Origin: Candidatus Nomurabacteria bacterium
GTDB taxonomy: Bacteria > Patescibacteriota > Minisyncoccia > Phycocordibacterales > UBA9973
Reading direction: 5' to 3'
NCBI GenBank assembly: GCA_016699365.1
Contig: CP064973.1
Span: 195-64,194 of the forward strand
DNA length: 64,000 nt
Shown: positions 1-64,000 of the stretch, one piece after another
Position numbering within the stretch: the stretch's first letter is position 1
Layout of the letters: the number at the start of each line of letters is the position of its first letter
Made by a program: the position numbers and the translations under genes
The notes under the pieces: generated by a model
Seen by the model: only the letters and a program-made list of their open reading frames with translations
Told to the model about the DNA's origin: nothing
Database searches by the model: none

Positions 1-51
1 TTGACTGGATTTTCTAAATTTTCTTGTAGGTTTACTAAGTTGATCATAAAT

Positions 52-258
52 TTATTTAAAGAGCTCCTCTACCTGAACCTTAAGAGCTTTTGCTAGATTA
101 GTAATAGTTGAAAGAGTCGGATTATTTTTTCCGTTTTCAATATTACTAATAAAAGATTTATCAACATTAAGAGTTTGAGCTAACTCTGTTTGAGTAATGT
201 TTTTCTTCGATCTAATCTTTTTGAGATTTTCTCCCAACTTTTTGGCGTCATCTTTCAT
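52..258 (-). CDS. XRE-family helix-turn-helix transcriptional regulator (68 aa)
   Basis: Six-frame ORF; HTH_3-like motif (ITQTELAQTLNVDKSFISNIENGK). Confidence 0.65.
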   Translation of the reverse strand: MKDDAKKLGENLKKIRSKKNITQTELAQTLNVDKSFISNIENGKNNPTLSTITNLAKALKVQVEELFK

Positions 259-300
259 AAAAAGAGTATAGCATAAATCGTTGTATTAAACTACAACAAA

Positions 301-330
301 AGCAAGTCATTTCTGACTTGCTTTTGTTTG
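301..330. terminator. Bidirectional rho-independent terminator hairpin (agcaagtca-ttc-tgacttgct followed by T-run)
   Basis: Perfect 9-bp inverted repeat followed by TTTTGTTT; lies between two minus-strand genes. Confidence 0.45.
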
Positions 331-373
331 CTAGTTTCGACCCTTGTCGAGTGCTCGAACTAGCTCTCTATTG

Positions 374-445
374 TGACCCTACCGGGAATCGAACCCCGAT
401 TTAAAGCTTGAAAAGCTTCCGTCCTAACCGTTAGACGATAGGGCC
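374..445 (-). tRNA. tRNA-Glu (anticodon TTC)
   Basis: Hand-folded cloverleaf on minus strand: acceptor GGCCCTA/TAGGGTC, anticodon loop TTTTCAA, T-loop TTCGATT; one G-G mismatch in T-stem. Confidence 0.75.
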
Positions 446-515
446 ATATACTTTTAAACCCTAAGTAAATAGGGTTTAAAATCACGGAGCGATTATAACA
501 TTTAAATCAATAAAA

Positions 516-1526
516 TCAAAGGTTTGGAGCTTCAACACTTGGGCTCTTCTTACCAAATATTATAGAATCCAAAGACCATACTCCTCCACCAAGGACAAAT
601 AGGATTGATAGAAGTCCAAAAAGTGTTATATGTGAATACACAGCTTCTTTGAAGAAGAAAAACGATAGGGACAAAACTCCAAATGCAATTATTGAAGAGA
701 GTCTAGTAAATAGACCTAAAATCAACATCAATCCTATAACAAATTCAACTATACCCGAACCAACAACCCAAAGACTTGGGTCAACTGGGATTACAGATGT
801 TAGATGAAAATTATTTACGACAAGTTCTGATAGATGTGGATTCAGTATCTTTTCGTACAAAGCTAAAAACATCATCGCTCCGCCGATCCCCAAACGCAAG
901 ATTGGTGAAGCTAGTGATCTTTTTATTTTGAGTGAATGTAGAATTTTGAAATTGAAAATATCATCAAACCCCGGACGCTCGTTGTGCAGAGCGAGGAATG
1001 CGATAGCTAGTACTAGAAAATCTAAATTACCAAGTAGATAGAAGTTTCCAGATAAACCAAATATATACAAACCAATTGTAAGTAGTGTGGTAGGTATCAA
1101 CAAGAAGCCTGCCATGAAGAAGAACCCTAATAGAATTTCAATAAAAGCAATACTGCCTGTGGCAATCTCTATAGGAGAAACTAGAACCTGAGCTGTCCCC
1201 GCTCCAATAAGAGCAATACCGAGTGAAAGTCGTATCGCCCAAGGCAAGAACTCGTCGTATGTCTTCAGTCTATCCACAACACGCCCTGCCCAAGATTTCA
1301 GAAAAATACTTTTACGATATATAAAAGCAATCAATACTACTGCAAGTATTATAGAAAGAGTTATATTTATAGTTGTCTGTGATGAGAGAGCTTTTAGAAC
1401 ATACAAAGCATCTTCTCCTGAATTGGCAATAAATTCTTCTTCTGTCAGCACATAACCTACATGGGCGGCGGCTTTGCTAAAAAAAACAAAAACACCCAAA
1501 AGAGAAACTAAAAATATTTTTTTCAT
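516..1526 (-). CDS. Polytopic integral membrane protein with N-terminal signal peptide (hypothetical)
   Basis: 336-aa ORF with many hydrophobic helices; no recognisable catalytic motif. Confidence 0.5.
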   Translation of the reverse strand: MKKIFLVSLLGVFVFFSKAAAHVGYVLTEEEFIANSGEDALYVLKALSSQTTINITLSIILAVVLIAFIYRKSIFLKSWAGRVVDRLKTYDEFLPWAIRLSLGIALIGAGTAQVLVSPIEIATGSIAFIEILLGFFFMAGFLLIPTTLLTIGLYIFGLSGNFYLLGNLDFLVLAIAFLALHNERPGFDDIFNFKILHSLKIKRSLASPILRLGIGGAMMFLALYEKILNPHLSELVVNNFHLTSVIPVDPSLWVVGSGIVEFVIGLMLILGLFTRLSSIIAFGVLSLSFFFFKEAVYSHITLFGLLSILFVLGGGVWSLDSIIFGKKSPSVEAPNL

Positions 1527-1579
1527 ATCTATATTTTAACACAAAAATTAAAACCGCTCACTTGAGCGGTTTTTTGTTT

Positions 1580-2161
1580 TTATATTTCTTTAAACACTTT
1601 ATATTCAAATGCCGGACCTTTTGGAGTGTACTCGACGACAAGCATGTCGCCGGAATTCTCCAGTTCTGCATATCCAGCATTCCACAGTTTTTGAGCTGTG
1701 GACAGATCCACATGATGGAGCATCTTGTGTGGTGTTCCACTTTCATGGACGAATACACACACTATCTCCTTCTCTTCAAAATACATAACCTTACTTAGTT
1801 CATCAACGAACGCAAGGTTGAAGGCTGGCCCATCTGAGTTATCAAATCTCCTCATGAGGCTTCTAGGAGCTTCCCCATTTGCTCCCATGTTTTGCATGCA
1901 TACACGCAGGGTTTCTCTTGAAGTTATACTCCCTGAATCTACAAATCCAGCAGATAAGTCTACTCCACAATCCTTCAAAGACTGGGTAAGTTTTTCTGAG
2001 AATTCCTTCATTGAGAACTTCACCCGAAGTTCACTGTGAATCTTGTCTGTAAGTTTGTAATCGGTCGTTACCTCAGCAAATGAAGCTGCTTTGATAAAGA
2101 TAAGCTTTTTTGTTTTTTTAGTGGTTTGTACTTCTCTTTCCATAAATAACTTTTTTATCAC
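1580..2161 (-). CDS. Hypothetical cytoplasmic protein (193 aa), locally GC-richer than flanks
   Basis: Long ORF with coding-like composition; no family recognised. Confidence 0.4.
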   Translation of the reverse strand: MIKKLFMEREVQTTKKTKKLIFIKAASFAEVTTDYKLTDKIHSELRVKFSMKEFSEKLTQSLKDCGVDLSAGFVDSGSITSRETLRVCMQNMGANGEAPRSLMRRFDNSDGPAFNLAFVDELSKVMYFEEKEIVCVFVHESGTPHKMLHHVDLSTAQKLWNAGYAELENSGDMLVVEYTPKGPAFEYKVFKEI

Positions 2162-2254
2162 TATACCACATATAGTTTTTTATTCAAGCGAAGGATTCGT
2201 ATTGAATTGAACCTAAATATATAGTAAGTTATAGCTACACAACCAATTATATTT

Positions 2255-2327
2255 GCGCGGTTAGCTCAGTTGGTAGAGCGACCCCTTGACGTGGGGTAGG
2301 TCAGAGGTTCGAATCCTCTATCGCGCA
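2255..2327 (+). tRNA. tRNA-Val (anticodon GAC)
   Basis: Canonical cloverleaf: GCGCGGT acceptor, D-loop AGTTGGTA, anticodon loop TTGACGT, T-loop TTCGAAT, discriminator A. Confidence 0.9.
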
Positions 2328-2340
2328 CAAAATTTCCGAA

Positions 2341-2499
2341 GGAATATTTTTGCAAGATAAGTGAGCAAACTGCTTTGCTCACGTGAGGATTCAAACAGCG
2401 GAGCTATATTTTTCTAGCAAGAAAAATAAGCGAGCTGGTGCCCAGACAAAACTTTTTGACGAAAAAGTTTTAGTCGAGGGAGAATCCTCTATCGCGCAC
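2341..2499 (+). repeat. tRNA-linked structured element, copy A, ending with a 19-bp direct repeat of the tRNA-Val 3' end (gaatcctctatcgcgcaca, 2481-2499)
   Basis: Three hairpins: gtgagcaaa-CTGC-tttgctcac; tatttttct-AGCA-agaaaaata; aaaacttttt-GACG-aaaaagtttt. Followed by a degenerate T-arm plus acceptor copy. Confidence 0.6.
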
Positions 2500-2634
2500 A
2501 GCGTAAAGAAAAATCTGCATTTCTGCAGATTTTTTAGCTGTGCGAGCCGGAGTCATATTTTTTCAGCAGAAAAAATAGACGAGACAGGGTCGTGAAAATT
2601 TTGTTTTGACGAAAACAAAATTATTCCTGACCCC
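2500..2634 (+). repeat. tRNA-linked structured element, copy B (tandem with copy A)
   Basis: Hairpins aaaaatctgca-TTTC-tgcagatttt; tattttttc-AGCA-gaaaaaata; aaattttgtttt-GACG-aaaacaaaatt. Conserved linkers cagggtcgtgaaaatttt and aaaattattcctgacc are shared with the tRNA-Cys copy. Confidence 0.6.
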
Positions 2635-2640
2635 AAAATT

Positions 2641-2668
2641 AAAACTCGCTATATAGCGAGTTTTTTTA
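2641..2668. terminator. Bidirectional terminator hairpin (actcgctatatagcgagt flanked by A/T runs)
   Basis: Palindrome followed by TTTTTTT on + strand and TTTT on - strand; abuts gmk stop. Confidence 0.55.
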
Positions 2669-3274
2669 TTTCATGAATTCACCTACTTTCAAACAAGCTT
2701 CGTGAATTGCATTTTCGAGATTGTCATTTAAAATCACGACATCAAATTCATTTGAAAAAGACAACTCTTCTTCTGCCTTTGCAAGACGCGTGAGTATTTC
2801 TTTTTCTGTTTCAGTATTTCTAAAACGAATTCTATCTTCCAATATTTTCATCTCAGGAGAAGGTGGTCTTACGAACAAGGTCAGTACATTTTTACCCAAT
2901 TCTCTTTTTACCTTTAAAGCACCTTTTACATCAATATCAAGCAATGCTACTCCCCCGAGCCCAGATATCCGAGCAAGTTCATTTTTTGAAGTACCATAAT
3001 ACCTGTCCTGGTAGACCTCTTCCCATTCAAAAAATTCATCGTTTTTTATCATTTCTCTGAATTCTTCGGGTGAAATAAAAAAATACTCGCGCCCGTCAAT
3101 TTCTTGGCCACGAATATTTCTAGTTGTAGAAGACACAGAAAAAATTAAATTAGGGAAAGCTGTTCGCAGGGCTTTGGCAATAGTTGTCTTACCCGCCCCA
3201 GACGGTGCAGTGATTACGACTGCTTTATTTTCTTTCATTCTGAAATATGTTTGTTCCATATTGTACTTTAACAC
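2666..3274 (-). CDS. gmk: Guanylate kinase
   Basis: P-loop SGAGKTT, STTR motif, and typical guanylate kinase length and signature residues. Confidence 0.88.
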   Translation of the reverse strand: MLKYNMEQTYFRMKENKAVVITAPSGAGKTTIAKALRTAFPNLIFSVSSTTRNIRGQEIDGREYFFISPEEFREMIKNDEFFEWEEVYQDRYYGTSKNELARISGLGGVALLDIDVKGALKVKRELGKNVLTLFVRPPSPEMKILEDRIRFRNTETEKEILTRLAKAEEELSFSNEFDVVILNDNLENAIHEACLKVGEFMK

Positions 3275-3332
3275 AAATCCAGAAATAGTAAATGTATACT
3301 AAAATAAAAAAAATCCCCTAAGGGATTTTTGT

Positions 3333-4004
3333 TTATAACAATTTAAGTAAAATCTCTTCCGAAATTTCCTCGACGGTTTTCTCTCCATCTATTTTATGGA
3401 CACATACGCCAATTTCTTCTAAAAACAAAACAGCATCTCTCACATGCTCATGATAAAAAGAAAGTTTTCTTTTACGAGATTCTGGAGTTGCAGAGTCTTT
3501 CCTTGGAACCTTACCCTCTGACAGCAACTCTAGATTTCTGCGAACCATTCTCTCTTCTGCAACTTCATCACTAACTTTGATGTGAAATACTGTCATCTCT
3601 CTCCCAATACAATCTGTGTACATGCTAAACATAGACCTAGCCTCCTCTTCACTTCTCGGCGATCCATCAATCAGTATATGCCCCTTGCCTTGCCATTGCT
3701 CTAAAACTGCACCTGTCCATTGAGTAATTCCAAAGGCTGGAGATTGTAACCCTCCTGTGTCGTTTATATCAGCAAGTTTTTGACGCATATAATCAGAGTA
3801 CTTTGGAATATTTTGCCTAAAGAGACCTCCAGTTTCCAAATAAAGTTTTTGAAAATCCTCTGGGCTGTATTTCTGAAACATTTCAAGAAGAATTTTCGCT
3901 TGAGTTTCCTTTCCACAAGCTGACTGACCGATAAGTACTATGGTCCGCTCGGTTGAAAATATTTTTCTAAGTGTTTCTGTGTCCTGTATTTTTACTGCTT
4001 CCAT
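3333..4004 (-). CDS. Adenylate kinase-family nucleoside monophosphate kinase
   Basis: GQSACGKETQ resembles the Adk P-loop GxPGxGKGTQ; ILIDGSPRS resembles the DGFPR motif. Confidence 0.6.
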   Translation of the reverse strand: MEAVKIQDTETLRKIFSTERTIVLIGQSACGKETQAKILLEMFQKYSPEDFQKLYLETGGLFRQNIPKYSDYMRQKLADINDTGGLQSPAFGITQWTGAVLEQWQGKGHILIDGSPRSEEEARSMFSMYTDCIGREMTVFHIKVSDEVAEERMVRRNLELLSEGKVPRKDSATPESRKRKLSFYHEHVRDAVLFLEEIGVCVHKIDGEKTVEEISEEILLKLL

Positions 4005-4095
4005 ATGAACTAGTTTTTCTAGATTCTACGTATAAAATGACCAAAGTCAACAACAGATTCTCAATTTGACAATATTCTGCTAGTATCATATTTGT

Positions 4096-5271
4096 ATGAA
4101 AATATTATCAATCGAAACATCTTGCGACGAGACTGCTATATCTATAGTAGATGTAAAACCAGGGAAAAATCCAATATTCAAGATACTGGGTAACGAAGTC
4201 GCCTCACAAATAGCTCTACACGCACAATATGGCGGTGTTTTCCCTATGATGGCAAAACGTGAACATGCAAAAAATTTCACCCCCTTGCTACTACAGGTTC
4301 TAAAAGAATCAAAACTTCTAAAAAAACGAACTAATAAAAAATCTATAAATACAAAGAAACTCGCAAAAGTAGAAAAACTTCTGGAACGAGAAGGCGAAAT
4401 GTTTGGTGAAATAAAAGATTTCTATGAAAAATATTCTAATCCTAAAATAGATGCAGTTGCTGTAACTGTCGGACCTGGACTAGAGCCAACACTTTGGGTG
4501 GGAATATCTGCCGCAAAAGCTTTAGTTGAACTATGGGATCTTCCAATCGTACCCGTAAACCACATGGAGGGACACATACTTTCAGTTTTTCCAAAAGAAA
4601 AAGGTAAAAAATTTAAAATCGATAATATAAAATTGCCCGCCCTGTCCCTACTTGTTTCAGGAGGACATACTGAAATCGTACTCATAAAAGATATTGGTAA
4701 ATATAAAATTCTCGGTGCGACAAGAGACGACGCCGCAGGTGAAGCTTTCGACAAAGTAGCACGTATGCTCGACCTACCATATCCAGGAGGACCGGAAATC
4801 TCAAGACTTGCGAAACTAGCAAGAGGTAAGAGTGCAAACACTTTGGTATTTCCTAGGCCGATGAAAGGAACACCCGATTTTAATTTTTCATTTTCGGGAC
4901 TAAAAACTGCAGTGCTATACAAAATACGCGATATAGGCAAACTAGATCAGCTCACAAAAGAAGAAATCGCTCTAGCTTTTGAAGACGCAGTAATAGATGT
5001 ACTCACTCATAAAACTATAAAGGCAATAGAAAAATATAAAATCAAAACTCTCATAGTCGGAGGAGGTGTTGCAGCAAATATTAGACTTCGAGAAGTTTTA
5101 AAAGAAAAAGTGGGTGAAGTAGATAAAAAAATTGATGTACACTTCCCTACACGAGAACTATCGACAGACAACTCCCTCATGATTGCAATCGCAGGATATA
5201 TAACTTTCAATAAAAAGAAAAAAGGAGTAAATCCTAAAAGCATCAAGGCGAACGGGATACTGAAGCTCTAA
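4096..5271 (+). CDS. tsaD: tRNA N6-adenosine threonylcarbamoyltransferase TsaD (Kae1/YgjD family) with a Lys-rich insertion
   Basis: MKILSIETSCDETAISIV start, VNHMEGH and SGGHTEI metal-binding motifs, RDDAAGEAFDKVAR motif. Confidence 0.85.
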   Translation: MKILSIETSCDETAISIVDVKPGKNPIFKILGNEVASQIALHAQYGGVFPMMAKREHAKNFTPLLLQVLKESKLLKKRTNKKSINTKKLAKVEKLLEREGEMFGEIKDFYEKYSNPKIDAVAVTVGPGLEPTLWVGISAAKALVELWDLPIVPVNHMEGHILSVFPKEKGKKFKIDNIKLPALSLLVSGGHTEIVLIKDIGKYKILGATRDDAAGEAFDKVARMLDLPYPGGPEISRLAKLARGKSANTLVFPRPMKGTPDFNFSFSGLKTAVLYKIRDIGKLDQLTKEEIALAFEDAVIDVLTHKTIKAIEKYKIKTLIVGGGVAANIRLREVLKEKVGEVDKKIDVHFPTRELSTDNSLMIAIAGYITFNKKKKGVNPKSIKANGILKL

Positions 5272-5309
5272 ATCTTCTCAAAAACGCTCCAAAATGCTAT
5301 ATTTTACAA

Positions 5310-7550
5310 ATGAATCCTGAAAATAACATCCCCGAAAAACTACTAAAACCCTACGAACACAAAGAGACAGAATCTCGAATATATAAAGCTTGGGAAGAGA
5401 GTGGTTTTTTCAATCCAGACAAAATGATTGAAACTGGACTCACCTCTCCCGATGCAAAACCTTTCACAATAGTTATGCCTCCACCAAACGTTACTGGAGT
5501 ACTACACATGGGTCACGGACTCATGCTTACAGTTCAGGATATTATGATCCGCTACAAAAGAATGAACGGATTTAGAACTCTCTGGATTCCTGGAACTGAC
5601 CACGCAGCTATTGCAACACAATCAAAAGTAGAAAAAGAAATTCAAAAAAAAGAAGGTCTTTCTCGCCACGATCTAGGGCGTGATGAACTACTCCGAAGAG
5701 TAAATGAATTTGCTCAAGATTCTCACGACACTATAGTTTCCCAAGTTAGAAAAATGGGTTCCTCTTGTGACTGGTCACGAGAAGCTTTTACTCTTGATTC
5801 AACTCGAAACAAGGCGGTAAACACTGTTTTCAAAATGATGTATGATGACGGACTCATATATCGTGGACACAGAATAGTAAACTGGGATCCAAAAGGACAG
5901 ACAACTATTGCTGATGATGAAATAGTTTATGAGGAACGTAAAGGAAAACTTTATACTTTCAAATATTCTCCTGACTTCCCTATTGCAATATCTACAACTC
6001 GCCCAGAAACAAAAGTTGGAGACGTTGCCGTTGCTGTACATCCAAGTGATGAACGATACAAAGAATATGTTGGAAAAACTTTCGAGAACATAGAATTTTG
6101 TGGTGCAAAAATAAATATAAAAGTTATTGCAGACGAATCTGTAGAAAAAGATTTTGGAACTGGAGCGCTCGGAGTAACCCCTGCTCACTCTATGATCGAC
6201 TGGGAAATAGCCGACCGCCACGACCTACCTCGCCCACAAGTTATAAACGAATACGCAAAAATGGTAACAGAAAGCGAACTTCTAAATGGAAAGAAAGTTG
6301 CCGAAGCGCGCGAAATTGTTGTGTCTTGGCTACGCGAAAACAATCTTTTAGAAAAAGAAGAAGATGTAAACCAAAATATCGGAACAGCAGAGCGAACTGG
6401 TGGAGTAGTAGAACCACTTCCAAAACTTCAATGGTTTATAAACGTAAATAAACCAATCCCTGCGCGAGAAAATAAAACACTAAAAGAGATTATGCGTGAA
6501 GCAGTCGCAGGCGGTGGTGTAAAAATAATCCCAGAGTATTTCGACAAGACATATTTCAACTGGATCGACAATCTACGCGACTGGTGCATATCGAGACAAA
6601 TCTGGTACGGACACAGAGTGCCTGTTTGGTACCCTGTTGGTTCTGATTTAGCAGAGAGTTTGCAAAATAGTAAAAGTATCACACATCCAACATTTATTGT
6701 TTCTTCTGAAAATCCTGGAAAAACTGATGGTACAGAAAATAAATGGGTACAAGATCCCGACACTCTCGACACATGGTTCTCTTCTGGTATGTGGACTTTC
6801 TCAACTCTCGGATGGCCTGAAAAAACAAAAGATCTAGAAATTTATCATCCGACAGATGTTCTAGAGACTGGATATGAAATCCTATTCTTCTGGGTTGCTC
6901 GTATGATCATGATGACAGGATATACACTCAACACTATTCCATTCCACACAGTTTACCTAAACGGAACTGTTCGTGACGGACAAGGACGCAAGATGAGTAA
7001 GTCTCTTGGAAATGGAATAGATCCAGTAGAAGTTGCTGATAAATTTGGTGCAGATGCTGGTCGTATGGCTCTCATATTCGGATCAGCTCCAGGTATAGAC
7101 TCACGTATAAGCGACGACAAAATCAAAGGTCAAAGAAACTTCGCAAACAAAGTGTGGAATATTGCTAGATTTGTTCTATCTAATACAAATACCGAAGACA
7201 TAAGTGAAGTACTAAATGACCAAGATAAAAAAATAAGAGAAGAATTCGATATCCTGGTTACAGAGATCTCAAAAGAGATGGATGACCACCTGTATCATGT
7301 TAGCGCTGAAAAAATATATGGATATGTATGGAATACATTTGCTAGTACTCTAATCGAAGAGAGTAAAACAATATTGTCTGGAGATGACGAACAAGCAAAA
7401 AAATCTCGCAAAGTCCTACTTCGTTTAATTTTTACTGATATACTAAAAATACTACATCCATTTATGCCATATGTAACAGAGGAAATCTGGAACCTAATTG
7501 GAGATAGTAAAAACATGTTAATGGTAGAAAAGTGGCCAAGTAAAAAATAA
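5310..7550 (+). CDS. valS: Valine--tRNA ligase (short form lacking the C-terminal coiled coil)
   Basis: PPPNVTGVLHMGHG (HIGH motif), KMSKSLGN (KMSKS motif), editing and anticodon-binding regions. Confidence 0.9.
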   Translation: MNPENNIPEKLLKPYEHKETESRIYKAWEESGFFNPDKMIETGLTSPDAKPFTIVMPPPNVTGVLHMGHGLMLTVQDIMIRYKRMNGFRTLWIPGTDHAAIATQSKVEKEIQKKEGLSRHDLGRDELLRRVNEFAQDSHDTIVSQVRKMGSSCDWSREAFTLDSTRNKAVNTVFKMMYDDGLIYRGHRIVNWDPKGQTTIADDEIVYEERKGKLYTFKYSPDFPIAISTTRPETKVGDVAVAVHPSDERYKEYVGKTFENIEFCGAKINIKVIADESVEKDFGTGALGVTPAHSMIDWEIADRHDLPRPQVINEYAKMVTESELLNGKKVAEAREIVVSWLRENNLLEKEEDVNQNIGTAERTGGVVEPLPKLQWFINVNKPIPARENKTLKEIMREAVAGGGVKIIPEYFDKTYFNWIDNLRDWCISRQIWYGHRVPVWYPVGSDLAESLQNSKSITHPTFIVSSENPGKTDGTENKWVQDPDTLDTWFSSGMWTFSTLGWPEKTKDLEIYHPTDVLETGYEILFFWVARMIMMTGYTLNTIPFHTVYLNGTVRDGQGRKMSKSLGNGIDPVEVADKFGADAGRMALIFGSAPGIDSRISDDKIKGQRNFANKVWNIARFVLSNTNTEDISEVLNDQDKKIREEFDILVTEISKEMDDHLYHVSAEKIYGYVWNTFASTLIEESKTILSGDDEQAKKSRKVLLRLIFTDILKILHPFMPYVTEEIWNLIGDSKNMLMVEKWPSKK

Positions 7551-7555
7551 AAATA

Positions 7556-8332
7556 ATGCAAAGTATTACAAATATAGCTACACAAATAAACACAGACCCC
7601 AATACACTTTTACTGTCTTTATTTTTTGGAATCATACCGTCTTTTCTGTGGTTGTTGTTCTGGCTCCGAGAAGACAAAGAAGATCCAGAGCCACGAGGGC
7701 TCATATTCCTAACTTTTCTATCAGGAATGTTAGCTGTGATACTGGTACTTCCTATTCAAAGATTCATAAACAATATTTTTTATGATGAAAATACTCTTCT
7801 CATATTATGGGTAGCTAGTGAGGAGTTTCTTAAGCTAGTTGCGGTTTTTGCTGTAGCTATATCTGTTAGACACATAAAAAAGCCTGTTGGCTTCCCTATA
7901 TATTTTATGGCTGGAGGACTTGGTTTTGCAGCTCTAGAAAATGCACTTTTCTTGGCATACCCAATTGGAATAAACGACCCAACTGTTGGATTACTAACTG
8001 GAAACTTACGATTCCTAGGAGCAACACTTTTGCATTCTGTTGCTAGTGGAATGATGGGCTTGATGCTTGGACTTGCCTTCTTTCAAAATAAATTTATAAA
8101 AATAATTGCATTACTTTTTGGACTTTTCATTGCAATAGCCTTGCATACAGCGTTTAACTTTTTTATAATGAAGTCTGCAGGGGGCGAAGTACTCAAGGTG
8201 TTTGGTTTTCTGTGGGTGGTAACTATTATTAGTATGCTTGTGTTTGAAAAATTGCGACGTATGAGTGAATCATTGTATATGAAAAATGTAGTAATACATG
8301 GACCAGTCAATGAACTACTACTTCGACGCTAG
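7556..8332 (+). CDS. PrsW-family intramembrane metalloprotease
   Basis: Polytopic membrane protein with EEFLK, FAALENALF and HTAFNF motifs characteristic of PrsW/CPBP-like proteases. Confidence 0.6.
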   Translation: MQSITNIATQINTDPNTLLLSLFFGIIPSFLWLLFWLREDKEDPEPRGLIFLTFLSGMLAVILVLPIQRFINNIFYDENTLLILWVASEEFLKLVAVFAVAISVRHIKKPVGFPIYFMAGGLGFAALENALFLAYPIGINDPTVGLLTGNLRFLGATLLHSVASGMMGLMLGLAFFQNKFIKIIALLFGLFIAIALHTAFNFFIMKSAGGEVLKVFGFLWVVTIISMLVFEKLRRMSESLYMKNVVIHGPVNELLLRR

Positions 8333-8341
8333 AAAAAAATT

Positions 8342-8833
8342 ATGTTTAAAAAGAAATCATTCTTTGAGAGACTCACAGGAGGTATAAGACTCGACGAAAA
8401 CGAGTCTCCTGAATACGACGCACCAGAAGACGATAGAAATGTAAATCTAACCCAAAAGGTCGACAAGAGCAAAGAGACTGCTTGGATAGAAGAGGAAAAT
8501 GAAGAGGCTCAGCTAACTGTTGATGTATACCAAACTCAAACAGAAATAATAGTTCAGACTATGGTTGCCGGTGTGCGCCCAGAAGATCTCCAGATCAATA
8601 TCACTCGCGATATGATCACCATCAAGGGCAAGCGTGAAGAAAACAAGATGATCGCCCCAGAAAACTATTTTACAAAAGAACTGTATTGGGGAGCTTTCTC
8701 TAGAACAATACTTCTTCCACAAGAAATTGAACCTGAAGAATCTGAGGCTATAGAGCGCCACGGACTACTTATGATAAGACTACCAAAGATTGATAAAGGC
8801 AGACAGACATCACTCAAGGTTAAATCGATATAA
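8342..8833 (+). CDS. Hsp20/alpha-crystallin family small heat-shock protein
   Basis: Alpha-crystallin domain pattern (LTVDVYQT...PGV..EDL.I......L.I.G.R...GAFSR...LP..I.....A....GLL.I.LPK). Confidence 0.8.
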   Translation: MFKKKSFFERLTGGIRLDENESPEYDAPEDDRNVNLTQKVDKSKETAWIEEENEEAQLTVDVYQTQTEIIVQTMVAGVRPEDLQINITRDMITIKGKREENKMIAPENYFTKELYWGAFSRTILLPQEIEPEESEAIERHGLLMIRLPKIDKGRQTSLKVKSI

Positions 8834-8840
8834 TAAATAA

Positions 8841-8868
8841 AAACACCCTGCAAGGGTGTTTTTATTTT
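8841..8868 (+). terminator. Rho-independent terminator after the hsp20-like gene
   Basis: acaccctgcaagggtgt hairpin followed by TTTTATTTT. Confidence 0.6.
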
Positions 8869-8892
8869 GGTAGAAAATTTGGGGTAAATTTA

Positions 8893-9430
8893 TTATTTTA
8901 TTAAAAATTGAATTATAAAAAAGTTAAAACTTAAATTTACCAAGAAATGAGAAATACCCAATAAATAAATATTTCTGAATTTCAAGAAATGCCAGCCCCA
9001 GAAATATCCACCAACAAATGTTAGTGCAGCGAAAATAATACCTGCACTAGACCATGCATATGGAGCTATCAAATGAAACAAAACAAAAATTAAAATACTC
9101 CCCCCATAGCGCTTTTTGCTTACCAAAGCGCTCTAGAGAACTTATTGTTATGCTTCTAAATACAATCTCTTGAATAAAGGTTATAAGTAATAATCCAAAT
9201 AATGGATCCTTGTCTACCATCCAACTAGGAAGTTCTAAAAACTTATTCACAATTGTGAATTGCACTAAAGCAAAAATACTGGCGTTAAACAGTATTATTT
9301 GCCACCATCCATTAAAAAGTGGTTTTGGAGAAAAGCCTAGTTTATCCCAATTAATTTTTTTAACTGAAATCACTAAGATTATAAAAACTATGACACTAAC
9401 AATTATAAATAAATTTTCTGCGAATGTCAT
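8893..9430 (-). pseudogene. CPBP-family (CAAX/Abi) intramembrane metalloprotease, split by a frameshift at a C6/G6 homopolymer (9100-9105)
   Basis: Upstream frame carries EExxxR (QEIVFRS); downstream frame carries FxxxH (FVLFH) and HxxxN (HFLVN). The two ORFs overlap in different frames at the homopolymer. Start set at MTFAEN (9430) to avoid tRNA-Phe. Confidence 0.55.
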
Positions 9431-9444
9431 AGATATTTTAGTTG

Positions 9445-9517
9445 TGCTCAGGACCAGAGTTGAACTGGTGACATCTCCCTCTTCAGGGGAGCGCTCTACC
9501 AACTGAGCTACCTGAGC
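9445..9517 (-). tRNA. tRNA-Phe (anticodon GAA)
   Basis: Cloverleaf GCTCAGG acceptor, AGTTGGTA D-loop, anticodon loop CTGAAGA, T-arm ACCAG-TTCAACT-CTGGT. Confidence 0.9.
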
Positions 9518-9523
9518 AAATGA

Positions 9524-9814
9524 TTAATTGGACTGAATCTGTCTCAAAATCTCACTTACACTTCCTATATCAGGAATACTTTCTTCTATATTACCAATTG
9601 TGTTTGTTGTATTGGTATAAACAGACACAAGGCTCTCTACATAAGGCTTTATGTAGTAAAATGCCCCAAAAGCCATAGCTACGATAATCAACCAATATAT
9701 GACTCGCATAGTCATAGTATTTTTTTGTACTCTTCGTACCTTTTTGAGCATAGCGTGATTTTCACGCGTAAGCTCATAAACCTCATCGAGTTTTTTGCTT
9801 TCTTCTGGGGTCAC
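9524..9814 (-). CDS. Small membrane protein (hypothetical, 96 aa) located between two tRNA genes
   Basis: ORF with a central transmembrane helix. Confidence 0.4.
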   Translation of the reverse strand: MTPEESKKLDEVYELTRENHAMLKKVRRVQKNTMTMRVIYWLIIVAMAFGAFYYIKPYVESLVSVYTNTTNTIGNIEESIPDIGSVSEILRQIQSN

Positions 9815-9885
9815 AGAGAAACAATATCATAAAATAGTTTCTTTTTCAAAGGGGTGCTTACAGATAATTCCATTGTCCTCCATTG

Positions 9886-9957
9886 TGCCCCCGGCACGAA
9901 TCGAACGTACATCTATCCCTTAGGACGGGACTGTTCTATCCATTGAACTACGGGGGC
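9886..9957 (-). tRNA. tRNA-Arg (anticodon CCT)
   Basis: Cloverleaf GCCCCCG acceptor, anticodon loop GTCCTAA, T-arm GTACG-TTCGATT-CGTGC. Confidence 0.8.
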
Positions 9958-10005
9958 AAATATAAAAACACCTCTCTCGGTGCTTTTATACCATATTTTT
10001 ACATT

Positions 10006-10242
10006 TTAACTTAGACCCAAGAGTTCCATTATTTTTGGCTTGTTGAAGCCTACTATAAAATCATTGCCTATACTGATTACTGGAACACCCATTTGCCCAC
10101 TTCTAGCCACCATCTCTTTACGTTTTTCTAAATCACTAGCAACGTCAAATTCTGTATAGTCGATACCTTCTGCCTTGAAGTATTCCTTTGCCATTTGGCA
10201 AAAGTGACATGTTGGTGTGCTGTATATTGTTACTGGTTTCAT
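10006..10242 (-). CDS. Glutaredoxin-like protein (thioredoxin fold, CHFC active site)
   Basis: MKPVTIYSTPTCHFCQMAKEYF...GVPVISIG pattern typical of Grx/NrdH-like proteins. Confidence 0.7.
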   Translation of the reverse strand: MKPVTIYSTPTCHFCQMAKEYFKAEGIDYTEFDVASDLEKRKEMVARSGQMGVPVISIGNDFIVGFNKPKIMELLGLS

Positions 10243-10308
10243 ATATTTTTTGGAGCAGAAGCTCAAATTAATTTTTATATTTCTATTATAACATATGAGT
10301 CAAGTGGC

Positions 10309-10698
10309 CTAATTCCTAGGGGCGAAAAAGTTACCGAAGAAGGTATTGAACCTTTGTCCTATTGTTTTCGTTTCTTGGCTTTCTGTGTCTAGGTCATCGT
10401 CTGTTATAACTACCAAACCCTCTCCCTCTTTTGCCACACGGTAAGTATCACGAAGACTTTTTTCTACACCTTCTTTTGTCTCGAAACTCTCAATACTGTC
10501 TGTCAATTTTTCCTCCCTATCCAAAAGCTCATTGTACTCGGCCATTGCTTGTTCTTTGTTCTCTATCGCCTCTCTACTTTTCATATACATATCAAAAGTA
10601 GATTTAATCAAAATTATACAAATTATAAAAAGAGCCAAAAGCATGCCTCGGGAGTGTAAGAATTTTCTTATTTTTTGCTTATCTTGATAACTACTCAT
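10309..10698 (-). CDS. Single-pass membrane protein with coiled coil, possible FtsB/DivIC-like septum protein
   Basis: N-terminal TM helix followed by a heptad-rich region; weak assignment. Confidence 0.3.
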   Translation of the reverse strand: MSSYQDKQKIRKFLHSRGMLLALFIICIILIKSTFDMYMKSREAIENKEQAMAEYNELLDREEKLTDSIESFETKEGVEKSLRDTYRVAKEGEGLVVITDDDLDTESQETKTIGQRFNTFFGNFFAPRN

Positions 10699-10872
10699 AA
10701 TCTATGTATAATCAGGGCCAATATTATTATATTATTCAGTATACATTACACAATGCTATTCAATAAAAAACACAAGAAGAAAGTCGCTCTAATTTGGGCT
10801 ATACTATGCTGCCTAGTAATCATAAGTATGATCATGCTATATATGCCTAGTGTTACATCAAACTATTAGATC

Positions 10873-12675
10873 TTACTGAGAATCAGTAGTATTGCGCATC
10901 ATTTTCAAGAAAACATCGTGTGGAATATTTACCTTTCCGCGCTCTTTCATTTTCTTCTTTCCTTTCTTTTGTTTCTCCAATAGCTTCATCTTTCGGGTAA
11001 TATCTCCACCGTACAAGTATCCAGTCACATCCTTTCTAAATGCTTTCAATGTTCTAGAAGCCAATATTCTACCCAATGCCTTGCCTTGTATTTTTGCTAC
11101 GAACATTTGTCTAGGTAAGATGTTGGACAATTTCTCCACGGCTTTCTCTGCTTCATCATATGCTCTTTTGCGCGATACAACCCTCGTAAAGGCCACTACA
11201 GGCTCGTCAGCGATAAGAATATCCATTCGGGTTACATCTGCATCACGCATACCTGAAATCTCGTATGAAATCGAAGCATAGCCACTAGAAACACTCTTTA
11301 GTTCGTCAAAGAAATTTCTCATCATCTCTCGAAGTGGCATAGTTAGTGATAGCGATGTCCTCTTGTCTCCAAAGTTTTCAGTATCACCTATTTCTGCCTC
11401 ATGGTCATAGAGCAATGTCATTATTGGACCCAAGTATTCTAGTGGAGTAATCAGGGTGATATTTACCCAAGGCTCACGTATTTTTAAAATCTGTCCATCA
11501 TCTGGAAAAAGATGTGGCGAATATACTGTTATAACTTTTTCATTTTTATCAGTTACTTCGTAAGTAACCCCTGGAGTTGTTATAACAAGATCTAGATTGA
11601 ATTCTCTGCGCAATCTTTCGGTAATTATCTCCAAATGCAACATACCCAAGAAGCCAGCTCTAAATCCCCGTCCCAATGTTCCAGAAGTTTCTTCTTCAAA
11701 AGAAAAAGCGGAATCAGACAAACGTAGTCTACCAAGTGCAGTTTTTAAAGCAGGAAAATCATCCTGACTTTCTGGATATATAGATGCCCAGACTACTGGT
11801 CTTGGTTGCATATAACCCGGCAACGCATTTCCAGAATTTTTAAAAGTAGTAATAGTATCTCCCACCGAAGCAATACCTGGCTTTTTAATACCAGTTACAA
11901 TATAGCCAATTTCACCTGGAACCAATTTTGGTTTTGGAGTTTCTTCTGGAGAAAAAGTTCCGACTTCCAGCGATATAAATTTTTCGTTTGCAACTCTGAA
12001 AATTAGTTCATCATGTCTAGCTATCTCACCATCAAAAACTCGAACATACACTATAACTCCTTCGTGGTTTGAATATTTAAAATCGAAGACCAATGAACTT
12101 GGGACATTACTCTTGGATTCGTTTGGAGAAGGGATTCTTTCTATGATTTGATCCAGTAATTCCTTTACACCTTCACCTGTTCTACCAGACACACCTAAAA
12201 CAGTATCTGGATCAATTTCTAAAAGGAGAGCTAGTTCTAGTTTTACCTCGTCTACTCTAGCAAGTGGAGAATCTATTTTTGAGACAACAGGAATAATCTT
12301 CAATCCAGATTCTCTAGCCATCGCGAGAGTGGTCAAAGTTTGAGCCTGAACACCTTGTGTAGCATCCACCAAGAGTATAGACCCCTCTACCGCTTTTAGA
12401 GCTCTTGAGACCTCATATGAGAAGTCTATGTGCCCAGGAGTATCAATTAGATTCAAAATATATTTCTCGCCACCACTAGTAAAATCCATGCGAACAGGCT
12501 GCATTTTGATTGTTATACCCCTCTCTCTTTCGAGCTCCATAGAATCCAAGACTTGATCTTTCATTTTGCGAGCCTCGATTGTGCCTGTAATTTCAAGCAT
12601 TCTATCGGCAAGAGTGGACTTGCCGTGATCGATATGGGCTATGATACTGAAGTTTCGGATGTTCTTTATAGACAT
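10873..12675 (-). CDS. lepA: Elongation factor 4 (LepA)
   Basis: NIRNFSIIAHIDHGKSTLADR G1 motif, DTPGH, LepA C-terminal domain. Confidence 0.92.
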   Translation of the reverse strand: MSIKNIRNFSIIAHIDHGKSTLADRMLEITGTIEARKMKDQVLDSMELERERGITIKMQPVRMDFTSGGEKYILNLIDTPGHIDFSYEVSRALKAVEGSILLVDATQGVQAQTLTTLAMARESGLKIIPVVSKIDSPLARVDEVKLELALLLEIDPDTVLGVSGRTGEGVKELLDQIIERIPSPNESKSNVPSSLVFDFKYSNHEGVIVYVRVFDGEIARHDELIFRVANEKFISLEVGTFSPEETPKPKLVPGEIGYIVTGIKKPGIASVGDTITTFKNSGNALPGYMQPRPVVWASIYPESQDDFPALKTALGRLRLSDSAFSFEEETSGTLGRGFRAGFLGMLHLEIITERLRREFNLDLVITTPGVTYEVTDKNEKVITVYSPHLFPDDGQILKIREPWVNITLITPLEYLGPIMTLLYDHEAEIGDTENFGDKRTSLSLTMPLREMMRNFFDELKSVSSGYASISYEISGMRDADVTRMDILIADEPVVAFTRVVSRKRAYDEAEKAVEKLSNILPRQMFVAKIQGKALGRILASRTLKAFRKDVTGYLYGGDITRKMKLLEKQKKGKKKMKERGKVNIPHDVFLKMMRNTTDSQ

Positions 12676-12717
12676 GCGTGTATATTAACAGAAAATTCGT
12701 TAAGAAAAAGCTTTTTA

Positions 12718-14397
12718 TTATAAATCGGATTGTTCTGGGGCAATAATTGGAGCCTTCCAAAACTTTGCTGAAACAGAGTTTGTAAGAGCTCGGAGCTCCT
12801 GACTTTTAAGTAAATAGAGCACCAAGACCCCCGCTGCAATACCAATTACCCCAGACACTAGCCCTTGGAGCAAGATACCCCAAAATGTTTCCATTGAAAA
12901 AATAGTATCGAAGATATCTAGACACTTGTACGCAACAAAACCCATAAAAAATGCTCCGGCGAAACTCTGTAAAAATACACGTGAAATTTTAATCGTAGCC
13001 TTTTTGCAAAAATCCTTCCTGAACAGATGCCAGAGTAAAGTGAAGTTTAGAATTGTTCCCAAAGAATAAGCCAGTGGTAACATCAATACCTGTGTCTTGT
13101 CTAAGCCTTCTACTCGCATAAGATTTTCCACAAAATATCTAAATGCTACGTGTGAATTAAAAATATTTATAAGCACATGAGCAATAATAATAGTAAAAAG
13201 GGCTGAAAAAATATTTATCAATAGGGGCTTCTTGGTATTCCCCGCTGCGTAATATCCTCTAACAAATAAATGCACCAAACTCTGTGCCACGAGTGATATA
13301 GAAAACAAAGCTAGGGCTGCAGCAGTAATACGTGTATCTGTCCAAGAAAAAGATCCCGTTCCAAGTATTACACGTACTATTTGAGCACGTAGAACTATGA
13401 ACAAAAATACGATTGGCAAAGACCAGAAAATAATCTTCTTTGAAGCTTCTAGTATATGGTCAACAAAAAGAGTTTGTTCGTTTGTCGTAAAGAATCTTAC
13501 GAGGGTTGGAAAAGACGCAACTGAATAGCTTATACCGATAATCCCTATTGGAACAGACTGAAGATTATAAGAGAAAGTGAACATGGAAATTGCGCCATCG
13601 CCCAGTTTTGAAATCATAGCCACCAAAACAAGAATTGATATGTTGTTTAAAGACAATCCCAATGTTCTCGGCAAAGAGAGTGTCACAACACTTCTTATGT
13701 CAGACCAATTTATATGTATAGAAAATTTTGGGAAAAAAGTATGAGAAAGTAACACAGGAAGTTGTATTCCCAAATGCAACAATCCTCCCAACACTACACC
13801 CAAAGCTAGGCCATTTACTCCAAAAGTTGGGTATAAGAAAAATATCCCTAAAAGAATTCCTAGATTGTAAAAAACAGGAGAAAGCGAATACACGAAAAAT
13901 TTATTAAACATTTGAGTTACTGAACCCAAAATATTTGAAGCACCTAAAAGTATAGGAGACAGTAGCATTATTCTACTAACCTCTATTAATTTATCTAAAC
14001 TTTCTGGACCAAAGCCTGGTGCAATTATAGGAGCTATGCGTGGCATAAAAATAGCAATAAGGACACTTGCAAAAGCTATTACTACAAGAAAAGATGTAAA
14101 AACATCACTAAAAAATTTCCTAGCTTTAATATATGTTGGATCATCCATGCGTTCCAGTAAAAAAGGTAAGAGGATTGTAACTGAAGCAAGTGAGGCAATT
14201 GATATATATAGAAAATCAGGTATTCGAAAAGCAGCATAATATACATCCAGGTTTGTGGACGGACCGAGATAATGCGCCAGTGCCCTATCTCTAAACAATC
14301 CTAAGATTTGAGACAAAAAAGCAAAAGCACCCAATATCAATGCGGCTTCATTTACAGCAAATTCTTTATTTAATAGAGAGAAAATCTTCTTAACCAT
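12718..14397 (-). CDS. murJ: Lipid II flippase MurJ/MviN
   Basis: Conserved N-terminus LGLFRDRALAHYLGPS, 14-TM MOP-superfamily architecture. Confidence 0.85.
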   Translation of the reverse strand: MVKKIFSLLNKEFAVNEAALILGAFAFLSQILGLFRDRALAHYLGPSTNLDVYYAAFRIPDFLYISIASLASVTILLPFLLERMDDPTYIKARKFFSDVFTSFLVVIAFASVLIAIFMPRIAPIIAPGFGPESLDKLIEVSRIMLLSPILLGASNILGSVTQMFNKFFVYSLSPVFYNLGILLGIFFLYPTFGVNGLALGVVLGGLLHLGIQLPVLLSHTFFPKFSIHINWSDIRSVVTLSLPRTLGLSLNNISILVLVAMISKLGDGAISMFTFSYNLQSVPIGIIGISYSVASFPTLVRFFTTNEQTLFVDHILEASKKIIFWSLPIVFLFIVLRAQIVRVILGTGSFSWTDTRITAAALALFSISLVAQSLVHLFVRGYYAAGNTKKPLLINIFSALFTIIIAHVLINIFNSHVAFRYFVENLMRVEGLDKTQVLMLPLAYSLGTILNFTLLWHLFRKDFCKKATIKISRVFLQSFAGAFFMGFVAYKCLDIFDTIFSMETFWGILLQGLVSGVIGIAAGVLVLYLLKSQELRALTNSVSAKFWKAPIIAPEQSDL

Positions 14398-14401
14398 AGA
14401 C

Positions 14402-16675
14402 CTATTGTGATTCTGCGCTATCTATCGTATCTATTTCTAAATTTTCAGTATAAGCGTCTATGTTTTGCCCTTTTTCTAATTTCTCCAATATACTTTCTAT
14501 CTGTTTGTTTCCAGGAATTTTATTATTGATATCTTTGAAAACTACAATTGCATCTTTTTCTCTTCCAAGTTTTTCGTATACAACACCAAGTAAATATTCA
14601 TATTCTATATTTGAAGGATCGGCAAACAAAGCCTGAACGATTCTGTTCAAAGCTTCATCGTTATCTCCCTCTTCCAGATAGATCTGAGAAGTTAGAAACA
14701 AAGCCTCACCATAATTTTGCTTAAGAGCAAGCGCTTTATCTATATTGATCTTAGCTTGTGGAATATTATCATTTGCAAGTTCTAGTCGAGCGAGTAGAAG
14801 ATATATAGAAGGAGAATTTGGATTCAAAACTAACGCACTTTCATAAGATGCTTTTGCACTCTCATAAGAACCTTCTATATCAAGAGGTACGACACCTTTG
14901 TATATATTTCCAAGCAATACCCAATTGAAAAAATTGGTTCTGTCTTTGGAAATTGCCAGCTTTGCACTATTTTCAGCATTCAAGAAATAACTCTGAAATT
15001 GAGACCCTACGAATTCGTCGGACAACCCAGAGGAATTCATTAATATATTTAATTTTGAATAATAGTAATTGGCCAAATTCTGATAGGCAAAGTCTGCTTT
15101 CGAATTATTTCTAGCAGATGACACAAAAGACTTTTCAGCTTTATTGAAAGTATCTACGTTTTGAGTCCTGCGAAAACCTTGGTCAGTATATGCCACAGCT
15201 ACAAATTTTTTAGTATATATATAACCCATAGATAAAGTGGCTATAAACAAGACAGATATGGTCAGTATTGAGAAAAAGCTTTTTCTAGGATCTTTAAGAA
15301 AAGATATTTTATATTGACCGATAAGTTTACGCTCTTCTAGAGTGTTTATAAAAATACCTATCATTACAAAAGTTAAGAATATAATAGTTATGTTCGGTAC
15401 AGAAATCCATAAAAAAATCAAAAAGTATGCAGCTAGTATAAATGAACTCAATAAAAAGAAATTTGCCATTGGCTCTACGGAGAATGAAAAAACTTTTTTT
15501 ATACCAAAGTAGAAAAAATACACCAAGAAAAATAGTAAGGATAAAAATACAAGCGGACCTGATGTAACTAAAAATGTTGGAATAAAACCAAATCCTTGAG
15601 AAAAGTTTGTATCCCAAAATGTTGTCTGCAACACTTTTACAGGACGAAACTGCGCCCAAGCATTTTCAAAACGATTGGCCCCAAAACCAAAAACTGGATC
15701 TTGAGCCAAAACCTGTTTAGCCACCTCAAAAGTAGTACTAACAGAGGGCCTGAATTCTACATTGTAAACGCCCAAATTGTTGGAAAAAATCTGACCAACT
15801 AAAGGATTTGCTAACACAAACACAAGAGATACCATAACCACACTAAATGAAATAGCAGGGAAAAATCTTTTTTCTAAAATATTATTGGTATCTTGTGTGG
15901 CATTTCCATTTCTAATAACTGTCATTGCGTATATGAAAATTATCAAAGAAAACAGACCGACCAATACCCAAGCGCTTATAGAGTTTATAAGCATTAAGAA
16001 AAATAAACAGGCTCCAATTAAAACCAGTGTAAATATTTTTTGAACCTTACCAATTTTGAGCAATTCAACCATAGCAACAGCAAGTAATATAATTGCTCCT
16101 AAAAATACAGAGAAATCACTCCATTTGCCGATAAGATTTATTGTCTTAGATGAAAAAATACCTATACCTAAAGTATTTGGTCCAACAATAATTAAAACTA
16201 GCTGCCATAATATAGAGATTATTGATACTCCCAATATTAAAAAATATACTGATGATTTTCTACTTGGACCACCGATAAGCACACTACCTAAAAATAGAGT
16301 GAGGAACATCAACAAAATACTACTAGTAGTACCTATATCAAAACCCGTTCCTATAAAAGAGACGTTCGGTGCAACAGAAAAAAGAGAAGACAATACAGTA
16401 AAAAATAGTGTGCCTAGAAATGCAAAAATCAGAGGGGTTTTTGGTAAAGAAATATTCCCGTCTAACAATTTAGCAAGCAACCAAAAAGTAAAGGAAGTGC
16501 ATATACCTATAGATATTAGATAACTTTTTGATATATCAAAAGCTATAGTTGTAAACGGTATAAAAAAAATCGGTACAAGCGCAATGGTTATCAAATATGC
16601 GTAATATGAAATTTTTGCAAATAATTTTGCTTTACTTGTTTCTACTGAGCGGATGCTTGTATTTATAGTATCCAT
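14402..16675 (-). CDS. Large polytopic membrane protein with C-terminal TPR repeats (O-antigen ligase/polymerase-like)
   Basis: Over 10 TM helices followed by multiple 34-residue TPR-like repeats. Confidence 0.45.
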   Translation of the reverse strand: MDTINTSIRSVETSKAKLFAKISYYAYLITIALVPIFFIPFTTIAFDISKSYLISIGICTSFTFWLLAKLLDGNISLPKTPLIFAFLGTLFFTVLSSLFSVAPNVSFIGTGFDIGTTSSILLMFLTLFLGSVLIGGPSRKSSVYFLILGVSIISILWQLVLIIVGPNTLGIGIFSSKTINLIGKWSDFSVFLGAIILLAVAMVELLKIGKVQKIFTLVLIGACLFFLMLINSISAWVLVGLFSLIIFIYAMTVIRNGNATQDTNNILEKRFFPAISFSVVMVSLVFVLANPLVGQIFSNNLGVYNVEFRPSVSTTFEVAKQVLAQDPVFGFGANRFENAWAQFRPVKVLQTTFWDTNFSQGFGFIPTFLVTSGPLVFLSLLFFLVYFFYFGIKKVFSFSVEPMANFFLLSSFILAAYFLIFLWISVPNITIIFLTFVMIGIFINTLEERKLIGQYKISFLKDPRKSFFSILTISVLFIATLSMGYIYTKKFVAVAYTDQGFRRTQNVDTFNKAEKSFVSSARNNSKADFAYQNLANYYYSKLNILMNSSGLSDEFVGSQFQSYFLNAENSAKLAISKDRTNFFNWVLLGNIYKGVVPLDIEGSYESAKASYESALVLNPNSPSIYLLLARLELANDNIPQAKINIDKALALKQNYGEALFLTSQIYLEEGDNDEALNRIVQALFADPSNIEYEYLLGVVYEKLGREKDAIVVFKDINNKIPGNKQIESILEKLEKGQNIDAYTENLEIDTIDSAESQ

Positions 16676-16728
16676 GCGGTTAATTATAGTACAAATCTAG
16701 CAAAAAGACCCAGGTGTAATATGGGGAT

Positions 16729-19602
16729 TTATATAACAAAGTTTATTATCCTACCTGGTACATATATCACGCGTTTTATATCTTTGTCTGAAATCCAATT
16801 TTTAACTTTTTCATTGTCTTTTGCCATAGACACAGCTTCATCTTCAGATATGCCGCTTGGCATAGTTATTTCTGCACGAACTTTTCCATTTACCTGAATT
16901 ATTATCAGATTTTCATTGTCTACTATTTTTGAATCATCCCATTTTGGCCAATCGGTAAGGTGGATAGAAGAACTCTCCCCCATTTCGTTCCACAACTCTT
17001 CAGCTATGTGTGGAGCAAAAGGTGCAAGAAGTTTCAATAAAATTTTATAATCATCTTTTGATATTGAATCTTTCTTGTCCAAATCATTTATTAATATCAT
17101 CATTTGAGATATTGCAGTATTGAATTTGAATTCTTCTATATCTTCTGTAATTTTCTTTATAACTTTATGTAGAAGTGTTCCTATATCATTTGCATTGTCT
17201 GAAATTTTTTCTTTTAATTTCCATACACGCTCAATAAATCTTCGCACCCCTACAACCCCATTTGGATCCCATGGATAATTTGTAGTAATACCATAGGGAC
17301 CCATGAATGCTAGGTAAAGTCTAACAGTGTCTGCACCAAGACGCTCCACTATTTCGTCTGGATTTATAACGTTTCCACGACTCTTACTCATCTTCTCTCC
17401 GTCAGGCCCTAGTATAAGCCCACGATTGCGACGTACTGTATAAGCTTCACTGTCTTTTACAAGACCCAGGTCATATAGTGCCTTTGTCCAAAAACGAGAA
17501 TACAGCAAGTGCATAGTTGTATGCTCTGCTCCTCCCATATACAAATCTATAGGCATCCATGCATCCATACTGTCCATGCTCGCAAATTCTTTTTCATTTT
17601 TGTTGTCTAGGTATCTATAGAAGTACCATGAAGAATCTACGAAGGTATCCATAGTTTCTACTTCTGGTTTCCAGCCAGCACCAAATATTTTTTCTGTTCG
17701 TTCAAATAGTTCCTTGCTTCTTGCAAGTGGTGCAGTCCCGTCTGGTGTATGATCTACATCTGTCGGAAGAATCCAAGGCAAGTGTTCGTCTGGTACAGGA
17801 TGTGCATTACCTTCCGGATCATATACTATCGGGATCGGACAACCCCAATACCGCTGACGACTAATACCCCAATCGCGAAGCCGATAAGTCTTTAGTATTT
17901 TTCCACCAACAAATTCTGTGATTTTTATACGAGCTTCTTCGGACCTTAGATTACTGAAATCTCCAGAATCTACTAACACTCCATATGAAGTAATGCATTC
18001 TTCTGTATTGTTTCTAAAAACTCTCCACGGATAACGCATATCTTCACGCATAATAAAATCATGAACTTTTTCGCCATCTACCCATACAAAATCCGCTATA
18101 GATTTTTCTTCTGGAGATACTTCGTCTCTATCTAAATCAGCAAGTTTTACATGCACAATTTTATAATGTGCAAATCGATTGTGTTTTTTAAATACATGAT
18201 AGAAAAGTCCATGAGAGGATTTGTCGAAAACTTTGATTGATGCAATATTTTTGTATCCAGTTTCTTCTGGTATTTCCCGACGCGCTGTTTCTTCTGTAGT
18301 GTGACCCTCTTCTATCCCACCAGTTACAAAACCTTTCCAGTCTACTTGTTTCCAAACTGCACACAAAAATTTATCTTCGGTTGGATGCTCAATAATACAA
18401 ACTATATTTTCTCTTGAAACTTCTTCTATCCCGTCTTGATATGCATCTTTGCCAGGCCCAGTGTTCACATCAATCGGCTCAATCACTTGCCGCATCGACA
18501 AATTGTATTTCTTTGCAAATTCAAAATCTCTCTCATCGTGTGCAGGTACTGCCATAACAGCACCAGTCCCATAACCCGCGAGTACATAGTCTGCAATCCA
18601 GACCGGAACCCATTCTCCGTTTGCAGGATTTATTGCCATAACACCCCCAACCTGAACACCCGTTTTGTTTTTTGATTGTTGACGATCAAGCTCTGATTTC
18701 TTTTTTGTATCTGCAATATATTTTTCTACCTCTTCTAAGTTCCAGATCTTTTCTTTTATTTTTGAAATTAATTCATGTTCAGGAGAGAGAACTATATAAG
18801 TAACTCCAAAAAGCGTGTCTGCGCGTGTTGTAAAAACTGAAACCTTTTCAAAAGGCTCACTTCTACCATTCGGCCATTCAGTCGGGGTATTTGCAATACC
18901 AAATTCAATTTCACTTCCCTCGCTTCTGCTAATCCAGTTTTTTTGTGATTCTTTGATATTCTCGGGCCATGCGAGTTTGTCTAAATCGTCGATTAGTCTA
19001 TCTGCGTATTTTGTAATACGAAGCATCCATTGTGGTTGGTCACGCTGAATTACTTCACTTCCACAACGCTCACATTTATTGTCTACGACTTGCTCGTTTG
19101 CAAGTATAGTCTGATCTTTCGGACACCAATTCACTTTTGTTATCGCTCTGTACACAAGATCATTTTTCAAAAACTGATTGAATATCCACTGTGTCCATCT
19201 GTAGTACTCTGGATCACAAGTTACGACTTCTCTGTCCCATGGAAAACTAGCGCCCATAGTGCGGAGTTGAGCGCGCATCTTTTCCATTTGTTCGTATGTC
19301 CAAACTTTAGGATCAGCACCGAGCTTGATCGCAGCGTTTTCTGCAGGAAGACCAAAGGCATCGAAACCCATCGGATAGAGCACGTTGAATCCTTGCATTC
19401 TCTTATATCTCGCAAAAATATCCGGCACGGAAAAAGCGTACCAGTGTCCTACATGTAGATTGCCCGAAGGATATGAGAACTCTACGAGTTGGTAAAAATT
19501 TTCCTTACCAGGCATTTGATTTGGGACACTGTAAATCCCGTCAGCTTCCCATTTATCCTGCCATTTTTTCTCTATATCTTTGTGGTTGTAATTTTCAGCC
19601 AT
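16729..19602 (-). CDS. leuS: Leucine--tRNA ligase carrying an inserted Nudix hydrolase domain (approx. nt 17998-18418)
   Basis: HVGH (HIGH), KMSKS, AHDERDFEFAKKY editing-domain motif and YRLRDWGISRQRYWG. About 150 extra residues between these contain the Nudix box GGIEEGHTTEETARREIPEETGY (REUxEExGU matched exactly). Confidence 0.9.
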   Translation of the reverse strand: MAENYNHKDIEKKWQDKWEADGIYSVPNQMPGKENFYQLVEFSYPSGNLHVGHWYAFSVPDIFARYKRMQGFNVLYPMGFDAFGLPAENAAIKLGADPKVWTYEQMEKMRAQLRTMGASFPWDREVVTCDPEYYRWTQWIFNQFLKNDLVYRAITKVNWCPKDQTILANEQVVDNKCERCGSEVIQRDQPQWMLRITKYADRLIDDLDKLAWPENIKESQKNWISRSEGSEIEFGIANTPTEWPNGRSEPFEKVSVFTTRADTLFGVTYIVLSPEHELISKIKEKIWNLEEVEKYIADTKKKSELDRQQSKNKTGVQVGGVMAINPANGEWVPVWIADYVLAGYGTGAVMAVPAHDERDFEFAKKYNLSMRQVIEPIDVNTGPGKDAYQDGIEEVSRENIVCIIEHPTEDKFLCAVWKQVDWKGFVTGGIEEGHTTEETARREIPEETGYKNIASIKVFDKSSHGLFYHVFKKHNRFAHYKIVHVKLADLDRDEVSPEEKSIADFVWVDGEKVHDFIMREDMRYPWRVFRNNTEECITSYGVLVDSGDFSNLRSEEARIKITEFVGGKILKTYRLRDWGISRQRYWGCPIPIVYDPEGNAHPVPDEHLPWILPTDVDHTPDGTAPLARSKELFERTEKIFGAGWKPEVETMDTFVDSSWYFYRYLDNKNEKEFASMDSMDAWMPIDLYMGGAEHTTMHLLYSRFWTKALYDLGLVKDSEAYTVRRNRGLILGPDGEKMSKSRGNVINPDEIVERLGADTVRLYLAFMGPYGITTNYPWDPNGVVGVRRFIERVWKLKEKISDNANDIGTLLHKVIKKITEDIEEFKFNTAISQMMILINDLDKKDSISKDDYKILLKLLAPFAPHIAEELWNEMGESSSIHLTDWPKWDDSKIVDNENLIIIQVNGKVRAEITMPSGISEDEAVSMAKDNEKVKNWISDKDIKRVIYVPGRIINFVI

Positions 19603-19659
19603 TCGTCTATAAAATATATCAGAAAAATATATTTTATGCGATTTTAATTTAATAGAGAG

Positions 19660-19687
19660 TTGACAATATCAGTATTTTTGTTATAAT
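19660..19687 (+). promoter_or_regulatory. Sigma-70-like promoter (TTGACA, 16-nt spacer, TATAAT) upstream of a small membrane-protein gene
   Basis: Exact consensus hexamers at 19660-19665 and 19682-19687; ATG at 19702. Confidence 0.45.
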
Positions 19688-19701
19688 ATAAAAAAACTGA
19701 T

Positions 19702-19890
19702 ATGAAAGAAATTTTAGAAGATAACGGCCTTTATGGTGTGACTTATTTTTTCATGACCCTTGTAGTTGCTGGAATTGCACAGGGTAAAAACAGGACAAGT
19801 TTTGCGTGGTGGTTGGCAAGTCTTATTCTTACACCACCGATTGTTTTGTTTATACTTGTTGTATTTGTAGAAAAAAGAAAAGTTGAATAA
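19702..19890 (+). CDS. Small two-TM membrane protein (62 aa, hypothetical)
   Basis: ORF preceded by a consensus promoter and followed by a terminator. Confidence 0.45.
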   Translation: MKEILEDNGLYGVTYFFMTLVVAGIAQGKNRTSFAWWLASLILTPPIVLFILVVFVEKRKVE

Positions 19891-19907
19891 ATGTTCAACT
19901 TGCAACA

Positions 19908-19936
19908 AAAAAACCCTCGAAATTTCGAGGGTTTTA
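19908..19936 (+). terminator. Rho-independent terminator (ccctcgaaatttcgaggg + TTTT)
   Basis: Perfect 7-bp GC-rich stem plus T-run. Confidence 0.6.
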
Positions 19937-19944
19937 AAATTATT

Positions 19945-20202
19945 TTATTTTGGTCTGGCAGCTAAAAAAGATTGAACACCAGCGATTCCTTTCCATGGAT
20001 ATATAGAAGCGGGATCGTGTAGTACCACCTCTTCGTCTTCATTGTAAATCGTGGTGTATTCTACACCTGATTCGTCAAGCAATATTTTTGCGGCTTGCCC
20101 CATCTTACCAACTGGTCTAGATAGGACGATTTGATTTTGATTATCCTCCATATAAATGAAATTTAAAAAAGTATACCACATAAGAATATTTTGTATAAAC
20201 AA
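19945..20202 (-). CDS. Hypothetical small protein
   Basis: ORF only; no family recognised. Confidence 0.3.
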   Translation of the reverse strand: MFIQNILMWYTFLNFIYMEDNQNQIVLSRPVGKMGQAAKILLDESGVEYTTIYNEDEEVVLHDPASIYPWKGIAGVQSFLAARPK

Positions 20203-20252
20203 GTCAAAAAGGTATACTATACATGCTTATAAAAAATTTTTATATATAAATT

Positions 20253-20777
20253 ATGTCTAACCGAGAAAGACTACAAAAAAAGGGTTCAGACTTGATAGAA
20301 GGTGCTTCTGTCAAAGCTACAAAATGGATTGGCTCCGTTGCTTCACTTGTAGTACACACTATACTTTTTATTGGTGCTTTTTTGCTTATTCTAGTTGGTT
20401 TCGAACGTGACACCATACTTCTAGTTGTTACTACCATCGTCTCACTTGAAGCAATATACCTGTCTATATTCATCCAGATGACAGTGAACCGCCATACAGA
20501 AGAGCTTCATGATGTGTCAGAGGATGTGGAAGAGATTCAAAAAGATGTCGATGAAATCCAAGAGGATGTGGAAGAGATTCAAAAAGATGTCGATGAAATC
20601 CAAGAGGATGTGGAAGACTTGGGAGAAGATGTGGATGAGATAAGCGGAGATTCAAACCTGACCCTAGACCAAAAAACAGAACGTATTGCAAAAGATATAG
20701 AGATTCTAAAAAATATTGAGGAAAGACTTCGTGAACTATCGGTTCATCTCGCAGATATAAAGAAGAAAAAAGAATAA
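20253..20777 (+). CDS. Membrane protein with an acidic tandem-repeat coiled-coil tail (hypothetical)
   Basis: Two TM helices, then EDVEEIQKDVDEIQ repeats. Confidence 0.5.
   Translation: MSNRERLQKKGSDLIEGASVKATKWIGSVASLVVHTILFIGAFLLILVGFERDTILLVVTTIVSLEAIYLSIFIQMTVNRHTEELHDVSEDVEEIQKDVDEIQEDVEEIQKDVDEIQEDVEDLGEDVDEISGDSNLTLDQKTERIAKDIEILKNIEERLRELSVHLADIKKKKE
20520..20625 (+). repeat. Perfect 42-bp in-frame tandem repeat (2.5 copies) inside the 20253-20777 CDS
   Basis: gaggatgtggaagagattcaaaaagatgtcgatgaaatccaa repeated exactly at 20520-20561 and 20562-20603, partial third copy. Confidence 0.85.
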
Positions 20778-20785
20778 AAATATAA

Positions 20786-20814
20786 AATCCCGACTATGTC
20801 GGGATTTTATATTT
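20786..20814 (+). terminator. Rho-independent terminator (aaatcccgac-tatg-tcgggattt)
   Basis: Hairpin plus T-run after the stop at 20777. Confidence 0.55.
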
Positions 20815-20856
20815 TAAATCAAGAAAGGCTTTTAAGACGGGGGTCGAGCTCATCTT

Positions 20857-21273
20857 CTAATCGAAATTTTCTACAATATCATTAAAAACATTACTCTCAT
20901 TTTTATCATCGTCAAAAGAATTATAATTATCTAAGATTTCTTCTCCAATTTGAATATCTCTTACCGCAACTGTAACCACCTCTTCTTCATTGTCTCTATA
21001 TTCCGATAAAGCATTCGGATCGTCTGAGTGATTGAAATATTTACCATTATCGGAAGACAAGCAATATAAGCCACTCTTCTTACTTCTCCAGCAATATTTG
21101 TATGCATAAATTTGGAGCAAATCTGGAAAGTTTAAAATCTGCTCTCGTGTAAACTTTTGATCAAAACCTGGAGTAAACCTCCAAATTTCAGTTCCCTTTG
21201 GAATAAACTCATCTGCAAAAAGACCGATCCCGTGAATTTTGCTTTGAGCAATCTTATTTTTAACAAGCAACAT
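20857..21273 (-). CDS. SET-domain protein (putative lysine methyltransferase)
   Basis: GIGLFA...KGTEI, YFNHSDDPN (NHSC-like motif), EEIL.NY post-SET-like end. Confidence 0.7.
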   Translation of the reverse strand: MLLVKNKIAQSKIHGIGLFADEFIPKGTEIWRFTPGFDQKFTREQILNFPDLLQIYAYKYCWRSKKSGLYCLSSDNGKYFNHSDDPNALSEYRDNEEEVVTVAVRDIQIGEEILDNYNSFDDDKNESNVFNDIVENFD

Positions 21274-21279
21274 AGTCTT

Positions 21280-22389
21280 TTATATTTTAAACTCAATCAC
21301 ATCCCCGTCTTTTACGATGTATTCCTTCCCTTCTGTTCTAACTTTTCCCTTCGCTCTCGCCTCTCCATATGAACCTGCATCAAGCAAATCCTGCCAATAC
21401 ACCACCTCTGCACGGATAAACTTATCTTTAAAGTCTGTATGTATTGCCTGGCCTGCAACTGGTGCAGTTGAATTTTGTTTTATTGTCCATGCACGAGTTT
21501 CATCCTCTCCTGTAGTAAAGTAACTCATCAGGTTAAGTAGCTTGTATCCTTCAGTAATCAGGTCGTTTATTCCATCATGCTCCCCACCAAGCTCTGCACG
21601 AAACATTGCTTTTTCTTCACCTTCAAAATCTTTGAGTTCGTCTTCTATCTTTGCATCTACTAAAACCCATCGAGCGCCAGTAGACTCAACAAAATCTGTA
21701 ACTTCTTTGAAAAGTTCCGGATTCATTTTATCCAAATTTTCTGCTCCAGCGCGTTTATTGAAACCATATAGTATTGGCTTGAAAGTTAGTAAATTCAACT
21801 GACGAACTTTTACAATCTCTTTTTCGTCAAATGAAATTGTGTTTACCATTTTTTCCGCCTCAAGAGTTTCGATAATTTTTTTCAAAATACTTTCTTCTAA
21901 AATAGCTTCTTTATCTCCCTTCTTTACATCTTTTCCGATATTACTAAGTCTCTTTGATGCAGTTTCCAAATCAGCAAGTATAAGCTCATAGTTTATAACC
22001 TTGATATCGCGCAATGGATCAATGTTTCCATACACATGCATGATTTCTTTGTTGTCACTCTTGAGCGGAAAAATACGCACCATTTCAAATATGGCATCTA
22101 CTTCTCTTATATGAGAAAGGAATTGGTTGCCCAAGCCTTCACCCTTACTTGCACCTGCCACAAGTCCTGCGATGTCTACGAATTCTATCGCACCGGGAAT
22201 AGTTTTTTTAGATTTTGAAAATTCTGAAAGTTTCCAAATGCGCTCATCTGGAACAGCTACGATTCCAACAGACGGATCGATTGTGCAAAATGGATAGTTT
22301 TCTGCTGGGACACCTTTTTTAGTCAGCGCGTTAAAAAGCGTCGACTTTCCGACGTTGGGTAAACCAACAATTCCGATAGATAAGCTCAT
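21280..22389 (-). CDS. ychF: Ribosome-binding ATPase YchF (Obg-family)
   Basis: IGIVGLPNVGKSTLFNALT G1 motif, TGS domain at C-terminus. Confidence 0.9.
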   Translation of the reverse strand: MSLSIGIVGLPNVGKSTLFNALTKKGVPAENYPFCTIDPSVGIVAVPDERIWKLSEFSKSKKTIPGAIEFVDIAGLVAGASKGEGLGNQFLSHIREVDAIFEMVRIFPLKSDNKEIMHVYGNIDPLRDIKVINYELILADLETASKRLSNIGKDVKKGDKEAILEESILKKIIETLEAEKMVNTISFDEKEIVKVRQLNLLTFKPILYGFNKRAGAENLDKMNPELFKEVTDFVESTGARWVLVDAKIEDELKDFEGEEKAMFRAELGGEHDGINDLITEGYKLLNLMSYFTTGEDETRAWTIKQNSTAPVAGQAIHTDFKDKFIRAEVVYWQDLLDAGSYGEARAKGKVRTEGKEYIVKDGDVIEFKI

Positions 22390-22407
22390 GTTTAGATAAT
22401 TTTACAA

Positions 22408-22635
22408 TTATTGTTTTGTAAGTAAGTCTCTCAGCTCAGACTGATATTTTTTCATAACCACCATAGAAGCCATAGTTTCATTCATACCGCTCTTTGTGTG
22501 AGCTTCAACCTCACTTTGGATTTTTTTGAAAAGCTCAGGGTTTTTTTCCATGATTGTCATAATCATATCTATCTGATCATCGGAAACACCTTTTGCTTTT
22601 AACATTTTGCGCACAAAAAAAGTTTTGATTGACAT
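22408..22635 (-). CDS. Hypothetical small protein
   Basis: ORF only. Confidence 0.3.
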   Translation of the reverse strand: MSIKTFFVRKMLKAKGVSDDQIDMIMTIMEKNPELFKKIQSEVEAHTKSGMNETMASMVVMKKYQSELRDLLTKQ

Positions 22636-22720
22636 GGACGTACTATACCACAACCCACTTTTTGATTCTATTTGACTAAAATGGATTTACGTGATATTAT
22701 ACAGAAAACGTACAAAAAAT

Positions 22721-23381
22721 ATGAAGAAAATCGTAACTACCTTATTGATGGCAATCTCTATTTGCATCCCCTATTTTTTCTCAATGGTCTGACATATCCG
22801 CATGGGTATCAAGACCTCTTTCAACACCTGAGGCTACAGCTTCACCATTTATCTGGTATGAAGCAGTTACAAGCGAAAACTTGTTCATCGACCTCCGTTA
22901 TGGATTCGACTGGAACAACACCATGGGCTTATATGTAGGTCCAAATCTGCAAAACGAATCTGCGAGCCTGTGGGCATCACCCCAGATTGGATTACTTTAT
23001 TCAGCAGATCCGAGTGGGTTCAATGGTTTTGGCCCGGAAGTAGAATTTGGTGGTGAAAACGTAGACTCGAGTGGTTTACAGTATTCTTTTTATGGACTCG
23101 GCCAATACGCTCATACGAGTTGTGATGAAGCCAGCTTCTTTTATGGATACCTCGAGATGTTTTGGGAGCCGACCGATTATTTAAAAATCGGATATGCAGG
23201 GCAGGCCATAAGCACGACAGGGACCGACGAAGGTTCACCGCTCGCGTACCATTGGATAGAAACCGGGCCGGTAGTAAAAATAACTTTGTTTGAAAAGTTT
23301 TATTTCAAGCCGTGGTTCGTATGGTCAACATCTACCGCCTACGATCAAAAAATCGTAGCAGGAATCGGATATACATTCTGA
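22721..23381 (+). pseudogene. Secreted beta-barrel-like protein (OMP-like, C-terminal GYTF), signal peptide separated from the body by a frameshift at a T6 run (22774-22779)
   Basis: MKKIVTTLLMAISICIPYFFS signal peptide in one frame; body in the +1 frame is open from 22749 to 23381 with alternating hydrophobic beta pattern and terminal Phe; by eye roughly 10 points GC-richer than the flanks (no count made). Confidence 0.5.
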
Positions 23382-23402
23382 TAAGCCTCTACGTAAATAT
23401 AT

Positions 23403-23430
23403 AACCCTCTCGAAAACGAGAGGGTTTTGT
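23403..23430 (+). terminator. Rho-independent terminator (ccctctcgaaaacgagaggg + TTTTGTT)
   Basis: Perfect hairpin plus T-run. Confidence 0.6.
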
Positions 23431-23442
23431 TATACTTCGTTT

Positions 23443-24024
23443 ATGTCACGAGCAGAAGAATTAAATCAAATTCATAAAAAATGGTCTGCGAAATGTAAAT
23501 GTGGTCTTAAAAAAACTGCAAAACAAGCAGTATTTGGTGATGGAAATAGTAGTGCAAAAATAGTTTTCATAGGCGAAGCTCCTGGCAAGAAAGAAGATGG
23601 AACTGGAGTCCCTTTTGTTGGGTCTGCAGGAAAATTTTTGAGTGAGATGCTTGAGTCTATAAAAATGAAACGTGATGATGTATATATTACAAACATCGTA
23701 AAATATCGCCCACCAGAAAATCGCGATCCGACCTCAAAAGAAAAAGAAGATTGTCGTGAGTGGTTATACGAGGAACTAAAATTTATAAAACCAGAACTAA
23801 TAGTCTTCTTGGGTCGCCACTCAATGAACGACTTTTTCCCAGACTTAAAAATATCTGACGCTCACGGAAAACTAATTCATAAAAAATTCGCCGACTTCCC
23901 TACTGAAAATTTCCTACCTCTCTATCACCCAGCTGCTGCGCTCTACAACGGAAGTATGAGAGAAACCTTGATAAAAGACTTTCGCAAAATCCCAAAAATT
24001 TTAGACAAAATTAAAACCCGCTAA
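23443..24024 (+). CDS. Uracil-DNA glycosylase, family 4
   Basis: GEAPG..ED..G.PFVG.AG motif A; HPAA..Y motif B; Cys cluster near N-terminus. Confidence 0.82.
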   Translation: MSRAEELNQIHKKWSAKCKCGLKKTAKQAVFGDGNSSAKIVFIGEAPGKKEDGTGVPFVGSAGKFLSEMLESIKMKRDDVYITNIVKYRPPENRDPTSKEKEDCREWLYEELKFIKPELIVFLGRHSMNDFFPDLKISDAHGKLIHKKFADFPTENFLPLYHPAAALYNGSMRETLIKDFRKIPKILDKIKTR

Positions 24025-24040
24025 AATAGCGGGTTTGTTT

Positions 24041-24881
24041 TTATTGACCAGAGAGAGTTTTGAATCTTTTCTTCTTTTCCACAACGGTCTTTAAAAATTC
24101 CTGACCAGTCGCTTCAATGAAATCAAGTACGGTCTGAACTTCAACCTCACTAAATTCATTGTTCTCGTATCCAGCAAAAGCATCTTCAATGCTTTTTATC
24201 ATCGCCTTATTGTAGGCGTTGAACCTTTGCTTGATATTACCCTTGAAATTTCTAATTGAGTAATGCTTCTTCCTCTTTACTCCTTTTCTGTCTTTCAACA
24301 TCAAGGCGAGCTGGTTTTCATCCACACCAAACTGGGTAGCAGCTTCTGATACATTGATTTTTTGAGTACCCATTGCATCCAGAGCTTTTACTATCTGTCG
24401 CTCTTTATGTTTTTGAACAACCATATCGGCATAATTTTTTGCCATTTTAGGAGGCATGACTTCACTCAACCTTGCTACAACTTCACGTTTTTTATATCCA
24501 GTAACTTCATAAAGCTGTTTAGCTGTATACAGAAAATCTTCGTGGGTCATCGGCTTTGAAGATTTAACATCTTCAGAGATAGCGTCGATAATCATGTCCG
24601 CCTCATTGTCGTATGTCTTGATATGACACTTGATGGTCTGAAAATCAGCTAGTAATCGTCCCTGAATACGGTGACGACCCTTTACCAATTTGTATTTACC
24701 AGGCTTTTCTTCACCAAATGGTGTTACAGTAATAGGATCAACATCAACATTATTGGCATACAGAGCAGCTAATTGCTCAACCCATGCCTGATCAAGCTTT
24801 TTACGAAAATTTCTTGTCGTAATAATGTCTTCAATTTTGATTTCCTTGGGGGAGGTTTTTACGGTAGTAGCTATAATTCAT
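24041..24881 (-). CDS. ParB-like nuclease (ParB/Srx N-domain) plus HTH protein; ATG at 24881 is out of frame with the body across a G5 run (24848-24852)
   Basis: PITVTPFGEEKPGKYKLVKGRHRIQGRLLADFQTIKCHI matches the ParB N-domain (GxRR/HRxxA box). Body frame is open upstream to 24885 but has no ATG; a 1-nt change in the homopolymer joins the ATG. Confidence 0.5.
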
Positions 24882-24939
24882 ATTCTTTTTTTGTGAACTT
24901 ATGTATTCTGTATATCACATATTACAAAAATGTCAAATA

Positions 24940-24966
24940 TAAAACCCCGCAAAATTGCGGGGTTAT
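24940..24966 (-). terminator. Terminator hairpin (aaccccgcaaaattgcggggtt) after the 541-aa gene
   Basis: Palindrome followed by T-run on the minus strand. Confidence 0.55.
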
Positions 24967-24968
24967 TT

Positions 24969-26594
24969 TCAATCAGTAATTCCCAAAAACCTCAGGATAT
25001 CGGTCGTAGACATAGACTTAAAAGTCTCCAGGCTCACTTTCCAGCGATTACCAGGGAGCATCTTTACATTGCTGTAAGGAACTCCGACATGACCTGTCTT
25101 GTCTATTACAACAAGACCACTTTCAACGATCTGATGGATGAGTCTTTTGAGCATCCTTCTCTCCTCTACCGGATCTTTTTCCGTTCTTACTATAACCTCC
25201 TTTTTATTGGAGATTATATCCTCAAGCCTGTCGATAGCTTTGTGAGCTTCGTCTTCAGTCAAACCTTTCATCAATCTCGCAATTCGAGCTATTGAAGTAG
25301 GTTTTTCTTCTGCTTCTAGTTTTGTCTGATTTTGCAAAACCGTCCTCACAACAAGCATGTCAGTTTTTTCTCCCTCTTTATGAATACTTTTCTGTGAATC
25401 AGGGATCTCACGAGGCATGATTTCATCAGAAACCGGATTTAATGACGGCAACATAAGGTGTTTTTTGTTTGCTGTGACATACTTGTACCCAGCATCCATC
25501 AGCTTTAATGCAAGGTCCTCATAATTGGCTCCGCGTTCAATAGTTATGTACCACATTTTATCATTCACATAAAACCTGTGTGGTTTTAAACCGAGCGCTC
25601 CGAGAAATCTGCCTTTCAAATATCCTGGCTCTGATCTTTCGATTAGCTCAAAGTATGTTATAGACTTTTCTACGAATCTATAGTTAATAATTAGGATACT
25701 CTGGGCATTCTCGTTTACGAACGAGAGTCTAAAGCCGCTTTCTTGTAAACGCTTCTTGAATTTATCGAGCAAGGTAATCCTGTCTGACTTGAAGTTCAAA
25801 ACCATCCTCATATTATTATCATCAGAAATCGGTTTTGACTCAAGGTTCCCATTTTTTCGGTTAAAGAAAATTCCTTGCTCTTCAAGTAAACACTCAAGAG
25901 CCTTTTTGCGTATTGGACGAAAAGTCGCTGAAACTGGAATACGAAGCTTATCGCAATCTACGATAACTTCACCAAAGTTATCGTTCTTTTCCACCAGAAA
26001 AGCACTGCCATCACCATTGATAAGACTACAAAACAATGTAAGTTCTGTGAACTTTACACTATCTGCTCTTTTTGTTAAATCAAAAGATAGACGGAGTGTT
26101 ACCTGATCGCAATCGCAAACATTCTCTTTTGGTATATAAAATACCTTCAAAAGATCTGACGCAACTTCGGGAATTTCGAGCACCTGGTTAACATCAGAAG
26201 AACCAACCTCTTCTATCTCCACTTCTTCAGCAGCTACAGTTTCGACTGATTCATCTTGAATTTCCGGTAAAATAATTTCATCGAGAATAGTATCTTCTTC
26301 TTTTGAAGAAACTACTTTCATTTTATTTACCTCCGGATTTTCAAAATATCCAATCACTTCAATCATTGCATTGTGTTCTTCCTTGTATTGGAGCATCAAA
26401 TCATCGCAAGCCTTCTTTACTCTTGCCGCGTCTTTGAAGTTATATTTAACCTTCAAACTCACCATGTTTGTCACTGGGTTTTTAACCATAGAAAGGTCAA
26501 CATTTGAAAACGTTTTTCGAATCCGTTTTTTTATGCTCCCAATCTTCTCTTCATTAAGTAAAGTTGGTTGAACTTGTGTATTTGTATTTGCCAT
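24969..26594 (-). CDS. Hypothetical 541-aa protein upstream of the ParB-like gene
   Basis: Long ORF with an acidic N-terminal stretch; no family recognised by eye. Confidence 0.5.
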   Translation of the reverse strand: MANTNTQVQPTLLNEEKIGSIKKRIRKTFSNVDLSMVKNPVTNMVSLKVKYNFKDAARVKKACDDLMLQYKEEHNAMIEVIGYFENPEVNKMKVVSSKEEDTILDEIILPEIQDESVETVAAEEVEIEEVGSSDVNQVLEIPEVASDLLKVFYIPKENVCDCDQVTLRLSFDLTKRADSVKFTELTLFCSLINGDGSAFLVEKNDNFGEVIVDCDKLRIPVSATFRPIRKKALECLLEEQGIFFNRKNGNLESKPISDDNNMRMVLNFKSDRITLLDKFKKRLQESGFRLSFVNENAQSILIINYRFVEKSITYFELIERSEPGYLKGRFLGALGLKPHRFYVNDKMWYITIERGANYEDLALKLMDAGYKYVTANKKHLMLPSLNPVSDEIMPREIPDSQKSIHKEGEKTDMLVVRTVLQNQTKLEAEEKPTSIARIARLMKGLTEDEAHKAIDRLEDIISNKKEVIVRTEKDPVEERRMLKRLIHQIVESGLVVIDKTGHVGVPYSNVKMLPGNRWKVSLETFKSMSTTDILRFLGITD

Positions 26595-26677
26595 AACTGT
26601 ATTGGTTTTTTAAATGAACTTATATATACTTTTTACACGTAAAAAGCCTTCTTGTCAAGGAGGCTTTTTGTAATATA

Positions 26678-27926
26678 TTAGTTACATTCTCGGCAATTTG
26701 AATCTATGGACCGATATTTATATCCATCTATAAACATTCCGAAGAGCTTAGGAACCGAGACTATTTCAGCGAAGAATAGGAAGTCTATAAAGTGTCTTAT
26801 GAAATAAGGTATTTTACCGTAAAATGCAAATCTACCTAAAACTAAAGCTCCCCAATTATCCCCCACTGGAATCGAATAAGAGACTTTCTTTTGATTGTAT
26901 CTCTGTAGAGATTTGCCTCTAATTAATCTTGAAATCGCTTTTGCTACATAAGACCCGTCGGACAAAGCAGTTTGTGCTAGTCCAGAAAGTTTTGTGTCAG
27001 CAATATCACCTATTACAAATATTTCACTCTGACCTTTTGCCTGTAGGTACTCATCTACAACAACCCTGCCTCTTGGATTAAGTTCTAGTCCTGATATATT
27101 TTTAACCAAAGGATTTACTTTTGTGCCCGCTGTCCATATGACCGTCTTTGCCTGCATAGACATATCTTTCAAATAAACCTGCTCAACTTCCTCCTTTACC
27201 AAGGTTCTATTCAAAAATAAGTTCATACCTAATTTTCGAAGTCTAGCCTCAACACGTCTTGATACATTCTCAGGTAAAGTAGGTAGAACGCGCGACCCTG
27301 ACTGTATTATGTCTATAGTAACAAGAGATGGATCTACAGAATGATTCTTTGTTAGCTTTTTCATGAATGCAGAAAGGTCTCCTGCAATTTCAACACCCGA
27401 TGGGCCCGCACCAACAATAACTACATGAAAATGCGACACGCACTCTGTCGGAGTTGGATGTTCATGTGGAGAAAAAAGATCATGAAGATGTTTTTTAAGT
27501 CTTAATGCCTCGCTTACTGACTTAAAGCCGAAAGATAGCTCAGGTAAACCTGGCACATCAAAATAAGATGTTTCGCTACCCACCGCTAAAACTATATAGT
27601 CTGCACTATATATAGAACCACTCTCACCAACAACTGTTTTAGAGTCTAAATTAACTTCTATTATTTTATCAACGACAACATCTACAGATTTATCATTAAA
27701 AATATCAGACAATGGAACCAGTGCTTCAATCGGAGAAGCTCCTGTGACCAGACGGTACAATGCAGGATAATACTCAAAATATGGTTTGTTATTTACTAGG
27801 GTTATATGGAGCCTTTCTCTAGAATTCTGCCTTCGCAAATCCATGGCGGTTCTTATGCCACCAAAACCACCCCCTACAATTACAACCCTCTTTTGAGAAA
27901 CAGTGGAATCATTTATTTTCATTACG
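26678..27926 (-). CDS. Type II NADH dehydrogenase-like FAD-dependent oxidoreductase
   Basis: Two Rossmann dinucleotide motifs (VVIVGGGFGG and VVIVGAGPSGVE); start assigned to MKINDS. Confidence 0.7.
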
Positions 27927-28252
27927 CTATTGTAACAGAAATATGTGTTTAATAAAAAATGTAAGATTATAAATATCCATGCGTCATAAAAAGTAGTTAG
28001 ATAAAATACCATGAACATAAATTCACTTTTTACAATAATCCTACTAATATCTGCTTTTTTCATGAGTATCGCAATACTCGAGGCAGTTATGTTTAGTCTC
28101 TTGAAAACTGAGAGGGTAAAGGCAAGAGAGGAAAATAAGCCATAAAATAAGCCAACATCAGCAAGTCGGCTTATTTTGCTAGCTCGATTAGTACCAAAGG
28201 CATATAATGTAGAAAGTGACGTAAGATGAGAGGTATCTTTACGTCATATATA

Positions 28253-28771
28253 ATGAACGAAAAGAACCCTGAAAATTACCAAAAAACCTTCATGGAATGC
28301 TATGAAAACCATAGCGATAGTCTTTTCCGTTACTGTCTATATAAGACTAGTGATAGAGAAAAAGCCCTGGATTTAACCCAAGACGCTTTTATGAAGACAT
28401 GGGAGTATATAGAAGAAGGCAATCAAGTAAAAAACCTAAAATCTTTACTTTTCACAATAGCCAACAACCTGATAATAGATTTCTATAGGAAGAAGAAGAC
28501 CTTATCCCTCGATAAGATAATTGAAGGGGATGTAGATTTTAAAGACGAAAGCTATAAGGACAAGGTTGATGAATACGATACAAATCTCGTAAAATCACTA
28601 CTTCAAGATCTAGATGAAAGTTACAAAGACGTGATTATTATGAGATATATAGAAGACATGACGGTAAAAGAAATAGCCAAAATACTTGGCGAAACAGAAA
28701 ATAATATTTCAGTAAAAATTCACAGAGGAATAGCAAAGGTAAAAGAGAAATTCAATAAAATTAATTTATGA
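28253..28771 (+). CDS. ECF-type RNA polymerase sigma factor (sigma-70 regions 2 and 4)
   Basis: Region 2 DLTQDAFMKTW, region 4 HTH MTVKEIAKILGETENNISVKIHRG. Confidence 0.8.
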   Translation: MNEKNPENYQKTFMECYENHSDSLFRYCLYKTSDREKALDLTQDAFMKTWEYIEEGNQVKNLKSLLFTIANNLIIDFYRKKKTLSLDKIIEGDVDFKDESYKDKVDEYDTNLVKSLLQDLDESYKDVIIMRYIEDMTVKEIAKILGETENNISVKIHRGIAKVKEKFNKINL

Positions 28772-30141
28772 AAGACATAGAATCGATTTTCAAAAAAGCA
28801 AAAGATTCAAAAATGACACCAGAAGAAAAAGATCTGATGCGTTTTCGCGTTTTATCATATACAAATACATATAAACACTATAAATCTTCTGTACTCTCAC
28901 CTTATCTGCAAAATATAAAAAGTGTCTGGAACTTTCAAGGATTCGCAAAAGTTACAGCATCTGCGTTGATTGTAATATTAATCGGCGCAGGATCTTTAAC
29001 TTACGCATCTGAACAAACTCTACCAGGAGATCTTCTCTACCCTATTAAAATACATGTAAAAGAAGAAATCGAAGTTTCTCTGGCTTCTACCGCAGTAAAG
29101 AAAGTAAACGTTCAGAAGGAAAGAATTGAAAAGAGAATTGAAGAGGTAAAAGAAATACAAAAAACAGGAGAACTAACAGAAAAACAAACTGAGACAATAA
29201 AAGAAGCTTTTGTAGACCAAGCCAAAGATCTAAACGACAGTTTTGATGAACTACAAGCTAGTGGTCAAGAAGAAGTGGTAGTAGCAGTAGCAGAAGACCT
29301 ACTCCCAACTTTAGTAGAATTTGAAGCCGAAGCATCAAAAATCAATACCACTGAATCCCAAAATACAGATTCATCAATAGAAGAAGCTCTACCGGAGGAT
29401 ATTTCTATTGCAACAGAAGTTACTCAGATCGATTCTACTGAAGTAAGTACACTAAGCGAAATAACTGAGCCAGAAGCTGGAGACACATTTGCTATCGAAT
29501 TTCAAGACTTAACCTCTAATCTTTCAGAGATAGTCATGATCGAGACTCAAAAAATCCAAGCTCAAGCTACTGAATCTATGGCTGTTATAGATGAAAAAGC
29601 AATTGCTCTAGAGACAAATATAGGCACAGAGGTAACAGAAGAAAATTCTACTGAAACAGGAGCAAGTTCTATCGTAGTAACAAAGATAGCAAAAACAGAC
29701 GAAGCAGGATCAACACCTCTAACATTTGGGGTTATAAATGGAGTTATAAAATTTGAAGCCGTAGATCAAGATAGTTCTATAGCAGAAATATCTTCTGTGG
29801 AAATTCAAAAAAATACTTTATCTGGAGAAATTGTTCTGGATACAAATTGCCCTCTTGGTAACATACTTAAAACTTGCGATACAGATACAAGTCTTTATAT
29901 AAATAGATCTGTAATAATATACAATTACGACAAAACTGAAGTTATATCTATTCTCCCAATAACAGAAAAAGGTACATTCGACACAGAACTTCCTATTGGG
30001 AAATATATTTTAGACACAACAAGTCTTTCTGAAAACGAGACGGCTGTAAATATGCCACTTGAAGTAGAGATAACTTTAGAAAAAGCTACTGTTATAGAGA
30101 TAAATATAGATACAAATAAAACAAAATCTATTCTTCAATAA
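28768..30141 (+). CDS. Membrane-anchored DUF5667-type protein, probable anti-sigma factor partner
   Basis: 4-nt start/stop overlap with the sigma gene, a TM helix, then PGDLLYPIK (DUF5667-like) and a long acidic/Thr-rich extracellular region. Confidence 0.5.
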   Translation: MKDIESIFKKAKDSKMTPEEKDLMRFRVLSYTNTYKHYKSSVLSPYLQNIKSVWNFQGFAKVTASALIVILIGAGSLTYASEQTLPGDLLYPIKIHVKEEIEVSLASTAVKKVNVQKERIEKRIEEVKEIQKTGELTEKQTETIKEAFVDQAKDLNDSFDELQASGQEEVVVAVAEDLLPTLVEFEAEASKINTTESQNTDSSIEEALPEDISIATEVTQIDSTEVSTLSEITEPEAGDTFAIEFQDLTSNLSEIVMIETQKIQAQATESMAVIDEKAIALETNIGTEVTEENSTETGASSIVVTKIAKTDEAGSTPLTFGVINGVIKFEAVDQDSSIAEISSVEIQKNTLSGEIVLDTNCPLGNILKTCDTDTSLYINRSVIIYNYDKTEVISILPITEKGTFDTELPIGKYILDTTSLSENETAVNMPLEVEITLEKATVIEINIDTNKTKSILQ

Positions 30142-30355
30142 GCTCGAACTCATCGGCTTCAGTTTTTGTATTATTTTTATCTTGTTTCAAAACCCTTTTA
30201 GTATAAAAAATACTTCCTACACCCAAAATAATCAAACCCGCAAGACTTAGATAAATATAAGTATTTTTTGGTATGGGAAGATTGGCTGAATTTGCAGATA
30301 TATTTCTGTTATCAATAGTACTTTGTGTATCTATACTTTCATAATTTGAATACAC
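30128..30355 (-). other. C-terminal TM anchor segment, probably the continuation of the LTD-PKD protein across a frameshift at an A5/T5 run (30356-30360)
   Basis: GTG-start 75-aa ORF overlapping the upstream stop; encodes LPIPKN followed by a TM helix and KR; adding one base in the homopolymer fuses it in-frame. Confidence 0.4.
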
Positions 30356-31551
30356 TTTTTACTAGTAGAAATAGGCAATATTCTACTAATGGTGCCTTCT
30401 TCCTGAATCTGAGACTTGGGATATTCATATGCAACTTCCCCAGTTGGGTATCTAAGCAATACTCTAGAAATATTTGATTTAAAATGTGTAGCTTTTGGAG
30501 AAAGAATTATCTTTTTCCCAGCCAAAAGAATAGAGTTTTTCGAAAATCTATACGAAATATTATCGCTTTCAATTACCCAGCCATTTAGATCTTGTTCAAA
30601 TTTGGAAGTATTAGATACTTCTATTGCACCATCTTCTAGTATTTTTAAAACGATAGAGGAATCTACTACTTTTACAACCAATCTATCTGTATCATCTTTT
30701 TCGATACTGTCTACATTGTAATAATCGAGTGTAACAACATATTCACCAGGATAATAATATATGTGTTCAAATTTTTTAGCCGGCTTAAAAGTATACTCAG
30801 TTCCATCTCCCATATTCCATATATAATATCCACCACGACTTAAATCTCCATTATTTTTCTGTAATAGAGAGTCAAATGTTGATGGTAATCCAGAAACAAT
30901 AACAATATCTGATAATATCTCCACGTCTTCTTCTGGTGGAATAAAATCTAATATATCTGCATCTTCTTCTGTTGAACTATAGCTTACAAATTCGTCTGTA
31001 TCACCACCCTCATCAGAAGATGTATTATCACTATCTGAAAATGAAGAATTAGATTCTCCAGGACTCGGATCTCCGCTTGTCCATGTGCCATTTATTTTTG
31101 CCAAACTAGATCCATCACCCGCACCTCCTGTCGTAGAATCATAAGTATAAGAAGCAATAGTTGCACTATTCGCATCCACAAGCGAAACAGTGTCTGAAGT
31201 ATTTGTAAGAGACATGACCGTATCTATAAGATTGCCACTATAACTTGGATATTCCCCGAGGAATACGTTGGCATTTGCAGCAAAGACTATGTATTCAGAA
31301 GGACCTATCTCTAAAGAACCCATTCCTCCATTTGCAGGAGGCTCATTCAGAGTATGATTTGCTCCATCGTTGAATTTCCAACCAGACAAATTCACGGAAT
31401 CAGAACCGGAATTATAAAATTCTACCCATTCAAGATCAGTGTCCGCACCAGAATGATCGTACATAATCTCAGTTACAGAGACTTCAGCCAACACAAAATG
31501 GTGTGTAGTAAAAAATAATACAAAATATAGTAAAACTCTAAAAAATCTCAT
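30331..31551 (-). CDS. Secreted LTD (lamin-tail) plus PKD domain surface protein
   Basis: Signal peptide; LTD motif VTEIMYDHSGADTDLEWVEFYN...LSGW; PKD-like GDGTEYT...YYYPGEYVVTL. Confidence 0.6.
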   Translation of the reverse strand: MRFFRVLLYFVLFFTTHHFVLAEVSVTEIMYDHSGADTDLEWVEFYNSGSDSVNLSGWKFNDGANHTLNEPPANGGMGSLEIGPSEYIVFAANANVFLGEYPSYSGNLIDTVMSLTNTSDTVSLVDANSATIASYTYDSTTGGAGDGSSLAKINGTWTSGDPSPGESNSSFSDSDNTSSDEGGDTDEFVSYSSTEEDADILDFIPPEEDVEILSDIVIVSGLPSTFDSLLQKNNGDLSRGGYYIWNMGDGTEYTFKPAKKFEHIYYYPGEYVVTLDYYNVDSIEKDDTDRLVVKVVDSSIVLKILEDGAIEVSNTSKFEQDLNGWVIESDNISYRFSKNSILLAGKKIILSPKATHFKSNISRVLLRYPTGEVAYEYPKSQIQEEGTISRILPISTSKKCIQIMKV

Positions 31552-31558
31552 GACTTTT

Positions 31559-33580
31559 TTACTCTAATACTTTTCTCAATATATCTTCTGGGATTTCTCT
31601 AGGCTTTTTTGAAACTGTAGTGTTCGCCGGATCTTTCGATACAGGCACTGTATCAGATGATGAATCATTGCTCTCGATTGAACTATTTACCATTCTAGGT
31701 AATACAACTTGTTTTTGTGTCGTAGAAATAGGAGCTGGTGTAGGTGTAGCTTCTACTTTTTTAACAGGAGGAGGTGGTGGAGGTGTGTTGTTTTTGTTTT
31801 CGGCAATAACTTGCGCAAGAACATTTTTTAATGCATTTCTATTTTCGACAGTGGGTTCTTTTTGAGGTATAGGTTTCTTTTTCAAGCCCTCCAGAGATAT
31901 TGGATTTTTAGACACAGCTCCAATATTTGGATTTACAATAGTAGTCTGATTTTGATTTTCTTTTGGCAGATCATCTGTATCTATACGACTTACTAAATCC
32001 TTCAACCCAGAAAAAGGCTTCTTCTCTTCTGGTCTTCTATCAGCTGGTGGGTAGCTGGATTTTTGAACTAAATTAGATGGTTTTGGAGAAGCAGGTTTAT
32101 TGAAAGCTGGTCTTGAAGTACTTTGAACTGGAGCAGTTTGAGGTCTATTGAAAACTGGCTTTGGAGAAAAAGTGCTTGTATTTTGATTTTGACTAAAATT
32201 CTGACTACTACGATTATTTTCAATCGCACCGTTCACACTCGGCCGAGGAGCTCCATCAACAGGAAAGTCTCTTTTTGGTTTTTCAATTACGACTGGTGCA
32301 TGCCATTCCTTTATATTTTCTTCAATATTAGATCTTGGACGTGCGTTGGATTTTCTAGAATTTTCAATTATCTCTTTGGTATAAGATATTGCTGGTTTTT
32401 CAATTGGAGGCATTGAGAGCGCAGAGAAAGGTTTTGAGCCTATACCATTTATCATTAGTCTCAAGTATATCTGGATAAAACCTAAGTTGACTATATCTTC
32501 TGCTGTAAAAACAGGAGAGAATTCTTTTTCAAAAACTTCTGCATCCGTAGCACCGACTCTAAAAATAACCATAGTACCTACGTTTCCAAAAACAGCTGCG
32601 CGAACCTCGTCAGACATCTGCTCTATATACTGGTGAGCGATTGTGAGACTAAGTTTATATTTACGAGCCTCAGACAAAATATCGGCAAAACTATCACTAG
32701 CAAAAGACTGAAACTCGTCAACATAAAAATAGAAGTGTGGAAGTTTTTTTAGTGCATCTGGGCTCGCATCAGCGCGTGACATGGCCGCCAAGTATATCTT
32801 GGTAATAAGCATACCTCCGAGTAGTGCAGCATTTTGTTCACCGACACGTCCTTTTGAGAGGTTCATTATCAATATTTTCTTTTCATCCATTAATTTACGA
32901 ATATCAAAAGACGAATGTGGTTGGCCTATGATGTTACGAATTATTGGGTTTGCGGTAAATTGACCTATTTTGTTTTGAATTGCAGCACCAGCTTCTTGCA
33001 TATAACGATCACCGTATTTTGCAAATTCATCTACCCAAAAAGATTTCACTGATGGATCAGATATATTTTCAACAACTTTTTTTCGAAAATCTTTATCAGC
33101 AAGCATTCTGTTAACTCCAAGTAATGTTGATTCTGGATATTCAAGTAGAGCAAGGAGTATATTGTTCAATATGTATTCCATACGTGCACTCCAAGCGTCC
33201 ACCCAAATCTTTTTGAAAGAACTCATGAGTCCACTTGCCACTAGATGGCGCTTGTCTGCACCAATATCTTCCATAACATTGAAGGATATCGGATAGTCTA
33301 TATCAAAAGGAGCAAAATATACCACATCTTTTAAACGACTCTCTGGAACATAATCAAGCAATTTTTCTGCTGTTCCTCCGTGTGGATCTATAAAAGCCAT
33401 ACCTTCACCGTTTTGGATATCTTGGATAGCCATATTTTCAAGCAGAGTAGACTTTCCCATACCCGTCTTTCCTATAACATACATATGACGAGCTCTGTCT
33501 GTAGCCTTAATACCAAAACGCGTTCGTTTGTTACGATAATCTGTTTCTCCGAAATAAGTTATTTTATCTTCAGGATTCAT
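31559..33580 (-). CDS. VirD4/TraG/TraD-like type IV coupling-protein ATPase with a long disordered Pro/Ser/Asn-rich C-terminal tail
   Basis: Walker A VIGKTGMGKST, Walker B FYFYVDEFQSF, FtsK/HerA-like core; C-terminal roughly 250 aa are low complexity. Confidence 0.55.
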   Translation of the reverse strand: MNPEDKITYFGETDYRNKRTRFGIKATDRARHMYVIGKTGMGKSTLLENMAIQDIQNGEGMAFIDPHGGTAEKLLDYVPESRLKDVVYFAPFDIDYPISFNVMEDIGADKRHLVASGLMSSFKKIWVDAWSARMEYILNNILLALLEYPESTLLGVNRMLADKDFRKKVVENISDPSVKSFWVDEFAKYGDRYMQEAGAAIQNKIGQFTANPIIRNIIGQPHSSFDIRKLMDEKKILIMNLSKGRVGEQNAALLGGMLITKIYLAAMSRADASPDALKKLPHFYFYVDEFQSFASDSFADILSEARKYKLSLTIAHQYIEQMSDEVRAAVFGNVGTMVIFRVGATDAEVFEKEFSPVFTAEDIVNLGFIQIYLRLMINGIGSKPFSALSMPPIEKPAISYTKEIIENSRKSNARPRSNIEENIKEWHAPVVIEKPKRDFPVDGAPRPSVNGAIENNRSSQNFSQNQNTSTFSPKPVFNRPQTAPVQSTSRPAFNKPASPKPSNLVQKSSYPPADRRPEEKKPFSGLKDLVSRIDTDDLPKENQNQTTIVNPNIGAVSKNPISLEGLKKKPIPQKEPTVENRNALKNVLAQVIAENKNNTPPPPPPVKKVEATPTPAPISTTQKQVVLPRMVNSSIESNDSSSDTVPVSKDPANTTVSKKPREIPEDILRKVLE

Positions 33581-33583
33581 GCT

Positions 33584-34669
33584 TTATGTACGTGTTATTG
33601 AAAATTTTGACATATCTTGAGCTGTACCAATTATGCGGAACACCTCACCTCTAGAAGTTTTTCGTACTGAACATATGGAAAGAATTTTTTTAGATTTTGT
33701 ACCTGAGATCAATATTCTATATAAAATATCAAAAGAATCTAACTGCCCAGCAATAGCTTTATTAAAAGCAATTTTTACTTCCTGTAAATCTTCTGGATGT
33801 ATAGAATTCCAAAAAGTATCAGGAACGATCTTAGAGTTTTGGTCTACCTCAAATATACTGAACATTTGATCATTCCAGGCAAGCTCATTGGAAGATATAT
33901 TTAAATTCCATCTACCCAAGTGAACTATTCCTTCTGTTTCAAGTAGATACTCCTGACTTGCACGCAAGCTTTCATTGTCTTTGTGAAGTAGCTCTATGTT
34001 CCCTACCGAATTTTTCAGATAGAGCATAAGGACAATCAAGAAGGCACACATGAGCAAAGTCACGAAGCCAACTATCAATCGAACAGAAAGTATTTTATCA
34101 GACCAATATAAAGCATCAACATCTATTCCAATTATCGCAAGGGTCTCTCTACTTTCGCTATCAATTATAGGTGCATAAGCTGAAACCCAATCACCCCATT
34201 TATCAGAATAAGGACCCTCAACAAAAGCAAGTCCTTTCTTGAAATTTTCAACTTCAATTGGAAGTGTCTCCTCGTACACATCTCCAGGTGCAGAATAATC
34301 TTCTGTACCAGGAGATTCAGAATCAACAAAGAAGAATAATTTTTCTCCGTTCAATCCCATCAAATAAGTAAAGTTTGCGTCTGGATTTGTGCTCTTCAAT
34401 TCAGACATCTGATCTTTTAATTTTTGATATGTAGGATTTTCTAGGTCCGCTTCTCCACCAGAAAGAGCTTTAACGTCACCAGGTTCAATTAGGATTGCTG
34501 CATTTTTAGCCCTAATTAGAAGTCTCTCTCGCTCATTCTCATCTACCTTGCTACCTATAATAACAGTTGCAAAAATACCTAATGCAATAAAAAATACACT
34601 TATCCAAACAGATGTTAGTAAAAAATTTCTATTACTTTTTGTGATTGTATAGTGCGATGAAGAGATCAT
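33584..34669 (-). CDS. Membrane sensor protein with an extracytoplasmic Cache-like domain and a cytoplasmic PAS domain, no output domain
   Basis: TM helix; periplasmic domain with DKWGDWVSAYAPI (Cache-like); second TM; PAS-like WNDQMFSIFE...IHPEDL...EYRIL-type C-terminus. Confidence 0.5.
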   Translation of the reverse strand: MISSSHYTITKSNRNFLLTSVWISVFFIALGIFATVIIGSKVDENERERLLIRAKNAAILIEPGDVKALSGGEADLENPTYQKLKDQMSELKSTNPDANFTYLMGLNGEKLFFFVDSESPGTEDYSAPGDVYEETLPIEVENFKKGLAFVEGPYSDKWGDWVSAYAPIIDSESRETLAIIGIDVDALYWSDKILSVRLIVGFVTLLMCAFLIVLMLYLKNSVGNIELLHKDNESLRASQEYLLETEGIVHLGRWNLNISSNELAWNDQMFSIFEVDQNSKIVPDTFWNSIHPEDLQEVKIAFNKAIAGQLDSFDILYRILISGTKSKKILSICSVRKTSRGEVFRIIGTAQDMSKFSITRT

Positions 34670-34712
34670 TGATTTTTATATTATAACACGAAAGAAACTG
34701 AAAAATACAGTA

Positions 34713-35723
34713 TTATTCAATCTTAAAACCTATTTTATATATATCGAGCAGCGCGTATAGAAGACTTATTGTAAGTGGTCCAACAATAAATCCTATTGGC
34801 CCAAAAACAGAAAGACCTCCAAGTACTGACAACAAGACAAACAAAGGGTGTATGTTTACACCACGACCGACCAAATACGGATTCAATACGTTGTCTATCA
34901 ATCCAACTATAAGCATAGACCATATAGTCAAACCAAGAGCAGGGAAAAATTGTTCATTTATAAACAAAAATAGTATAGAAGGACCAAGAACCAAAGATGT
35001 GCCTACACTTGGTACAAGAGCTGTAAAAAAAGCGAGTGACCCCCACAGAGCTGGATTAGGCACTCCAAATATTGCCAAACCCACTCCAGTTAGAACCCCT
35101 TGGATTAAAGCAATTGTGAGAGAACCTCTAATAACAGAATTCACAGCACGCTTGAGTCTACCCAATATTTCATTGTCATAAGTGTCTCCAAGAGGACTTA
35201 GTTTAACCAAAGTTTTTTCAAACTGCTCCCCATCTTTGAAAAAGAAGAACAGTGCAAAAAGTGTAATTCCAAAAAACACAAAAGTATGAAAGGTTCCACT
35301 AAAAATTGCTCCTAGATTATCTCCTAGTGTTCCAGAAAATTTAACTATATATTCACTAATCTGTTCTGCACCGCCCGGCAGAATCTTTTCAAGAGGAGCT
35401 TCAATTTCAGAAATCAAACTTGCAACAGGACTGACTCCTTGATCTGGATTAGTAAAATTTTTTGTCTGAATAATAACTTCTCTTCCTATAAAAGATAGTG
35501 GCACTGACAAAAGAATTATCAGCACAAAACTAGCTAAAAATGCTGAAATTCCTCTGTGTTTAAAAGTTTTAACGAATTTTTTATAAACAGGCTGCATAAC
35601 CACAGCAAAAGTAGCCGCAACAATCAGAGATGATATAAACGGCACAAATATAAAAACAGTTAGAACGAAAACTAAAAATAACAAACCGTAGAAAAAATGT
35701 CTTTGAACTGATTTTGGATGCAT
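34713..35723 (-). CDS. AI-2E family transporter (PerM/UPF0118)
   Basis: 8-TM architecture and conserved N-terminal region typical of the AI-2E family. Confidence 0.65.
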   Translation of the reverse strand: MHPKSVQRHFFYGLLFLVFVLTVFIFVPFISSLIVAATFAVVMQPVYKKFVKTFKHRGISAFLASFVLIILLSVPLSFIGREVIIQTKNFTNPDQGVSPVASLISEIEAPLEKILPGGAEQISEYIVKFSGTLGDNLGAIFSGTFHTFVFFGITLFALFFFFKDGEQFEKTLVKLSPLGDTYDNEILGRLKRAVNSVIRGSLTIALIQGVLTGVGLAIFGVPNPALWGSLAFFTALVPSVGTSLVLGPSILFLFINEQFFPALGLTIWSMLIVGLIDNVLNPYLVGRGVNIHPLFVLLSVLGGLSVFGPIGFIVGPLTISLLYALLDIYKIGFKIE

Positions 35724-35727
35724 ATAT

Positions 35728-36363
35728 TTATTTTATTTTCTTACCAATAAAAAACTCAAAAATACTAAACATTGCACTAGTACTACCAGGCAAGATGTTG
35801 AACAGTATACCTATAGTAAATAAGAACAGTGCTAATCTAGTGTTATAAAAAGAAACTAATACCGCAATAACTGCACACACTAAGGGAAAAAGTATTCTTG
35901 TATAAGCGTGCATATTTTCTATATGAGTAACTCTCATGTTCTCTATAGATTCAGATTTCTCTACATGTCTACGCATTATGAACAAAATAAGACTAATCAG
36001 AAATATATTTGTTGCAAAAAATATAATAGCCAAGTTATGAGTACTGTATTTTCCCAAAAAATGCGCAGAGAAAGGAACAAGCCCTACGAAGAAAAAGAAT
36101 ACGGCGTTTATATTTGTAAGGGTCATGTCTATATTTTTTGCAAAGACAGAAACTATAAAATGATGTGATCTCCAATAAGTAAAAAGTAGTGCAAAGGAAA
36201 GTAAGTAACTCAAAAACAGAGGATATATTTCATAAAATAACTCCAGTAGCAAAGCATCCGTGACCGGCCCAGTAAATTCTGGTACACGTATCTCAAAAAC
36301 TAAAATAGTCATAACGATAGCAAATATGCCATCTGCGAGCTGGTCTAGTCTTGCTTGTTTCAT
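35728..36363 (-). CDS. TMEM175/DUF1211-family potassium channel
   Basis: RLDQLADGIFAIVMTILVFEI matches the RxxxFSDGVFAIAITLLVLE signature helix. Confidence 0.7.
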   Translation of the reverse strand: MKQARLDQLADGIFAIVMTILVFEIRVPEFTGPVTDALLLELFYEIYPLFLSYLLSFALLFTYWRSHHFIVSVFAKNIDMTLTNINAVFFFFVGLVPFSAHFLGKYSTHNLAIIFFATNIFLISLILFIMRRHVEKSESIENMRVTHIENMHAYTRILFPLVCAVIAVLVSFYNTRLALFLFTIGILFNILPGSTSAMFSIFEFFIGKKIK

Positions 36364-36448
36364 ATATATGAATTATATCAGATTGAAAATAAAATGAACT
36401 ATATAGATATGTTAAAAATAAAAATACCCTTTCAGGCATTTTTATTTT

Positions 36449-36620
36449 GTGGACCCTGCCGGAGTTTCTCCTTCGACTCATTGGTGGTCAGGAATAATTT
36501 TCTCGTCGTCGTTCGAAAATTTTCACGACCCTGACTCGGTATTTCGTATTGCTATACAAAATATACCTGCGTCTTCCACACACTAAAAAATCTCCAGCAG
36601 TGGAGATTTTTTATGTTTGG
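36449..36620 (-). repeat. tRNA-linked structured element, copy C (downstream of tRNA-Cys), ending with a degenerate copy of the tRNA-Cys 3' half (36449-36490)
   Basis: Minus-strand sequence aligns to copy B over about 130 nt: hairpin aaaaaatctcca-CTGC-tggagatttttt, tattttgtat-AGCA-atacgaaata, cagggtcgtgaaaatttt, GACG-containing hairpin, aaaattattcctgacc. Confidence 0.6.
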
Positions 36621-36693
36621 TGGACCCTACCGGATTCGAACCGGTGACCTCCTCATTGCAAATGAGGCGCTCTACCAACTAAGCTAAGGGCCC
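36621..36693 (-). tRNA. tRNA-Cys (anticodon GCA), CCA encoded
   Basis: Cloverleaf GGGCCCT acceptor, anticodon loop TTTGCAA, T-arm ACCGG-TTCGAATC-CGGT, terminal CCA. Confidence 0.9.
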
Positions 36694-36730
36694 AAATATT
36701 TGATATATAAACTACACAAGTCCAAGCTTG

Positions 36731-36806
36731 CTTGCAAATGAGGCGACTATCGTCTACTTGCCAACTAAGCTAAGGGCCCAAATATTTGATATATAAACTA
36801 CACAAG
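36731..36806 (-). repeat. Direct duplicate of the tRNA-Cys 5' half plus about 28 bp of its 5' flank (pseudo-tRNA fragment)
   Basis: ttgcaaatgaggcg...ccaactaagctaagggcccaaatatttgatatataaactacacaag repeats 36655-36720 with a 15-nt substituted block. Confidence 0.6.
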
Positions 36807-36877
36807 CCTACCAAGCAAGGGGCTCGAGTAATACAAAGGCTATTTTACCTTATTTTAGAACAAGTGCAAGTTAAGCT

Positions 36878-36911
36878 TACAAAATTTAAATCCCGATAAA
36901 ATCGGGATTTT
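36878..36911 (-). terminator. Terminator hairpin (aaatcccgat-aaa-atcgggattt) immediately after the GNAT gene stop
   Basis: Hairpin plus T-run on the minus strand. Confidence 0.55.
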
Positions 36912-36913
36912 TC

Positions 36914-37375
36914 TCATACTAATTCTTTCTTCATCTTGTGGTGTGGACCGACACCTTTGATTTCAAACTCATCAGAAAAGGCTCGCCACCCACGATCATA
37001 GTAAAACTTAACCGCACTGGACCTGGCATTACACCAAAAAAGTTTTACACCGGTTTTATTGGCAATAAAACTTTCTGCATGGGAAATGAGCAAAGACCCA
37101 AGTCCCCTACCTTGCCAATTTTTATCAGTCGCCATTCCACGTAACCGATAAGAATCTCTTTTGTTTAAAGTGTCCAATTTGAAACTTGCACAACAAAGAG
37201 GTTTTCCAACAATACGGCCATTTCTGGTCTTGTACACTGCAAAATGATATGTGAATAATTCATAATCACCATCAAACAAAGCAGTCTCCTTTGGTAAACC
37301 TGGTCGCAATATGTCGTGACGTAAATTAAAAATGTCTTTTAGTGATACCTGTACCACAGTAAACTTTCCGTTCAT
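36914..37375 (-). CDS. GNAT-family N-acetyltransferase
   Basis: Acetyl-CoA binding motif RGxGxG-like (QGRGLGSLLISHAE) and GNAT fold length. Confidence 0.7.
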   Translation of the reverse strand: MNGKFTVVQVSLKDIFNLRHDILRPGLPKETALFDGDYELFTYHFAVYKTRNGRIVGKPLCCASFKLDTLNKRDSYRLRGMATDKNWQGRGLGSLLISHAESFIANKTGVKLFWCNARSSAVKFYYDRGWRAFSDEFEIKGVGPHHKMKKELV

Positions 37376-37428
37376 AAGAAACTTTTTTTCTTATACTAAC
37401 ATGCTCATGAGCATAGTCAATTTGAGTT

Positions 37429-38415
37429 TTATTTTTTGTCTGTCACGAGTTTTAAAACATGATCTATAAATTCTTTAAAATTTGATCCCACTGGCTCTAG
37501 TGATTTTGGTACAAGAGATTCTTTGGTAAGGCCAGGTAAGGTATTTATTTCAATAAAATAGATTCCGTTTTTTGAAACTATAAAATCACTACGTGTGTAG
37601 TGGCGCGCACCAAGAGCTTTGTGCATTGCACGTGCATAGTCTTGCAAGAGCTTCTGTTCAGTAGAGCTAAACTTACCTGGGGATATTTCAAGAGCTTGTC
37701 CATTGTATTTTGTGTCGTAATCAAATATATCTCCAGATGGTTTTCTGATTTCAATTGGCAAGAAAGAATATATATCTTCCCCGCGAAAACCTTCGAGCGT
37801 AGTTACAGTCGCCTCCTTGCCGTGAATATATTCTTCTACCAATATATCGCCTTCTGTTTCTAGCTGGCCTAGTAATGTTTCTAGTAAATCATCATAGGTC
37901 CTTGCAAGCTTGATGCCAATCGAGGAACCACCACTAACCGGCTTTATTATCCAAGGAGGTGGAAGTGTCTTGAAAATATATTTTGCAGCTTCGCTCATAT
38001 AATCTTCGAAACTCAGCTCATCCTGAGAATTGAAGTTGGGTATCAAAATATCATTTGCGATATTCAGTCCTGCTTTTTCTGCAACCTCTTTTGAAAATCT
38101 TTTATGCATACCGAGCGCCCCTGCAAAAGGACCTGAACCAGTATATGGAATCCCTAACGCCTCAAGTTCCTGAGCAATCTTACCGTCCTCTCCTGCGCCA
38201 CCATGGAGTGCGTTCCAAATTACATCTACATGCCTACTGAGTTTATCTTTCTCGACAGGAAGTCCACGCATGTGCCACACACCGTCTCGATCTACAAGTA
38301 TATCTACCGGTTCATATCTATCGCGAGGTAAATGCGTAAGTAACATCTCGCCACTCTTGAGCGAAACTTCATATTCGTTGCTATTTCCACCTCGAAGTAT
38401 TCCAACGCGAATCAT
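37429..38415 (-). CDS. ddl: D-alanine--D-alanine ligase
   Basis: MIRVGILRGGNSNEYEVSLKSG N-terminus, ATP-grasp motifs, conserved C-terminal catalytic region. Confidence 0.85.
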   Translation of the reverse strand: MIRVGILRGGNSNEYEVSLKSGEMLLTHLPRDRYEPVDILVDRDGVWHMRGLPVEKDKLSRHVDVIWNALHGGAGEDGKIAQELEALGIPYTGSGPFAGALGMHKRFSKEVAEKAGLNIANDILIPNFNSQDELSFEDYMSEAAKYIFKTLPPPWIIKPVSGGSSIGIKLARTYDDLLETLLGQLETEGDILVEEYIHGKEATVTTLEGFRGEDIYSFLPIEIRKPSGDIFDYDTKYNGQALEISPGKFSSTEQKLLQDYARAMHKALGARHYTRSDFIVSKNGIYFIEINTLPGLTKESLVPKSLEPVGSNFKEFIDHVLKLVTDKK

Positions 38416-38454
38416 GTAAACAGTATAGCGTCTTTTTGTTTAGGACTAAAGTAT

Positions 38455-39684
38455 TTATTTTCCCAAAAATGCATTTCCTCTACGAAGCTTATGAAATGTA
38501 ATCGAGAATCTGTGCGCTTCAGAGTTTGCGAGTACTATCCCCGTCTCATTGCCTTTTATATTTTCTTTTTCACCTAGTATGTCTTTCGCCTTATGTTTTT
38601 CATTTTTAACCACAGAAACAATCGGAATTTTAAACTGATACCTTTTGAGAACTTGCTTACCAACATTGAGTTGAGCTATTCCTCCATCTAATACTACAAG
38701 ATCCGGAACTCCCCACTCTGTATGCCTAAACCTGCGAGAAAGCACCTCTTCAAGCGCCCCTGTATCGTTTGCGTTTGACTGAGTACGGATAATAAACTTT
38801 TTGTATTCAGATTTTATCGGCAAACCATTCTCCACCACAGTCATCACACCCACCATATTTTTCCCAGACATATGCGCAATATCATATGCCTCAATACGGA
38901 ATTTGTTTATTCTACCTTCCTCTATGTTTTCGTTTTTTATAAGCGATACATCATGAATATGTTCCAATGCAAAAATAGTTTTCTTTATTTCTCCAGCTTT
39001 TTCAAATTCACGTTTCTTTGCATACGCAAGCATCTCTTTTTTTAGATTTAAAATAATTTGCGCTTTTTTACCAGAAAAGAAAAGTTCTAGATTTTTAATT
39101 GTTTTTTTATACTCCTTTGAAACTTCTTTGTTTGCCATATCAGGAGTTAAACCTAGTTGACGATAAAATTCATATTTATCTTTATGGATAGAACTATTGT
39201 CTATAAAAGGAAAAATACGGCGAACTATTTTTAGAGCCTCTTTGAGTGCACTACCATTTGTATAAGGACCATAAATAGATTTTAGCTTATTGTTTTCAGT
39301 TTTTAGATTCTTGAAATCTATATTTTTACCGCGCTCGATTATTACTTTCGGTAACTCTTCGTCGGTGATGCACACATAGTTCCAACTTTTATCATCCTTC
39401 TCTTTTGTATTGTAATATGGCTTATATTTCTTGATCAGATTTGCCTCTAGAATCAAGGCTTCTAAAACTGATTCAGTTTCCTGAAAAGTCAGTGTACGCG
39501 CTTTGAAAACCATGTCCACAATATGTGACCCACGAGTATTGATCACATCCTTGCCGAAATAGCTTCGTACACGAGAACGGAGCGAAGTAGCCTTGCCAAT
39601 ATACAAAATACCTTTGCTGTCACGAAAGAAATAGCAACCTGGAGTGTTTGGTATTTTTAGTTTTTTTAAGTCAGATATTTTCAT
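38455..39684 (-). CDS. uvrC: Excinuclease ABC subunit C (short form without the C-terminal HhH domain)
   Basis: GIY-YIG motif PNTPGCYFFRD...ILYIGKATSLRSRVRSYF, UvrC endonuclease domain; start assigned to MKISDLKK (39684). Confidence 0.8.
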   Translation of the reverse strand: MKISDLKKLKIPNTPGCYFFRDSKGILYIGKATSLRSRVRSYFGKDVINTRGSHIVDMVFKARTLTFQETESVLEALILEANLIKKYKPYYNTKEKDDKSWNYVCITDEELPKVIIERGKNIDFKNLKTENNKLKSIYGPYTNGSALKEALKIVRRIFPFIDNSSIHKDKYEFYRQLGLTPDMANKEVSKEYKKTIKNLELFFSGKKAQIILNLKKEMLAYAKKREFEKAGEIKKTIFALEHIHDVSLIKNENIEEGRINKFRIEAYDIAHMSGKNMVGVMTVVENGLPIKSEYKKFIIRTQSNANDTGALEEVLSRRFRHTEWGVPDLVVLDGGIAQLNVGKQVLKRYQFKIPIVSVVKNEKHKAKDILGEKENIKGNETGIVLANSEAHRFSITFHKLRRGNAFLGK

Positions 39685-39730
39685 GTTTGACAAGTATACC
39701 AGAAGAGTGTAGAGTGAGCAAAAATAAAAA

Positions 39731-40117
39731 ATGGATCCAAAACACCCACTAAAGTATTTCAGGTTAAGTAACGGATATCCTGATGTACAAAAACTGGCAC
39801 TCGATCTGGCAGGAACAAAAACCAGAGGTAAAATATTCAAAAAATTTAGCGTTCTCATCTATAAAATAGAAGAGAACAAGGAAGTATCAATAAAGAGAAT
39901 AGAATTCCTTATTGAAGAAATGAAAAACGCTCTTACCGACACACCAAAAGAAGTGTTTGATTTATTAAAATATGAAATACTCTTTTGGAGATATTTCCCA
40001 GAAAATAGAAAGATTAATATTTCCCGGTCGGATATCTTGGGAACAATGGGGAATATTTTCAACAAAGGAGATTACGTATCTATCGCAAAAATATTCTATT
40101 TTTTGCAAAAAAGATAA
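39731..40117 (+). CDS. Hypothetical protein (128 aa)
   Basis: ORF followed by a strong terminator. Confidence 0.4.
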   Translation: MDPKHPLKYFRLSNGYPDVQKLALDLAGTKTRGKIFKKFSVLIYKIEENKEVSIKRIEFLIEEMKNALTDTPKEVFDLLKYEILFWRYFPENRKINISRSDILGTMGNIFNKGDYVSIAKIFYFLQKR

Positions 40118-40132
40118 CAAAATAAAAGTGCA

Positions 40133-40164
40133 AAACGAGGGGACTGTCCCCTCGTTTTTTTTAT
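40133..40164 (+). terminator. Rho-independent terminator (acgaggggac-tgtcccctcgt + T8)
   Basis: GC-rich hairpin plus T-run. Confidence 0.65.
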
Positions 40165-40212
40165 TTGACAAGCATTATTGGTAGGTATAAAGTTAAGAAA
40201 AATGTAAAAAAT

Positions 40213-40545
40213 ATGAGTGGATTCGACACAACCTTTAAGCATTGGCTCAATGAAAAAGCTGGCTACCTTATTTACAAAGGCAAGAAGAAGAAAATCGAAA
40301 AAATTTTTTTTACTAGTTCCGCTGTGGCAAATTCAGATGAAATGAATTTCAAGCTAAAAGGCCAAATCTTAACAAAAGGAGATGGAATTGACTTCAAAGA
40401 ACTTTGGAAACGATTCTATAAAGAAACTGGTGAAAAAAGACCAAAAAAACAAAAGAGGATCGGACAGAGATTTGAAATAAAAGGAAAAGTTCTTTACAAA
40501 AAAGAAGGCAAAAAAGTTGTCAGAAAATATAAGAAATCAAAATAG
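40213..40545 (+). CDS. Lysine-rich hypothetical protein
   Basis: ORF with a highly basic C-terminus; internal ATG start chosen. Confidence 0.3.
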   Translation: MSGFDTTFKHWLNEKAGYLIYKGKKKKIEKIFFTSSAVANSDEMNFKLKGQILTKGDGIDFKELWKRFYKETGEKRPKKQKRIGQRFEIKGKVLYKKEGKKVVRKYKKSK

Positions 40546-40630
40546 AAAAAAATAATCTGCAAGCGCTACTGCAAAGAAAGACACGGTAAAAAAGAGTCTC
40601 TGGAAACTTATTTACCAGTAGATAGCACAG

Positions 40631-40668
40631 AAAAAGACCTTGTTGAACTACAAGGTCTTTTTATTTTC
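40631..40668. terminator. Bidirectional terminator (aaagaccttgt-tgaact-acaaggtcttt) abutting the uvrA stop
   Basis: 11-bp stem with T-runs on both sides. Confidence 0.6.
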
Positions 40669-43261
40669 TTAAAACCTTTTTTAGATATTTACCAGTATGG
40701 GATTTTGGAGTATTTGCCACCTCCTCTGGAGTGCCCTTTGCAATTATTTCTCCCCCACCGATTCCACCTTCTGGACCGATGTCTATAATATAGTCAGCAG
40801 ATTTTACAATATCCAAGTTATGTTCAATCAATACTACCGAGTTCCCCTTTTGTACAAGCTGATTCAAAACTGAAAGTAGATTCGCAACATCATCATAGTG
40901 AAGCCCAACAGTTGGCTCATCGAGCAGATATATAGTCTTCTCGATATTTGTTCGGTAAAGTTCACTAGATATTTTTACGCGCTGTGCTTCCCCTCCTGAG
41001 AGTGTAGTCGCAGACTGACCGAGTGCTACATAACCTAGGCCCACATCCATAAGTGTCCGCACTCTGTCATACACAGCAGGAATATCTTCGAAAAACACAA
41101 TTGCCTCCTCGACTGTCATCTGGAGTACATCATAAATATTTTTATTTTTGTATTTGACCGTGAGAGTTTCCTTGTCGAAACGTTTTCCATTACAAACATC
41201 ACAAGTCACATACACTGTCGGCAAAAAGTGCATCTCAACTGCAATCTCGCCGTTCCCCTCACAAGCTTCACAGCGACCGCCTTTCACATTGAAAGAAAAT
41301 CTGTTTGATTTCCATCCACGAAAACGCGCTTCATCCGTAGCGGCAAATAAGTCACGAATGTGTGTAAAGGCTCCGGTGTATGTCGCCAAGTTCGATCGTG
41401 GTGTACGACCTATCGGAGACTGGTCGATAAGTATCACTCGAGAAACATACTCTGTTCCTGTAAAACTTGTGCAGTTATAAGTCTGCGCGCTTCGAAATTT
41501 GCGTTCATAACGAGCTTGCAAGTTCTTGTGCAAGATCTCGTACATAAAAGAACTTTTCCCAGACCCTGACACTCCAGTAATACAAACCATTTTCCCCAAC
41601 GGAACTTCTACATTTAGATTTTTAATATTGAAAATTTTCCCTCCAGCAATTTTGAGTGACCCCTTGTCTTGAGTACGGCGTTTTTCTGGAACTGGAATCA
41701 CTTCTTCGTTTCGCAAGTATGCAAGAGTACGAGACTTAGATGGATTAGTTTTTGCAGCAAGTAATTCTTCTAAATCACCAGAGACAACAACCTTTCCTCC
41801 GTGCACGCCAGCTTTTGGTCCGATATCAATAATATAATCAGATGCATATATTGTATCTTCATCGTGCTCTACTACAATTATTGTGTTGCCTATGTCACGT
41901 AGATTTTCAAGAGTTTTTATAAGCTTGTCATTATCGCGTTGATGCAAACCAATTGTTGGCTCATCGAGCACATACATCGCACCCACAAGTCGTGAGCCGA
42001 GTTGTGACGCGAGACGAATACGCTGACTCTCTCCTCCCGAAAGAGTACTAGCCCTGCGATCAAGCGATAGATATTCGAGCCCAACGTTTAGCAAGAACTC
42101 TAGACGTGACTCTATCTCTTTTATAATTACTTTTGAAATTTCTTTTTCTTGTTCTGTAAGTTTCAAATCTACAAATAAATCCGCAGCATTGCTTATAGAA
42201 AGCTTAGTTAGTTCAACAATATTAACCCGTTTTTTGGATTCATTTGTCGACAGAAAAACGTTGAGCGCTTCTATGCGAAGTCTTGCTCCGTGACAAACAT
42301 CACAAGGCTCTGTACCACCAAAGAATTTGCTTCCAAGACCATTACATTCTGGACATGCTCCATAAGGCGAGTTGAAAGAGAAGAGTCTAGGTTCTACTTC
42401 TGGAAAAGAGAAGCCATCGCGAGGACAAGAAAACTTTGTAGAAAGTAACGTCTCTTCATCTGCGATTTTTATTACTACTAGCCCATCAGATTCAAGTATT
42501 GAGCGCTCTACCGCTTCAGAGAGTCGCATTCGTGCATCTTGTGGACCATCTTTGAATTCATGTAGTGCGAGCTCATCAATAAATATATCTATGTTGTGTG
42601 CTTTATTTTTAGATATATCTATTCGATCACGGAGATTTAAAATTTTTCCGTCTATACGAACTCTGTTGAAACCCTTGCCGAGCAAATCATATAGAAGTTG
42701 GTAGTATTCCCCTTTTCTACCTCGCACAACTGGTGCAAAAACTTGAACTGGAATTTCACTCCACTCTACTCCCATTACTTCTTTTTTATTCTTCTTGCTC
42801 TTTGAATACACAGAAACTTTTTCTAGTACAAAATTTAATATTTCTTCATTGGAAAGTTTTTTAATCTCATCGCCGCATTCTGGACAGTGTGGTCTTCCGA
42901 CACGTGCATATAGAACACGTAGATAATCGTATATTTCAGTAATAGTCGCCACGGTTGAACGTGGGTTATTTGAGCGGGATTTTTGGTCAATTGAAATTGC
43001 AGGAGATAGTCCAGAGATCTCGTCTACATCTGGCTTCGGCATTTGGTTCAAGAATTGTCGCGCGTATGCAGAAAGACTCTCGACATACCGGCGCTGGCCT
43101 TCGGCGAAGATAGTATCAAAAGCAAGTGAACTCTTTCCAGAGCCTGACATACCAGTAATAACCACCATTTTGTTTCGTGGCATTTCAACGGTGATATTTT
43201 TCAGGTTATGAGTCCTGGCACCTTTAACTATTATTTTTTCTGATGGCTGTCCTTTTTTCAT
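40661..43261 (-). CDS. uvrA: Excinuclease ABC subunit A
   Basis: Two ABC ATPase modules ([10 protein letters not shown] and GVSGSGKSS), zinc-finger Cys clusters, LSGGEXQR signatures. Confidence 0.92.
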
Positions 43262-43396
43262 ATTTCAATAACATAAGCGCACCCATGAGTATCGCTTATG
43301 GGTGTGTATCTCTATTCAATTACAGGCAGATTGTATCATAAAAGCTTATTTGACGTAAGCGTCTATGAGTAGTACGATGAGCGAAATATAGTAAAA

Positions 43397-44206
43397 ATGG
43401 GAAAGAGAAAACAACATAAAGTAGAGGATATCGTATGGTCTTACACAAAAGATGATTGGGTAGACTGGCTAAGTGATATATTAAAATATGAAGTAGCATA
43501 CCCTATATATACAATAAATCGAGAAAGCGACAATGTTTTGATGGATATGCCAGAATGGTTGGTAGAAAGTAAAATAGAAACCACAGAATACCAAAAAGCT
43601 CTAATCTGGCATATAAAAAACCAAATCGATCTAAATTCTGGAGAAATAACAAATATAAATTATCTTGAAAGACTTTTTGAATCTCTAGGTTCTATAACGT
43701 GGGAAAAATTTTTGGATGAGGAATATTTTATAGATATCTTAACTTCTGAAAAATTTGACTCCACTAGAACATCTAGAGACTCTCTTAAGAGTGAACTGCT
43801 GTCTATACTATCCAACCAAAACATATCTCTTGAAAAATTGAAAAAAATAGAGAATTATGCAATCCGCATGTTATCTAAAAAGATTCAAGATGAGTTTTTC
43901 TGGATTGGATACATATCAATTAAAGTAAGAAATTATCCAAACTCTCTTGCTTTACAGCTTGAAGCACTTTCATTGGTCATAAGTCTTTTATCTAAAAAAG
44001 ATTTAACTGACGACAGAGTCTTGGTTGCAATAGTGGATACAATAAAGGAAATCCACTTCAGATACGTACAGAAATCAGAATTCATAAGCGTATCGCAAAT
44101 ATGGAGAGAAAATGAGGATAAAAAAGAAACGAACCCTGTTCGTGAAAAAATACTAAAGGCGATAGACAATCATTACTTTGAATATATAGAAAAGAGTATA
44201 TATTAA
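43397..44206 (+). CDS. Hypothetical protein (269 aa) divergent from uvrA
   Basis: ORF only; no family recognised. Confidence 0.45.
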   Translation: MGKRKQHKVEDIVWSYTKDDWVDWLSDILKYEVAYPIYTINRESDNVLMDMPEWLVESKIETTEYQKALIWHIKNQIDLNSGEITNINYLERLFESLGSITWEKFLDEEYFIDILTSEKFDSTRTSRDSLKSELLSILSNQNISLEKLKKIENYAIRMLSKKIQDEFFWIGYISIKVRNYPNSLALQLEALSLVISLLSKKDLTDDRVLVAIVDTIKEIHFRYVQKSEFISVSQIWRENEDKKETNPVREKILKAIDNHYFEYIEKSIY

Positions 44207-44217
44207 AAAAAGCAGAA

Positions 44218-46371
44218 TTAATTTTCTGCTTTTTTATTTTCCTCAATTTTTGGAGCATGAGATGCAGTCAATCTTTTGTTCAAAACTATTATCTCATCAC
44301 GGAGTATTGCTGCGGTCTCAAAATCGAGCTCTTTTACAGCCTTGTTCATATCGCGCTCTTTGATTTTTATAATCTTGTCATATACAAGCTTCTCGCGCTC
44401 TTCATCTGAGAGTAGAAGTTTCTTTATAGTCTTGGACTCATTCTTCTCTTTTTTATTCAACTCTTTTGCATATACTTTTTTGAACAAATCTATATCGAGT
44501 GCAAGCTCACCCATCACAGCTTTATCATGCTTGCTATCCATCTCCTCGGTAATATCTTTTATGCGCTTCATTATAGTTTTTGGAGTAATGCCATGTTTTT
44601 TGTTATACGCAATTTGAATATTTCTACGACGAGTTGTCTCATCAATAGCTCTTTTCATTGAGTCTGTGAGTCTATCCGCATAGAGAATTACTCTACCTTC
44701 GGCATTACGAGCCGCACGGCCGATCGTCTGTATAAGTGATACATCACTACGCAAAAAGCCCTCTTTGTCAGCATCGAGAATTCCAATAAGCGCAACTTCA
44801 GGAAGATCTAGACCTTCGCGAAGCAAGTTTACTCCTACGAGTACATCAAAATCTCCTTTACGGAATTGGGTAAGGATGCGGATACGATCTATAGTTTTTA
44901 CCTCACTATGAAGATACTCAGCTTTTATCTTTTTGTCTTTTAGGTATACAGACAAATCTTCCGCCATCTTTTTAGTAAGGGTTGTAGCAATAACTCTAAA
45001 ACCACGCTTTATTGTGACTTCTGATTCATTTATAAAATCTTGTATCTGTCCACCATATCCATTTTTTTCTAGAATCGGCTTTAGAATAATTTCTGGATCG
45101 AGCAATCCTGTTGGGCGAATAATCTGCTCTACTATCTGAACAGACTCTTCACGCTCTATAAGACTTGGAGTTGCAGATGTATATATCACCTGTCCAATTC
45201 GTTCACTAAATTCTTCGTAGCGCAGTGGACGGTTGTCTTTTGCAGAAGGCAATCGAAACCCGAATTCAACCAAGGTGCCTTTTCTAGAAGCATCACCTGC
45301 ATACATTCCGCGTAGTTGTGGAAGTGTTACATGAGATTCGTCTATCACAGTCAAAAATTCTGGCTTACCTTTTTTATCATGAGGAAAATATGAGAGCAGT
45401 GTCTCTGGTGGCTCACCTGCCGACTTACCAGACAAATGTCTAGAATAGTTTTCAATACCAGAACAATACCCGACCTCTTTTATCATCGCAAGGTCATATG
45501 TAGTTCGACGTTTTATACGCTCTGCTTCTAGAAGCTTGCCCTCTTTTTCAAAATATTTTAATTGATCTTTTAATTCTTTCTGAATTGCTTTTATGGCAAT
45601 ATCTTTCTGCTTTGGATCAGTGAGAAAGTGCTTTGCTGGAAAAAGAAACATACTTTTCGGTTTTTCTAAAACATGAGAAGAAACTGGATCAACAATCAAT
45701 ATCTCAGAAATTTTATTTTTATCGACAAAAATCTGATACATAAAAGTCTCAGACACGGGCATGATATCTATACGATTGCCGAGAGATCGGAATTGTCCAG
45801 AATTTAGATCTGCATTTGTACGAGTATAGTGAATCCCGACGAGACTACGAAGCAGGTCATTGCGCACAGCTTTATCTCCAACTGATAACATCAAATGCTC
45901 TTTTTGGTATTGCTCTGGGGAGCCGAGTCCGTAGATACAAGACACTGACGCAACTATAATTACATCCTTTCGAGTAAGTAGGGCTTGAGTAGAAGCATGA
46001 CGAAGGCGATCAATCTCTTCATTTATTTGAGCATCTTTTTCAATATATGTATCAGTAGTCGGCAAATACGCTTCTGGTTGGTAGAAGTCGTAATATGAGA
46101 CAAAGTAGTGCACTGCTGCATCGGGGAAAAATTCACGATACTCCTGAGCAAGCTGCGCAGCAAGGGTCTTATTGTGAGCAATAACAAGTGTGGGTTTGTT
46201 GTTTTTTGCAATTACATTTGCAATCGTAAATGTCTTACCTGTTCCAGTCGCACCCAAAAGGGTCTGCTTCTGCATACCCTTATCCAATCCAGTCATAAGC
46301 TCTTTTATTGCTTTGGGTTGATCACCCGACGGATCCCAGTCACTTTTTAATTTAAAAATATTGTCTGCCAT
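44218..46371 (-). CDS. uvrB: Excinuclease ABC subunit B
   Basis: GDQPKAI, helicase motif I GATGTGKTF, beta-hairpin region, C-terminal UVR domain. Confidence 0.92.
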   Translation of the reverse strand: MADNIFKLKSDWDPSGDQPKAIKELMTGLDKGMQKQTLLGATGTGKTFTIANVIAKNNKPTLVIAHNKTLAAQLAQEYREFFPDAAVHYFVSYYDFYQPEAYLPTTDTYIEKDAQINEEIDRLRHASTQALLTRKDVIIVASVSCIYGLGSPEQYQKEHLMLSVGDKAVRNDLLRSLVGIHYTRTNADLNSGQFRSLGNRIDIMPVSETFMYQIFVDKNKISEILIVDPVSSHVLEKPKSMFLFPAKHFLTDPKQKDIAIKAIQKELKDQLKYFEKEGKLLEAERIKRRTTYDLAMIKEVGYCSGIENYSRHLSGKSAGEPPETLLSYFPHDKKGKPEFLTVIDESHVTLPQLRGMYAGDASRKGTLVEFGFRLPSAKDNRPLRYEEFSERIGQVIYTSATPSLIEREESVQIVEQIIRPTGLLDPEIILKPILEKNGYGGQIQDFINESEVTIKRGFRVIATTLTKKMAEDLSVYLKDKKIKAEYLHSEVKTIDRIRILTQFRKGDFDVLVGVNLLREGLDLPEVALIGILDADKEGFLRSDVSLIQTIGRAARNAEGRVILYADRLTDSMKRAIDETTRRRNIQIAYNKKHGITPKTIMKRIKDITEEMDSKHDKAVMGELALDIDLFKKVYAKELNKKEKNESKTIKKLLLSDEEREKLVYDKIIKIKERDMNKAVKELDFETAAILRDEIIVLNKRLTASHAPKIEENKKAEN

Positions 46372-46440
46372 ATATGTATTTACACTTTACGCTATTTAAG
46401 AAAAAATAAAAAGCCGTGTATGTAACACGGCTTTTGAAAA

Positions 46441-46788
46441 TCATTTGTACATTTTGTCTCTAATATACGAGAGTCTTTTTATCTCTTCCTCATCTATCAC
46501 ACGAACAAATCTTTCTACTGATCCATCAGGTGTAATCTTGGGGTCCATAAATCCGTTTCCGTCTAAATCATGTAATGACCGATTATCAACCATCATACCA
46601 GCCAGATAAACATTAGATTGATAAAGAGGTCTATAGGTCACAAAAATTTCACCTGTTTCAGTATGCGGACCAACGCCGATAACTTCGTACACATACTCAC
46701 CTTCTGGCATATCATCTGTCCTTTTACAGTGTCTGTAGAAACCGTTCTCTGGAGCGTCCGCAGGGCGAACTAATTTTGGTTTTTCCAT
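46441..46788 (-). CDS. DUF1653-family protein
   Basis: GFYRHCK...YVYEVIGVGPHTETGE..VTYRPLY resembles the DUF1653 core. Confidence 0.5.
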   Translation of the reverse strand: MEKPKLVRPADAPENGFYRHCKRTDDMPEGEYVYEVIGVGPHTETGEIFVTYRPLYQSNVYLAGMMVDNRSLHDLDGNGFMDPKITPDGSVERFVRVIDEEEIKRLSYIRDKMYK

Positions 46789-46825
46789 ATGTTGTTTTTT
46801 TGAGAGTATATACTAAGAATGCAAA

Positions 46826-46858
46826 AATAAAAAGCGGAATTTTCCGCTTTTGTATATT
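46826..46858. terminator. Bidirectional terminator (aaagcggaa-tt-ttccgcttt)
   Basis: Hairpin plus flanking A/T runs between two minus-strand genes. Confidence 0.5.
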
Positions 46859-47281
46859 TTATAAACGCTCCAAATCTGCCAGTCGGATCTGAACAAACAC
46901 AGACTCTCTTATTTTTATTCTATCAATCAGACCATTGTCGTCATGATATTTTTTGAATATCGGAAGTATTTCGGCGATAAGTCTCTCAGTTACCTGAAGA
47001 CGATAAGAGATAATTGTGGCCAAGTACTCCTTGTCTCCAAATTTGAAAGAAAAAGTGGCCTGTTGATTGGTCGTCAACAAGTCCTTGATGTTTTTATTCA
47101 AAACAACTAGGAGGTCAAAGTCTATCGCCCTAGGGTCAATAAAAAAAGGGACCTCCTCATTGTTCCACCCTTTGTCGTGAGTAAAAACACTGACAGATCC
47201 GTGTCTCATTTTTTTTGAGACTACCATGAGCCTCTTGGCTGCAAAAGTACTTTTTGTTAAAACGTTTGTTGCTGCTGACAT
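46859..47281 (-). CDS. Hypothetical protein (140 aa)
   Basis: ORF only. Confidence 0.35.
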   Translation of the reverse strand: MSAATNVLTKSTFAAKRLMVVSKKMRHGSVSVFTHDKGWNNEEVPFFIDPRAIDFDLLVVLNKNIKDLLTTNQQATFSFKFGDKEYLATIISYRLQVTERLIAEILPIFKKYHDDNGLIDRIKIRESVFVQIRLADLERL

Positions 47282-47354
47282 AGTATATTATTTTTTAGAA
47301 TGAACTTAGAACAACCTATATTAGCCCCAGAAGGTAGAATTGTAAAGCCAAGAC

Positions 47355-48587
<1,233 letters not shown>

Positions 48588-49379
48588 TTATTTTTTTATT
48601 TCAATATATTTCAAATATCGTACGTTTACCGGACTGGTTAATAGAATTCTTTGAAAAGGATCTCTCGGGTCAGATATAACACTAGATACAACAGCAACAG
48701 GAATGCTACTAATTGAGGGGAGCGACGCAAATGTCCCAATTGGAATAGAAACATCTCTTGGTAATATTGCTTCAAAATTCTGTCCTCCACGACCCACTAA
48801 ATCTACAGACAAATTAGAATCAGATAAAACGACATTGGTTAAATTTTTTGATTGTGAATATAAAGTAACTTTAGATGTAGAATTGTAAACTTCTGCAACA
48901 AAACCAATCGGTATGTTTCCATAGGCAAAAACTTTATCTCCGACAACTACGCCATTGTTTTGTCCCTGATCAATTACAAGTGTATCGTATGGACTCTGTG
49001 GTGGTCTCGAAAGTATGACAGCAAGCAAGCCAATATTTGACTGACTAGAACGTCCAAAAATTTCAAGGAGTGAATCGGTCTCTTTTGCCTTTGCTTCAAG
49101 TTCAATCATAGTTGCCTGCATTGAAAGAATCTGGGAATTCAAAATTTCATTTTCTTCAATTAATTTATTTTTATTTACTTTTGAATCTCTAAAATTATTT
49201 ACTGATGAGCTCACCCAATTCCCTGTCCTCCAAAAAGGAGTAGCCACCCAATCAAAAATCCCTCCTAGCGGAGACAGTGTTCTGGTTGTAGATAAAATAA
49301 AAACCAAAATAAATATAAAAACACCTGATGCAAGAGCAATCTTCTTGTTTCTTTTTCTTTTATTTAGGAGGTAATTCAT
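48588..49379 (-). CDS. mreC: Rod shape-determining protein MreC
   Basis: N-terminal TM helix, coiled coil, beta-rich C-domain; immediately downstream of and overlapping the mreB end. Confidence 0.75.
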   Translation of the reverse strand: MNYLLNKRKRNKKIALASGVFIFILVFILSTTRTLSPLGGIFDWVATPFWRTGNWVSSSVNNFRDSKVNKNKLIEENEILNSQILSMQATMIELEAKAKETDSLLEIFGRSSQSNIGLLAVILSRPPQSPYDTLVIDQGQNNGVVVGDKVFAYGNIPIGFVAEVYNSTSKVTLYSQSKNLTNVVLSDSNLSVDLVGRGGQNFEAILPRDVSIPIGTFASLPSISSIPVAVVSSVISDPRDPFQRILLTSPVNVRYLKYIEIKK

Positions 49380-50409
49380 CCTTTTGTGAATTTACTAATA
49401 CCTGGTTATATAAAGACAAATCTTCAAGTACAATCCCAGCGCCTATTGCAACAGCAGATAGAGGGTCTTCTGCAGTATAAACTGGCATTTTCAAAACTGT
49501 CTGAAGTAGTGTATCGAGACCTTGTATTAGCGCACCGCCTCCTACGAGAATAATTCCTCTGTTCATAATATCTGACAAAACTTCCGGAGGGGTAGTTTCT
49601 AAAACTTCTTTTATCCCATCAATCAGTGCTCTAATAGATACTGCTATTGCCTCACGGACATCTGTATCAGTAACAACAACTTCACGAGGCAATCCTGTAA
49701 CCAAGTCTCTACCTCGAACAGTTATTTCCATAAATTTTCCTGGCATAACTGAACCAATAGCTATTTTTACACTTTCAGCAGTTTTTTCTCCGATCAGTAA
49801 TTTAAATTCATCTTTTAGATAAGTAACAATATCATTGTTCAGTCTATCTCCAGCCACATGAAGATTCTTGGATTTTACGATTCCACCAAGAGCAATAACC
49901 GCGATATCTGTAGTACCTCCACCAATATCTATCACCATAGAACCTACAGGGTCCATGATCGGTAATCTAATCCCTATAGCTGCAGCCATAGGCTCTTCGA
50001 TTATATGGACCTCACGCGCACCAGCAGAACGAGCCGCGTCATATACTGCTCTAGTCTCAACATTTGTAATTCCCGAAGGAACCCCAATCACCACACGTGG
50101 ACGCAAAAACTTCTTTGAAATTTTTTCAGCCTTACCTATGTGATAAGAAAGCATTTCTTCTGTAATTTCAAAATCAGAAATAACACCATCTATAAGTGGC
50201 CTTATAGCTCGGATATGTCCCGGCGTACGGCCCAACATTTCTTTTGCTTCAGTACCCACAGCAACAATCTGATTTGTTTTTGTATTTACAGCAACGACTG
50301 AAGGCTCATTGATAACAATCCCGTGACCTTTTAGATATACGAGAGTATTGGCGGTACCGAGATCAATACCGATATCGTTTGAAAGTGAGTTTTGAAACTT
50401 TTCAAACAT
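49360..50409 (-). CDS. mreB: Rod shape-determining protein MreB
   Basis: IGIDLGTANTLVY phosphate-1 motif, actin-fold motifs throughout. Confidence 0.92.
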   Translation of the reverse strand: MFEKFQNSLSNDIGIDLGTANTLVYLKGHGIVINEPSVVAVNTKTNQIVAVGTEAKEMLGRTPGHIRAIRPLIDGVISDFEITEEMLSYHIGKAEKISKKFLRPRVVIGVPSGITNVETRAVYDAARSAGAREVHIIEEPMAAAIGIRLPIMDPVGSMVIDIGGGTTDIAVIALGGIVKSKNLHVAGDRLNNDIVTYLKDEFKLLIGEKTAESVKIAIGSVMPGKFMEITVRGRDLVTGLPREVVVTDTDVREAIAVSIRALIDGIKEVLETTPPEVLSDIMNRGIILVGGGALIQGLDTLLQTVLKMPVYTAEDPLSAVAIGAGIVLEDLSLYNQVLVNSQKDELPPK

Positions 50410-50410
50410 A

Positions 50411-51661
50411 TTATTTTATTTTTTCTATCACTTCTGAAAATGCGACCACGCTTCCCTTTTCTTCATTTCTTTTTTTAATCTCCACTCCACCATCTTTGAT
50501 ACTCCTATCTGATACAACAAGTCTATATGGAATACCAATCAAGTCTGCATCTGCAAATTTTTCACCCGCAGAAACACCGCTTCTATCATCAAATAAAACC
50601 TCTACATTGTTTTTATTTAAAATTTGATACAAATTTTCTGCCTGCGCTCTCGCATCCTCACTATCTCCAAGTACTAGTAGGTGCACACGAAATGGCGCGA
50701 TTGATTCTGGCCAGATAATTCCTCTATCATCAGACAATACTTCAACGACAGTCCCCATTAGACGAGCTGGACCAATGCCGTATGAACCCATAAATGCAGA
50801 CTTGCTTTCACCTGTTTCTGTTTGATACTTCAAACCTAAAGCATCGGAGAAGCGAGTGCCTAAAGTGAAGATGTTTCCTACTTCTACAGCCCTATTTTCA
50901 ACCAAGGTGTCTTTTGATAGACCAAGGCTTTCTATAATCTCATCAGTGTAAACTTCTTTGTTTATAGCAATACCTTTGCTTTCGTCTACATATATAGTGT
51001 CTTCGCCCGCCCCTGTAATAGTCTGGAACTCATGAGAAAACTTCGAGAACATTCCTCCTGATGCAAAAGTCATATATGTAAGATGTCCGATTCCTGTGCG
51101 ATTGAAAATATTCTTGTAAGCAACTTTCGAGCGCTCATAGAATTCATTGTGCTCAGCTTCGTCTTTTGAAAAAGAATATAGATCCTTCATCACAAATTCA
51201 CGTGTACGCATAATTCCACTTTTAGCACGAGTTTCATTTCGAAACTTTGTTTGGAACTGATACACATATCTAGGCAGATCTCGATATGACTGAACAAAAT
51301 CTTTCATCATGATAGTCATCGGCGCTTCGTGAGTAACACCAAGCCCGAGCTCTGTTTCGTTTTTCAGTTTTGTTTTAAACCAGACATCAACCTGATCATC
51401 TGCCCACTGGTTCGTAGGTTCCCATGTAGACTTCTCTTGAAGCGCAGTAAGAGTAATTTCTTGACCCCCAATTGCATTCATTTCTTCACGGATTATATTT
51501 TCAATCTTCTTCAAAACACGAAGTCCGAGTGGTAAGTAGCCGTAAACACCGGCCATTACTTTTTCTACAAAACCGCCCTTGATAAGAAGCTCTGCGTTCT
51601 TTGCAACCTCGTCCGCAGGGCTTTCCTTTTTAGTTTTAGTGAATAGTTGTGATTGCTTCAT
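50411..51661 (-). CDS. proS: Proline--tRNA ligase (minimal form without an editing insertion)
   Basis: Class II motifs 1-3, typical ProRS N-terminus (QLFTKTKKE...GGFV), C-terminal anticodon-binding domain. Confidence 0.88.
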   Translation of the reverse strand: MKQSQLFTKTKKESPADEVAKNAELLIKGGFVEKVMAGVYGYLPLGLRVLKKIENIIREEMNAIGGQEITLTALQEKSTWEPTNQWADDQVDVWFKTKLKNETELGLGVTHEAPMTIMMKDFVQSYRDLPRYVYQFQTKFRNETRAKSGIMRTREFVMKDLYSFSKDEAEHNEFYERSKVAYKNIFNRTGIGHLTYMTFASGGMFSKFSHEFQTITGAGEDTIYVDESKGIAINKEVYTDEIIESLGLSKDTLVENRAVEVGNIFTLGTRFSDALGLKYQTETGESKSAFMGSYGIGPARLMGTVVEVLSDDRGIIWPESIAPFRVHLLVLGDSEDARAQAENLYQILNKNNVEVLFDDRSGVSAGEKFADADLIGIPYRLVVSDRSIKDGGVEIKKRNEEKGSVVAFSEVIEKIK

Positions 51662-51742
51662 ATAAGAGCCATCTTACCTTAAAATCGCCAATAAAAAAAG
51701 CCCCCGAATTGGGGGCTTTAAATTGTGAATATATTTTTTGTT

Positions 51743-52081
51743 TTAAAAATATTCAGATAGTATAGGGTATGAACTCAATTCTTCAAAAGGAGTATCATTC
51801 CTCTTGGCAGCGTATAATGTCTTACTTTGTTTCTTGTATATCTCCCAAGGTAAAGCGGTTTCACCGTCATCTGTAGAGATGAAATACTTGAATAAAAAAT
51901 ATACGGAAAACACTAAACCAGTAACCGATAACAAAATAAAAAAGATATCATCAGGTTTTTGGGATATCAGCAAAAATCCCGGCATAAAAATAAAAAACAA
52001 GTTTACCCAGAAAATATTCATTCTCTGTCTATAGTTTGTCTTTATAAGATTGTTTATTACTGCAAATTCAAATAACGTCAT
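51743..52081 (-). CDS. Small membrane protein (hypothetical)
   Basis: ORF with two TM helices; followed by a 13-bp-stem terminator at 52093-52134. Confidence 0.35.
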   Translation of the reverse strand: MTLFEFAVINNLIKTNYRQRMNIFWVNLFFIFMPGFLLISQKPDDIFFILLSVTGLVFSVYFLFKYFISTDDGETALPWEIYKKQSKTLYAAKRNDTPFEELSSYPILSEYF

Positions 52082-52092
52082 AATTTTTTTAT

Positions 52093-52134
52093 TTGGTTCT
52101 CAAAAATCCCAAAAAGGAAGCTTTGAGAACCAAA
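52093..52134 (-). terminator. Terminator hairpin (tttggttctcaaa ... tttgagaaccaaa)
   Basis: 13-bp perfect stem followed by a T-run on the minus strand. Confidence 0.55.
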
Positions 52135-52337
52135 TAAAAAACAATATTTATAAGTATTTTATCATATTTTAGGATTATTGTCAACCCTTCCCTTTTTGTA
52201 CAAAATACTGTATTATCAAGGGGTTCCGTGGAGGGGGCTTTTTCATTTAAAAGTCCAAAGCACCCTTTGTAAATAAGCTGGGAATGCTTAAAAACGGAGC
52301 AGTCGCAAGACATTTATAATTAACCATAGAATTAACT

Positions 52338-53015
52338 ATGCAAAATCAAAAAGACACCATTGATGCGTTGTTTAAAGTTGGCGCACACTTTGGATACTCA
52401 AAGACGAGACGACACTCATCTGCGAAGAAGTTTATCTTCGGAACAAAAAACAAAGTCGACATTATTGACCTTGAGAAAACATACGTAATGCTCGAGGATG
52501 CAAAGAAAGTCATGCATGACCTAAAGGCTGGTGGAAAGATAATTCTTTTCGTAGGAACAAAGCCTGAGGCTCGCGAGATTATCCGTTCTACTGCTAGCTC
52601 ACTCGGTATGCCATATGTAGCAGATCGTTGGGTTGGAGGACTTCTTACAAACTTCCCTGAAGTAAAGAAGCGCATCGCATATTTTGAAGATATCCGCACA
52701 AAGAAAGAAAAAGGTGAACTAGATATGTTCACAAAAAAAGAACGTCTTCTAATCGAAAAAGATTTGGAACGCATGACTCACAACTTTGGTGGTGTAGCAA
52801 ATATCAAAAGAGTTCCAGATGCAATGTTTGTAGTTGACCCTAAAAAAGAGCACATAGCAGTTACAGAGGCTCTAAAAAGTGGTATCCCAGTTGTAGCTAT
52901 AGCAAACACTGACTGTAATCTAAAAGCTGTAAACTTCCCTATTATTGCAAACGATGGATCACGAGGAAGTATTGAATACATAGTAAACACTCTAAAGGAA
53001 GCCTTAATTGATTAA
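52338..53015 (+). CDS. rpsB: 30S ribosomal protein S2
   Basis: Conserved S2 N-terminus (LFKVGAHFGYSKTRRHSSAKKFIFG) and full-length similarity. Confidence 0.92.
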   Translation: MQNQKDTIDALFKVGAHFGYSKTRRHSSAKKFIFGTKNKVDIIDLEKTYVMLEDAKKVMHDLKAGGKIILFVGTKPEAREIIRSTASSLGMPYVADRWVGGLLTNFPEVKKRIAYFEDIRTKKEKGELDMFTKKERLLIEKDLERMTHNFGGVANIKRVPDAMFVVDPKKEHIAVTEALKSGIPVVAIANTDCNLKAVNFPIIANDGSRGSIEYIVNTLKEALID

Positions 53016-53052
53016 AAAAATAATTAGTAGATCTTTTTAGAATAAATAAAAT

Positions 53053-53838
53053 ATGTCTATACAAATAACAACCGAAGAAGTTAAAAAATTACGTGACGCA
53101 ACAGGAGTATCTGTTATGCAATGCAAAAAAGCTCTCGAAGAAACTGAGGGTGATATGGAGAAGGCAATAATGCTTCTCAAGAAGAAGTCTAGTGATATTG
53201 CAAGTAAAAAATCTGACCGTGAAGCGCTTGCTGGAATCGTGGTTATCAAGCAGACTAGCGGTAAAGCTATCATGCTTACACTTAACTGCGAGACTGATTT
53301 CGTAGCAAAAAACGATGACTTCATAGCACTAGCAAATAAATTGGCTGACATGGCAATCAACGAAGGAACAGAATCTGTGGTAGCAAAATCTGAATCTGAA
53401 ATCAGTCCAGTAGTTCAAAAGATTGGTGAAAACATCAAACTTGGTGGAATAAAAGAATATGCAGGGGGTATCATAGGTTCATACACTCATAACGGCAAGG
53501 CTGGAGTTGTAGTGACACTATCAGGAGGTACAGAAGACCTAGCGCGCGATATAGCTATGCACATAGCAGCAATGAAGCCAGAATACACAGACCGAGAAAG
53601 TATTCCAGAAGAAAAGATTGAGCTCGCTAGAGAACTTTTCACAAAAGAAGTCGAAGAGAGCAACAAACCAGAAGATATGAAAGCAAAAATCCTAGAAGGC
53701 AAGGTTGATGCTTACTTCAAAGATCTAACTCTTGTGGATCAAACATTTGTTAAAAATCCTGAAAAAACAATTGGTCAACTTCTAAAAGAATCTGGGGATA
53801 TAAAAATTCTTGGGTTTGATAGAAATAGTGTAATATAA
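53053..53838 (+). CDS. tsf: Elongation factor Ts
   Basis: UBA-like N-terminus (VKKLRDATGVSVMQCKKALEETEGDMEKAI), located downstream of rpsB. Confidence 0.9.
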   Translation: MSIQITTEEVKKLRDATGVSVMQCKKALEETEGDMEKAIMLLKKKSSDIASKKSDREALAGIVVIKQTSGKAIMLTLNCETDFVAKNDDFIALANKLADMAINEGTESVVAKSESEISPVVQKIGENIKLGGIKEYAGGIIGSYTHNGKAGVVVTLSGGTEDLARDIAMHIAAMKPEYTDRESIPEEKIELARELFTKEVEESNKPEDMKAKILEGKVDAYFKDLTLVDQTFVKNPEKTIGQLLKESGDIKILGFDRNSVI

Positions 53839-53842
53839 AGAA

Positions 53843-54352
53843 ATGATTGCATTGGTTATAATATTTTTTGTACTTTTAGTTACTAGTCTTGTATTCCTAA
53901 TGTACAAGACAGGCCAAATCAGAAATGGTGCTTTACCTATGGAAAAAAAGCACGAATTTGGCGACAAAGACGGGTGGCTAAAACAACGCACAAAAAAATA
54001 TATTAAAATAACTTCGATTGTAATTTCTGATATATTGTTCAGTATATTGGTCTGGTTTTTTAAAAACTGGGTAAGAATAAATAGAAAACTTTACAGATCA
54101 ATAAAGAGAAGGTTCCCTGAAGTCGCTTATGTATTGGGTGAAAAACCAAAAATACAAAATATAAACGACACAGCACCCGCATCAAGCTTTATCGCAAACA
54201 TAAGAGAACATAGAGAAACGATAAAAACTGCAAACGGAGAAACTAGAAGCGAAATTTCAGACACTTCAATCACTAGAATTGTAACACCTGTTCTAAGAGC
54301 TAGATTTGCAACAGAAGAACCGAAAAAAAAGACGCCTGAAAGTACGAAGTGA
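53843..54352 (+). CDS. Membrane protein (hypothetical, 169 aa)
   Basis: ORF with two TM helices. Confidence 0.4.
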   Translation: MIALVIIFFVLLVTSLVFLMYKTGQIRNGALPMEKKHEFGDKDGWLKQRTKKYIKITSIVISDILFSILVWFFKNWVRINRKLYRSIKRRFPEVAYVLGEKPKIQNINDTAPASSFIANIREHRETIKTANGETRSEISDTSITRIVTPVLRARFATEEPKKKTPESTK

Positions 54353-54425
54353 TACAGCACTTGAAAAATAAAAATTAAACCTGTAGTATATAGAAGTCAA
54401 AATAGAAATACTTGATTCCCTGCGA

Positions 54426-54498
54426 GCCGGCTTAGCTCAGTTGGTAGAGCAACGGTTTTGTAAACCGTAGGTCCCCGGTTCAAGCCCGGGAGCCGGCT
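54426..54498 (+). tRNA. tRNA-Thr (anticodon TGT)
   Basis: Cloverleaf GCCGGCT acceptor, anticodon stem ACGGT/ACCGT, loop TTTGTAA, T-arm CCCGG-TTCAAGC-CCGGG. Confidence 0.9.
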
Positions 54499-54523
54499 CA
54501 TAGGGAGTGAAGTATTCTAAACA

Positions 54524-54566
54524 AAAAAACCTCGTAAATTAATTTACGAGGTTTTTTTGTTTTTTT
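54524..54566. terminator. Bidirectional terminator (aacctcgtaaatt-aatttacgaggtt)
   Basis: Palindrome with T-runs; lies between tRNA-Thr and the ogt stop. Confidence 0.6.
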
Positions 54567-54832
54567 GTATGAATATATCCTTCTTTCTTCAAGAGAGATA
54601 CCTTCTTGTTCTTACCTCGATTATATTCACCTAGATCTCCATTGGATTTTATGACCCTATGACATGGCACCAGAGGATTGTAGTTATTGGACAAAATAGT
54701 ACCAACCGCCCTATAAGCAAGAGGACTACCAGAAAGTTCTGCAACTTGCTTGTAGGTTAATACTTTTCCTTTTGGAATATTTTTAACTACCCTATAAACC
54801 CTATCTTTAAATTTTTCAGATCTATTGTCCAC
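54539..54832 (-). CDS. ogt: Methylated-DNA--protein-cysteine methyltransferase (standalone MGMT C-domain)
   Basis: Active-site motif VPCHRVI and DNA-binding HTH of the MGMT family. Confidence 0.75.
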   Translation of the reverse strand: MDNRSEKFKDRVYRVVKNIPKGKVLTYKQVAELSGSPLAYRAVGTILSNNYNPLVPCHRVIKSNGDLGEYNRGKNKKVSLLKKEGYIHTKKQKNLVN

Positions 54833-54838
54833 AAAAAA

Positions 54839-55564
54839 CTAGATTGAAAAGTAATCCAAATCAATCATCCCTCCAAGAGTATTAACAGATATACTTACCT
54901 CAACAGTACCTTCTGAATACGGGGCAACCGCATATGGAGGAAATATGAATACAATACTATCATCAGTTACATAAAAACGTTCAAAATTTTCTATTGCTTG
55001 ACTAGTACCTGCTTCTACCATATCTATATTAGCGTCTTCTCCTAGCAAATCTAATACAGCATCCTTAACAACTTCAGAAAGAGCGGGGATATATCCATCT
55101 TTTTTAAACAAATCATCCAACGTTACTGTTTTATTGTCGTCTTTCTTATAAGAAAAAGTTTTAGTATCTTCAAAACCATGAGCTCCACCAGTATATGTAT
55201 AATTTTTAACAATATAAGTATTTATTTTTGCAGATTCTATAACAGAGTAATTTATATCCAAGATGTATTCCCCACTTGATAAACCGACTGAAACTGGCGC
55301 TACAAGCACTTTAAATGCGGCTATTGCGTCATCTATGTATATAGTGATGTCTTGGCTGTCTGTTTCTGGATAATTAGCTTTAATAGAGTAAGTTTCACCA
55401 TCCTCCAAAAAGACCTTTGGGACAGTCTCGCCCATTTGTTCTTCTGTATTTTCTATCACAGGAGTACTATTATCTGTAAGATCAGGGCCGAATTCAACAA
55501 GACCAAATATAAATAGGCCTAAAAAAAGTATAAAAAATATTGGTAAAAATATCTTATTTTTCAT
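54839..55564 (-). CDS. Secreted DUF3298/DUF4163 (RsiV/PdaC-like) domain protein
   Basis: Signal peptide and YTGGAHG motif characteristic of DUF3298. Confidence 0.55.
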   Translation of the reverse strand: MKNKIFLPIFFILFLGLFIFGLVEFGPDLTDNSTPVIENTEEQMGETVPKVFLEDGETYSIKANYPETDSQDITIYIDDAIAAFKVLVAPVSVGLSSGEYILDINYSVIESAKINTYIVKNYTYTGGAHGFEDTKTFSYKKDDNKTVTLDDLFKKDGYIPALSEVVKDAVLDLLGEDANIDMVEAGTSQAIENFERFYVTDDSIVFIFPPYAVAPYSEGTVEVSISVNTLGGMIDLDYFSI

Positions 55565-55625
55565 ATATATAAATATACCATACATATTTTGGTATAATAG
55601 ATATATTAGTATTTAGATAATTTTT

Positions 55626-56030
55626 ATGATCAAAGAATTCAAAGAATTTGCAATAAAAGGAAACATGCTGGATTTGGCTGTTGGTGTGGTTATAGGTAGC
55701 GCGTTTGGTAAAATTGTTAGCTCTTTAGTGAGTGACGTTATTATGCCCCCACTCGGATTACTTATAGGAAACGTAGATTTTTCAAAAAAAGTATTGGTAC
55801 TCAGAGAAGCATCTGGAGACCTAGGAGCTGTAACATTGAATTATGGATTATTTATAAACAACTGTTTAGATTTTATAATAATCGCATTTTCAATTTTTAT
55901 AATCATAAAACAAATAAATAGATTTAAAAGGAAGCAAGAATCTGAGGTTACAACAAAAGAGTGCCCTTTCTGTATATCTAGTATCCCTTTAAAGGCTACA
56001 AAATGTCGTGAATGTGGTTCAGATCAATAA
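55626..56030 (+). CDS. mscL: Large-conductance mechanosensitive channel MscL with a C-terminal Cys4 zinc-ribbon-like tail
   Basis: [31 protein letters not shown]... signature; C-terminus CPFC...CRECG. Confidence 0.82.
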
Positions 56031-56062
56031 AAAAACGAGGCTTTAGCCTCGTTTTTTTATTG
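56031..56062. terminator. Bidirectional terminator (acgaggcttt-agcctcgt)
   Basis: Hairpin flanked by A6/T7 runs between convergent genes. Confidence 0.6.
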
Positions 56063-56065
56063 GTT

Positions 56066-56773
56066 TTAATTATTTTCTTTATCCTCTTGTGAATCTTTGT
56101 CTATATCCTTTTCTTGATCTATCTTCATTTGCACTAATTCTGGTATAGCTTTTTCTATATCTTCTACACTTCTGTATCCAGTATAGAGTTTTCCATTTAC
56201 AACAAGTGCCGGGAGCTTTGTATCCTCGACTTTATAAATCGACACCAAGGCTCTTAGTGCGGATAGGTCAGTATTGTAGTCAAAAGAATAGACACGAAGT
56301 CCAGGATAAGACTCTCGTAGTGATGTTAGGACATAACCTTGTCTTACACACTCACTACAATTCTCACTAGTTGTATAAAAATACAATACGAATACAGCTT
56401 CTGTGCCACATCTTTCAGAAATCTTCTTCATCAAAAGATAATCTTTTATCTCAAGCAAAGCATAATATTTTTTAAGACGATCAAGCTCTTCTGATTCACT
56501 AAAATTATTCTCTGTATAAGTTATTTTTTCTGCTAAAGAGTTCAACTCTTGAGATAAAACTGTTTCATCTACATCACTACAAGCAAGCTCTTCGAGCAAT
56601 GAGAACTGTGTTTCAGAAGATAATATATCTATTGATATACTATCTTGAATAGATTTTATCTGGTTTATTTTTTTATTTGTAAAATAATTACTCAAAGATA
56701 CCGCAACTATAAATATAGTTAGGGTTATAAAAAAAACGAGTAAATATTTTTTCCAATCAAGTTTATTGTTCAT
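56066..56773 (-). CDS. Membrane-anchored thioredoxin-like protein with a CSEC motif (hypothetical)
   Basis: N-terminal TM helix; CxxC (ENCSEC) in a thioredoxin-like context. Confidence 0.4.
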   Translation of the reverse strand: MNNKLDWKKYLLVFFITLTIFIVAVSLSNYFTNKKINQIKSIQDSISIDILSSETQFSLLEELACSDVDETVLSQELNSLAEKITYTENNFSESEELDRLKKYYALLEIKDYLLMKKISERCGTEAVFVLYFYTTSENCSECVRQGYVLTSLRESYPGLRVYSFDYNTDLSALRALVSIYKVEDTKLPALVVNGKLYTGYRSVEDIEKAIPELVQMKIDQEKDIDKDSQEDKENN

Positions 56774-56777
56774 AATT

Positions 56778-58076
56778 TTATATAGCTCTACCTGGCTTAC
56801 GTTCGCCTATCCAATTAGATTCTTTAGATACTATTGCGTTCCATATAGCTTTCAATATCCAAAACGGAGCAATAATACTGTACACAGTAACAAAATAAAA
56901 TACATCCAAAGACAAACCTTTCTTACCAGCACCCATTCTACGTCCTAATATAAGAGCCATAACTATAAGGCTGTATAGAACAAAAGACATAAAAACTATA
57001 CCTTCTGTATTTATAAAAAACCAATCAAAAGATCTAGGTGATACCGCACTTTCAAAGCCAACAGTATTCCACATAACAAGCTTCTTATTTATAAATTTAA
57101 TTAAGTATGAAATCCAGATACTAGCTAGAGCTATAACTGACATTATAGATATAGCACCCGCAGGTAGAGTGAAGAAGCCCAAATTTCCATATTTCTTCTT
57201 AAAGAAAAGTCTTCTATAATCAAGAGTATTTTTTATAAAACCATATATCCAACGAAGTCTTTGTTTGTACAAAGCCTTCACAGACCTTGGGCTCACTGTA
57301 TACACATAAGCATCTGGACAATGTTCTATCTTGTAACCAAACTCATGCATACGTAGAGCAATCTCTTGATCTTCTGTGTTGTGAGCTTTTTTATAAGGAC
57401 CAATTTCATTGAATACTTTTTTTCTAAAAATAGAAAAAGGGCCAGGTGTAACATGTATACCACCTAAAAAGCCGAGCATTTTTTTCGTATATATTGCCAT
57501 ATCGTATTCTGCCTTTTGAGCTTTCTGGAGAATATTGTTTGGCTGATAGACAAGTATTGAAGGTGCAACAGCCATGGTCGCTGGATCATTAAAATACGTA
57601 ACTATACGCTTCAATGCTTCTTTGTCTACAAAAGAATCTGCGTCTAAACCTCCAATCAACTCAGAGTCTGAATTTTCTATACCCCAGTTCATAGCAGTAT
57701 GTTTTCCACCATTAACTTTACGGTGAATTTGTATCTGACTGTTCTTTGAAAATTTCTGCATTATAGACCAAGTACTATCTATACTTCCATCGTCCACAAG
57801 AATAATAGTTAATTTATTTTTTGGATAATCTAAAGCCAAAAGAGATCTAACTGTTTTGTATAGAGTTTTTTCTTCGTTGTAACAAGGTACAACAATACTG
57901 ACCGAAGGATATCTTTTTAGGGCAATATCTTTTCTGCGAATAACAATATCCTTGCGTCTTTCTATGTATGTAACCAGAAAAAACACCTGCACGAACAAAG
58001 AGGCGAAAGAAAGGGTGTAAATTATGATAGTTTGGAGACTTGGAATTGAATCAAACATGTGGGCTAATATTAACAT
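56778..58076 (-). CDS. Family-2 processive glycosyltransferase (PgaC/IcaA/cellulose-synthase-like)
   Basis: VSIVVPCYNEE, DDGSxD, QRLRW (QxxRW) motifs, N- and C-terminal TM helices. Confidence 0.8.
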   Translation of the reverse strand: MLILAHMFDSIPSLQTIIIYTLSFASLFVQVFFLVTYIERRKDIVIRRKDIALKRYPSVSIVVPCYNEEKTLYKTVRSLLALDYPKNKLTIILVDDGSIDSTWSIMQKFSKNSQIQIHRKVNGGKHTAMNWGIENSDSELIGGLDADSFVDKEALKRIVTYFNDPATMAVAPSILVYQPNNILQKAQKAEYDMAIYTKKMLGFLGGIHVTPGPFSIFRKKVFNEIGPYKKAHNTEDQEIALRMHEFGYKIEHCPDAYVYTVSPRSVKALYKQRLRWIYGFIKNTLDYRRLFFKKKYGNLGFFTLPAGAISIMSVIALASIWISYLIKFINKKLVMWNTVGFESAVSPRSFDWFFINTEGIVFMSFVLYSLIVMALILGRRMGAGKKGLSLDVFYFVTVYSIIAPFWILKAIWNAIVSKESNWIGERKPGRAI

Positions 58077-58145
58077 AAAAACACAGTTTTTTCAACATAT
58101 TTTATTGGTTAGACGTTTGCATAATAATAGGCTACAATTATACCT

Positions 58146-58874
58146 ATGACAAACGAAAATACACCACAAAATAAGAAAAATTTACTAACTTTACCTAGTG
58201 CTATAGTTTTGGCTGGCTTCCTGATAGCCATAGCTATATTTGCCTCAAATTCAAGCGGTCCAAAAACAAGTACAAACCCAGATCCAGAACAAGCATTTTT
58301 AGAAAATATTATAAATGACAAAAACACTGTGGAGGTTGCCCCCATAACTGAAAGAGACCACATAATCGGAAGCCCTGACGCAAAAATAGTTATATTTGAG
58401 TATTCAGACACAGAATGTCCGTTCTGTAAGAGATTCCACGGCACACTTCAACAGGTTGTAGAAAAATACGGAGAAGATGTAGCTTGGGTTTATAGGCATT
58501 TCCCTATCGAATCTCTTCATGCAAAAGCAGCAAAAGAAGCGGAAGCTACTGAATGCGCATGGGAGCAAGGCGGTAATGATATGTTTTGGAAATATATCGA
58601 CGAAGTTTACAGAATAACACCATCAAACGACGGCTTAGAATCTAAAATGCTTTACACAATTGCAGAAGATATTGGTTTAGATAAAGCAGCATTTACAGAA
58701 TGTTTAGACACTGGCAGATATGCTTCATATGTAGAAGAAAATCGTAAGGAAGGTGAAAATGCTGGAGCAAAAGGAACGCCTTACAATGTTCTTGTGGTAA
58801 AAGGTAAGACATATCCAGTCTCTGGAGCGCTACCACTTGATATGATGGAACAATTGATAGACAAGTTAATATAA
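58146..58874 (+). CDS. DsbA-like thiol:disulfide oxidoreductase
   Basis: N-terminal TM/signal anchor, CPFC active site, thioredoxin fold with helical insertion. Confidence 0.8.
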   Translation: MTNENTPQNKKNLLTLPSAIVLAGFLIAIAIFASNSSGPKTSTNPDPEQAFLENIINDKNTVEVAPITERDHIIGSPDAKIVIFEYSDTECPFCKRFHGTLQQVVEKYGEDVAWVYRHFPIESLHAKAAKEAEATECAWEQGGNDMFWKYIDEVYRITPSNDGLESKMLYTIAEDIGLDKAAFTECLDTGRYASYVEENRKEGENAGAKGTPYNVLVVKGKTYPVSGALPLDMMEQLIDKLI

Positions 58875-58883
58875 TTGAAAATA

Positions 58884-58916
58884 AAAAATATCCCGCTTGA
58901 TGCGGGATATTTTTTA
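58884..58916. terminator. Bidirectional terminator (atatcccgc-ttgat-gcgggatat)
   Basis: Hairpin plus T-runs between the dsbA-like stop and the rpoD stop. Confidence 0.6.
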
Positions 58917-58921
58917 TCTTA

Positions 58922-60208
58922 TTAATCGAAATAGTTTTTAAGTCTAAGTATTTTATCGTTTTGACGTAACTTCTCATGAACCTTTGCTTCAATCTGACGA
59001 ATACGCTCACGAGTTACCCCAAACTCTTGCCCCACCTCTTCTAAAGTGTGCTGTACCCCATCTGTAAGTCCATAACGCATCTCCAGAATCTTTTTCTCTT
59101 TCGGAGAAAGCTCATCTAGTACTTCGCGAATTTTATCTGACAATATTCTACGAGAAGACTCTTGATCTGGGCGCAATATTTTATCATCTGGAATAAATTC
59201 TCCTCTAGTAGATTTTTCATCATCGTCCCCTATTGGTTGTTCTAGAGAAATAGTTTCTTGGTTTATATTTTCAATAATATGAATCTTCTCAACATCAATA
59301 CCCATTTCTGTTGCAATTTCTTCTGCAAGAGGTTCACGACCCAAGTCTTGAGACAATCTTCTTACAACTTGTTTGTATTTTGAAATTGTTTCAACCATAT
59401 GCACTGGAATACGAATAGTTCGAGATTGGTCTGCAAGAGCACGAGTTATTGACTGACGAATCCACCAAGTCGCATAAGTAGAAAACTTATATCCTTTGGT
59501 CCAATCGAACTTTTCAACTGCCTTGAAAAGCCCTAGGTTACCTTCTTGGATCAAGTCTAGTAGAGTGAGGTCTGAACTACGACCAACATATTTTTTTGCA
59601 ATAGAAACAACAAGACGCAGGTTTGCTCGAGCAAGTAAATTCTTAGCCTCAAGATCGCCTTGCTCAATTCTTTTAGCTAATTCTTTTTCTTCATTTGCTT
59701 GAATCAATGGATACTGACCAATTTCTTTTAGGTATATCTGAATAGAGTCATAAGAAGCATGATCCTTCCCATGCTTATATTCATTCTTATCTTTTGGACC
59801 ATCTACATCAAGTAAATTTCCACCTTCTAAAATATCAATCCCCGCTACTGTGAATTTATCATACAGCTCATCTAAAAAGAGAATATTGTTCTCTATATCT
59901 GGAAAAACCTGTAATATCTCATCGTAAGTTATAAAACCTCTCTTTCTACCTTTTTCTATAAGTAAACTAGATTTTTGTTCTAGTACTAGAGCTTTCTTTT
60001 CAGCAGAATTGAGCTTCGTTCCAGCTGGACGTTCTTTTGGTTTTTTAGCCGCATTTGCTTTAGCGTAAGCAGCTTTACGAGTTGCAGGCGTAGAAACAAC
60101 TGGTTCAGATTTTTTCGCAGTTTTTTTCTTCTTTGGAGCTGGTTTTTTTGCTTTTGGTTTTTTAACCGGAGCAACTTTTTTCTTCTTTTTGGCAGTTTTT
60201 TTACTCAT
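58922..60208 (-). CDS. rpoD: RNA polymerase sigma factor RpoD (sigma-70) with a Lys/Ala/Pro-rich N-terminus
   Basis: Regions 1.2 to 4.2 recognisable ([42 protein letters not shown], region 4 HTH). Confidence 0.92.
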
Positions 60209-60223
60209 GTTTATTTAAATTAA

Positions 60224-61954
60224 TTATAATTGACTCTTAATCTCATCTATACGTTTTGATATCTTTTGACACTCTCCCAATGTTTCTAGCGCTAAAACTG
60301 AATCCTTGTCTATCTCACTTTTCTTTAAAACTATAAGTAATGCTTGAAATCTTTCTTCTAGTAAAACCTTTTCTAATTCCAGACAAAGGATTTTTATATC
60401 GTCTTTCAATGACTCCTTTGTTTGATAGAATATGTCCGACTCAAATAATATATCTTCTCTTTTATTTTCTGGTATTTTATCTAACTCTTCTGAAAGGGAC
60501 GTGACTAGTATTCTTTGCCATTCTGTCTCCAGCTCTCCTATATCTACCCTAACATCTTTTCTGATTTTACCCATTATATATATACCCATCAATCGATCCA
60601 CTATGCGGTCTTTGTTTGATTTTACCGAAATTTTCTGCACAAGGACAGTATTCGCACTAACTTTGTCCTTGTTTTTATTTTTAAGTAAAGATTCAACTTC
60701 TGATCTAATATCATCCTCTTTTGCATTCAAAGCCTGTGACATTTTTTGTATAAAATGACCACGCTCTAAATCACTTCCGATCATAACCAAATATGGAATC
60801 ACTTCATTTTTTACTCTTTTCAATCTATCTCTTTCATCTTTTGTATTTTCAATTATTGACTCCAAGAAAAAATCTACCGGATGTTTAGCAGATTTTATAA
60901 TCTCCTGCCAAGCATCTACGCCCTTATCTTTTATCAAACTAGCAGGATCATCTCCTTTTGGAAGTGTTAGTAATTTAACTTCTAGTCCCAATTCTATCGC
61001 AAGCTCAATCCCGCGCGCACCAGCTTTCAATCCTGCATTATCAGAATCAAATGAAAAATATATTTTATCTGTAAACCTATTTAGTAGATCCAAGTGATCC
61101 TTTGTCATAGCAGTACCACTAACAGCCACTATATTCTCTGTACCAGCCTGTACTGCAGCTAATAGGTCTACCTGACCTTCTACCACAACAACATACCCCT
61201 GACGTAAAATTGCCTGTTTTGCCTTACTATAGCCATACAATATACGAGATTTGTTGTATAAAACCGTTTCTGGTGAGTTCACGTACTTGCCCACATTTTC
61301 TGGCTCTTTAGTATTTGGTGGTACGAATATACGTCCAGTAAAAGCCACGGTGCGCCCTTGAGAATCAGTTATAGGAAACATAATTCTCCCTCTAAATCTA
61401 TCAATATAACCATGCTCAGATTTTAGAACCAACCCAACCTCTTCCATTGTGTTTTCATCATATCCTTTTGATCTAAGGTACTTAACCAAAGAATCCCAAT
61501 TAGGAAGAGCATATCCAACAGAAAAAAGTACTAAAGTATCTTCACTCAAACCGCGATCATACAAGTATTTATTTACATCCGCATTATTTTTACGATTTTT
61601 TTCATAAAAAAGCGCGGCCTCATTCATAACGCTATATAATTTTGAGCGTTTTGTTTTTTCGGAATCAGATTCACGAACAAGAGTAACCCCAGCTTTTTCA
61701 GCAAGATATGTTAGAGCATGAGAAAAATCAAATCCTTCTATCTCTTCGGTAAAAGTAAATATATCTCCTCCTTTTGCACATCCAAAACAATGATAAGTCC
61801 CTCTGCCGGGCGACACGAAAAACGAAGCAGTCTTTTCGTTGTGAAAAGGACATCTCGCTTTAAAGTACGTACCGGCTTTTTCTAGCTTTACATAAGAAGA
61901 CACAACATCTACTATGGAAAGCCTTTCTTTTATTTGTTCAACTGGTGATATCAT
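60224..61954 (-). CDS. dnaG: DNA primase
   Basis: Zinc-binding CPFHNEKTASF...HCFGC, TOPRIM domain; classical dnaG-rpoD operon arrangement. Confidence 0.92.
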   Translation of the reverse strand: MISPVEQIKERLSIVDVVSSYVKLEKAGTYFKARCPFHNEKTASFFVSPGRGTYHCFGCAKGGDIFTFTEEIEGFDFSHALTYLAEKAGVTLVRESDSEKTKRSKLYSVMNEAALFYEKNRKNNADVNKYLYDRGLSEDTLVLFSVGYALPNWDSLVKYLRSKGYDENTMEEVGLVLKSEHGYIDRFRGRIMFPITDSQGRTVAFTGRIFVPPNTKEPENVGKYVNSPETVLYNKSRILYGYSKAKQAILRQGYVVVVEGQVDLLAAVQAGTENIVAVSGTAMTKDHLDLLNRFTDKIYFSFDSDNAGLKAGARGIELAIELGLEVKLLTLPKGDDPASLIKDKGVDAWQEIIKSAKHPVDFFLESIIENTKDERDRLKRVKNEVIPYLVMIGSDLERGHFIQKMSQALNAKEDDIRSEVESLLKNKNKDKVSANTVLVQKISVKSNKDRIVDRLMGIYIMGKIRKDVRVDIGELETEWQRILVTSLSEELDKIPENKREDILFESDIFYQTKESLKDDIKILCLELEKVLLEERFQALLIVLKKSEIDKDSVLALETLGECQKISKRIDEIKSQL

Positions 61955-62016
61955 AGTTCACCTAAGTTCACGCTTTTTAAGTTTAAACGCACAATCAAAA
62001 ACTGTTCTAAAGAATT

Positions 62017-64000
62017 TTATTCTAGAGCATCAATCTCTCTTTTTTGTCTCTCACGAAATCCTGTTCCTGCAGGAATAAGTCTTCCGATGATAACATTCTC
62101 TTTTAGTCCGCGTAATGTATCTACACCACCTCTTACAGCGTTATTTATAAGCACACGGTTTGTGTTTTGGAATGAAGCAGCTGACAGCCAACTCTTAGTA
62201 GTAAGTGACGTTTCTGTAATTCCAAGAATTATATTTTCAGCTTTTGCAGGTTCTCCTCCAGTACTCTCTACGCGCTCATTTTCCTCTATAAGCTCAACAT
62301 TTTCTACTATTTCTCCAGGAGAAAATGTAGTATCACCTGAGTGTCTGATTTTCTTTCTTGAGAACATTTGACGAATTATTATTTCGATATGCTTACGAGA
62401 AATTGAAGCTCCTTGTAATTCATAAACTTTATTTATTTCTTGAACGATATATTCTTCAGCAAGTTCGATATTACCGTATTTGAATATTTCATTTATATCA
62501 GCAGAACCGTCAGTTAGAAGTTCACCTTTCTTTACTTTTTCTCCAACCTTAACCAATATGTTTCTACGTGGTAATACTTCGTAAACAATCTCATTTGATT
62601 TTCCGTCAACTTTTGTATCTGATAGAACTTTTATAAATCTTTCAGCGCCTTTGTCTACAACCTCAGATACCAATGCATCAGTTTCTGATACAACAGCTGG
62701 GTTCTTAGGAACACGTCTTTCAAAGATTTCTTCAATACGAGGCAAACCTTGAGTGATGTCGACACCCGCCACACCTCCGGCGTGGAATGTTCGAAGTGTT
62801 AGCTGAGTACCAGGTTCTCCAATAGCTTGTGCAGCCACAATACCTACAGCCTCTCCTATATCAACAAGCTTATTTCTTCCCAAATCAAGTCCGTAACATT
62901 TTTGACAAATACCGTGTAGAGTTTTACATGTAAGTGGTGATCGTACTGTAACTTCTGATATTCCAGCTTTCTCAATCATTTGTGATTCTTCTTTTGATAT
63001 CAAATGTCCTTTTTTGAACATCACTTCTCCATTTGCATCTTTTATATCAGCAAACAATATGCGTCCACGAATATTTTTCGCAAGAGATATTTCCATACCT
63101 GCGATTGTTTCCTTTACCAATCTCTTTCCTTCTTTTGTTCCACAATCATCTTCAGAAATCATCACATCCTGAGCAACATCAACAAGACGTCTTGTTAGGT
63201 AACCAGCTTTAGCTGTGTTTAGAGCAGTGTCAGCTAGACCTTTACGTGATCCGTGAGTAGTAATGAAATATTCTAGAGGTGATAGACCTTCTATATATGA
63301 AGGCACGATTGGGAAATCAATAATTTTACCAGTAGTATTTTGAATCAAACCTTTCATACCAGCCATCTGAGTAACCTGCGCGATAGATCCTCGAGCTCCA
63401 GACATAACAAGATCATAAACAGATCCGTTTTTATCTAGAGTAGAAGGCATTATCTTTTCAAGTTCTTTTTTGATACGTTCCCAAATTTCAATTACTTTTT
63501 GGTACTTTTCTTCATGAGAAAGAAGACCGTCGTTGTACTGACCTATAATTGTTTCTTCTTCTTTTCTTCCACGTGCAATAATTTCAGGCTTCTCTACAGG
63601 CACACGTACATTGTCAATACTCCAAGTAACACCAGAGCGTGTAGCGTACTTGTATCCGAAGTCCTTTATCTTGTCTAGAATAGCTGGAGTAGCATCGATA
63701 CCGTAGCGCATAATTACCTGGTCTAGAATACTAGACATTTTCTTTTGGTTTACTTCTTCATTTACGAACATGAAGTCATTTGGTAGGCAACTGTTGAACA
63801 ATAGTCTTCCAACAGAAGTTTCAAAAGGTTTTCCTTGTAAGTCTTTATACTTTTCTGTATTAGTAGGAAGTACGAAAACTTTTGATCTGTATGAAATCAT
63901 TCCGTAGTCATATGCTGTGATTGCTTGGTTTGGACTAGAAAAATATGTACCTTCACCAATCTCTCCATCAACTGACTTTGTCATCCAGTAACAACCAAGC
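62017..64000 (-). CDS. rpoC: DNA-directed RNA polymerase subunit beta' (C-terminal part; gene continues past the window end)
   Basis: C-terminal beta' conserved regions (NADFDGDQM-type regions upstream are off-window; ...GLKENVIIGRLIPAGTG terminal motif present). Confidence 0.9.
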   Translation of the reverse strand, partial: LGCYWMTKSVDGEIGEGTYFSSPNQAITAYDYGMISYRSKVFVLPTNTEKYKDLQGKPFETSVGRLLFNSCLPNDFMFVNEEVNQKKMSSILDQVIMRYGIDATPAILDKIKDFGYKYATRSGVTWSIDNVRVPVEKPEIIARGRKEEETIIGQYNDGLLSHEEKYQKVIEIWERIKKELEKIMPSTLDKNGSVYDLVMSGARGSIAQVTQMAGMKGLIQNTTGKIIDFPIVPSYIEGLSPLEYFITTHGSRKGLADTALNTAKAGYLTRRLVDVAQDVMISEDDCGTKEGKRLVKETIAGMEISLAKNIRGRILFADIKDANGEVMFKKGHLISKEESQMIEKAGISEVTVRSPLTCKTLHGICQKCYGLDLGRNKLVDIGEAVGIVAAQAIGEPGTQLTLRTFHAGGVAGVDITQGLPRIEEIFERRVPKNPAVVSETDALVSEVVDKGAERFIKVLSDTKVDGKSNEIVYEVLPRRNILVKVGEKVKKGELLTDGSADINEIFKYGNIELAEEYIVQEINKVYELQGASISRKHIEIIIRQMFSRKKIRHSGDTTFSPGEIVENVELIEENERVESTGGEPAKAENIILGITETSLTTKSWLSAASFQNTNRVLINNAVRGGVDTLRGLKENVIIGRLIPAGTGFRERQKREIDALE

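What the first reader, a model, noticed from the sequence alone, without database searches (positions are those of the whole stretch)
2328..2640. Family of structured, hairpin-rich elements immediately downstream of tRNA genes (two tandem copies after tRNA-Val)
A roughly 135-nt unit occurs twice in tandem after tRNA-Val and once after tRNA-Cys (see 36449-36620), always co-oriented with the tRNA. Each unit has three hairpins. Loops AGCA and GACG and the linkers (cagggtcgtgaaaatttt, aaaattattcctgacc) are conserved. Stem sequences differ between copies but stay complementary, for example atctgca/tgcagat versus atctcca/tggagat, and aaaacttttt/aaaaagtttt versus aaattttgtttt/aaaacaaaatt. Compensatory changes of this kind are the signature of a functional RNA structure, not a random palindrome. 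Copy A also ends with an exact 19-bp copy of the tRNA-Val 3' end (2481-2499). This could be a tRNA-3'-targeting mini mobile element (an att-site footprint), or a structured ncRNA co-transcribed with and processed from tRNA precursors. I do not recognise it as a known family.
Basis: seen in the sequence. Interest (0 to 1): 0.8.

Follow-up and report, generated by a model that had tools for sequence, protein, structure and literature searches.

The report
tRNA-tail structured mini mobile element
Just after tRNA genes this bacterium carries small non-coding elements that contain a conserved folded core plus a "guide" copied in reverse from the neighbouring tRNA's tail; the same family occurs in about a hundred related ultra-small bacteria, comes and goes between close strains, and is not in any catalogue I could search.

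Summary
The window holds three units: A (2329-2500) and B (2501-2640) after tRNA-Val, and C (36482-36617, minus strand) after tRNA-Ala, not tRNA-Cys. They share a roughly 90-nt three-way-junction core (P2, P3). One exact-pattern scan found this core in 113 loci from about 100 Paceibacteria (CPR) species. It nearly always lies directly 3' of a co-oriented tRNA or tmRNA. All 35 modelled base pairs show compensatory changes, and G.U pairs far outnumber A.C pairs, so the tRNA-sense strand folds. Each unit also carries a hairpin, a guide that is the exact reverse complement of the upstream tRNA's 3' segment (60 of 73 units), and usually a direct copy of that segment after the core. Relatives with 86-99% TsaD identity have empty, occupied, rearranged or internally deleted sites at the same tRNAs, including a clean 136-nt insertion flanked by GGGCA(C). 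No integrase, transposase or reverse transcriptase lies nearby, and neither Rfam 15 nor the literature searches returned a match. Best reading: a non-autonomous, guide-bearing, structured mobile element that targets tRNA 3' ends. The insertion chemistry is unknown.

The parts
2255..2328 (+). tRNA-Val(GAC), target of units A and B. Its 3' segment 2311-2329 is here called X1.
   Evidence: ARAGORN; Rfam tRNA 68.5 bits
2329..2351 (+). Unit A hairpin0: an A-run / stem / T-run terminator-like hairpin directly after the tRNA
   Evidence: Sequence; fold
2352..2359 (+). Unit A guide, part 1 (GCAAGATA). It is an imperfect complement of the tRNA-Val acceptor 3' strand TATCGCGC.
   Evidence: same layout in 30+ type-2 loci
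2361..2382 (+). Unit A hp1: hairpin with the conserved aCUGCu loop that splits the guide
   Evidence: recurrent in type-2 loci
2385..2395 (+). Unit A guide, part 2. GAGGATTC is the exact complement of GAATCCTC in the tRNA T-arm. It is followed by the junction AAA.
   Evidence: Inverted repeats I1 and I2
2396..2437 (+). Unit A helix P2 (CAGC-GGA-...loop AGCA...-GA-GCTG)
   Evidence: Covariance-model alignment; direct repeat D1 with unit B
2441..2480 (+). Unit A helix P3, variant base (CCC-A-GAC ... GTC-GA-GGG), loop GACG. Same subfamily as L113:1956-2049 and L082.
2482..2500 (+). X2 of unit A: exact 19-nt direct copy of the tRNA-Val T-loop-to-3'-end segment. It also serves as the landing site (X1) for unit B.
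   Evidence: Direct repeat D2, 100% identity
2501..2536 (+). Unit B spacer plus hp1 (AAAAATCTGCA-TTTC-TGCAGATTTTT), terminator-like. Nearly identical hairpins occur in L012, L026 and L040 after other tRNAs.
2537..2545 (+). Unit B guide GCTGTGCG plus A. It is the reverse complement of CGCACAGC (2494-2501).
   Evidence: Inverted repeat I4; guide statistic
2546..2585 (+). Unit B helix P2 (loop AGCA). It has a C.A mismatch in the middle pair of P2a.
   Evidence: Covariance model, 100.9 bits; pair counts
2588..2632 (+). Unit B helix P3 (GGTCGTGAA...loop GACG...TTCCTGACC), with the conserved G.U wobble, U.C mismatch and bulged A
2633..2668 (+). Tail CCAAAATT, which repeats the CAAAATT found at the tRNA/unit A junction (2328-2334), followed by an intrinsic terminator (2641-2664 plus T-run)
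   Evidence: Sequence; terminator scan
36618..36693 (-). tRNA-Ala(UGC) with encoded CCA; target of unit C
36585..36612 (-). Unit C hp1 (AAAAAATCTCCA-CTGC-TGGAGATTTTTT)
   Evidence: Inverted repeat I2; terminator-like hit
36574..36582 (-). Unit C guide TGTGTGGA plus A. GGA is complementary to tRNA-Ala nucleotides 70-72 (TCC). Beyond that, TGTG is complementary to a CA-type tail (ACA), not to this gene's encoded CCA.
   Evidence: this unit is one of the 13 of 73 without an exact 8-mer match
36533..36573 (-). Unit C helix P2
   Evidence: Covariance model, 85.3 bits
36486..36530 (-). Unit C helix P3
36448..36485 (-). ACCA tail, then a solo remnant of an A-type unit: the P3 3' strand AGTCGAAGGAGAA followed by a diverged copy of the tRNA-Ala 3' end, ACTCCGGCAGGGTCCACA
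   Evidence: direct repeat D2, 84% identity; compare the end of unit A
9855..9885 (-). 31-nt scar of a unit after tRNA-Arg(CCT). It keeps the first 13 and last 18 nt of the 136-nt insert that is intact in L124. The site is empty in L122.
331..366 (-). Possible strongly reduced remnant after tRNA-Glu(UUC) (..CGAGCACTCG..AGGGTCGAAA..). The same tRNA carries a full unit in relative L121.
   Evidence: Weak: judged by eye only, no covariance-model hit.

Best explanation
These are copies of a family of small (about 100-170 nt), non-coding, non-autonomous mobile elements of Paceibacteria (CPR bacteria). They insert, always in the tRNA's orientation, at the 3' end of tRNA and tmRNA genes.

There are two insertion registers:
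- **Type 1** (units B and C): at the acceptor end, after C72 up to N74.
- **Type 2** (unit A): in the T-loop, after C56.

A full unit has four parts:
1. A terminator-like hairpin.
2. An internal guide that is the reverse complement of the tRNA segment spanning the insertion point. This includes 3 nt upstream of the insertion point that have no partner inside the unit.
3. A conserved three-way-junction core (P2, P3) whose fold is kept by selection on the tRNA-sense strand.
4. Usually a direct copy of the tRNA segment. This copy regenerates a tRNA-like 3' end that can be targeted again, which explains the tandem and nested arrays.

**Shown:** the anatomy, the covariation, the tRNA/tmRNA linkage, guide-target complementarity, gain/loss/rearrangement among close relatives, and the absence of a linked enzyme gene.

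**Inferred:**
- The unit is transcribed by read-through from the tRNA promoter.
- The guide selects the target by base pairing with the tRNA 3' strand.
- The conserved core is the module that performs, or recruits in trans, the strand-transfer or copying activity.

The chemistry is not established. It could be an RNA intermediate with reverse-splicing-like strand transfer, or single-stranded DNA handled by a trans-acting enzyme.
For: **Family and linkage**
Of these, 113 are in Patescibacteria/Paceibacteria assemblies and 7 are odd-spaced chance hits elsewhere.
- Most units have a co-oriented tRNA ending 87-96 nt or 110-140 nt upstream, covering nearly every isotype.
- Units without a detected tRNA follow tmRNA or intron-containing tRNAs.

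**Structure**
- 94.8% of cells are paired, against 69.3% in shuffles and 37-46% in slid controls.
- All 35 pairs have two-sided changes, and 0 of 500 shuffles reach the observed score.
- G.U pairs number 135 against 19 A.C pairs.

**Guide**
- In 60 of 73 units an 8-mer (5 nt of the guide plus 3 junction nt) has an exact complement at a fixed tRNA position: T54 onward, or nucleotide 70 onward.
- The guide tracks tRNA differences even when the adjacent hairpin is nearly identical: GCG for Lys in L040 and GCT for Arg-GCG in L026.

**Mobility and instability**
- tRNA-Arg(CCT): L122 is empty, L124 has a 136-nt insert flanked by GGGCA(C), and the window has a 31-nt scar.
- tRNA-Val: empty in L121, one hybrid unit in L126 (the relative with 99% TsaD identity), and A plus B in the window.
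- tRNA-Glu: occupied in L121 but not in the window.
- Messy arrays and solo ends occur in L013, L114 and L116.
- Near-identical cores sit after different tRNAs in different genomes.

**Non-autonomous**
- No recurrent integrase, transposase or reverse transcriptase lies within 3 kb of 113 units, and none is present among all 60 window ORFs.

**Not a regulator of downstream genes**
- The next gene is co-oriented in 51 cases and convergent in 39.
Against: - No insertion mechanism or partner enzyme was identified, and no excised, circular or RNA intermediate was observed.
- The core is far more conserved than neighbouring proteins. The arrangement tRNA-Val, unit, tsaD is syntenic in L057, L081 and L083 although TsaD is only 46-56% identical. 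Some cores cluster by tRNA isotype across genomes. This fits a host-useful RNA at least as well as a parasite.
- Palindromic terminators that include the tRNA 3' end also exist without any core (L060 Ala-CGC, L100 Lys-CTT). Part of the 'guide' may therefore be a general feature of tRNA terminators in these genomes.
- How a type-2 unit would acquire a 20-nt guide and repeat matched to a new tRNA is unexplained.
- Empty sites could be precise deletions between the direct repeats rather than sites that were never occupied.
Confidence: 0.55

Rival explanations
1. A host-beneficial non-coding RNA encoded in the tRNA 3' trailer. After the tRNA is cut off, the trailer folds into the three-way junction, with or without a tRNA-like acceptor/T-stem minihelix. 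It then acts in tRNA or tmRNA biology, for example in 3'-end processing, as a stabilising or terminating module, or as an antisense guide plus scaffold directed at the tRNA's own 3' half. In this reading, copies spread by local duplication and gene conversion.
For: - Core conservation is extreme compared with flanking proteins, and the unit is kept at the same tRNA over deep divergence.
- Selection on the fold is strand-specific and RNA-like.
- Every unit shares the tRNA's orientation and lies inside its transcription unit, ahead of a final terminator.
- The unit persists in very small genomes.
- Type-2 units mimic an acceptor/T-arm minihelix, with hp1 in the place of the tRNA body.
- The L126 unit has a guide but no matching repeat, so guide-to-tRNA pairing is the constant feature.
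Against: - Units are present, absent, scarred or rearranged at the same tRNA among strains with 86-99% TsaD identity.
- Only about half of the tRNAs in the fetched loci carry a unit, and none follow Pro tRNAs or most Thr tRNAs.
- Truncated and nested arrays are common.
- A strong terminator-like hairpin lies between the tRNA and the core.
- Expression has not been tested.
Confidence: 0.25
2. A hairpin element that moves as single-stranded DNA, in the manner of IS200/IS605-derived PATE or REP elements or folded attC/CTX-type sites. It would be mobilised in trans by an HUH (Y1) transposase or a recombinase encoded elsewhere in the genome. The guide next to a hairpin foot would pair with the cleavage or target site.
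For: - The element is hairpin-rich and carries conserved mismatches and bulges.
- A 3-nt guide sits at the 5' foot of P2 and is complementary to the 3 nt just upstream of the insertion point.
- The unit has no ORF.
- G.T wobble pairs are tolerated in DNA hairpins, so the strand asymmetry does not exclude DNA.
- The right end of the unit resembles the target, as CR resembles CL in some IS200/IS605 elements (my own knowledge of that family).
Against: - The target triplet differs from copy to copy instead of being fixed.
- Direct repeats of up to 20 nt are present.
- P2 and P3 are unlike each other.
- Units occur in both orientations within a window of uniformly negative GC skew. Orientation therefore follows the tRNA and not the replication strand.
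- No Y1/HUH or recombinase gene lies in the 64-kb window or near 113 loci. Genome-wide absence could not be tested.
Confidence: 0.12
3. Decayed footprints (attL/attR) of ordinary integrase-mediated genomic islands or prophages that used tRNA and tmRNA genes as attachment sites.
For: - The units are flanked by direct repeats of the tRNA T-loop-to-3'-end segment or of the extreme 3' end.
- tmRNA genes are also used.
- From my own knowledge of tRNA-targeting integrases, these are the classical sublocations.
Against: - No integrase or other island genes are found at any of 113 loci.
- The inserted DNA is only 100-170 nt.
- The same conserved core follows almost every tRNA isotype, which would need many integrase specificities.
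- The model does not explain the inverted copy of the tRNA tail or the RNA-type covariation.
- The pattern has no match in IMG/VR viral contigs.
Confidence: 0.04

Closest known systems
Integrative elements that target tRNA/tmRNA genes (tyrosine-integrase att sites in the T-loop or at the 3' end)
   Same: The targets are the same (tRNA and tmRNA 3' parts, with T-loop and 3'-end registers). The inserted DNA is flanked by a direct repeat of the tRNA 3' segment. Tandem re-use of the regenerated site is possible.
   Different: The insert is 100-170 nt with no integrase or cargo. It has a conserved RNA-like three-way junction and an inverted copy of the target inside the element. Almost all tRNA isotypes are used by one family.
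IS200/IS605-derived PATEs and REP/RAYT elements
   Same: Both are small, non-coding, hairpin-based, multi-copy and non-autonomous. In both, a short guide next to a hairpin is complementary to the flank at the insertion point.
   Different: The target triplet varies from copy to copy. The repeats are long and target-derived. Orientation is tied to the tRNA rather than to the replication strand. No Y1 transposase was found (the search was limited).
Group I introns of Patescibacteria tRNA genes (PMC13011429) and, more generally, internal guide sequences of group I/II introns. Group IIC introns land after terminator hairpins.
   Same: Both are structured RNA elements in tRNA genes of the same phylum. 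In both, a guide is complementary to the sequence on both sides of the insertion point. Both combine RNA-level selection with mobility.
   Different: The core is only about 90 nt. No group I or group II model matches it, even at E<=10. The element lies behind an intact tRNA instead of interrupting it, and carries or duplicates the 3' segment. Splicing has not been shown.
MITE-like palindromic repeats of reduced genomes (e.g. Rickettsia palindromic elements, Correia elements)
   Same: Both are short, structured, multi-copy insertions in small genomes. From my own knowledge, some of these insert in tmRNA or RNA genes.
   Different: There are no conserved terminal inverted repeats and no fixed-length target duplication. 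The target is strictly a tRNA-like 3' end. The core sequence is deeply conserved across a whole class.

Membership tests
Any Rfam 15 family (including hammerhead, HDV, twister, pistol, hatchet, hairpin ribozymes, group I/II introns, riboswitches, Y RNA, tmRNA) | A covariance-model match at or near the family's gathering score | tested here: not met
   At gathering thresholds only tRNAs match in the window. In 14 loci only tRNAs and one unrelated SAM riboswitch match. At E<=10 on 2200-2700 the only hits are sub-threshold terminator-like chance matches.
Integrase-mediated tRNA-targeting island (att footprint) | Direct repeat of the tRNA 3' segment flanking the inserted DNA | tested here: met
   An exact 19-nt repeat at 2311-2329 and 2482-2500. 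Type-2 repeats start at C56 and type-1 repeats at C72 in dozens of loci.
Integrase-mediated tRNA-targeting island (att footprint) | Tyrosine or serine integrase (or its remnant) and cargo genes between the repeats or adjacent to them | tested here: not met
   Only 100-170 nt lie between the repeats. No recurrent recombinase lies within 3 kb of 113 units, and none is found among the 60 window ORFs.
MITE | Conserved terminal inverted repeats and a fixed-length target-site duplication | tested here: not met
   The left ends (hairpins) differ between copies. The repeats are 4-8 nt in type 1 and 17-22 nt in type 2. The inverted repeats are derived from the target rather than fixed for the element family.
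IS200/IS605-type PATE / REP | Subterminal hairpins with a guide that pairs with the cleavage or target site | tested here: inconclusive
   A 3-nt junction at the foot of P2 is complementary to the 3 nt upstream of the insertion point in 60 of 62 units whose guide could be placed. The geometry differs from IS608 (my own knowledge).
IS200/IS605-type PATE / REP | Fixed tetra- or pentanucleotide target, no target duplication, and replication-strand bias | tested here: not met
   The target triplets vary (CGC, TCC, GGC, AGC, TTC and others). Long repeats are present. Both orientations occur within a window of uniform GC skew.
IS200/IS605-type PATE / REP | A Y1 HUH transposase or RAYT encoded in the genome | not testable with these tools
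   None was found in the 64-kb window or in 8-kb flanks. Whole genomes were not available.
Group I intron | Conserved P3-P8 catalytic core, a guanosine-binding site, and a U.G pair at the 5' splice site within P1 | tested here: not met
   No RF00028 hit at E<=10. The core has only two hairpins and is about 90 nt long. The pair at the junction is C-G.
Riboswitch / 5'-UTR cis-regulator | Located upstream of, and co-oriented with, the regulated gene | tested here: not met
   The downstream gene is co-oriented in 51 cases and convergent in 39. Units B and C are followed by terminators.
Plain intrinsic terminator of the tRNA gene | A GC-containing hairpin followed by a U-run, and nothing else conserved | tested here: not met
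   The first hairpin fits this description. It is followed by a 90-nt core with 35 covarying pairs and about 26 invariant positions, part of that invariance coming from the search pattern.

The most novel reading that the evidence does not exclude
The conserved three-way junction may itself be a small catalytic or guide-scaffold RNA. In this reading, the trailer RNA uses its guide (the reverse complement of the tRNA's 3' segment plus 3 nt upstream of the junction) to pair with tRNA-like 3' ends. It then carries out, or directs a host enzyme to carry out, a strand transfer at C|R. That would make it a minimal, roughly 90-nt, RNA-guided 'intron-like' homing element that brings or duplicates the 3' exon so that the tRNA stays intact. 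Alternatively it could be a bacterial cis-encoded guide RNA acting on its own tRNA.
Probability: 0.15. Interest if true: 0.95.

Novelty: new variant of a known kind. Interest (0 to 1): 0.8.

Why it matters
CPR/Patescibacteria have tiny genomes and few recognised mobile elements or non-coding RNAs.

- **What it adds.** This family is abundant (3 units plus 1-2 scars in 64 kb) and is found across the class Paceibacteria. It is as conserved as a structural RNA, yet it turns over between close strains.
- **Practical consequences.** It marks tRNA and tmRNA 3' ends as hot spots of genome variation and of assembly breaks. Two contigs from close relatives (L125, L126) start inside an array of units.
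- **Mechanistic interest.** Each copy carries a guide matched to the tRNA it sits behind. That makes base-pair-directed targeting of tRNA 3' ends directly testable. A small new ribozyme, a guide RNA, or a new partner enzyme may be behind it.
- **If it proves host-useful instead.** It would be a new class of tRNA-trailer RNA.

Tried and rejected
- **Known RNA families.** Rfam at gathering score and at E<=10 gave nothing.
- **Literature.** Four full-text searches (CPR or Patescibacteria with tRNA, structured RNA, ribozyme, repeat) returned only the paper on group I introns in Patescibacteria tRNAs, which describes a different thing.
- **Linked enzyme.** Clustering all ORFs within 3 kb of 113 units gave only housekeeping families. 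Pfam on all 60 window ORFs found no integrase, transposase, reverse transcriptase or HUH protein.
- **Phage origin.** The exact pattern has no match in IMG/VR viral contigs.
- **5'-UTR regulator.** Rejected by the orientation of the downstream genes.
- **Extra copies in the window.** A filter-free covariance-model scan found none after tRNA-Glu, Phe, Arg or Thr. Only scars were found, by comparison with relatives.
- **Degenerate tRNA gene copy.** I considered that type-2 units are decayed tRNA copies. I rejected this because the 5' arm is the reverse complement of the T-loop. It carries an extra A and shows ATTTGCAC opposite GTGCAAAT, and it extends into the complement of the trailer.
- **K-turn, C/D-box, SRP or hammerhead-like core.** These were considered by eye only. 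The loop sizes and box order do not fit, and there is no Rfam support.
- **Kissing interaction between the hp1 loop (CUGC) and the P2 loop (AGCA).** No co-variation was seen in the examples checked by eye.
- **P3 base copied from the local tRNA.** This holds for L124 (GCCC/GGGC) but not in general.
- **Exact-protein look-ups.** Look-ups of two window proteins found nothing. Relatives were reached through TsaD homologues instead.
Full report
**1. What is in the window**

tRNA-Val(GAC) lies at 2255-2328 on the plus strand and is followed by two different units. The tRNA at 36618-36693 on the minus strand is tRNA-Ala(UGC), not tRNA-Cys, and is followed by one unit. The three copies align. Each folds far better than shuffled sequence, with z-scores of -4.9 to -6.2. 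The copy of the tRNA-Val 3' end is exact, at 2311-2329 and 2482-2500.

**2. The family is large**

Of these, 113 have the same spacing of about 46 nt as the window copies. All 113 are in Patescibacteria assemblies named Nomura-, Kaiser-, Zambryskii-, Yonath-, Taylor-, Lloyd- or Vogelbacteria, Paceibacteria, Minisyncoccia or Parcubacteria. Many assemblies labelled only 'uncultured Saccharibacteria' in third-party (TPA) records also belong here. The other 7 hits, in other phyla, have odd spacings and are chance matches. IMG/VR viral contigs have no match.

**3. Anatomy of the conserved core**

The alignments show a three-way junction:
- **P1:** a short closing helix.
- **Junction:** 4 nt, usually G-N-N-A.
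- **P2:** a 3-bp base whose middle pair takes all four Watson-Crick forms, then a G-N-A/G-A internal loop, 3 more pairs, an AU bulge, and a hairpin with loop AGCA or AGUA.
- **Linker:** two nucleotides (A, G).
- **P3:** base GGUC/GACC, a conserved G.U wobble, a U.C mismatch, GAA/UUC, a bulged A, and a variable hairpin with loop GACG.

I built a covariance model from 96 cores. In the window it finds only A, B and C. In the loci it finds about 35 further, more divergent copies.

On the 86-sequence model alignment:
- 94.8% of cells form standard pairs, against 69.3% after shuffling and 37-46% when partners are slid.
- All 35 pairs show changes on both sides.
- No shuffle out of 500 reaches the observed covariation score.

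This alignment was fitted to the model, which favours the structure. The size of the effect and the slid controls make the fold secure all the same. G.U and U.G pairs (135) far outnumber A.C and C.A pairs (19). Leaving out the two conserved wobble columns, the counts are 46 and 16. The strand that folds is therefore the tRNA-sense strand. This fits RNA but does not exclude single-stranded DNA.

**4. Linkage to tRNA-like genes**

Most units have a co-oriented tRNA ending 87-96 nt (type 1) or 110-140 nt (type 2) upstream of P3, and nearly all isotypes are represented. Units with no detected tRNA follow tmRNA genes (L006, L038, L059, L064, L089, L113) or tRNAs that ARAGORN misses. Among these are apparent intron-containing tRNA-Asp and tRNA-Met genes of the kind described in PMC13011429. 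In the fetched loci 90 of 166 tRNAs carry a unit. tRNAs inside tRNA clusters, all Pro tRNAs and most Thr tRNAs do not.

**5. The target-derived parts**

Call the tRNA's 3' segment X1. After X1 comes a terminator-like hairpin. Next comes X*, the reverse complement of X1 and of its trailer, so that X1, the hairpin and X* together form one long palindrome. In type 2, X* is often split by a second hairpin with a conserved CUGC loop. That hairpin sits exactly where the body of a tRNA would join the acceptor and T stems.

X* runs straight into the 4-nt junction. The first three junction nucleotides are still complementary to the tRNA: to T54-C56 in type 2 and to nucleotides 70-72 in type 1. An 8-mer made of 5 nt of X* plus these 3 nt has an exact complement at that fixed tRNA position in 60 of 73 units. 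A chance match would be expected at a rate of about 5 in 10,000 per unit (my arithmetic).

After P3 most units carry X2, a direct copy of the tRNA segment:
- In type 2 it starts at C56 (CGAATCC...) and runs for 17-22 nt.
- In type 1 it starts at C72 (CACA...) and runs for 4-8 nt.
- It ends near the discriminator base.
- Beyond that point the sequences after X1 and after X2 differ.

In type 1, X* pairs much better with X1 than with X2, which gives only 2-6 bp. The unit in L126 has X* but no matching X2. The constant feature is therefore the guide's complementarity to the upstream tRNA.

The guide also follows tRNA differences while the adjacent hairpin stays almost unchanged. It reads GCG behind Lys in L040 and GCT behind Arg-GCG in L026.

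**6. Turnover**

TsaD homologues led to close relatives. Three tRNA sites differ among them.

| Site | Relative | State |
|---|---|---|
| tRNA-Arg(CCT) | L122 (88% TsaD identity) | Empty: ...GCCGGGGGCA\|CCCTTTG... |
| tRNA-Arg(CCT) | L124 (87%) | 136-nt unit at exactly this point, flanked by GGGCA(C) |
| tRNA-Arg(CCT) | Window | Only the first 13 and last 18 nt of that insert remain |
| tRNA-Val | L121 (88%) | tRNA followed by a plain terminator |
| tRNA-Val | L126 (99%) | One hybrid unit: left part like unit A, a different P2 and P3, right end and flank like unit B |
| tRNA-Val | Window | Units A and B |
| tRNA-Val | L125 (86%) | At least two degenerate units |
| tRNA-Glu | L121 | Full type-1 unit |
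| tRNA-Glu | Window | At most a remnant |

The loci also contain tandem identical units (L113), four-unit pile-ups with truncated members (L013), solo 3' ends (L114, and the window at 36448-36478), and a duplicated unit behind a decayed tRNA copy (L116). Near-identical cores occur behind different tRNAs in different genomes. Examples are window B with L040 (Lys) and L014/L057 (Val), and L110 (Val, type 1) with L116 (Trp, type 2). Other cores cluster by isotype, such as Gly-UCC in L037, L065 and L108.

The arrangement tRNA-Val(GAC), unit, tsaD is conserved in L057, L081 and L083 although TsaD is only 46-56% identical to the window protein. The family therefore combines long-term persistence with rapid local change.

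**7. What it is not**

- It is not in Rfam 15.
- It is not a regulator of the next gene: 51 downstream genes are co-oriented and 39 are convergent.
- It is not accompanied by any mobile-element protein.
- It is not a classical MITE, because it has no fixed terminal repeats and the duplication length varies.
- It is not a decayed tRNA gene copy, because the 5' arm is a reverse complement that includes non-palindromic T-loops and the trailer.
- Its orientation follows the tRNA rather than the replication strand. Units lie on both strands in a window whose GC skew is negative throughout. Skew also reflects gene orientation, so this point is weak.

**8. A wider superfamily**

Several tRNAs counted as lacking the core carry other structured cores in the same scaffold of hairpin, reverse complement of the T-arm and acceptor, core, and copy of the tRNA 3' part. 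Examples:
- GAAGCCC...GGGGTACTGAYCCTGTAAGGRTC in L085, L108 and L035.
- A second type in L080 and L118.
- A type related to the P3 of window unit A in L082.

None of these matches Rfam.

**9. Mechanism**

*Shown.* Insertions sit precisely at a C|R step in the T-loop or at the acceptor end. Each copy holds a guide complementary to the sequence across that step. The segment paired by the guide is roughly the segment that is repeated after the core.

*Inferred.*
- The unit is transcribed by read-through from the tRNA promoter. The only strong terminator follows unit B, although the first hairpins also look like terminators.
- The guide selects tRNA-like 3' ends by base pairing.
- The conserved junction performs the strand transfer or copying, or recruits a trans-acting enzyme that does.
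- The regenerated tRNA-like end is then hit again, which gives arrays such as B behind A.

Two topologies fit the data equally well. In one, the element inserts after the tRNA and the target is duplicated. In the other, it inserts at the C|R step and brings its own replacement 3' segment, as integrative elements and my 'intron-like' model would. I could not decide between an RNA and a single-stranded DNA intermediate.

The main unexplained point is how a type-2 unit obtains about 20 nt of guide and repeat matched to a new tRNA. Palindromic terminators that include the tRNA 3' end also occur without a core (L060, L100). Some of the palindrome may therefore arise by template-switch correction.

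**10. Verdict**

A host function for the RNA remains a serious rival. The family appears undescribed.

Noticed in passing
window 36675-36720 and 36761-36806 (also 36656-36669 and 36732-36745): An exact 46-nt duplication covers the first ~19 nt of tRNA-Ala and its 27-nt upstream leader. A 14-nt repeat of the anticodon region accompanies it. Together they form a truncated pseudo-tRNA-Ala 5' half just upstream of the real gene.
   Followed up: partly
L085:~1290-1490(-), L108:~6950-7090(+), L035:~1650-1820(-), L080:~176-330(+), L118:~6880-7050(-), L082: Other structured cores, unmatched in Rfam, sit behind tRNAs in the same scaffold of hairpin, reverse complement of the tRNA 3' part, core, and copy of the tRNA 3' part. 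This suggests a superfamily of tRNA-tail elements.
   Followed up: partly
L060 (tRNA-Ala-CGC) and L100 (tRNA-Lys-CTT) 3' flanks: Here the terminator hairpin stem extends into the last nucleotides of the tRNA (for example CCACAAACG...CGTTTGTGG) without any core behind it. Palindromes that include the tRNA 3' end may be a general habit of these genomes.
   Followed up: no
L125:1-180 and L126:1-200: Contigs of close relatives begin inside, or just in front of, the array of units between tRNA-Val and gmk. This is consistent with assemblies breaking at this repeat.
   Followed up: no
L121:4410-4485 versus window 2255-2329: The same tRNA-Val gene encodes its CCA end in the relative with the empty site (..GCGCACCA) but not in the window or L126, where units follow (..GCGCACAAAA).
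   Followed up: no
L073, L030, L051 upstream of units: Units follow tRNA 3' ends whose genes ARAGORN does not detect. These are probably tRNA-Met and tRNA-Asp genes interrupted by group I introns, as described for Patescibacteria in PMC13011429.
   Followed up: no
window 31559-33580 (-), 16729-19602 (-) and 20857-21273 (-): A TraG/VirD4-like type IV coupling protein lies at 31559-33580. The leucyl-tRNA synthetase at 16729-19602 carries an inserted NUDIX domain at residues 413-516. A small SET-domain protein lies at 20857-21273.
   Followed up: no
L035:5770-5869 (-): A SAM-I riboswitch (64 bits) occurs in a Paceibacteria locus.
   Followed up: no

Follow-up and report, generated by a model that had tools for sequence, protein, structure and literature searches.

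The leuS gene on the minus strand of the DNA studied here encodes a leucyl-tRNA synthetase (LeuRS) that carries a Nudix hydrolase module of about 158 residues nested inside its CP1 editing domain. We regard this feature, and the anatomy of the nested module described below, as virtually certain. The window, as the term is used throughout, is the whole 64,000-nucleotide stretch that was analysed. Our preferred explanation, which we advance tentatively and as somewhat short of probable, is that the protein combines a LeuRS with a nested Nudix pyrophosphatase acting in cis on adenylate-derived nucleotides. Editing domains are seen as conserved and single-purpose, and here a second, apparently active enzyme lies within one.

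The host is a bacterial-type LeuRS. It scores 930.3 bits against the NCBIfam equivalog model TIGR00396 (leuS_bact; cut-off 548.4), with the match falling into two stretches and the insert lying between them, and Foldseek comparison with Escherichia coli LeuRS (5ON2/4AQ7) returned a TM of 0.82. With canonical bacterial enzymes (1H3N/2BYT, 4AQ7/4ARC) it shares the class I Rossmann core, the HIGH and KMSKS signatures, the anticodon-binding and C-terminal domains, and a CP1 domain in which both the Thr-rich motif and the conserved Asp are present. Conservation of the editing site was assessed in 120 related LeuRS: T258, T259, R260 and T263 of the Thr-rich motif were invariant (120/120), as were D356, R358 and D359 of the AHDERD motif, with H355 retained in 119/120. 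The protein differs from the canonical enzymes in two respects, namely the 158-aa Nudix module in the loop corresponding to residues 366–374 of Thermus thermophilus (Tt) LeuRS, and the missing leucine-specific domain (query 734 to 738 spans Tt 581 to 638 in the 1H3N alignment). Conservation covers both LeuRS active sites, synthetic and editing, as well as all three metal-ligand glutamates of the Nudix module, and the LeuRS looks like a working enzyme.

Table 1 Features of the window LeuRS and its nested module (window coordinates; aa, residues of the LeuRS).
Feature	Position	Strand	Remarks
leuS CDS, 957 aa, bacterial-type leucyl-tRNA synthetase, Nudix host	16729..19602	-	ORF and TIGR00396
HIGH signature (HVGH, aa 50-53)	19444..19455	-	H50 and H53 invariant in 120 related LeuRS
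CP1 editing domain before the insert (aa 221-376)	18475..18942	-	PF13603
Site A loop of CP1 (aa 236-255)	18838..18897	-	Empty here; MAFFT mapping of 120 LeuRS
Thr-rich editing motif VFTTRADTLFG (aa 256-266)	18805..18837	-	CP1
Editing motif AHDERD (aa 354-359), conserved Asp D356 and D359	18526..18543	-	
Nested Nudix module (aa 377-534): N-terminal lead (IDVNTGPGKDAYQDG...), Nudix fold, C-terminal helix	18001..18474	-	
Nudix box G428..Y450 (GGIEEGHTTEETARREIPEETGY)	18253..18321	-	Predicted metal ligands E443, E446, E447; position 7 His for Glu
CP1 editing domain after the insert (aa 535-572, ECITSYGVLVDSGDFSNLRSEEARIKITEFVGGKILKT)	17887..18000	-	Aligns with Tt LeuRS from 375 onward
Site C (aa 630-644)	17671..17715	-	Empty here; LeuRS-HMM break positions 487-501 mapped to the window protein
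KMSKS signature (aa 737-741)	17380..17394	-	K737, S739, K740 invariant in 120 related LeuRS

Because the alignment to T. thermophilus LeuRS (1H3N) breaks between query residues 3–376 (Tt 2–365) and 535–734 (Tt 375–581), the insert was delimited as aa 377–534, with junctions between VIEP and IDVN and between EECITS and YGVL; a loop of 9 residues in the Thermus enzyme is thus replaced by the whole module. The insert lies within CP1, because the PF13603 profile, which matches aa 221–381 over its positions 1–147 of 185 (E=5e-57), stops at 147 before the insert and extends to position 183 in P0030, a relative without a module at the window's insertion site. A first-pass annotation had put some 150 extra residues at 17998–18418, just past the end of CP1. 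The AHDERD motif is not that end, and the module sits inside a CP1 loop; its true span of 18001–18474 includes ~56 nt at the N-terminal end that had been missed. Of the three motifs recognised in the ORF—AHDERDFEFAKKYNL (aa 354–368), GGIEEGHTTEETARREIPEETGY (aa 428–450) and YRLRDWGISRQRYWG (aa 573–587)—the outer two, which belong to LeuRS, are separated by 204 residues, ~158 of them extra. The same annotation expected a short leucyl-specific insertion at this point of canonical enzymes; that domain has its place elsewhere. A full-length AF2 model had a pLDDT of 87 overall, with block means of 91–98 over most of the Nudix module, and a model of the domain alone reached 92.

An assembly chimera or frameshift artefact fusing a Nudix gene to leuS is hinted at by base composition, the insert having a GC content of 0.33–0.35 against 0.40–0.44 in the flanks, and nothing else favours it. 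Four further assemblies (GCA_018061905.1, ERZ2227181, ERZ2269104 and SRR11088448) have contigs bearing the same gene, which differ from the window at 2 of 2874 nt, with zero differences in the insert and with neighbouring genes identical in kind; the fusion is therefore not a chimera. Moreover, the reading frame is continuous, CP1 resumes past the insert, and about 70 of the 120 LeuRS relatives listed share the architecture, carrying PF00293 in precomputed Pfam annotation. We consider the probability of an artefact negligible and reject it on the strength of the other assemblies and the orthologues. Nor is the fusion a one-off, as had been implied: a protein from an NCBI Pacebacteria metagenome-assembled genome (P0025) differs from the window LeuRS by a single amino acid, I569M.

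Inteins and homing endonucleases resemble the module in being in-frame insertions in housekeeping proteins that are patchy in relatives and show sharp identity breaks. An intein or other self-splicing insertion was rejected, with no Hint or intein family found by Pfam and no splice-junction residues present; unlike an intein, the module is retained in the mature ORF and has its catalytic residues conserved. A mobile element was likewise rejected: the window's module holds no endonuclease, and searching for direct or inverted repeats bracketing 18001–18474 turned up nothing beyond brief chance matches in stretches rich in Glu codons.

The module has the Nudix (alpha/beta/alpha) fold. Pfam matched PF00293 to aa 413–516 (E=7.5e-12; 45.8 bits against a gathering cut-off of 21.1), and this match, the Foldseek results and an almost canonical Nudix box bear out the original proposal of a complete, in-frame Nudix domain within LeuRS. 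The box reads G428-x5-H434-x7-R442-E443-I444-x-E446-E447-x-G449-Y450. Relative to the consensus GX5EX7REUXEEXGU, residues G428, R442, E443, I444, E446, E447 and G449 fit, position 7 is H434 and the last U is Tyr, two peripheral deviations; the REUxEExG core follows the consensus and a His takes the place of the first box Glu in this copy, just as had been read from the sequence at the outset. Across the family, E, D, Q or H occupies position 7, and Y or F the last position. Among 153 embedded copies, the predicted metal ligands E16, E19 and E20 of the box were kept in 152, 149 and 153, respectively, and G22 in all 153, even as module identity drops to 26–40%. Near-invariance of these residues amid divergence elsewhere is a signature of selection on catalysis. 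We consider the module likely to be catalytically active, presumably by metal-dependent (Mg2+/Mn2+) hydrolysis of a nucleoside diphosphate-X bond, for which the conservation of E16, E19 and E20 provides indirect support. The same pattern speaks against a Nudix fold that serves as a non-catalytic structural or tRNA-/protein-binding appendage. Such a role, which we hold to be very improbable, would accommodate the His at the first box Glu of the window copy and the variation of position 7 and R15 within the subgroup, and Nudix domains lacking enzyme activity do exist (Srouji et al., PMC5389931).

Inspecting the wider family revealed the module to be collinear with whole free-standing Nudix proteins of Paceibacteria (~170 aa, 44–54% identity), the gene family from which it derives. 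The best 150 family clusters (50% identity; 1.84 billion proteins) comprised 99 LeuRS, 42 short proteins and 5 ProRS-type proteins, and 10 LeuRS clusters held 2–3 module copies. The same family occupies three different LeuRS loops and is also found in ProRS. Site C, which corresponds to ZN2 in the T. thermophilus enzyme, is filled by it in P0146, P0149 and P0150 and at loci L017, L019, L024, L026, L035 and L065. Free-standing members were found directly upstream of leuS (P0005 at L011 and L012, P0016 at L016, P0006 at L013 and L014, plus L023 and L027), and only genes of the subgroup most similar to the embedded copies adjoin leuS in this way. Most free-standing homologues lay away from leuS (36/38 in a GTDB scan and 4/7 in contig look-ups), and all-against-all clustering of the 38 GTDB loci yielded no conserved neighbour, the largest clusters being spurious antisense ORFs. 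Taken together, the free-standing genes beside leuS, the three sites of insertion, the presence of several copies and the second host, ProRS, suggest a functional link between a Nudix pyrophosphatase and aminoacylation. From adjacency, the three LeuRS loops and ProRS we infer the association of this family with LeuRS to be ancient and recurrent, and we think it probable that the module is functionally coupled to LeuRS.

Synthetases form dinucleoside polyphosphates from aminoacyl-AMP and ATP or another NTP. In our preferred explanation the protein would probably be bifunctional, with the module most likely working as an Mg2+-dependent nucleotide pyrophosphatase in cis with the synthetase. Its substrate may be a dinucleoside polyphosphate arising from the adenylate (Ap4A, Ap3A, ApnN) or, alternatively, a related 5′-polyphosphate or capped RNA end attacked in RppH-type fashion; hydrolysis would give ATP and AMP back beside the producing enzyme.

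Foldseek matches of the module include the Ap4A hydrolases 3I7U (Aquifex) and 4MPO (Chlamydia CT771), as well as RppH. By fold, the module lies closest to a MutT/Nudix protein that is uncharacterised, with good scores also for NudI-type NTPases. Among NCBIfam models, the best similarities were to RppH, far under cut-off: RppH and NudB models gave 16–30 bits (cut-offs 103–259), with the RppH models PRK00714 reaching at best 21.9 bits (window protein) and 29.7 bits (free-standing P0012) against cut-offs of 116–259. A profile search of PDB sequences instead retrieved enzymes of RNA decapping, namely NUDT12, Dcp2 and AvrM14 (E ~1e-4). With Nudix ApnA and RNA pyrophosphohydrolases (RppH/NudH, 3I7U, 4MPO, Thermus Ndx1 and Mycobacterium tuberculosis Rv2985), which are among its best structural neighbours, the module shares the fold, the REUxEExG helix and an aromatic X-loop residue ~18 past the box. 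In the window copy this is Y468, at +18, and family members have Y, F or W there, with no strict Tyr; an X-loop Tyr ~16–18 residues past the Nudix box has been tied to ApnA activity (Dunn 1999, via Srouji et al., PMC5389931). Ap4A hydrolysis would fit these weak structural and motif leads, and an ApnA or RppH-like substrate specifically we consider doubtful. For aminoacyl-adenylate hydrolysis, also proposed at the outset, we know of no Nudix precedent, and none of the present results speaks for it. In model organisms LeuRS does not, to our knowledge, rank with the strongest producers of Ap4A.

Comparison between closely related synthetases revealed a sharp disparity between module and scaffold. 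P0027 is 89% identical to the window protein in the scaffold against 36% in the Nudix module, and P0026 85% against 52%; copies at site A, where the LeuRS scaffold is only 63–73% identical, carry a module 59–63% identical to the window's. Contig L067 shares 95% nt identity with window 13738–17937 and has no detectable nt similarity over 17938–18459; its leuS bears an unrelated Nudix cassette at the insert together with two extra modules. Grouping of modules by identity clustering, a coarser approach than likelihood phylogeny, mixed copies from sites A, B and C with free-standing ones. In relatives, and in contrast to canonical LeuRS, loops A, B and C are landing sites for further modules: site A holds Nudix, ASCH, alpha/beta-hydrolase, DUF559 or other modules according to Pfam, and the range of guests in the CP1 loops extends to several Nudix lineages, alpha/beta-hydrolase, ASCH, endonuclease-like, NTase-like and Pfam-less domains. 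We infer that the module is swapped as a cassette by recombination.

Such permissiveness of the CP1 loops towards unrelated domains could also mean that the module is a passenger, that is, an ordinary housekeeping pyrophosphatase (for instance in nucleotide-pool sanitation) parked in a tolerant loop of an essential, well-expressed protein in a streamlined genome, active and yet without a mechanistic link to leucylation or editing. This reading is in keeping with the free-standing homologues being mostly unlinked to leuS and without conserved neighbours, and with the fold matches to the MutT/Nudix protein and the NudI-type NTPases. It sits poorly with the prominence of LeuRS, to which two in three of the best family clusters belong (most of the few other long hosts being ProRS), with the recurrence of one family at three LeuRS sites and with the subgroup of genes abutting leuS; furthermore, the ValRS encoded in the same window, which has an editing insertion of its own, is without the module. 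We rate the passenger reading as possible though unlikely. Against our preferred explanation, a simple clean-up role in housekeeping would not predict the cassette-like turnover or the unrelated modules in the same loops. These observations would be accommodated if the CP1 loops of Paceibacteria LeuRS held exchangeable small hydrolase modules as counter-measures kept by diversifying selection, an idea that we judge improbable. The modules would then inactivate nucleotide-type LeuRS inhibitors (aminoacyl-adenylate mimics). Alternatively, they would act where the CCA end of the tRNA is handled, repairing or deprotecting acceptor ends that toxins or phage effectors have modified.

In favour of counter-measures are the decoupling of module from scaffold, the dissimilar insert and extra modules of contig L067 beside a near-identical flank, the mixing of sites in the module clusters, the presence of up to three Nudix paralogues in some LeuRS, the unrelated enzymes in the same loops and a precedent in IleRS with an embedded GNAT domain (NCBIfam NF040702). 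Set against this, PADLOC-DB returned no defence model for the module beyond a borderline hit of a generic Nudix kind (PDC-S07, E=0.005) and zero matches for the ASCH, alpha/beta-hydrolase, DUF559 and unknown modules; PHROGs returned generic Nudix families only; no toxin, immunity or phage genes adjoin leuS; and no specific toxin or inhibitor is indicated. Weak constraint and recombination in a permissive loop could, moreover, explain the rapid turnover. Quite improbable, in our estimate, is the still broader proposal of Paceibacteria CP1 as a hypervariable docking platform, with cassettes that recombination shuffles between strains and that would work at the acceptor end of tRNA or on adenylate-like molecules to counter toxins, inhibitors or phage effectors directed at tRNA-Leu or LeuRS; if true, it would amount to conflict built into the translation apparatus. 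As to regulation, Rfam reported six tRNAs only in the window and no regulatory RNA near leuS, and a palindrome upstream of leuS, tried as a regulatory element, was rejected as the ordinary terminator of the preceding ORF.

Two known systems invite comparison with a LeuRS that houses a nested pyrophosphatase. IleRS with an embedded N-acetyltransferase (ileS_w_GNAT) is a class Ia synthetase that also holds an unrelated small-molecule enzyme domain; it differs in its synthetase, in the fold of the guest and in the chemistry. Class I synthetases belong to the HIGH superfamily, as does the NadM-type nucleotidyltransferase. NMN adenylyltransferase–Nudix proteins of this type pair such a transferase with a Nudix domain hydrolysing the adenylylated product, forming a make-and-break pair (PMC7824862, jumbo phages). 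There, however, the fusion is end-to-end and the substrate, NAD or ADP-ribose, is known, whereas the window's domain is nested in an editing domain. The first-pass annotation had been aware of no description of the present fusion, and in a literature search that took in a minority of subscription journals we, too, found no paper on a LeuRS–Nudix or other aminoacyl-tRNA synthetase–Nudix protein; the 2017 review of the Nudix clan makes no mention of tRNA synthetases (PMC5389931).

If the module hydrolyses Ap4A-type products, the arrangement would place the signalling nucleotides made by synthetases under built-in control in organisms of minimal metabolism. Cassette swapping between nearly identical leuS genes, and the accommodation of unrelated modules in their loops, is unusual for an essential housekeeping gene, making the leuS loops a natural system for the study of domain insertion and, possibly, of a molecular conflict centred on tRNA charging. 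There is also a consequence for annotation: the near-identical protein at NCBI is named only ‘class I tRNA ligase family protein [Candidatus Pacebacteria bacterium]’, although it passes the leuS equivalog TIGR00396.

The leuS product of the window carries a complete Nudix module nested within its CP1 editing domain. Pfam searches revealed a class I synthetase core, a LeuRS editing domain, an anticodon-binding domain and a NUDIX domain, and the protein scored 930 bits against the bacterial leuS equivalog of NCBIfam (cut-off 548), in two matched stretches. The Nudix domain that the first-pass annotation had read inside LeuRS is thus confirmed by a PF00293 match above cut-off, with all the motifs quoted there at the positions given. 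In the alignment to T. thermophilus LeuRS (1H3N), query residues 3-376 pair with Tt 2-365 and 535-734 with Tt 375-581, so that ~158 residues stand in for a 9-residue surface loop. The PF13603 match breaks off at the insert, at profile position 147 of 185, whereas in P0030—a relative without a module at this site—it runs on to 183; the module therefore lies within CP1 and not after it, as initially proposed. A short leucyl-specific insertion had been placed at this position in canonical LeuRS, yet the leucine-specific domain sits elsewhere in canonical LeuRS (before KMSKS in the T. thermophilus and E. coli enzymes) and is missing here, query 734->738 pairing with Tt 581->638. The Nudix box (G428-x5-H434-x7-R442-E443-I444-P-E446-E447-T-G449-Y450) was read correctly: its REUxEExG part is an exact, canonical match, and His replaces the first box Glu.

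Coordinates of the features in the window and of the LeuRS insertion sites
Feature	LeuRS residues	Window position	Strand	Source or remark
leuS ORF, 957 aa		16729-19602	minus	ORF call
LeuRS editing domain PF13603	221-381			Pfam; profile 1-147 of 185
Nudix module, ~158 residues	377-534	18001-18474	minus	alignment to 1H3N
NUDIX PF00293	413-516			Pfam; E=7.5e-12, 45.8 bits vs cut-off 21.1
Site A		18838-18897 (equivalent)		between first two CP1 strands, directly before VFTTRADT
Site B				loop occupied in the window
Site C	630-644			third LeuRS site hosting the same Nudix family
Missing leucine-specific domain	734-738	17380-17400 region		
ValRS, 746 aa		5310-7550	plus	
Palindrome		19908-19935	minus	
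SET-domain protein		20857-21273	minus	
541-aa ORF		24969-26594	minus	
673-aa ORF		31559-33580	minus	

HIGH, KMSKS, T258, T259, R260, T263 and the AHDERD aspartates are kept in 120/120 related LeuRS, and the host in the window, its synthetic and editing sites intact, looks fully functional. An AlphaFold2 model (86 homologues) reached an overall pLDDT of 87 and, over most of the Nudix module, 10-residue block means of 91-98; it superposed on E. coli LeuRS with a TM of 0.82. The ValRS of the same window contains no inserted module; its match to the 860-position valS model ends near position 698, so that the C-terminal part of the model is missing.

The insert, flagged at the outset as a potential chimera, is not chimeric, and the probability of an assembly artefact is practically nil: four further assemblies carry leuS with the insert on their contigs, differing from the window at 2 of 2874 nt, both outside the insert, and with the same neighbouring genes. 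The window LeuRS differs by a single residue change, I569M, from the NCBI entry ‘MAG: class I tRNA ligase family protein [Candidatus Pacebacteria bacterium]’. Pfam detected no intein family in the protein, and neither repeats flanking the insert nor endonuclease features were found in the window.

When the insert alone served as query, free-standing Nudix proteins of ~170 aa were retrieved, with 47-57% BLASTP identity over ~90% of the query. In a multiple alignment (44-54% identity) the module and the free-standing protein are collinear over practically the full length of the latter; they share a family-specific N-terminal lead (D[IV]N..G..D.Y.EG) as well as several motifs beyond the Nudix box that are invariant. 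Modelled alone with AF2, the module adopts a Nudix fold (pLDDT 92.4), for which Foldseek returned NudI/YfaO, 2AZW, the Ap4A hydrolases 3I7U and 4MPO, NUDX1, RppH and NudC at 12-20% identity; sequence-profile matches to NUDT12, Dcp2 and AvrM14 were marginal, and the module fell far under the cut-offs of the NCBIfam RppH and NudB models. The host is a bacterial LeuRS, and the guest belongs to a distinct, uncharacterised subfamily of the Nudix superfamily.

Among the best 120 LeuRS relatives examined, all from Paceibacteria (Pacebacteria, Nomurabacteria, Paceibacterota), ~70 contain PF00293, while those without an inserted module measure ~760-860 aa. Mapping the insertions on an insert-free reference revealed two hot spots in CP1, sites A and B; site C corresponds to ZN2 in the T. 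thermophilus enzyme. Pfam searches of representatives found Nudix or Pfam-less modules of ~100-137 aa at site B, and one or two Nudix, ASCH, alpha/beta ‘Ser_hydrolase’, DUF559/REase-like, weak NTase-like or unknown domains at site A. P0027 (1237 aa) holds three different modules at once: alpha/beta-hydrolase, ASCH and Nudix. Non-Nudix domains at site A were seen among P0027, P0029, P0031, P0038, P0043, P0053, P0054, P0114, P0132, P0134 and P0137; the Pfam-less CP1 modules, ~98-137 aa long and of at least two sequence types, occupy site B in P0079, P0089, P0090, P0094, P0095 and P0108 and site A in P0093. In the insert-free LeuRS P0060, a short site-B stretch, VGPNAIKEGSDLFKK, resembles the module's N-terminal lead and may have been left behind when a module was secondarily deleted.

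An exhaustive phmmer search over 1.84 billion cluster representatives returned 316 clusters at E<=1e-3. The best 150 of these include 99 of LeuRS or LeuRS fragments (ten LeuRS clusters with two or three module copies), 42 of short proteins and five of archaeal-type ProRS or fragments, in which the module follows the anticodon-binding domain. ProRS, from class II, is thus a second synthetase host: in the only full-length example, P0250 (643 aa), the module lies between the anticodon-binding domain and the C-terminal ProRS-C_1 domain, and P0193, P0180, P0285 and P0278 are ProRS-type fragments with the same Nudix family. One bacterial-type LeuRS with an embedded Nudix (L059, DUFK01000016.1) bears the title ‘Nanoarchaeota archaeon UBA10106’, probably a binning or labelling problem.

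The nearest kin of the window's site-B module are, in order, site-A modules of more distant LeuRS (59-63% identity), a site-C module (58%) and stand-alone proteins (<=54%), and not the site-B modules of the closest LeuRS relatives. Scaffold and module identities to the window are 89% vs 36% in P0027, 85% vs 52% in P0026 and 76% vs 37% in P0028, falling abruptly at the module borders. In nucleotide sequence, L067 (SRR17347195), the contig that encodes P0027, matches window 13738-17937 at 95% identity; over 17938-18459, almost exactly the cassette, no similarity can be detected, and upstream of it (to 19626) identity returns to 76-88%. L067 has two extra CP1 modules of its own, and leuS is a mosaic between these near-identical genomes. 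Clusters built from pairwise module identity combine site-A, -B and -C copies with free-standing ones. Together, the decoupling of scaffold and module, the break in L067 and the mixed clusters argue that the module was exchanged by recombination and has not merely diverged. It is this multi-site, multi-copy, cassette-like behaviour that is surprising.

Module identity drops to 26-40% among LeuRS with scaffolds 66-89% identical, and still the embedded copies retain the predicted metal ligands E16 (152/153), E19 (149/153) and E20 (153/153), along with G22 (153/153). Such retention despite divergence indicates selection on catalysis, as opposed to a decaying or purely structural insert; the module is likely an active enzyme, and a non-catalytic appendage highly improbable.

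The free-standing genes closest in subgroup to embedded copies sit directly upstream of leuS: P0005, on two different contigs, lies 19 nt upstream of an insert-free 809-aa leuS, P0016 directly precedes leuS, and P0006 precedes a leuS with its own divergent site-B Nudix; two GTDB loci, L023 and L027, show the same adjacency. On L013 (4001-7774), one of the P0006 contigs, a free Nudix gene lies directly upstream of a leuS holding a divergent site-B Nudix, so that free and embedded copies share one locus; a run of N breaks the gene in this record. Adjacency is nevertheless the minority pattern, with free-standing copies unlinked to leuS at 36/38 GTDB loci and on 4/7 looked-up contigs, and no conserved neighbours of these genes were found. 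Family hosts are strongly biased to LeuRS, with insertion at three of its loops, and functional coupling of module and LeuRS appears reasonably probable from these patterns; that the module is a housekeeping enzyme riding as a passenger in a loop that tolerates insertions seems doubtful.

Aminoacyl-tRNA synthetases are the classical source of Ap4A. For the hydrolysis of aminoacyl-adenylates, put forward in the first-pass annotation, we know of no precedent among Nudix enzymes, and none of the present evidence favours it. We infer a bifunctional enzyme whose Nudix part would hydrolyse a nucleotide pyrophosphate tied to synthetase chemistry, dinucleoside polyphosphates or RppH-like substrates being a tentative possibility from weak leads. 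Of the characterised fold neighbours of the module, ApnA hydrolases rank among the best, and RppH is its best NCBIfam similarity. An aromatic residue, Y468, lies in the X-loop 18 residues past the Nudix box; a Tyr in this loop correlates with ApnA activity (PMC5389931). Across the family, the position of Y468 is taken by Y, F or W. A variable counter-measure cassette would account both for the turnover and for the variety of hydrolase modules, but neither PADLOC nor the neighbouring genes support it, and we consider that reading unlikely.

The general idea has precedents in IleRS with an embedded GNAT domain, an NCBIfam model, and fusions of HIGH-type NMN adenylyltransferases to Nudix domains (PMC7824862). 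Synthetases for tRNA receive no mention in the 2017 Nudix clan review (PMC5389931), and our full-text literature search, outside which most subscription journals lie, turned up no account of a synthetase containing a Nudix domain, in line with the first-pass annotation. Both the sequences and the Pfam hits assigned to them automatically are already public.

Elsewhere in the window, the palindrome AAAACCCTCGAAATTTCGAGGGTTTTTTT follows an 85-aa ORF upstream of leuS, is kept in L067 and another contig, L022, and looks like an ordinary intrinsic terminator. A small SET-domain protein is encoded between ychF and leuS, in the same order on sibling contigs. At E<=1e-5, Pfam returned nothing for the 541-aa ORF; the 673-aa ORF, in this small Paceibacteria genome, resembles TrwB/TraG-type type IV secretion coupling proteins.

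Follow-up and report, generated by a model that had tools for sequence, protein, structure and literature searches.

An orphan ParB-like gene beside a lineage-specific gene in a Candidatus Nomurabacteria genome: probable separately transcribed neighbours

Introduction

In the genome of a Candidatus Nomurabacteria bacterium (705 kb), a ParB-like gene (gene B) lies directly 3′ of a larger gene of the same orientation (gene A), and the locus raises the question of whether the two genes form one system or are neighbours only. A sequence-only reading had seen in them a module of two genes, possibly with a role in mobility, defence or addiction, in an accessory neighbourhood, and stand-alone ParB-like genes are indeed often tied to mobile elements. 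Here, the locus was analysed within the window, i.e. the whole stretch of 64 kb, and in comparison with the loci of relatives. The interpretation preferred here, to which a probability of about 0.55 is assigned, is that A and B are separately transcribed neighbours and not a two-gene system, B being an orphan ParB-fold gene that forms a single-gene cassette.

Results and discussion

Gene content and conservation of the neighbourhood

The 541-aa ORF and the co-directional ParB-like frame of the sequence-only reading were both recovered, the latter containing KLVKGRHRIQGRLLADF (Table 1), and the intergenic gaps around the two genes amount to 83, 94 and 16 nt. A recoded TGA (genetic code 25) was ruled out, as translation table 11 leaves long housekeeping ORFs intact. 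The window consists of core housekeeping genes with synteny kept in relatives down to approximately 60% protein identity, and the synteny of the region reaches relatives in which A is about 25% identical; an accessory neighbourhood was thus not borne out. The same holds for the claim of a GC-atypical gene, since the local GC content of 0.35-0.40 does not leave the range seen across the window (0.31-0.42). The 64 kb contain no integrase or transposase and no genes of phages or plasmids, and tRNAs are the only Rfam families in the window. PADLOC returned 0 matches for A and for both allele types of B, so that the suggested defence function was not supported. A ParA/CbiA-type ATPase was not found among the large ORFs of the window, in agreement with the earlier statement that a ParA partner is absent.

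Wherever the context suffices (five independently assembled loci and one short contig), B lies directly 3′ of A and is co-oriented with it. All B-containing loci are syntenic relatives of one clade and not independent observations, and the adjacency of A and B is therefore no independent evidence of functional coupling.

Table 1. Positions of the features of the A-B locus in the window.
Feature	Position	Strand	Description
Gene A	24969..26594	-	ORF for a lineage-specific protein of 541 aa; publicly annotated as hypothetical IPJ63_00165 (Candidatus Nomurabacteria)
Acidic linker of A, aa 86-139	26178..26339	-	Predicted disordered; pLDDT 21-33 in both models
Conserved core of A, aa 140-400	25395..26177	-	Repeated alpha-beta-beta-alpha-beta-beta units
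FCSLINGDG motif of A, aa 188-196	26007..26033	-	LAGLIDADG-like; end of helix 176-192, before beta-hairpin
Variable C-terminal region of A, aa 401-541	24972..25394	-	Helical; pLDDT < 50
Intrinsic terminator of A	24943..24964	-	AACCCCGCAATTTTGCGGGGTT followed by T-run; G+C-rich hairpin
Promoter-like element of B	24909..24936	-	TTGACA, 16-nt spacer, TATACA, preceded by TG (extended -10-like)
Gene B	24041..24874	-	Orphan ParB-like protein; 277 codons and stop
ParB/Srx N-terminal (ParB-CTPase-fold) domain of B, aa 8-107	24554..24853	-	Pfam, PHROG, hhalign
KLVKGRHRIQGRLLADF box of B	24641..24691	-	Box II GxxR P-motif as G66-R67-H68-R69
Bidirectional terminator	24014..24036	.	Common to B and the convergent UDG gene

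Transcription signals between and around the genes

Hairpin terminators were found 3′ of Ndh, A and B, and the region contains 13 terminator-like sites compared to 3.5 expected. The terminator hairpin between A and B, which had already been noticed in the sequence, was confirmed with its T-run and is conserved in the relatives L001, L004 and L005. Upstream of B, the element TTGACA/TGATATACA was read directly from the sequence; it is missing from a consensus scan because its -10 hexamer ends in A. The -35 hexamer and the string TGATA(T/A)A(C/T)A are kept in L001, L004 and L005, that is, in four loci including the window, and the element presumably functions as the promoter of B. Judged by these signals, A and B are separate transcription units, and the separate terminators together with the conserved promoter-like element of B argue against the two-gene module. 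The bidirectional terminator between B and the UDG gene resembles the terminator between A and B.

Domain content and family of gene B

B is predicted to carry a nucleotide-binding-type N-domain with an intact GxxR P-motif. The ParB/Srx N-domain proposed earlier was recovered weakly with Pfam (ParB_N, PF02195; E 9e-4, 19.7 bits at a cutoff of 26.3, profile positions 4-94 of 95) and more strongly with PHROG 1033 (7.5e-14) and in an hhalign comparison with canonical CPR ParB (96%, E 1.6e-9, 34% identity), in which nothing aligns past residue 107 of B. The G66-x-x-R69 box is invariant in both allele types of B and aligns with GERRWRA of canonical ParB and GARRYRG of KorB; since Box II of B reads GRHRIQG compared to GERRxRA, only the GxxR is retained. 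B carries a Box I-like helix-loop, and its Box III reads DAISED where canonical ParB has ENAQRE (consensus ENLQR). The N-terminus is MATTVKTSPKEIKIEDI, compared to MKGLGRGFESLIP in canonical CPR ParB, and the ParA-activating N-terminal peptide (LG(R/K)GL-type; MKGLGRGF in canonical ParB) is absent from B. With respect to the C-terminal HTH of the sequence-only reading, the central region of B yielded weak profile alignments to H. pylori Spo0J and PHROG 3264, but neither HTH_ParB (PF17762) nor another HTH family matched. The central region may accordingly be described as a putative ParB-type DNA-binding (HTH) region, and the C-terminal region is helical.

The B family occurs in a single small clade, and neither tblastn nor a pattern scan revealed relatives in phages, plasmids or viral contigs. 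A parS-like or operator palindrome was not found near B, nor did any palindrome of 14-18 bp recur within the 64 kb. The scores of 19.8 bits against TIGR00180 (cutoff 58.45) and 22 bits against Noc (cutoff 315) agree with the earlier view that B is not a chromosome-partition ParB, and the sequence profiles fit an orphan ParB-CTPase-fold (ParB/Srx) protein, not a canonical Spo0J/Noc. That B is nevertheless the canonical chromosomal ParB of the organism, i.e. a fast-evolving Spo0J/Noc orthologue, is extremely improbable: its N-domain homology to canonical CPR ParB and the near-equal length (277 vs 278 aa) would agree with this, but the scores lie far under equivalog and domain cutoffs, an adjacent parA and the ParA-activating peptide are missing, Box III is lost, the family is limited to its clade, the allele types described below share only 45% identity and this genome has lost the start codon.

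By homology, B would most likely form dimers that bind specific DNA sites and work as a switch or clamp like KorB, VirB, Noc or BisD, because it has neither a ParA-activating peptide nor Box III and no ParA lies nearby. It would then serve as a regulator or nucleoid organiser instead of a ParA-driven segregation adaptor.

Insertion and allele exchange of gene B

With respect to the co-occurrence of the pair in other genomes, A stands at the same syntenic position without B in more distant relatives, and an obligate pair was thus not borne out. In L008 and L009 the gene order is TrwB - anti-sigma - sigma - Ndh - A - UDG - YchF with an A-UDG gap of 55 nt, and in L006 a UDG-like C-terminus follows directly after A. 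The best explanation of this gene order is that B is a later insertion into a conserved Ndh-A-UDG block. In one Nomurabacteria-like clade, B would have arrived there as a cassette made up of a single gene and its promoter. Stems of the type CCCGC...GCGGG occur three times in the 64 kb and two of the three flank B; the likeness of the two flanking terminators may be due to duplication at insertion.

Two allele types of B were distinguished, with 45% identity between types, 84-99% identity within a type and within-type dN/dS values of 0.045-0.10. Between the window and L001, the flanks are 99-100% identical at the DNA level, whereas identity from 25409 to 24019 is 33-88% in 60-nt windows, mostly 43-73%; in the comparison with L011, identity falls over B only. 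Conversely, the B genes of L001 and L011 are 97-100% identical per 60-nt window (one at 90%) and their flanks differ, so the B allele type does not track flank relatedness. Homologous recombination that swaps the two deeply diverged types between strains would account for this distribution. In L001, a near-identical strain, the replacement took in both B and the variable C-terminus of A (55% identity compared to 99.5% in the core), and in L011 a type-2 B stands next to an A whose C-terminus is window-like (82%). It follows from the latter combination that the A C-terminus and B do not co-vary, which rules out co-evolution of the A C-terminus with the B allele type. Co-inheritance of the pair was likewise not borne out, as a 45%-identical B allele has been swapped in independently of A. 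Taken together, the cassette insertion, the two 45%-identical types and their exchange would, on the preferred reading, suggest selection on specificity.

These results also bear on the proposal that A and B together are a mobile module for defence or for toxin-antitoxin-like addiction, carried on an accessory island, which is now largely refuted and very improbable. B does act as an exchangeable cassette and the terminator-like repeats flanking it resemble each other, but mobile-element genes are lacking in the 64 kb, PADLOC gives no match for A or B, synteny extends to relatives with about 25% A identity, and A is vertically inherited, found without B and separately transcribed.

Another possibility is that B is an effector, i.e. 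a nuclease or NTPase of the ParB/Srx type acting in the manner of Osa or CDI toxins, and that the dimorphism results from conflict-driven diversification. The ParB/Srx fold includes nucleases and ATPase toxins, the KGRHR (GxHR-type) motif of B resembles the nuclease/Srx branch, the profile relatives of B are phage ParB-like proteins, and two deeply diverged allele types are swapped among strains. However, this reading is rather improbable in view of the strong purifying selection inside each B type, the likeness to ParB, KorB and phage partition proteins that runs into the DNA-binding region, the housekeeping context, the negative PADLOC result and the lack of a cognate immunity or antitoxin gene nearby.

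Distribution and predicted fold of gene A

The product of gene A is identical to P0001 and has only 11 close homologues and 2 remote ones among 1.84e9 representatives, of which only three 50%-identity clusters contain homologues; dN/dS values are 0.13-0.31. That its family could not be recognised from the sequence was confirmed with Pfam, NCBIfam, PHROG, PADLOC and PDB sequences, none of which yielded a family. A likeness to spermidine synthase (Pfam E 1.7e-3, below cutoff) was judged to be a coincidence of the GDG motif. The conserved core is the only part retained in the remote homologues P0016 and P0017, in which the C-terminal region is unmatched, and the acidic linker is indel-rich among homologues. 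A is best explained as a cytoplasmic protein that is older, has been inherited vertically and is restricted to its clade.

The first AF2 model of A, based on 7 close homologues, had a pLDDT of 47, and the core reached 75-87 once the two remote homologues had been added (9-sequence alignment). Tandem alpha-beta-beta-alpha-beta-beta units of approximately 95-100 residues each were predicted. The AlphaFold/Foldseek check recommended by the sequence-only reading gave a weak WhiA/LAGLIDADG resemblance: the best matches of the core in three Foldseek searches were WhiA, I-DmoI and phage LAGLIDADG proteins, with E-values of 1.5e-3 to 0.1, never below 1e-3, and TM-scores of about 0.25. The FCSLINGDG motif is invariant in the 7 close homologues and is the sole match to a generalised LAGLIDADG pattern, drawn up after the motif had been seen, in 128k six-frame residues (2/20000 shuffles matched). 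It was set by hhalign on the I-CreI motif at a non-significant E of 0.16, and a possible second motif, KRLQESG, is degenerate. In the remote homologues both motifs are missing or degenerate, as expected for a domesticated, non-catalytic scaffold.

Among the Pfam families LAGLIDADG_1/2/3, WhiA_N, LAGLIDADG_WhiA and HTH_WhiA, no match was obtained at E up to 10 for the 9 members. Proof of a WhiA/LAGLIDADG ancestry was not obtained at the sequence level, as the hhalign comparisons (I-CreI and a 3-sequence WhiA alignment) and the internal-repeat tests were all non-significant. Going by the structure models, the core of A probably adopts a tandem alpha-beta-beta-alpha-beta-beta, homing-endonuclease-like or WhiA-like scaffold, and such a fold suggests DNA binding, possibly nuclease-derived.

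Possible cooperation of A and B

A DNA-binding A would open the possibility that A and B cooperate in DNA organisation, with a ParB-type clamp B and a WhiA/LAGLIDADG-like DNA-binding partner A, by analogy to KorB with clamp-locking KorA/TrbA or to the genetic interplay of WhiA and chromosome segregation. Small DNA-binding partners are known to serve KorB-type clamps (PMC11790492, PMC13584720), and WhiA influences how chromosomes segregate in both B. subtilis and Streptomyces (PMC10714963, PMC3781837). Further points in favour are the weakly WhiA-like fold of A, the strict co-oriented adjacency in every B-containing locus and the joint replacement of the A C-terminus and B in L001. Such a pair is unlikely, although not negligibly so, because a terminator and a separate promoter-like element lie between the genes, A is kept without B in L008, L009 and L006, L011 combines a type-2 B with the window-like A C-terminus, the start codon of B is lost here with A intact, and the B-containing loci are all syntenic relatives.

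More specifically, A could be a DNA-binding protein peculiar to CPR, domesticated from a tandem LAGLIDADG and analogous to WhiA, and B its ParA-independent chromosome-organising or segregating partner, which is improbable. If this were true, the B types would represent distinct DNA-site specificities under balancing selection, and the B cassette, bounded by duplicated terminator hairpins, would have moved between strains. In a bolder variant, A would still be a nuclease (D195, E285) with double-strand breaks that drive gene conversion 3′ of A.

Comparison with known systems

Under the preferred reading of A and B as separately transcribed neighbours, the closest parallels of B are the orphan ParB-CTPase-fold proteins KorB, VirB, Noc and BisD (PMC12704722). 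Like these, B has the ParB N-fold, the GxxR P-motif and the Box I-like helix-loop, lies outside a parAB operon, has a divergent Box III and no ParA-activating peptide, and its central region can be aligned to the DNA-binding part of ParB. In contrast to them, the similarity of B is limited to about 100 residues, B is found in only one CPR clade, on the core chromosome and not on a plasmid, ICE or virulence island, and its two 45%-identical allele types are exchanged by recombination. The nucleotide specificity of ParB-CTPase-fold proteins is predicted by neither sequence nor AlphaFold3 (PMC12704722). From the canonical CPR ParB of the Nanosyncoccus parA-parB operon (L016), with which it shares a similar length and an N-domain that is 34% identical including the KEIKIEDI domain start, B differs in the missing parA and LGRGF-type N-terminus, in GRHRIQG for GERRWRA and in DAISED for ENAQRE.

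WhiA is a domesticated LAGLIDADG scaffold plus an HTH. A may resemble WhiA and LAGLIDADG homing endonucleases in its predicted tandem units, in FCSLINGDG at a helix end and in its helical C-terminal region, but has no significant sequence or profile similarity to them and no HTH_WhiA was found; unlike WhiA, A is 541 aa long and contains the acidic linker and an additional domain at the N-terminus, and its gene context is not that of whiA. The locus also recalls TIGR-Tas with TasParB (PMC12045711), where CPR and phage genomes carry a ParB-like gene next to that of a larger protein, likewise uncharacterised. A TIGR-TasA/TasParB locus was ruled out, as there is no TIGR array, no non-coding space and no Nop-domain match in A, and A, predicted to be alpha/beta, differs from the TIGR-Tas protein.

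If the preferred reading is true, B is a very divergent, clade-restricted addition, from a reduced CPR genome, to the recently recognised orphan ParB-CTPase-fold class. It would then be a clear natural case of a single-gene cassette between two conserved genes that is exchanged among otherwise 99-100% identical strains, and its types would provide matched natural variants to map specificity for DNA sites or nucleotides. A lead of its own is gene A, strongly conserved, sparsely distributed and possibly built on a homing-endonuclease-derived scaffold. Neither gene bears on a long-standing open question.

Start codon of gene B

At the start position of B (24872-24874), the window has ATA and 5 relatives have ATG. 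A frameshift at the run of CCCCC that precedes B was ruled out, as the relatives use the same frame from ATG-GCT. The frame in the window has no canonical start before the domain; the first ATG, GTG or TTG is a TTG at 24688, and a start there would remove 62 residues of the N-domain. With its ATA start, B may be poorly expressed in this genome or heading for loss.

Genomic setting and transcriptional organization

The product of gene A (541 aa) is identical to the hypothetical protein IPJ63_00165 of Candidatus Nomurabacteria (candidate phyla radiation, CPR; 705-kb contig), and the gene is directly followed by the ParB-like gene B. The reading favored here, with a probability of about 0.55, is that B would belong to the orphan ParB-CTPase-fold class and bind DNA through an HTH as a switch or clamp (the kind of KorB, VirB, Noc and BisD), would have been acquired as a stand-alone cassette, would be dimorphic and move between strains and is possibly being silenced in the window genome, and that A would be an older, lineage-specific protein, unrelated to B and probably DNA-binding.

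Pfam scans of the large ORFs over all 64 kb revealed housekeeping functions only, among them guanylate and adenylate kinases, TsaD, class I and II aminoacyl-tRNA synthetases, LepA, MurJ, LeuRS, YchF, UvrABC, D-Ala-D-Ala ligase, TGT, MreBC, S2/EF-Ts, DnaG, RpoD and RpoC. ParA, integrase, transposase and phage genes were not found among these ORFs, which agrees with the lack of a ParA partner noted in the sequence-only reading. The GC content around A and B (0.35-0.40) lies inside the range of the window, and the proposal of a GC-atypical gene nearby was dropped.

The A reading frame, the ParB-like frame and the hairpin between them were recovered as first described, except that a canonical start of B is absent. 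Immediately past the A terminator, a 16-nt spacer separates TTGACA from TATACA, the latter being preceded by TG, and the -35 hexamer and a TGATA(T/A)A(C/T)A element upstream of B are conserved in three related loci. Judged by the terminator hairpins and this conserved promoter-like element, A and B look like separate transcription units. The terminators on either side of B are alike in stem and loop as well as in their flanks, with 28 matches over 37 ungapped positions, and two of the only three CCCGC...GCGGG hairpins in the 64 kb flank B. This pair of alike and rare terminators hints that the ancestral A/UDG terminator may have been duplicated when B was inserted.

Coordinates of the genes, transcription signals and repeats in the window
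Feature	Position	Strand	Remarks
Gene A ORF	24969-26594	-	ATG start
Gene B frame	open 24877 to stop 24041	-	co-directional with A, downstream; encodes KLVKGRHRIQGRLLADF box
A-B intergenic hairpin	24943-24964		9-10 bp, G+C-rich, then T-run
Hairpin after B	24014-24036		common to B and the convergent UDG gene
Hairpin after Ndh	26641-26669		Ndh is the gene upstream of A
TraG/VirD4/HerA-like ATPase	31559-33580	-	T4SS-DNA_transf and TrwB_AAD_bind domains
LTD/PKD-domain protein	30331-31551	-	secreted
SET-domain protein	20857-21273	-	small, bacterial; Pfam SET 6e-15
Leucyl-tRNA synthetase	16729-19602	-	957 aa
DUF948-like protein	20253-20777	+	membrane-anchored coiled coil
42-nt tandem repeat	20519-20617		perfect, 2.4 copies
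~130-nt repeat, copy 1	~2505-2640	+
~130-nt repeat, copy 2	~36480-36610	-

Conservation of the neighborhood

In relatives carrying A at 88%, 89%, 90% and 61% identity the gene order is unchanged: TraG-like ATPase, LTD protein, anti-sigma, sigma, Ndh, A, B, convergent UDG, YchF and SET, the last being scored where the contig reaches that far (L001, L011 and L012). Since the SET-domain gene, which adjoins YchF, is conserved in these three loci, it belongs to the core synteny and is not accessory as had been supposed. Beside the two remote homologues of A the arrangement differs: in L008/L009 the order TrwB, anti-sigma, sigma, Ndh, A, UDG and YchF is kept without B, the gap between A and UDG being only 55 nt with one hairpin, and in L006 a UDG-like C-terminus directly follows A. 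The pair is thus conserved at 61-90% A identity but B is absent beside remote A, and the gene arrangements indicate that the conserved block is older and that B was inserted into it later, as a single gene. An accessory module of defense or addiction, as first proposed for A and B, is very improbable in view of these loci, the housekeeping content of the 64 kb and PADLOC searches that were blank for A and B. That A and B are true partners is unlikely; all that speaks for it is that they stay adjacent inside a single syntenic clade, together with the analogies of KorB-KorA and of WhiA in segregation.

Exchange of B alleles

Two types of B protein can be told apart, with ~45% identity between them: type 1 in the window, L012 (93%) and L004 (84%), and type 2 in L001 and L011 (98.6% to each other). 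Both flanks of L001 are 99-100% identical to the window at the DNA level (proteins: LeuRS 99.9%, Ndh 99.8%), whereas identity at ~25409-24019 is 33-88% in 60-nt windows, mostly 43-73%; this tract spans the last ~145 codons of A, the whole of B and the 3' end of UDG. L004 has a type-1 B although its flanks reach only 60-87% identity to the window, and between L001 and L011 B is 97-100% identical in 60-nt DNA windows except one of 90%, the A genes being 83-98% identical. The B type therefore conflicts with the relatedness of the flanks. Because, moreover, the drop in identity between the window and L011 is confined to B (about 24900-24019), B is apparently swapped as a discrete cassette, with the conserved terminator and promoter sequences as putative recombination anchors. 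Co-variation of the A C-terminus with the B type was ruled out by L011, in which a type-2 B stands next to an A C-terminus resembling that of the window (82%); the A C-terminus of L001 is a third, highly divergent version. Within-type dN/dS values of 0.045-0.10 indicate that purifying selection maintains both B types. Smaller mosaic patches of 90-97% identity elsewhere in the 21-kb comparison with L001, none nearly so divergent as the B tract, demonstrate frequent recombination in this population.

ATA at the start position of B

No ATG, GTG or TTG is present upstream of the N-domain in the B frame of the window. The B proteins of relatives begin MATTVKTSPKEIKIEDI, encoded by ATG-GCT as compared to ATA-GCT in the window (24872-24874); the ATG is present in L005 (99% identical), L012, L001, L011 and L004. 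The first canonical start in the window, TTG at 24688, would cost 62 residues of the domain. Otherwise the ORF is undamaged and shares 98.6-99% identity with the relative, with a second ATG-to-ATA (Met-to-Ile) change inside B (ERQIVK versus ERQMVK); B differs from that of L005 by four nonsynonymous and no synonymous changes. With ATA at the start of an otherwise intact ORF, either translation of B begins weakly at this codon, or B has recently been inactivated, or the ATA is a base-call error.

Identity of the B protein

When B is taken with its full N-terminus, the match to Pfam ParB_N spans the profile end to end but stays under the gathering score (E 9e-4), and phage ParB-like partition families match better (PHROG 1033, 7.5e-14; PHROG 3264, 9.8e-11, residues 11-237). 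The closest solved structures are KorB, H. pylori Spo0J, Caulobacter ParB and Noc (E 0.01-0.2). The ParB-type N-domain of the first description was confirmed against the canonical CPR ParB of the Nanosyncoccus parA-parB operon (L016; 34% identity, hhalign 96%, E 1.6e-9), but no alignment was obtained past residue 107 of B; in place of the C-terminal HTH assumed before, a central HTH is suggested by how far the PHROG 3264 match reaches and by a weak alignment to Spo0J. Unlike canonical ParB, B lacks an MKGLGRGF-type ParA-activating peptide, Box II is reduced to GxxR (GRHR), and Box III is changed from ENAQRE to DAISED. NCBIfam Noc and ParB scores far under the cutoffs likewise bear out a non-canonical B, and a canonical ParB is the least probable explanation, at a few chances in a hundred. 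The features of B agree with the published account of orphan ParB-CTPase-fold proteins (PMC12704722); B is thus divergent, of a kind already known. A nuclease or NTPase effector is improbable; PADLOC gave no match for B. The TIGR-Tas/TasParB analogy from the literature fails because an array and a Nop domain are absent. The B family is tiny: 5.8 billion proteins gave seven matches, of which two are canonical ParBs. Among GTDB genomes relatives were confined to the same clade, and none were found in phage/plasmid records (tblastn) or IMG/VR.

Identity and predicted fold of the A protein

Pfam, NCBIfam, PHROGs, PADLOC and PDB sequences gave no family for A, as the sequence-only reading had anticipated. 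Searched exhaustively with a profile, 1.84 billion representatives yielded only the cluster of A itself and two remote proteins (E 7e-20 and 5.5e-7), whose matches are confined to residues ~13-394 and ~146-374, and A stays a lineage-specific orphan of interest. By inspection, the sequence lacks a Walker motif, a signal peptide and membrane segments.

AlphaFold2 with seven close homologues reached pLDDT 47; after addition of the remote homologues, residues 140-400 were modeled at pLDDT 75-87 as a series of alpha-beta-beta-alpha-beta-beta units. The linker (aa 86-139) is acidic and disordered in the model, and the C-terminus is helical and of low confidence. Top Foldseek matches were WhiA (3hyi) and LAGLIDADG enzymes (PDB with both models; viral structures), the latter including I-DmoI, intein endonucleases and a crAss-like-phage LAGLIDADG protein, but with E of only 1.5e-3 to 0.1 and TM ~0.25; a ferredoxin-like domain (XcpY), matched as a single domain, gave TM up to 0.5. 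The invariant FCSLINGDG (aa 188-196), at a helix end followed by a hairpin, is the sole match of a generalised LAGLIDADG pattern, written post hoc, in 128,000 six-frame residues (shuffles 2/20,000). It falls on the I-CreI motif in a non-significant hhalign alignment, and other profile tests (versus WhiA; internal repeats) were not significant. In the remote homologues the motif has degenerated, which would fit a scaffold that, like WhiA, has been domesticated and is no longer catalytic. A homing-endonuclease-like or WhiA-like DNA-binding scaffold is a predicted fold with even to slightly better than even odds.

Additional features of the window

The TraG/VirD4/HerA-like ATPase (PADLOC mad8 at 1e-14) adjoins the LTD/PKD-domain protein; every relative, even the distant L008, keeps the pair, and other type IV secretion genes are absent nearby. 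The leucyl-tRNA synthetase carries an inserted NUDIX-hydrolase domain with the Nudix box GGIEEGHTTEETARREIPEETGY, and Pfam NUDIX is listed within its L001 orthologue. In a ~130-nt repeat downstream of tRNA-Val and tRNA-Ala, a terminator hairpin precedes an imperfect hairpin that is conserved, CAGGGTCGTGAAAATTTT...AAAATTATTCCTGACC; the repeat is without an Rfam match and could represent a small RNA or regulatory element that has escaped annotation. The tandem repeat in the DUF948-like gene encodes EDVEEIQKDVDEIQ units.
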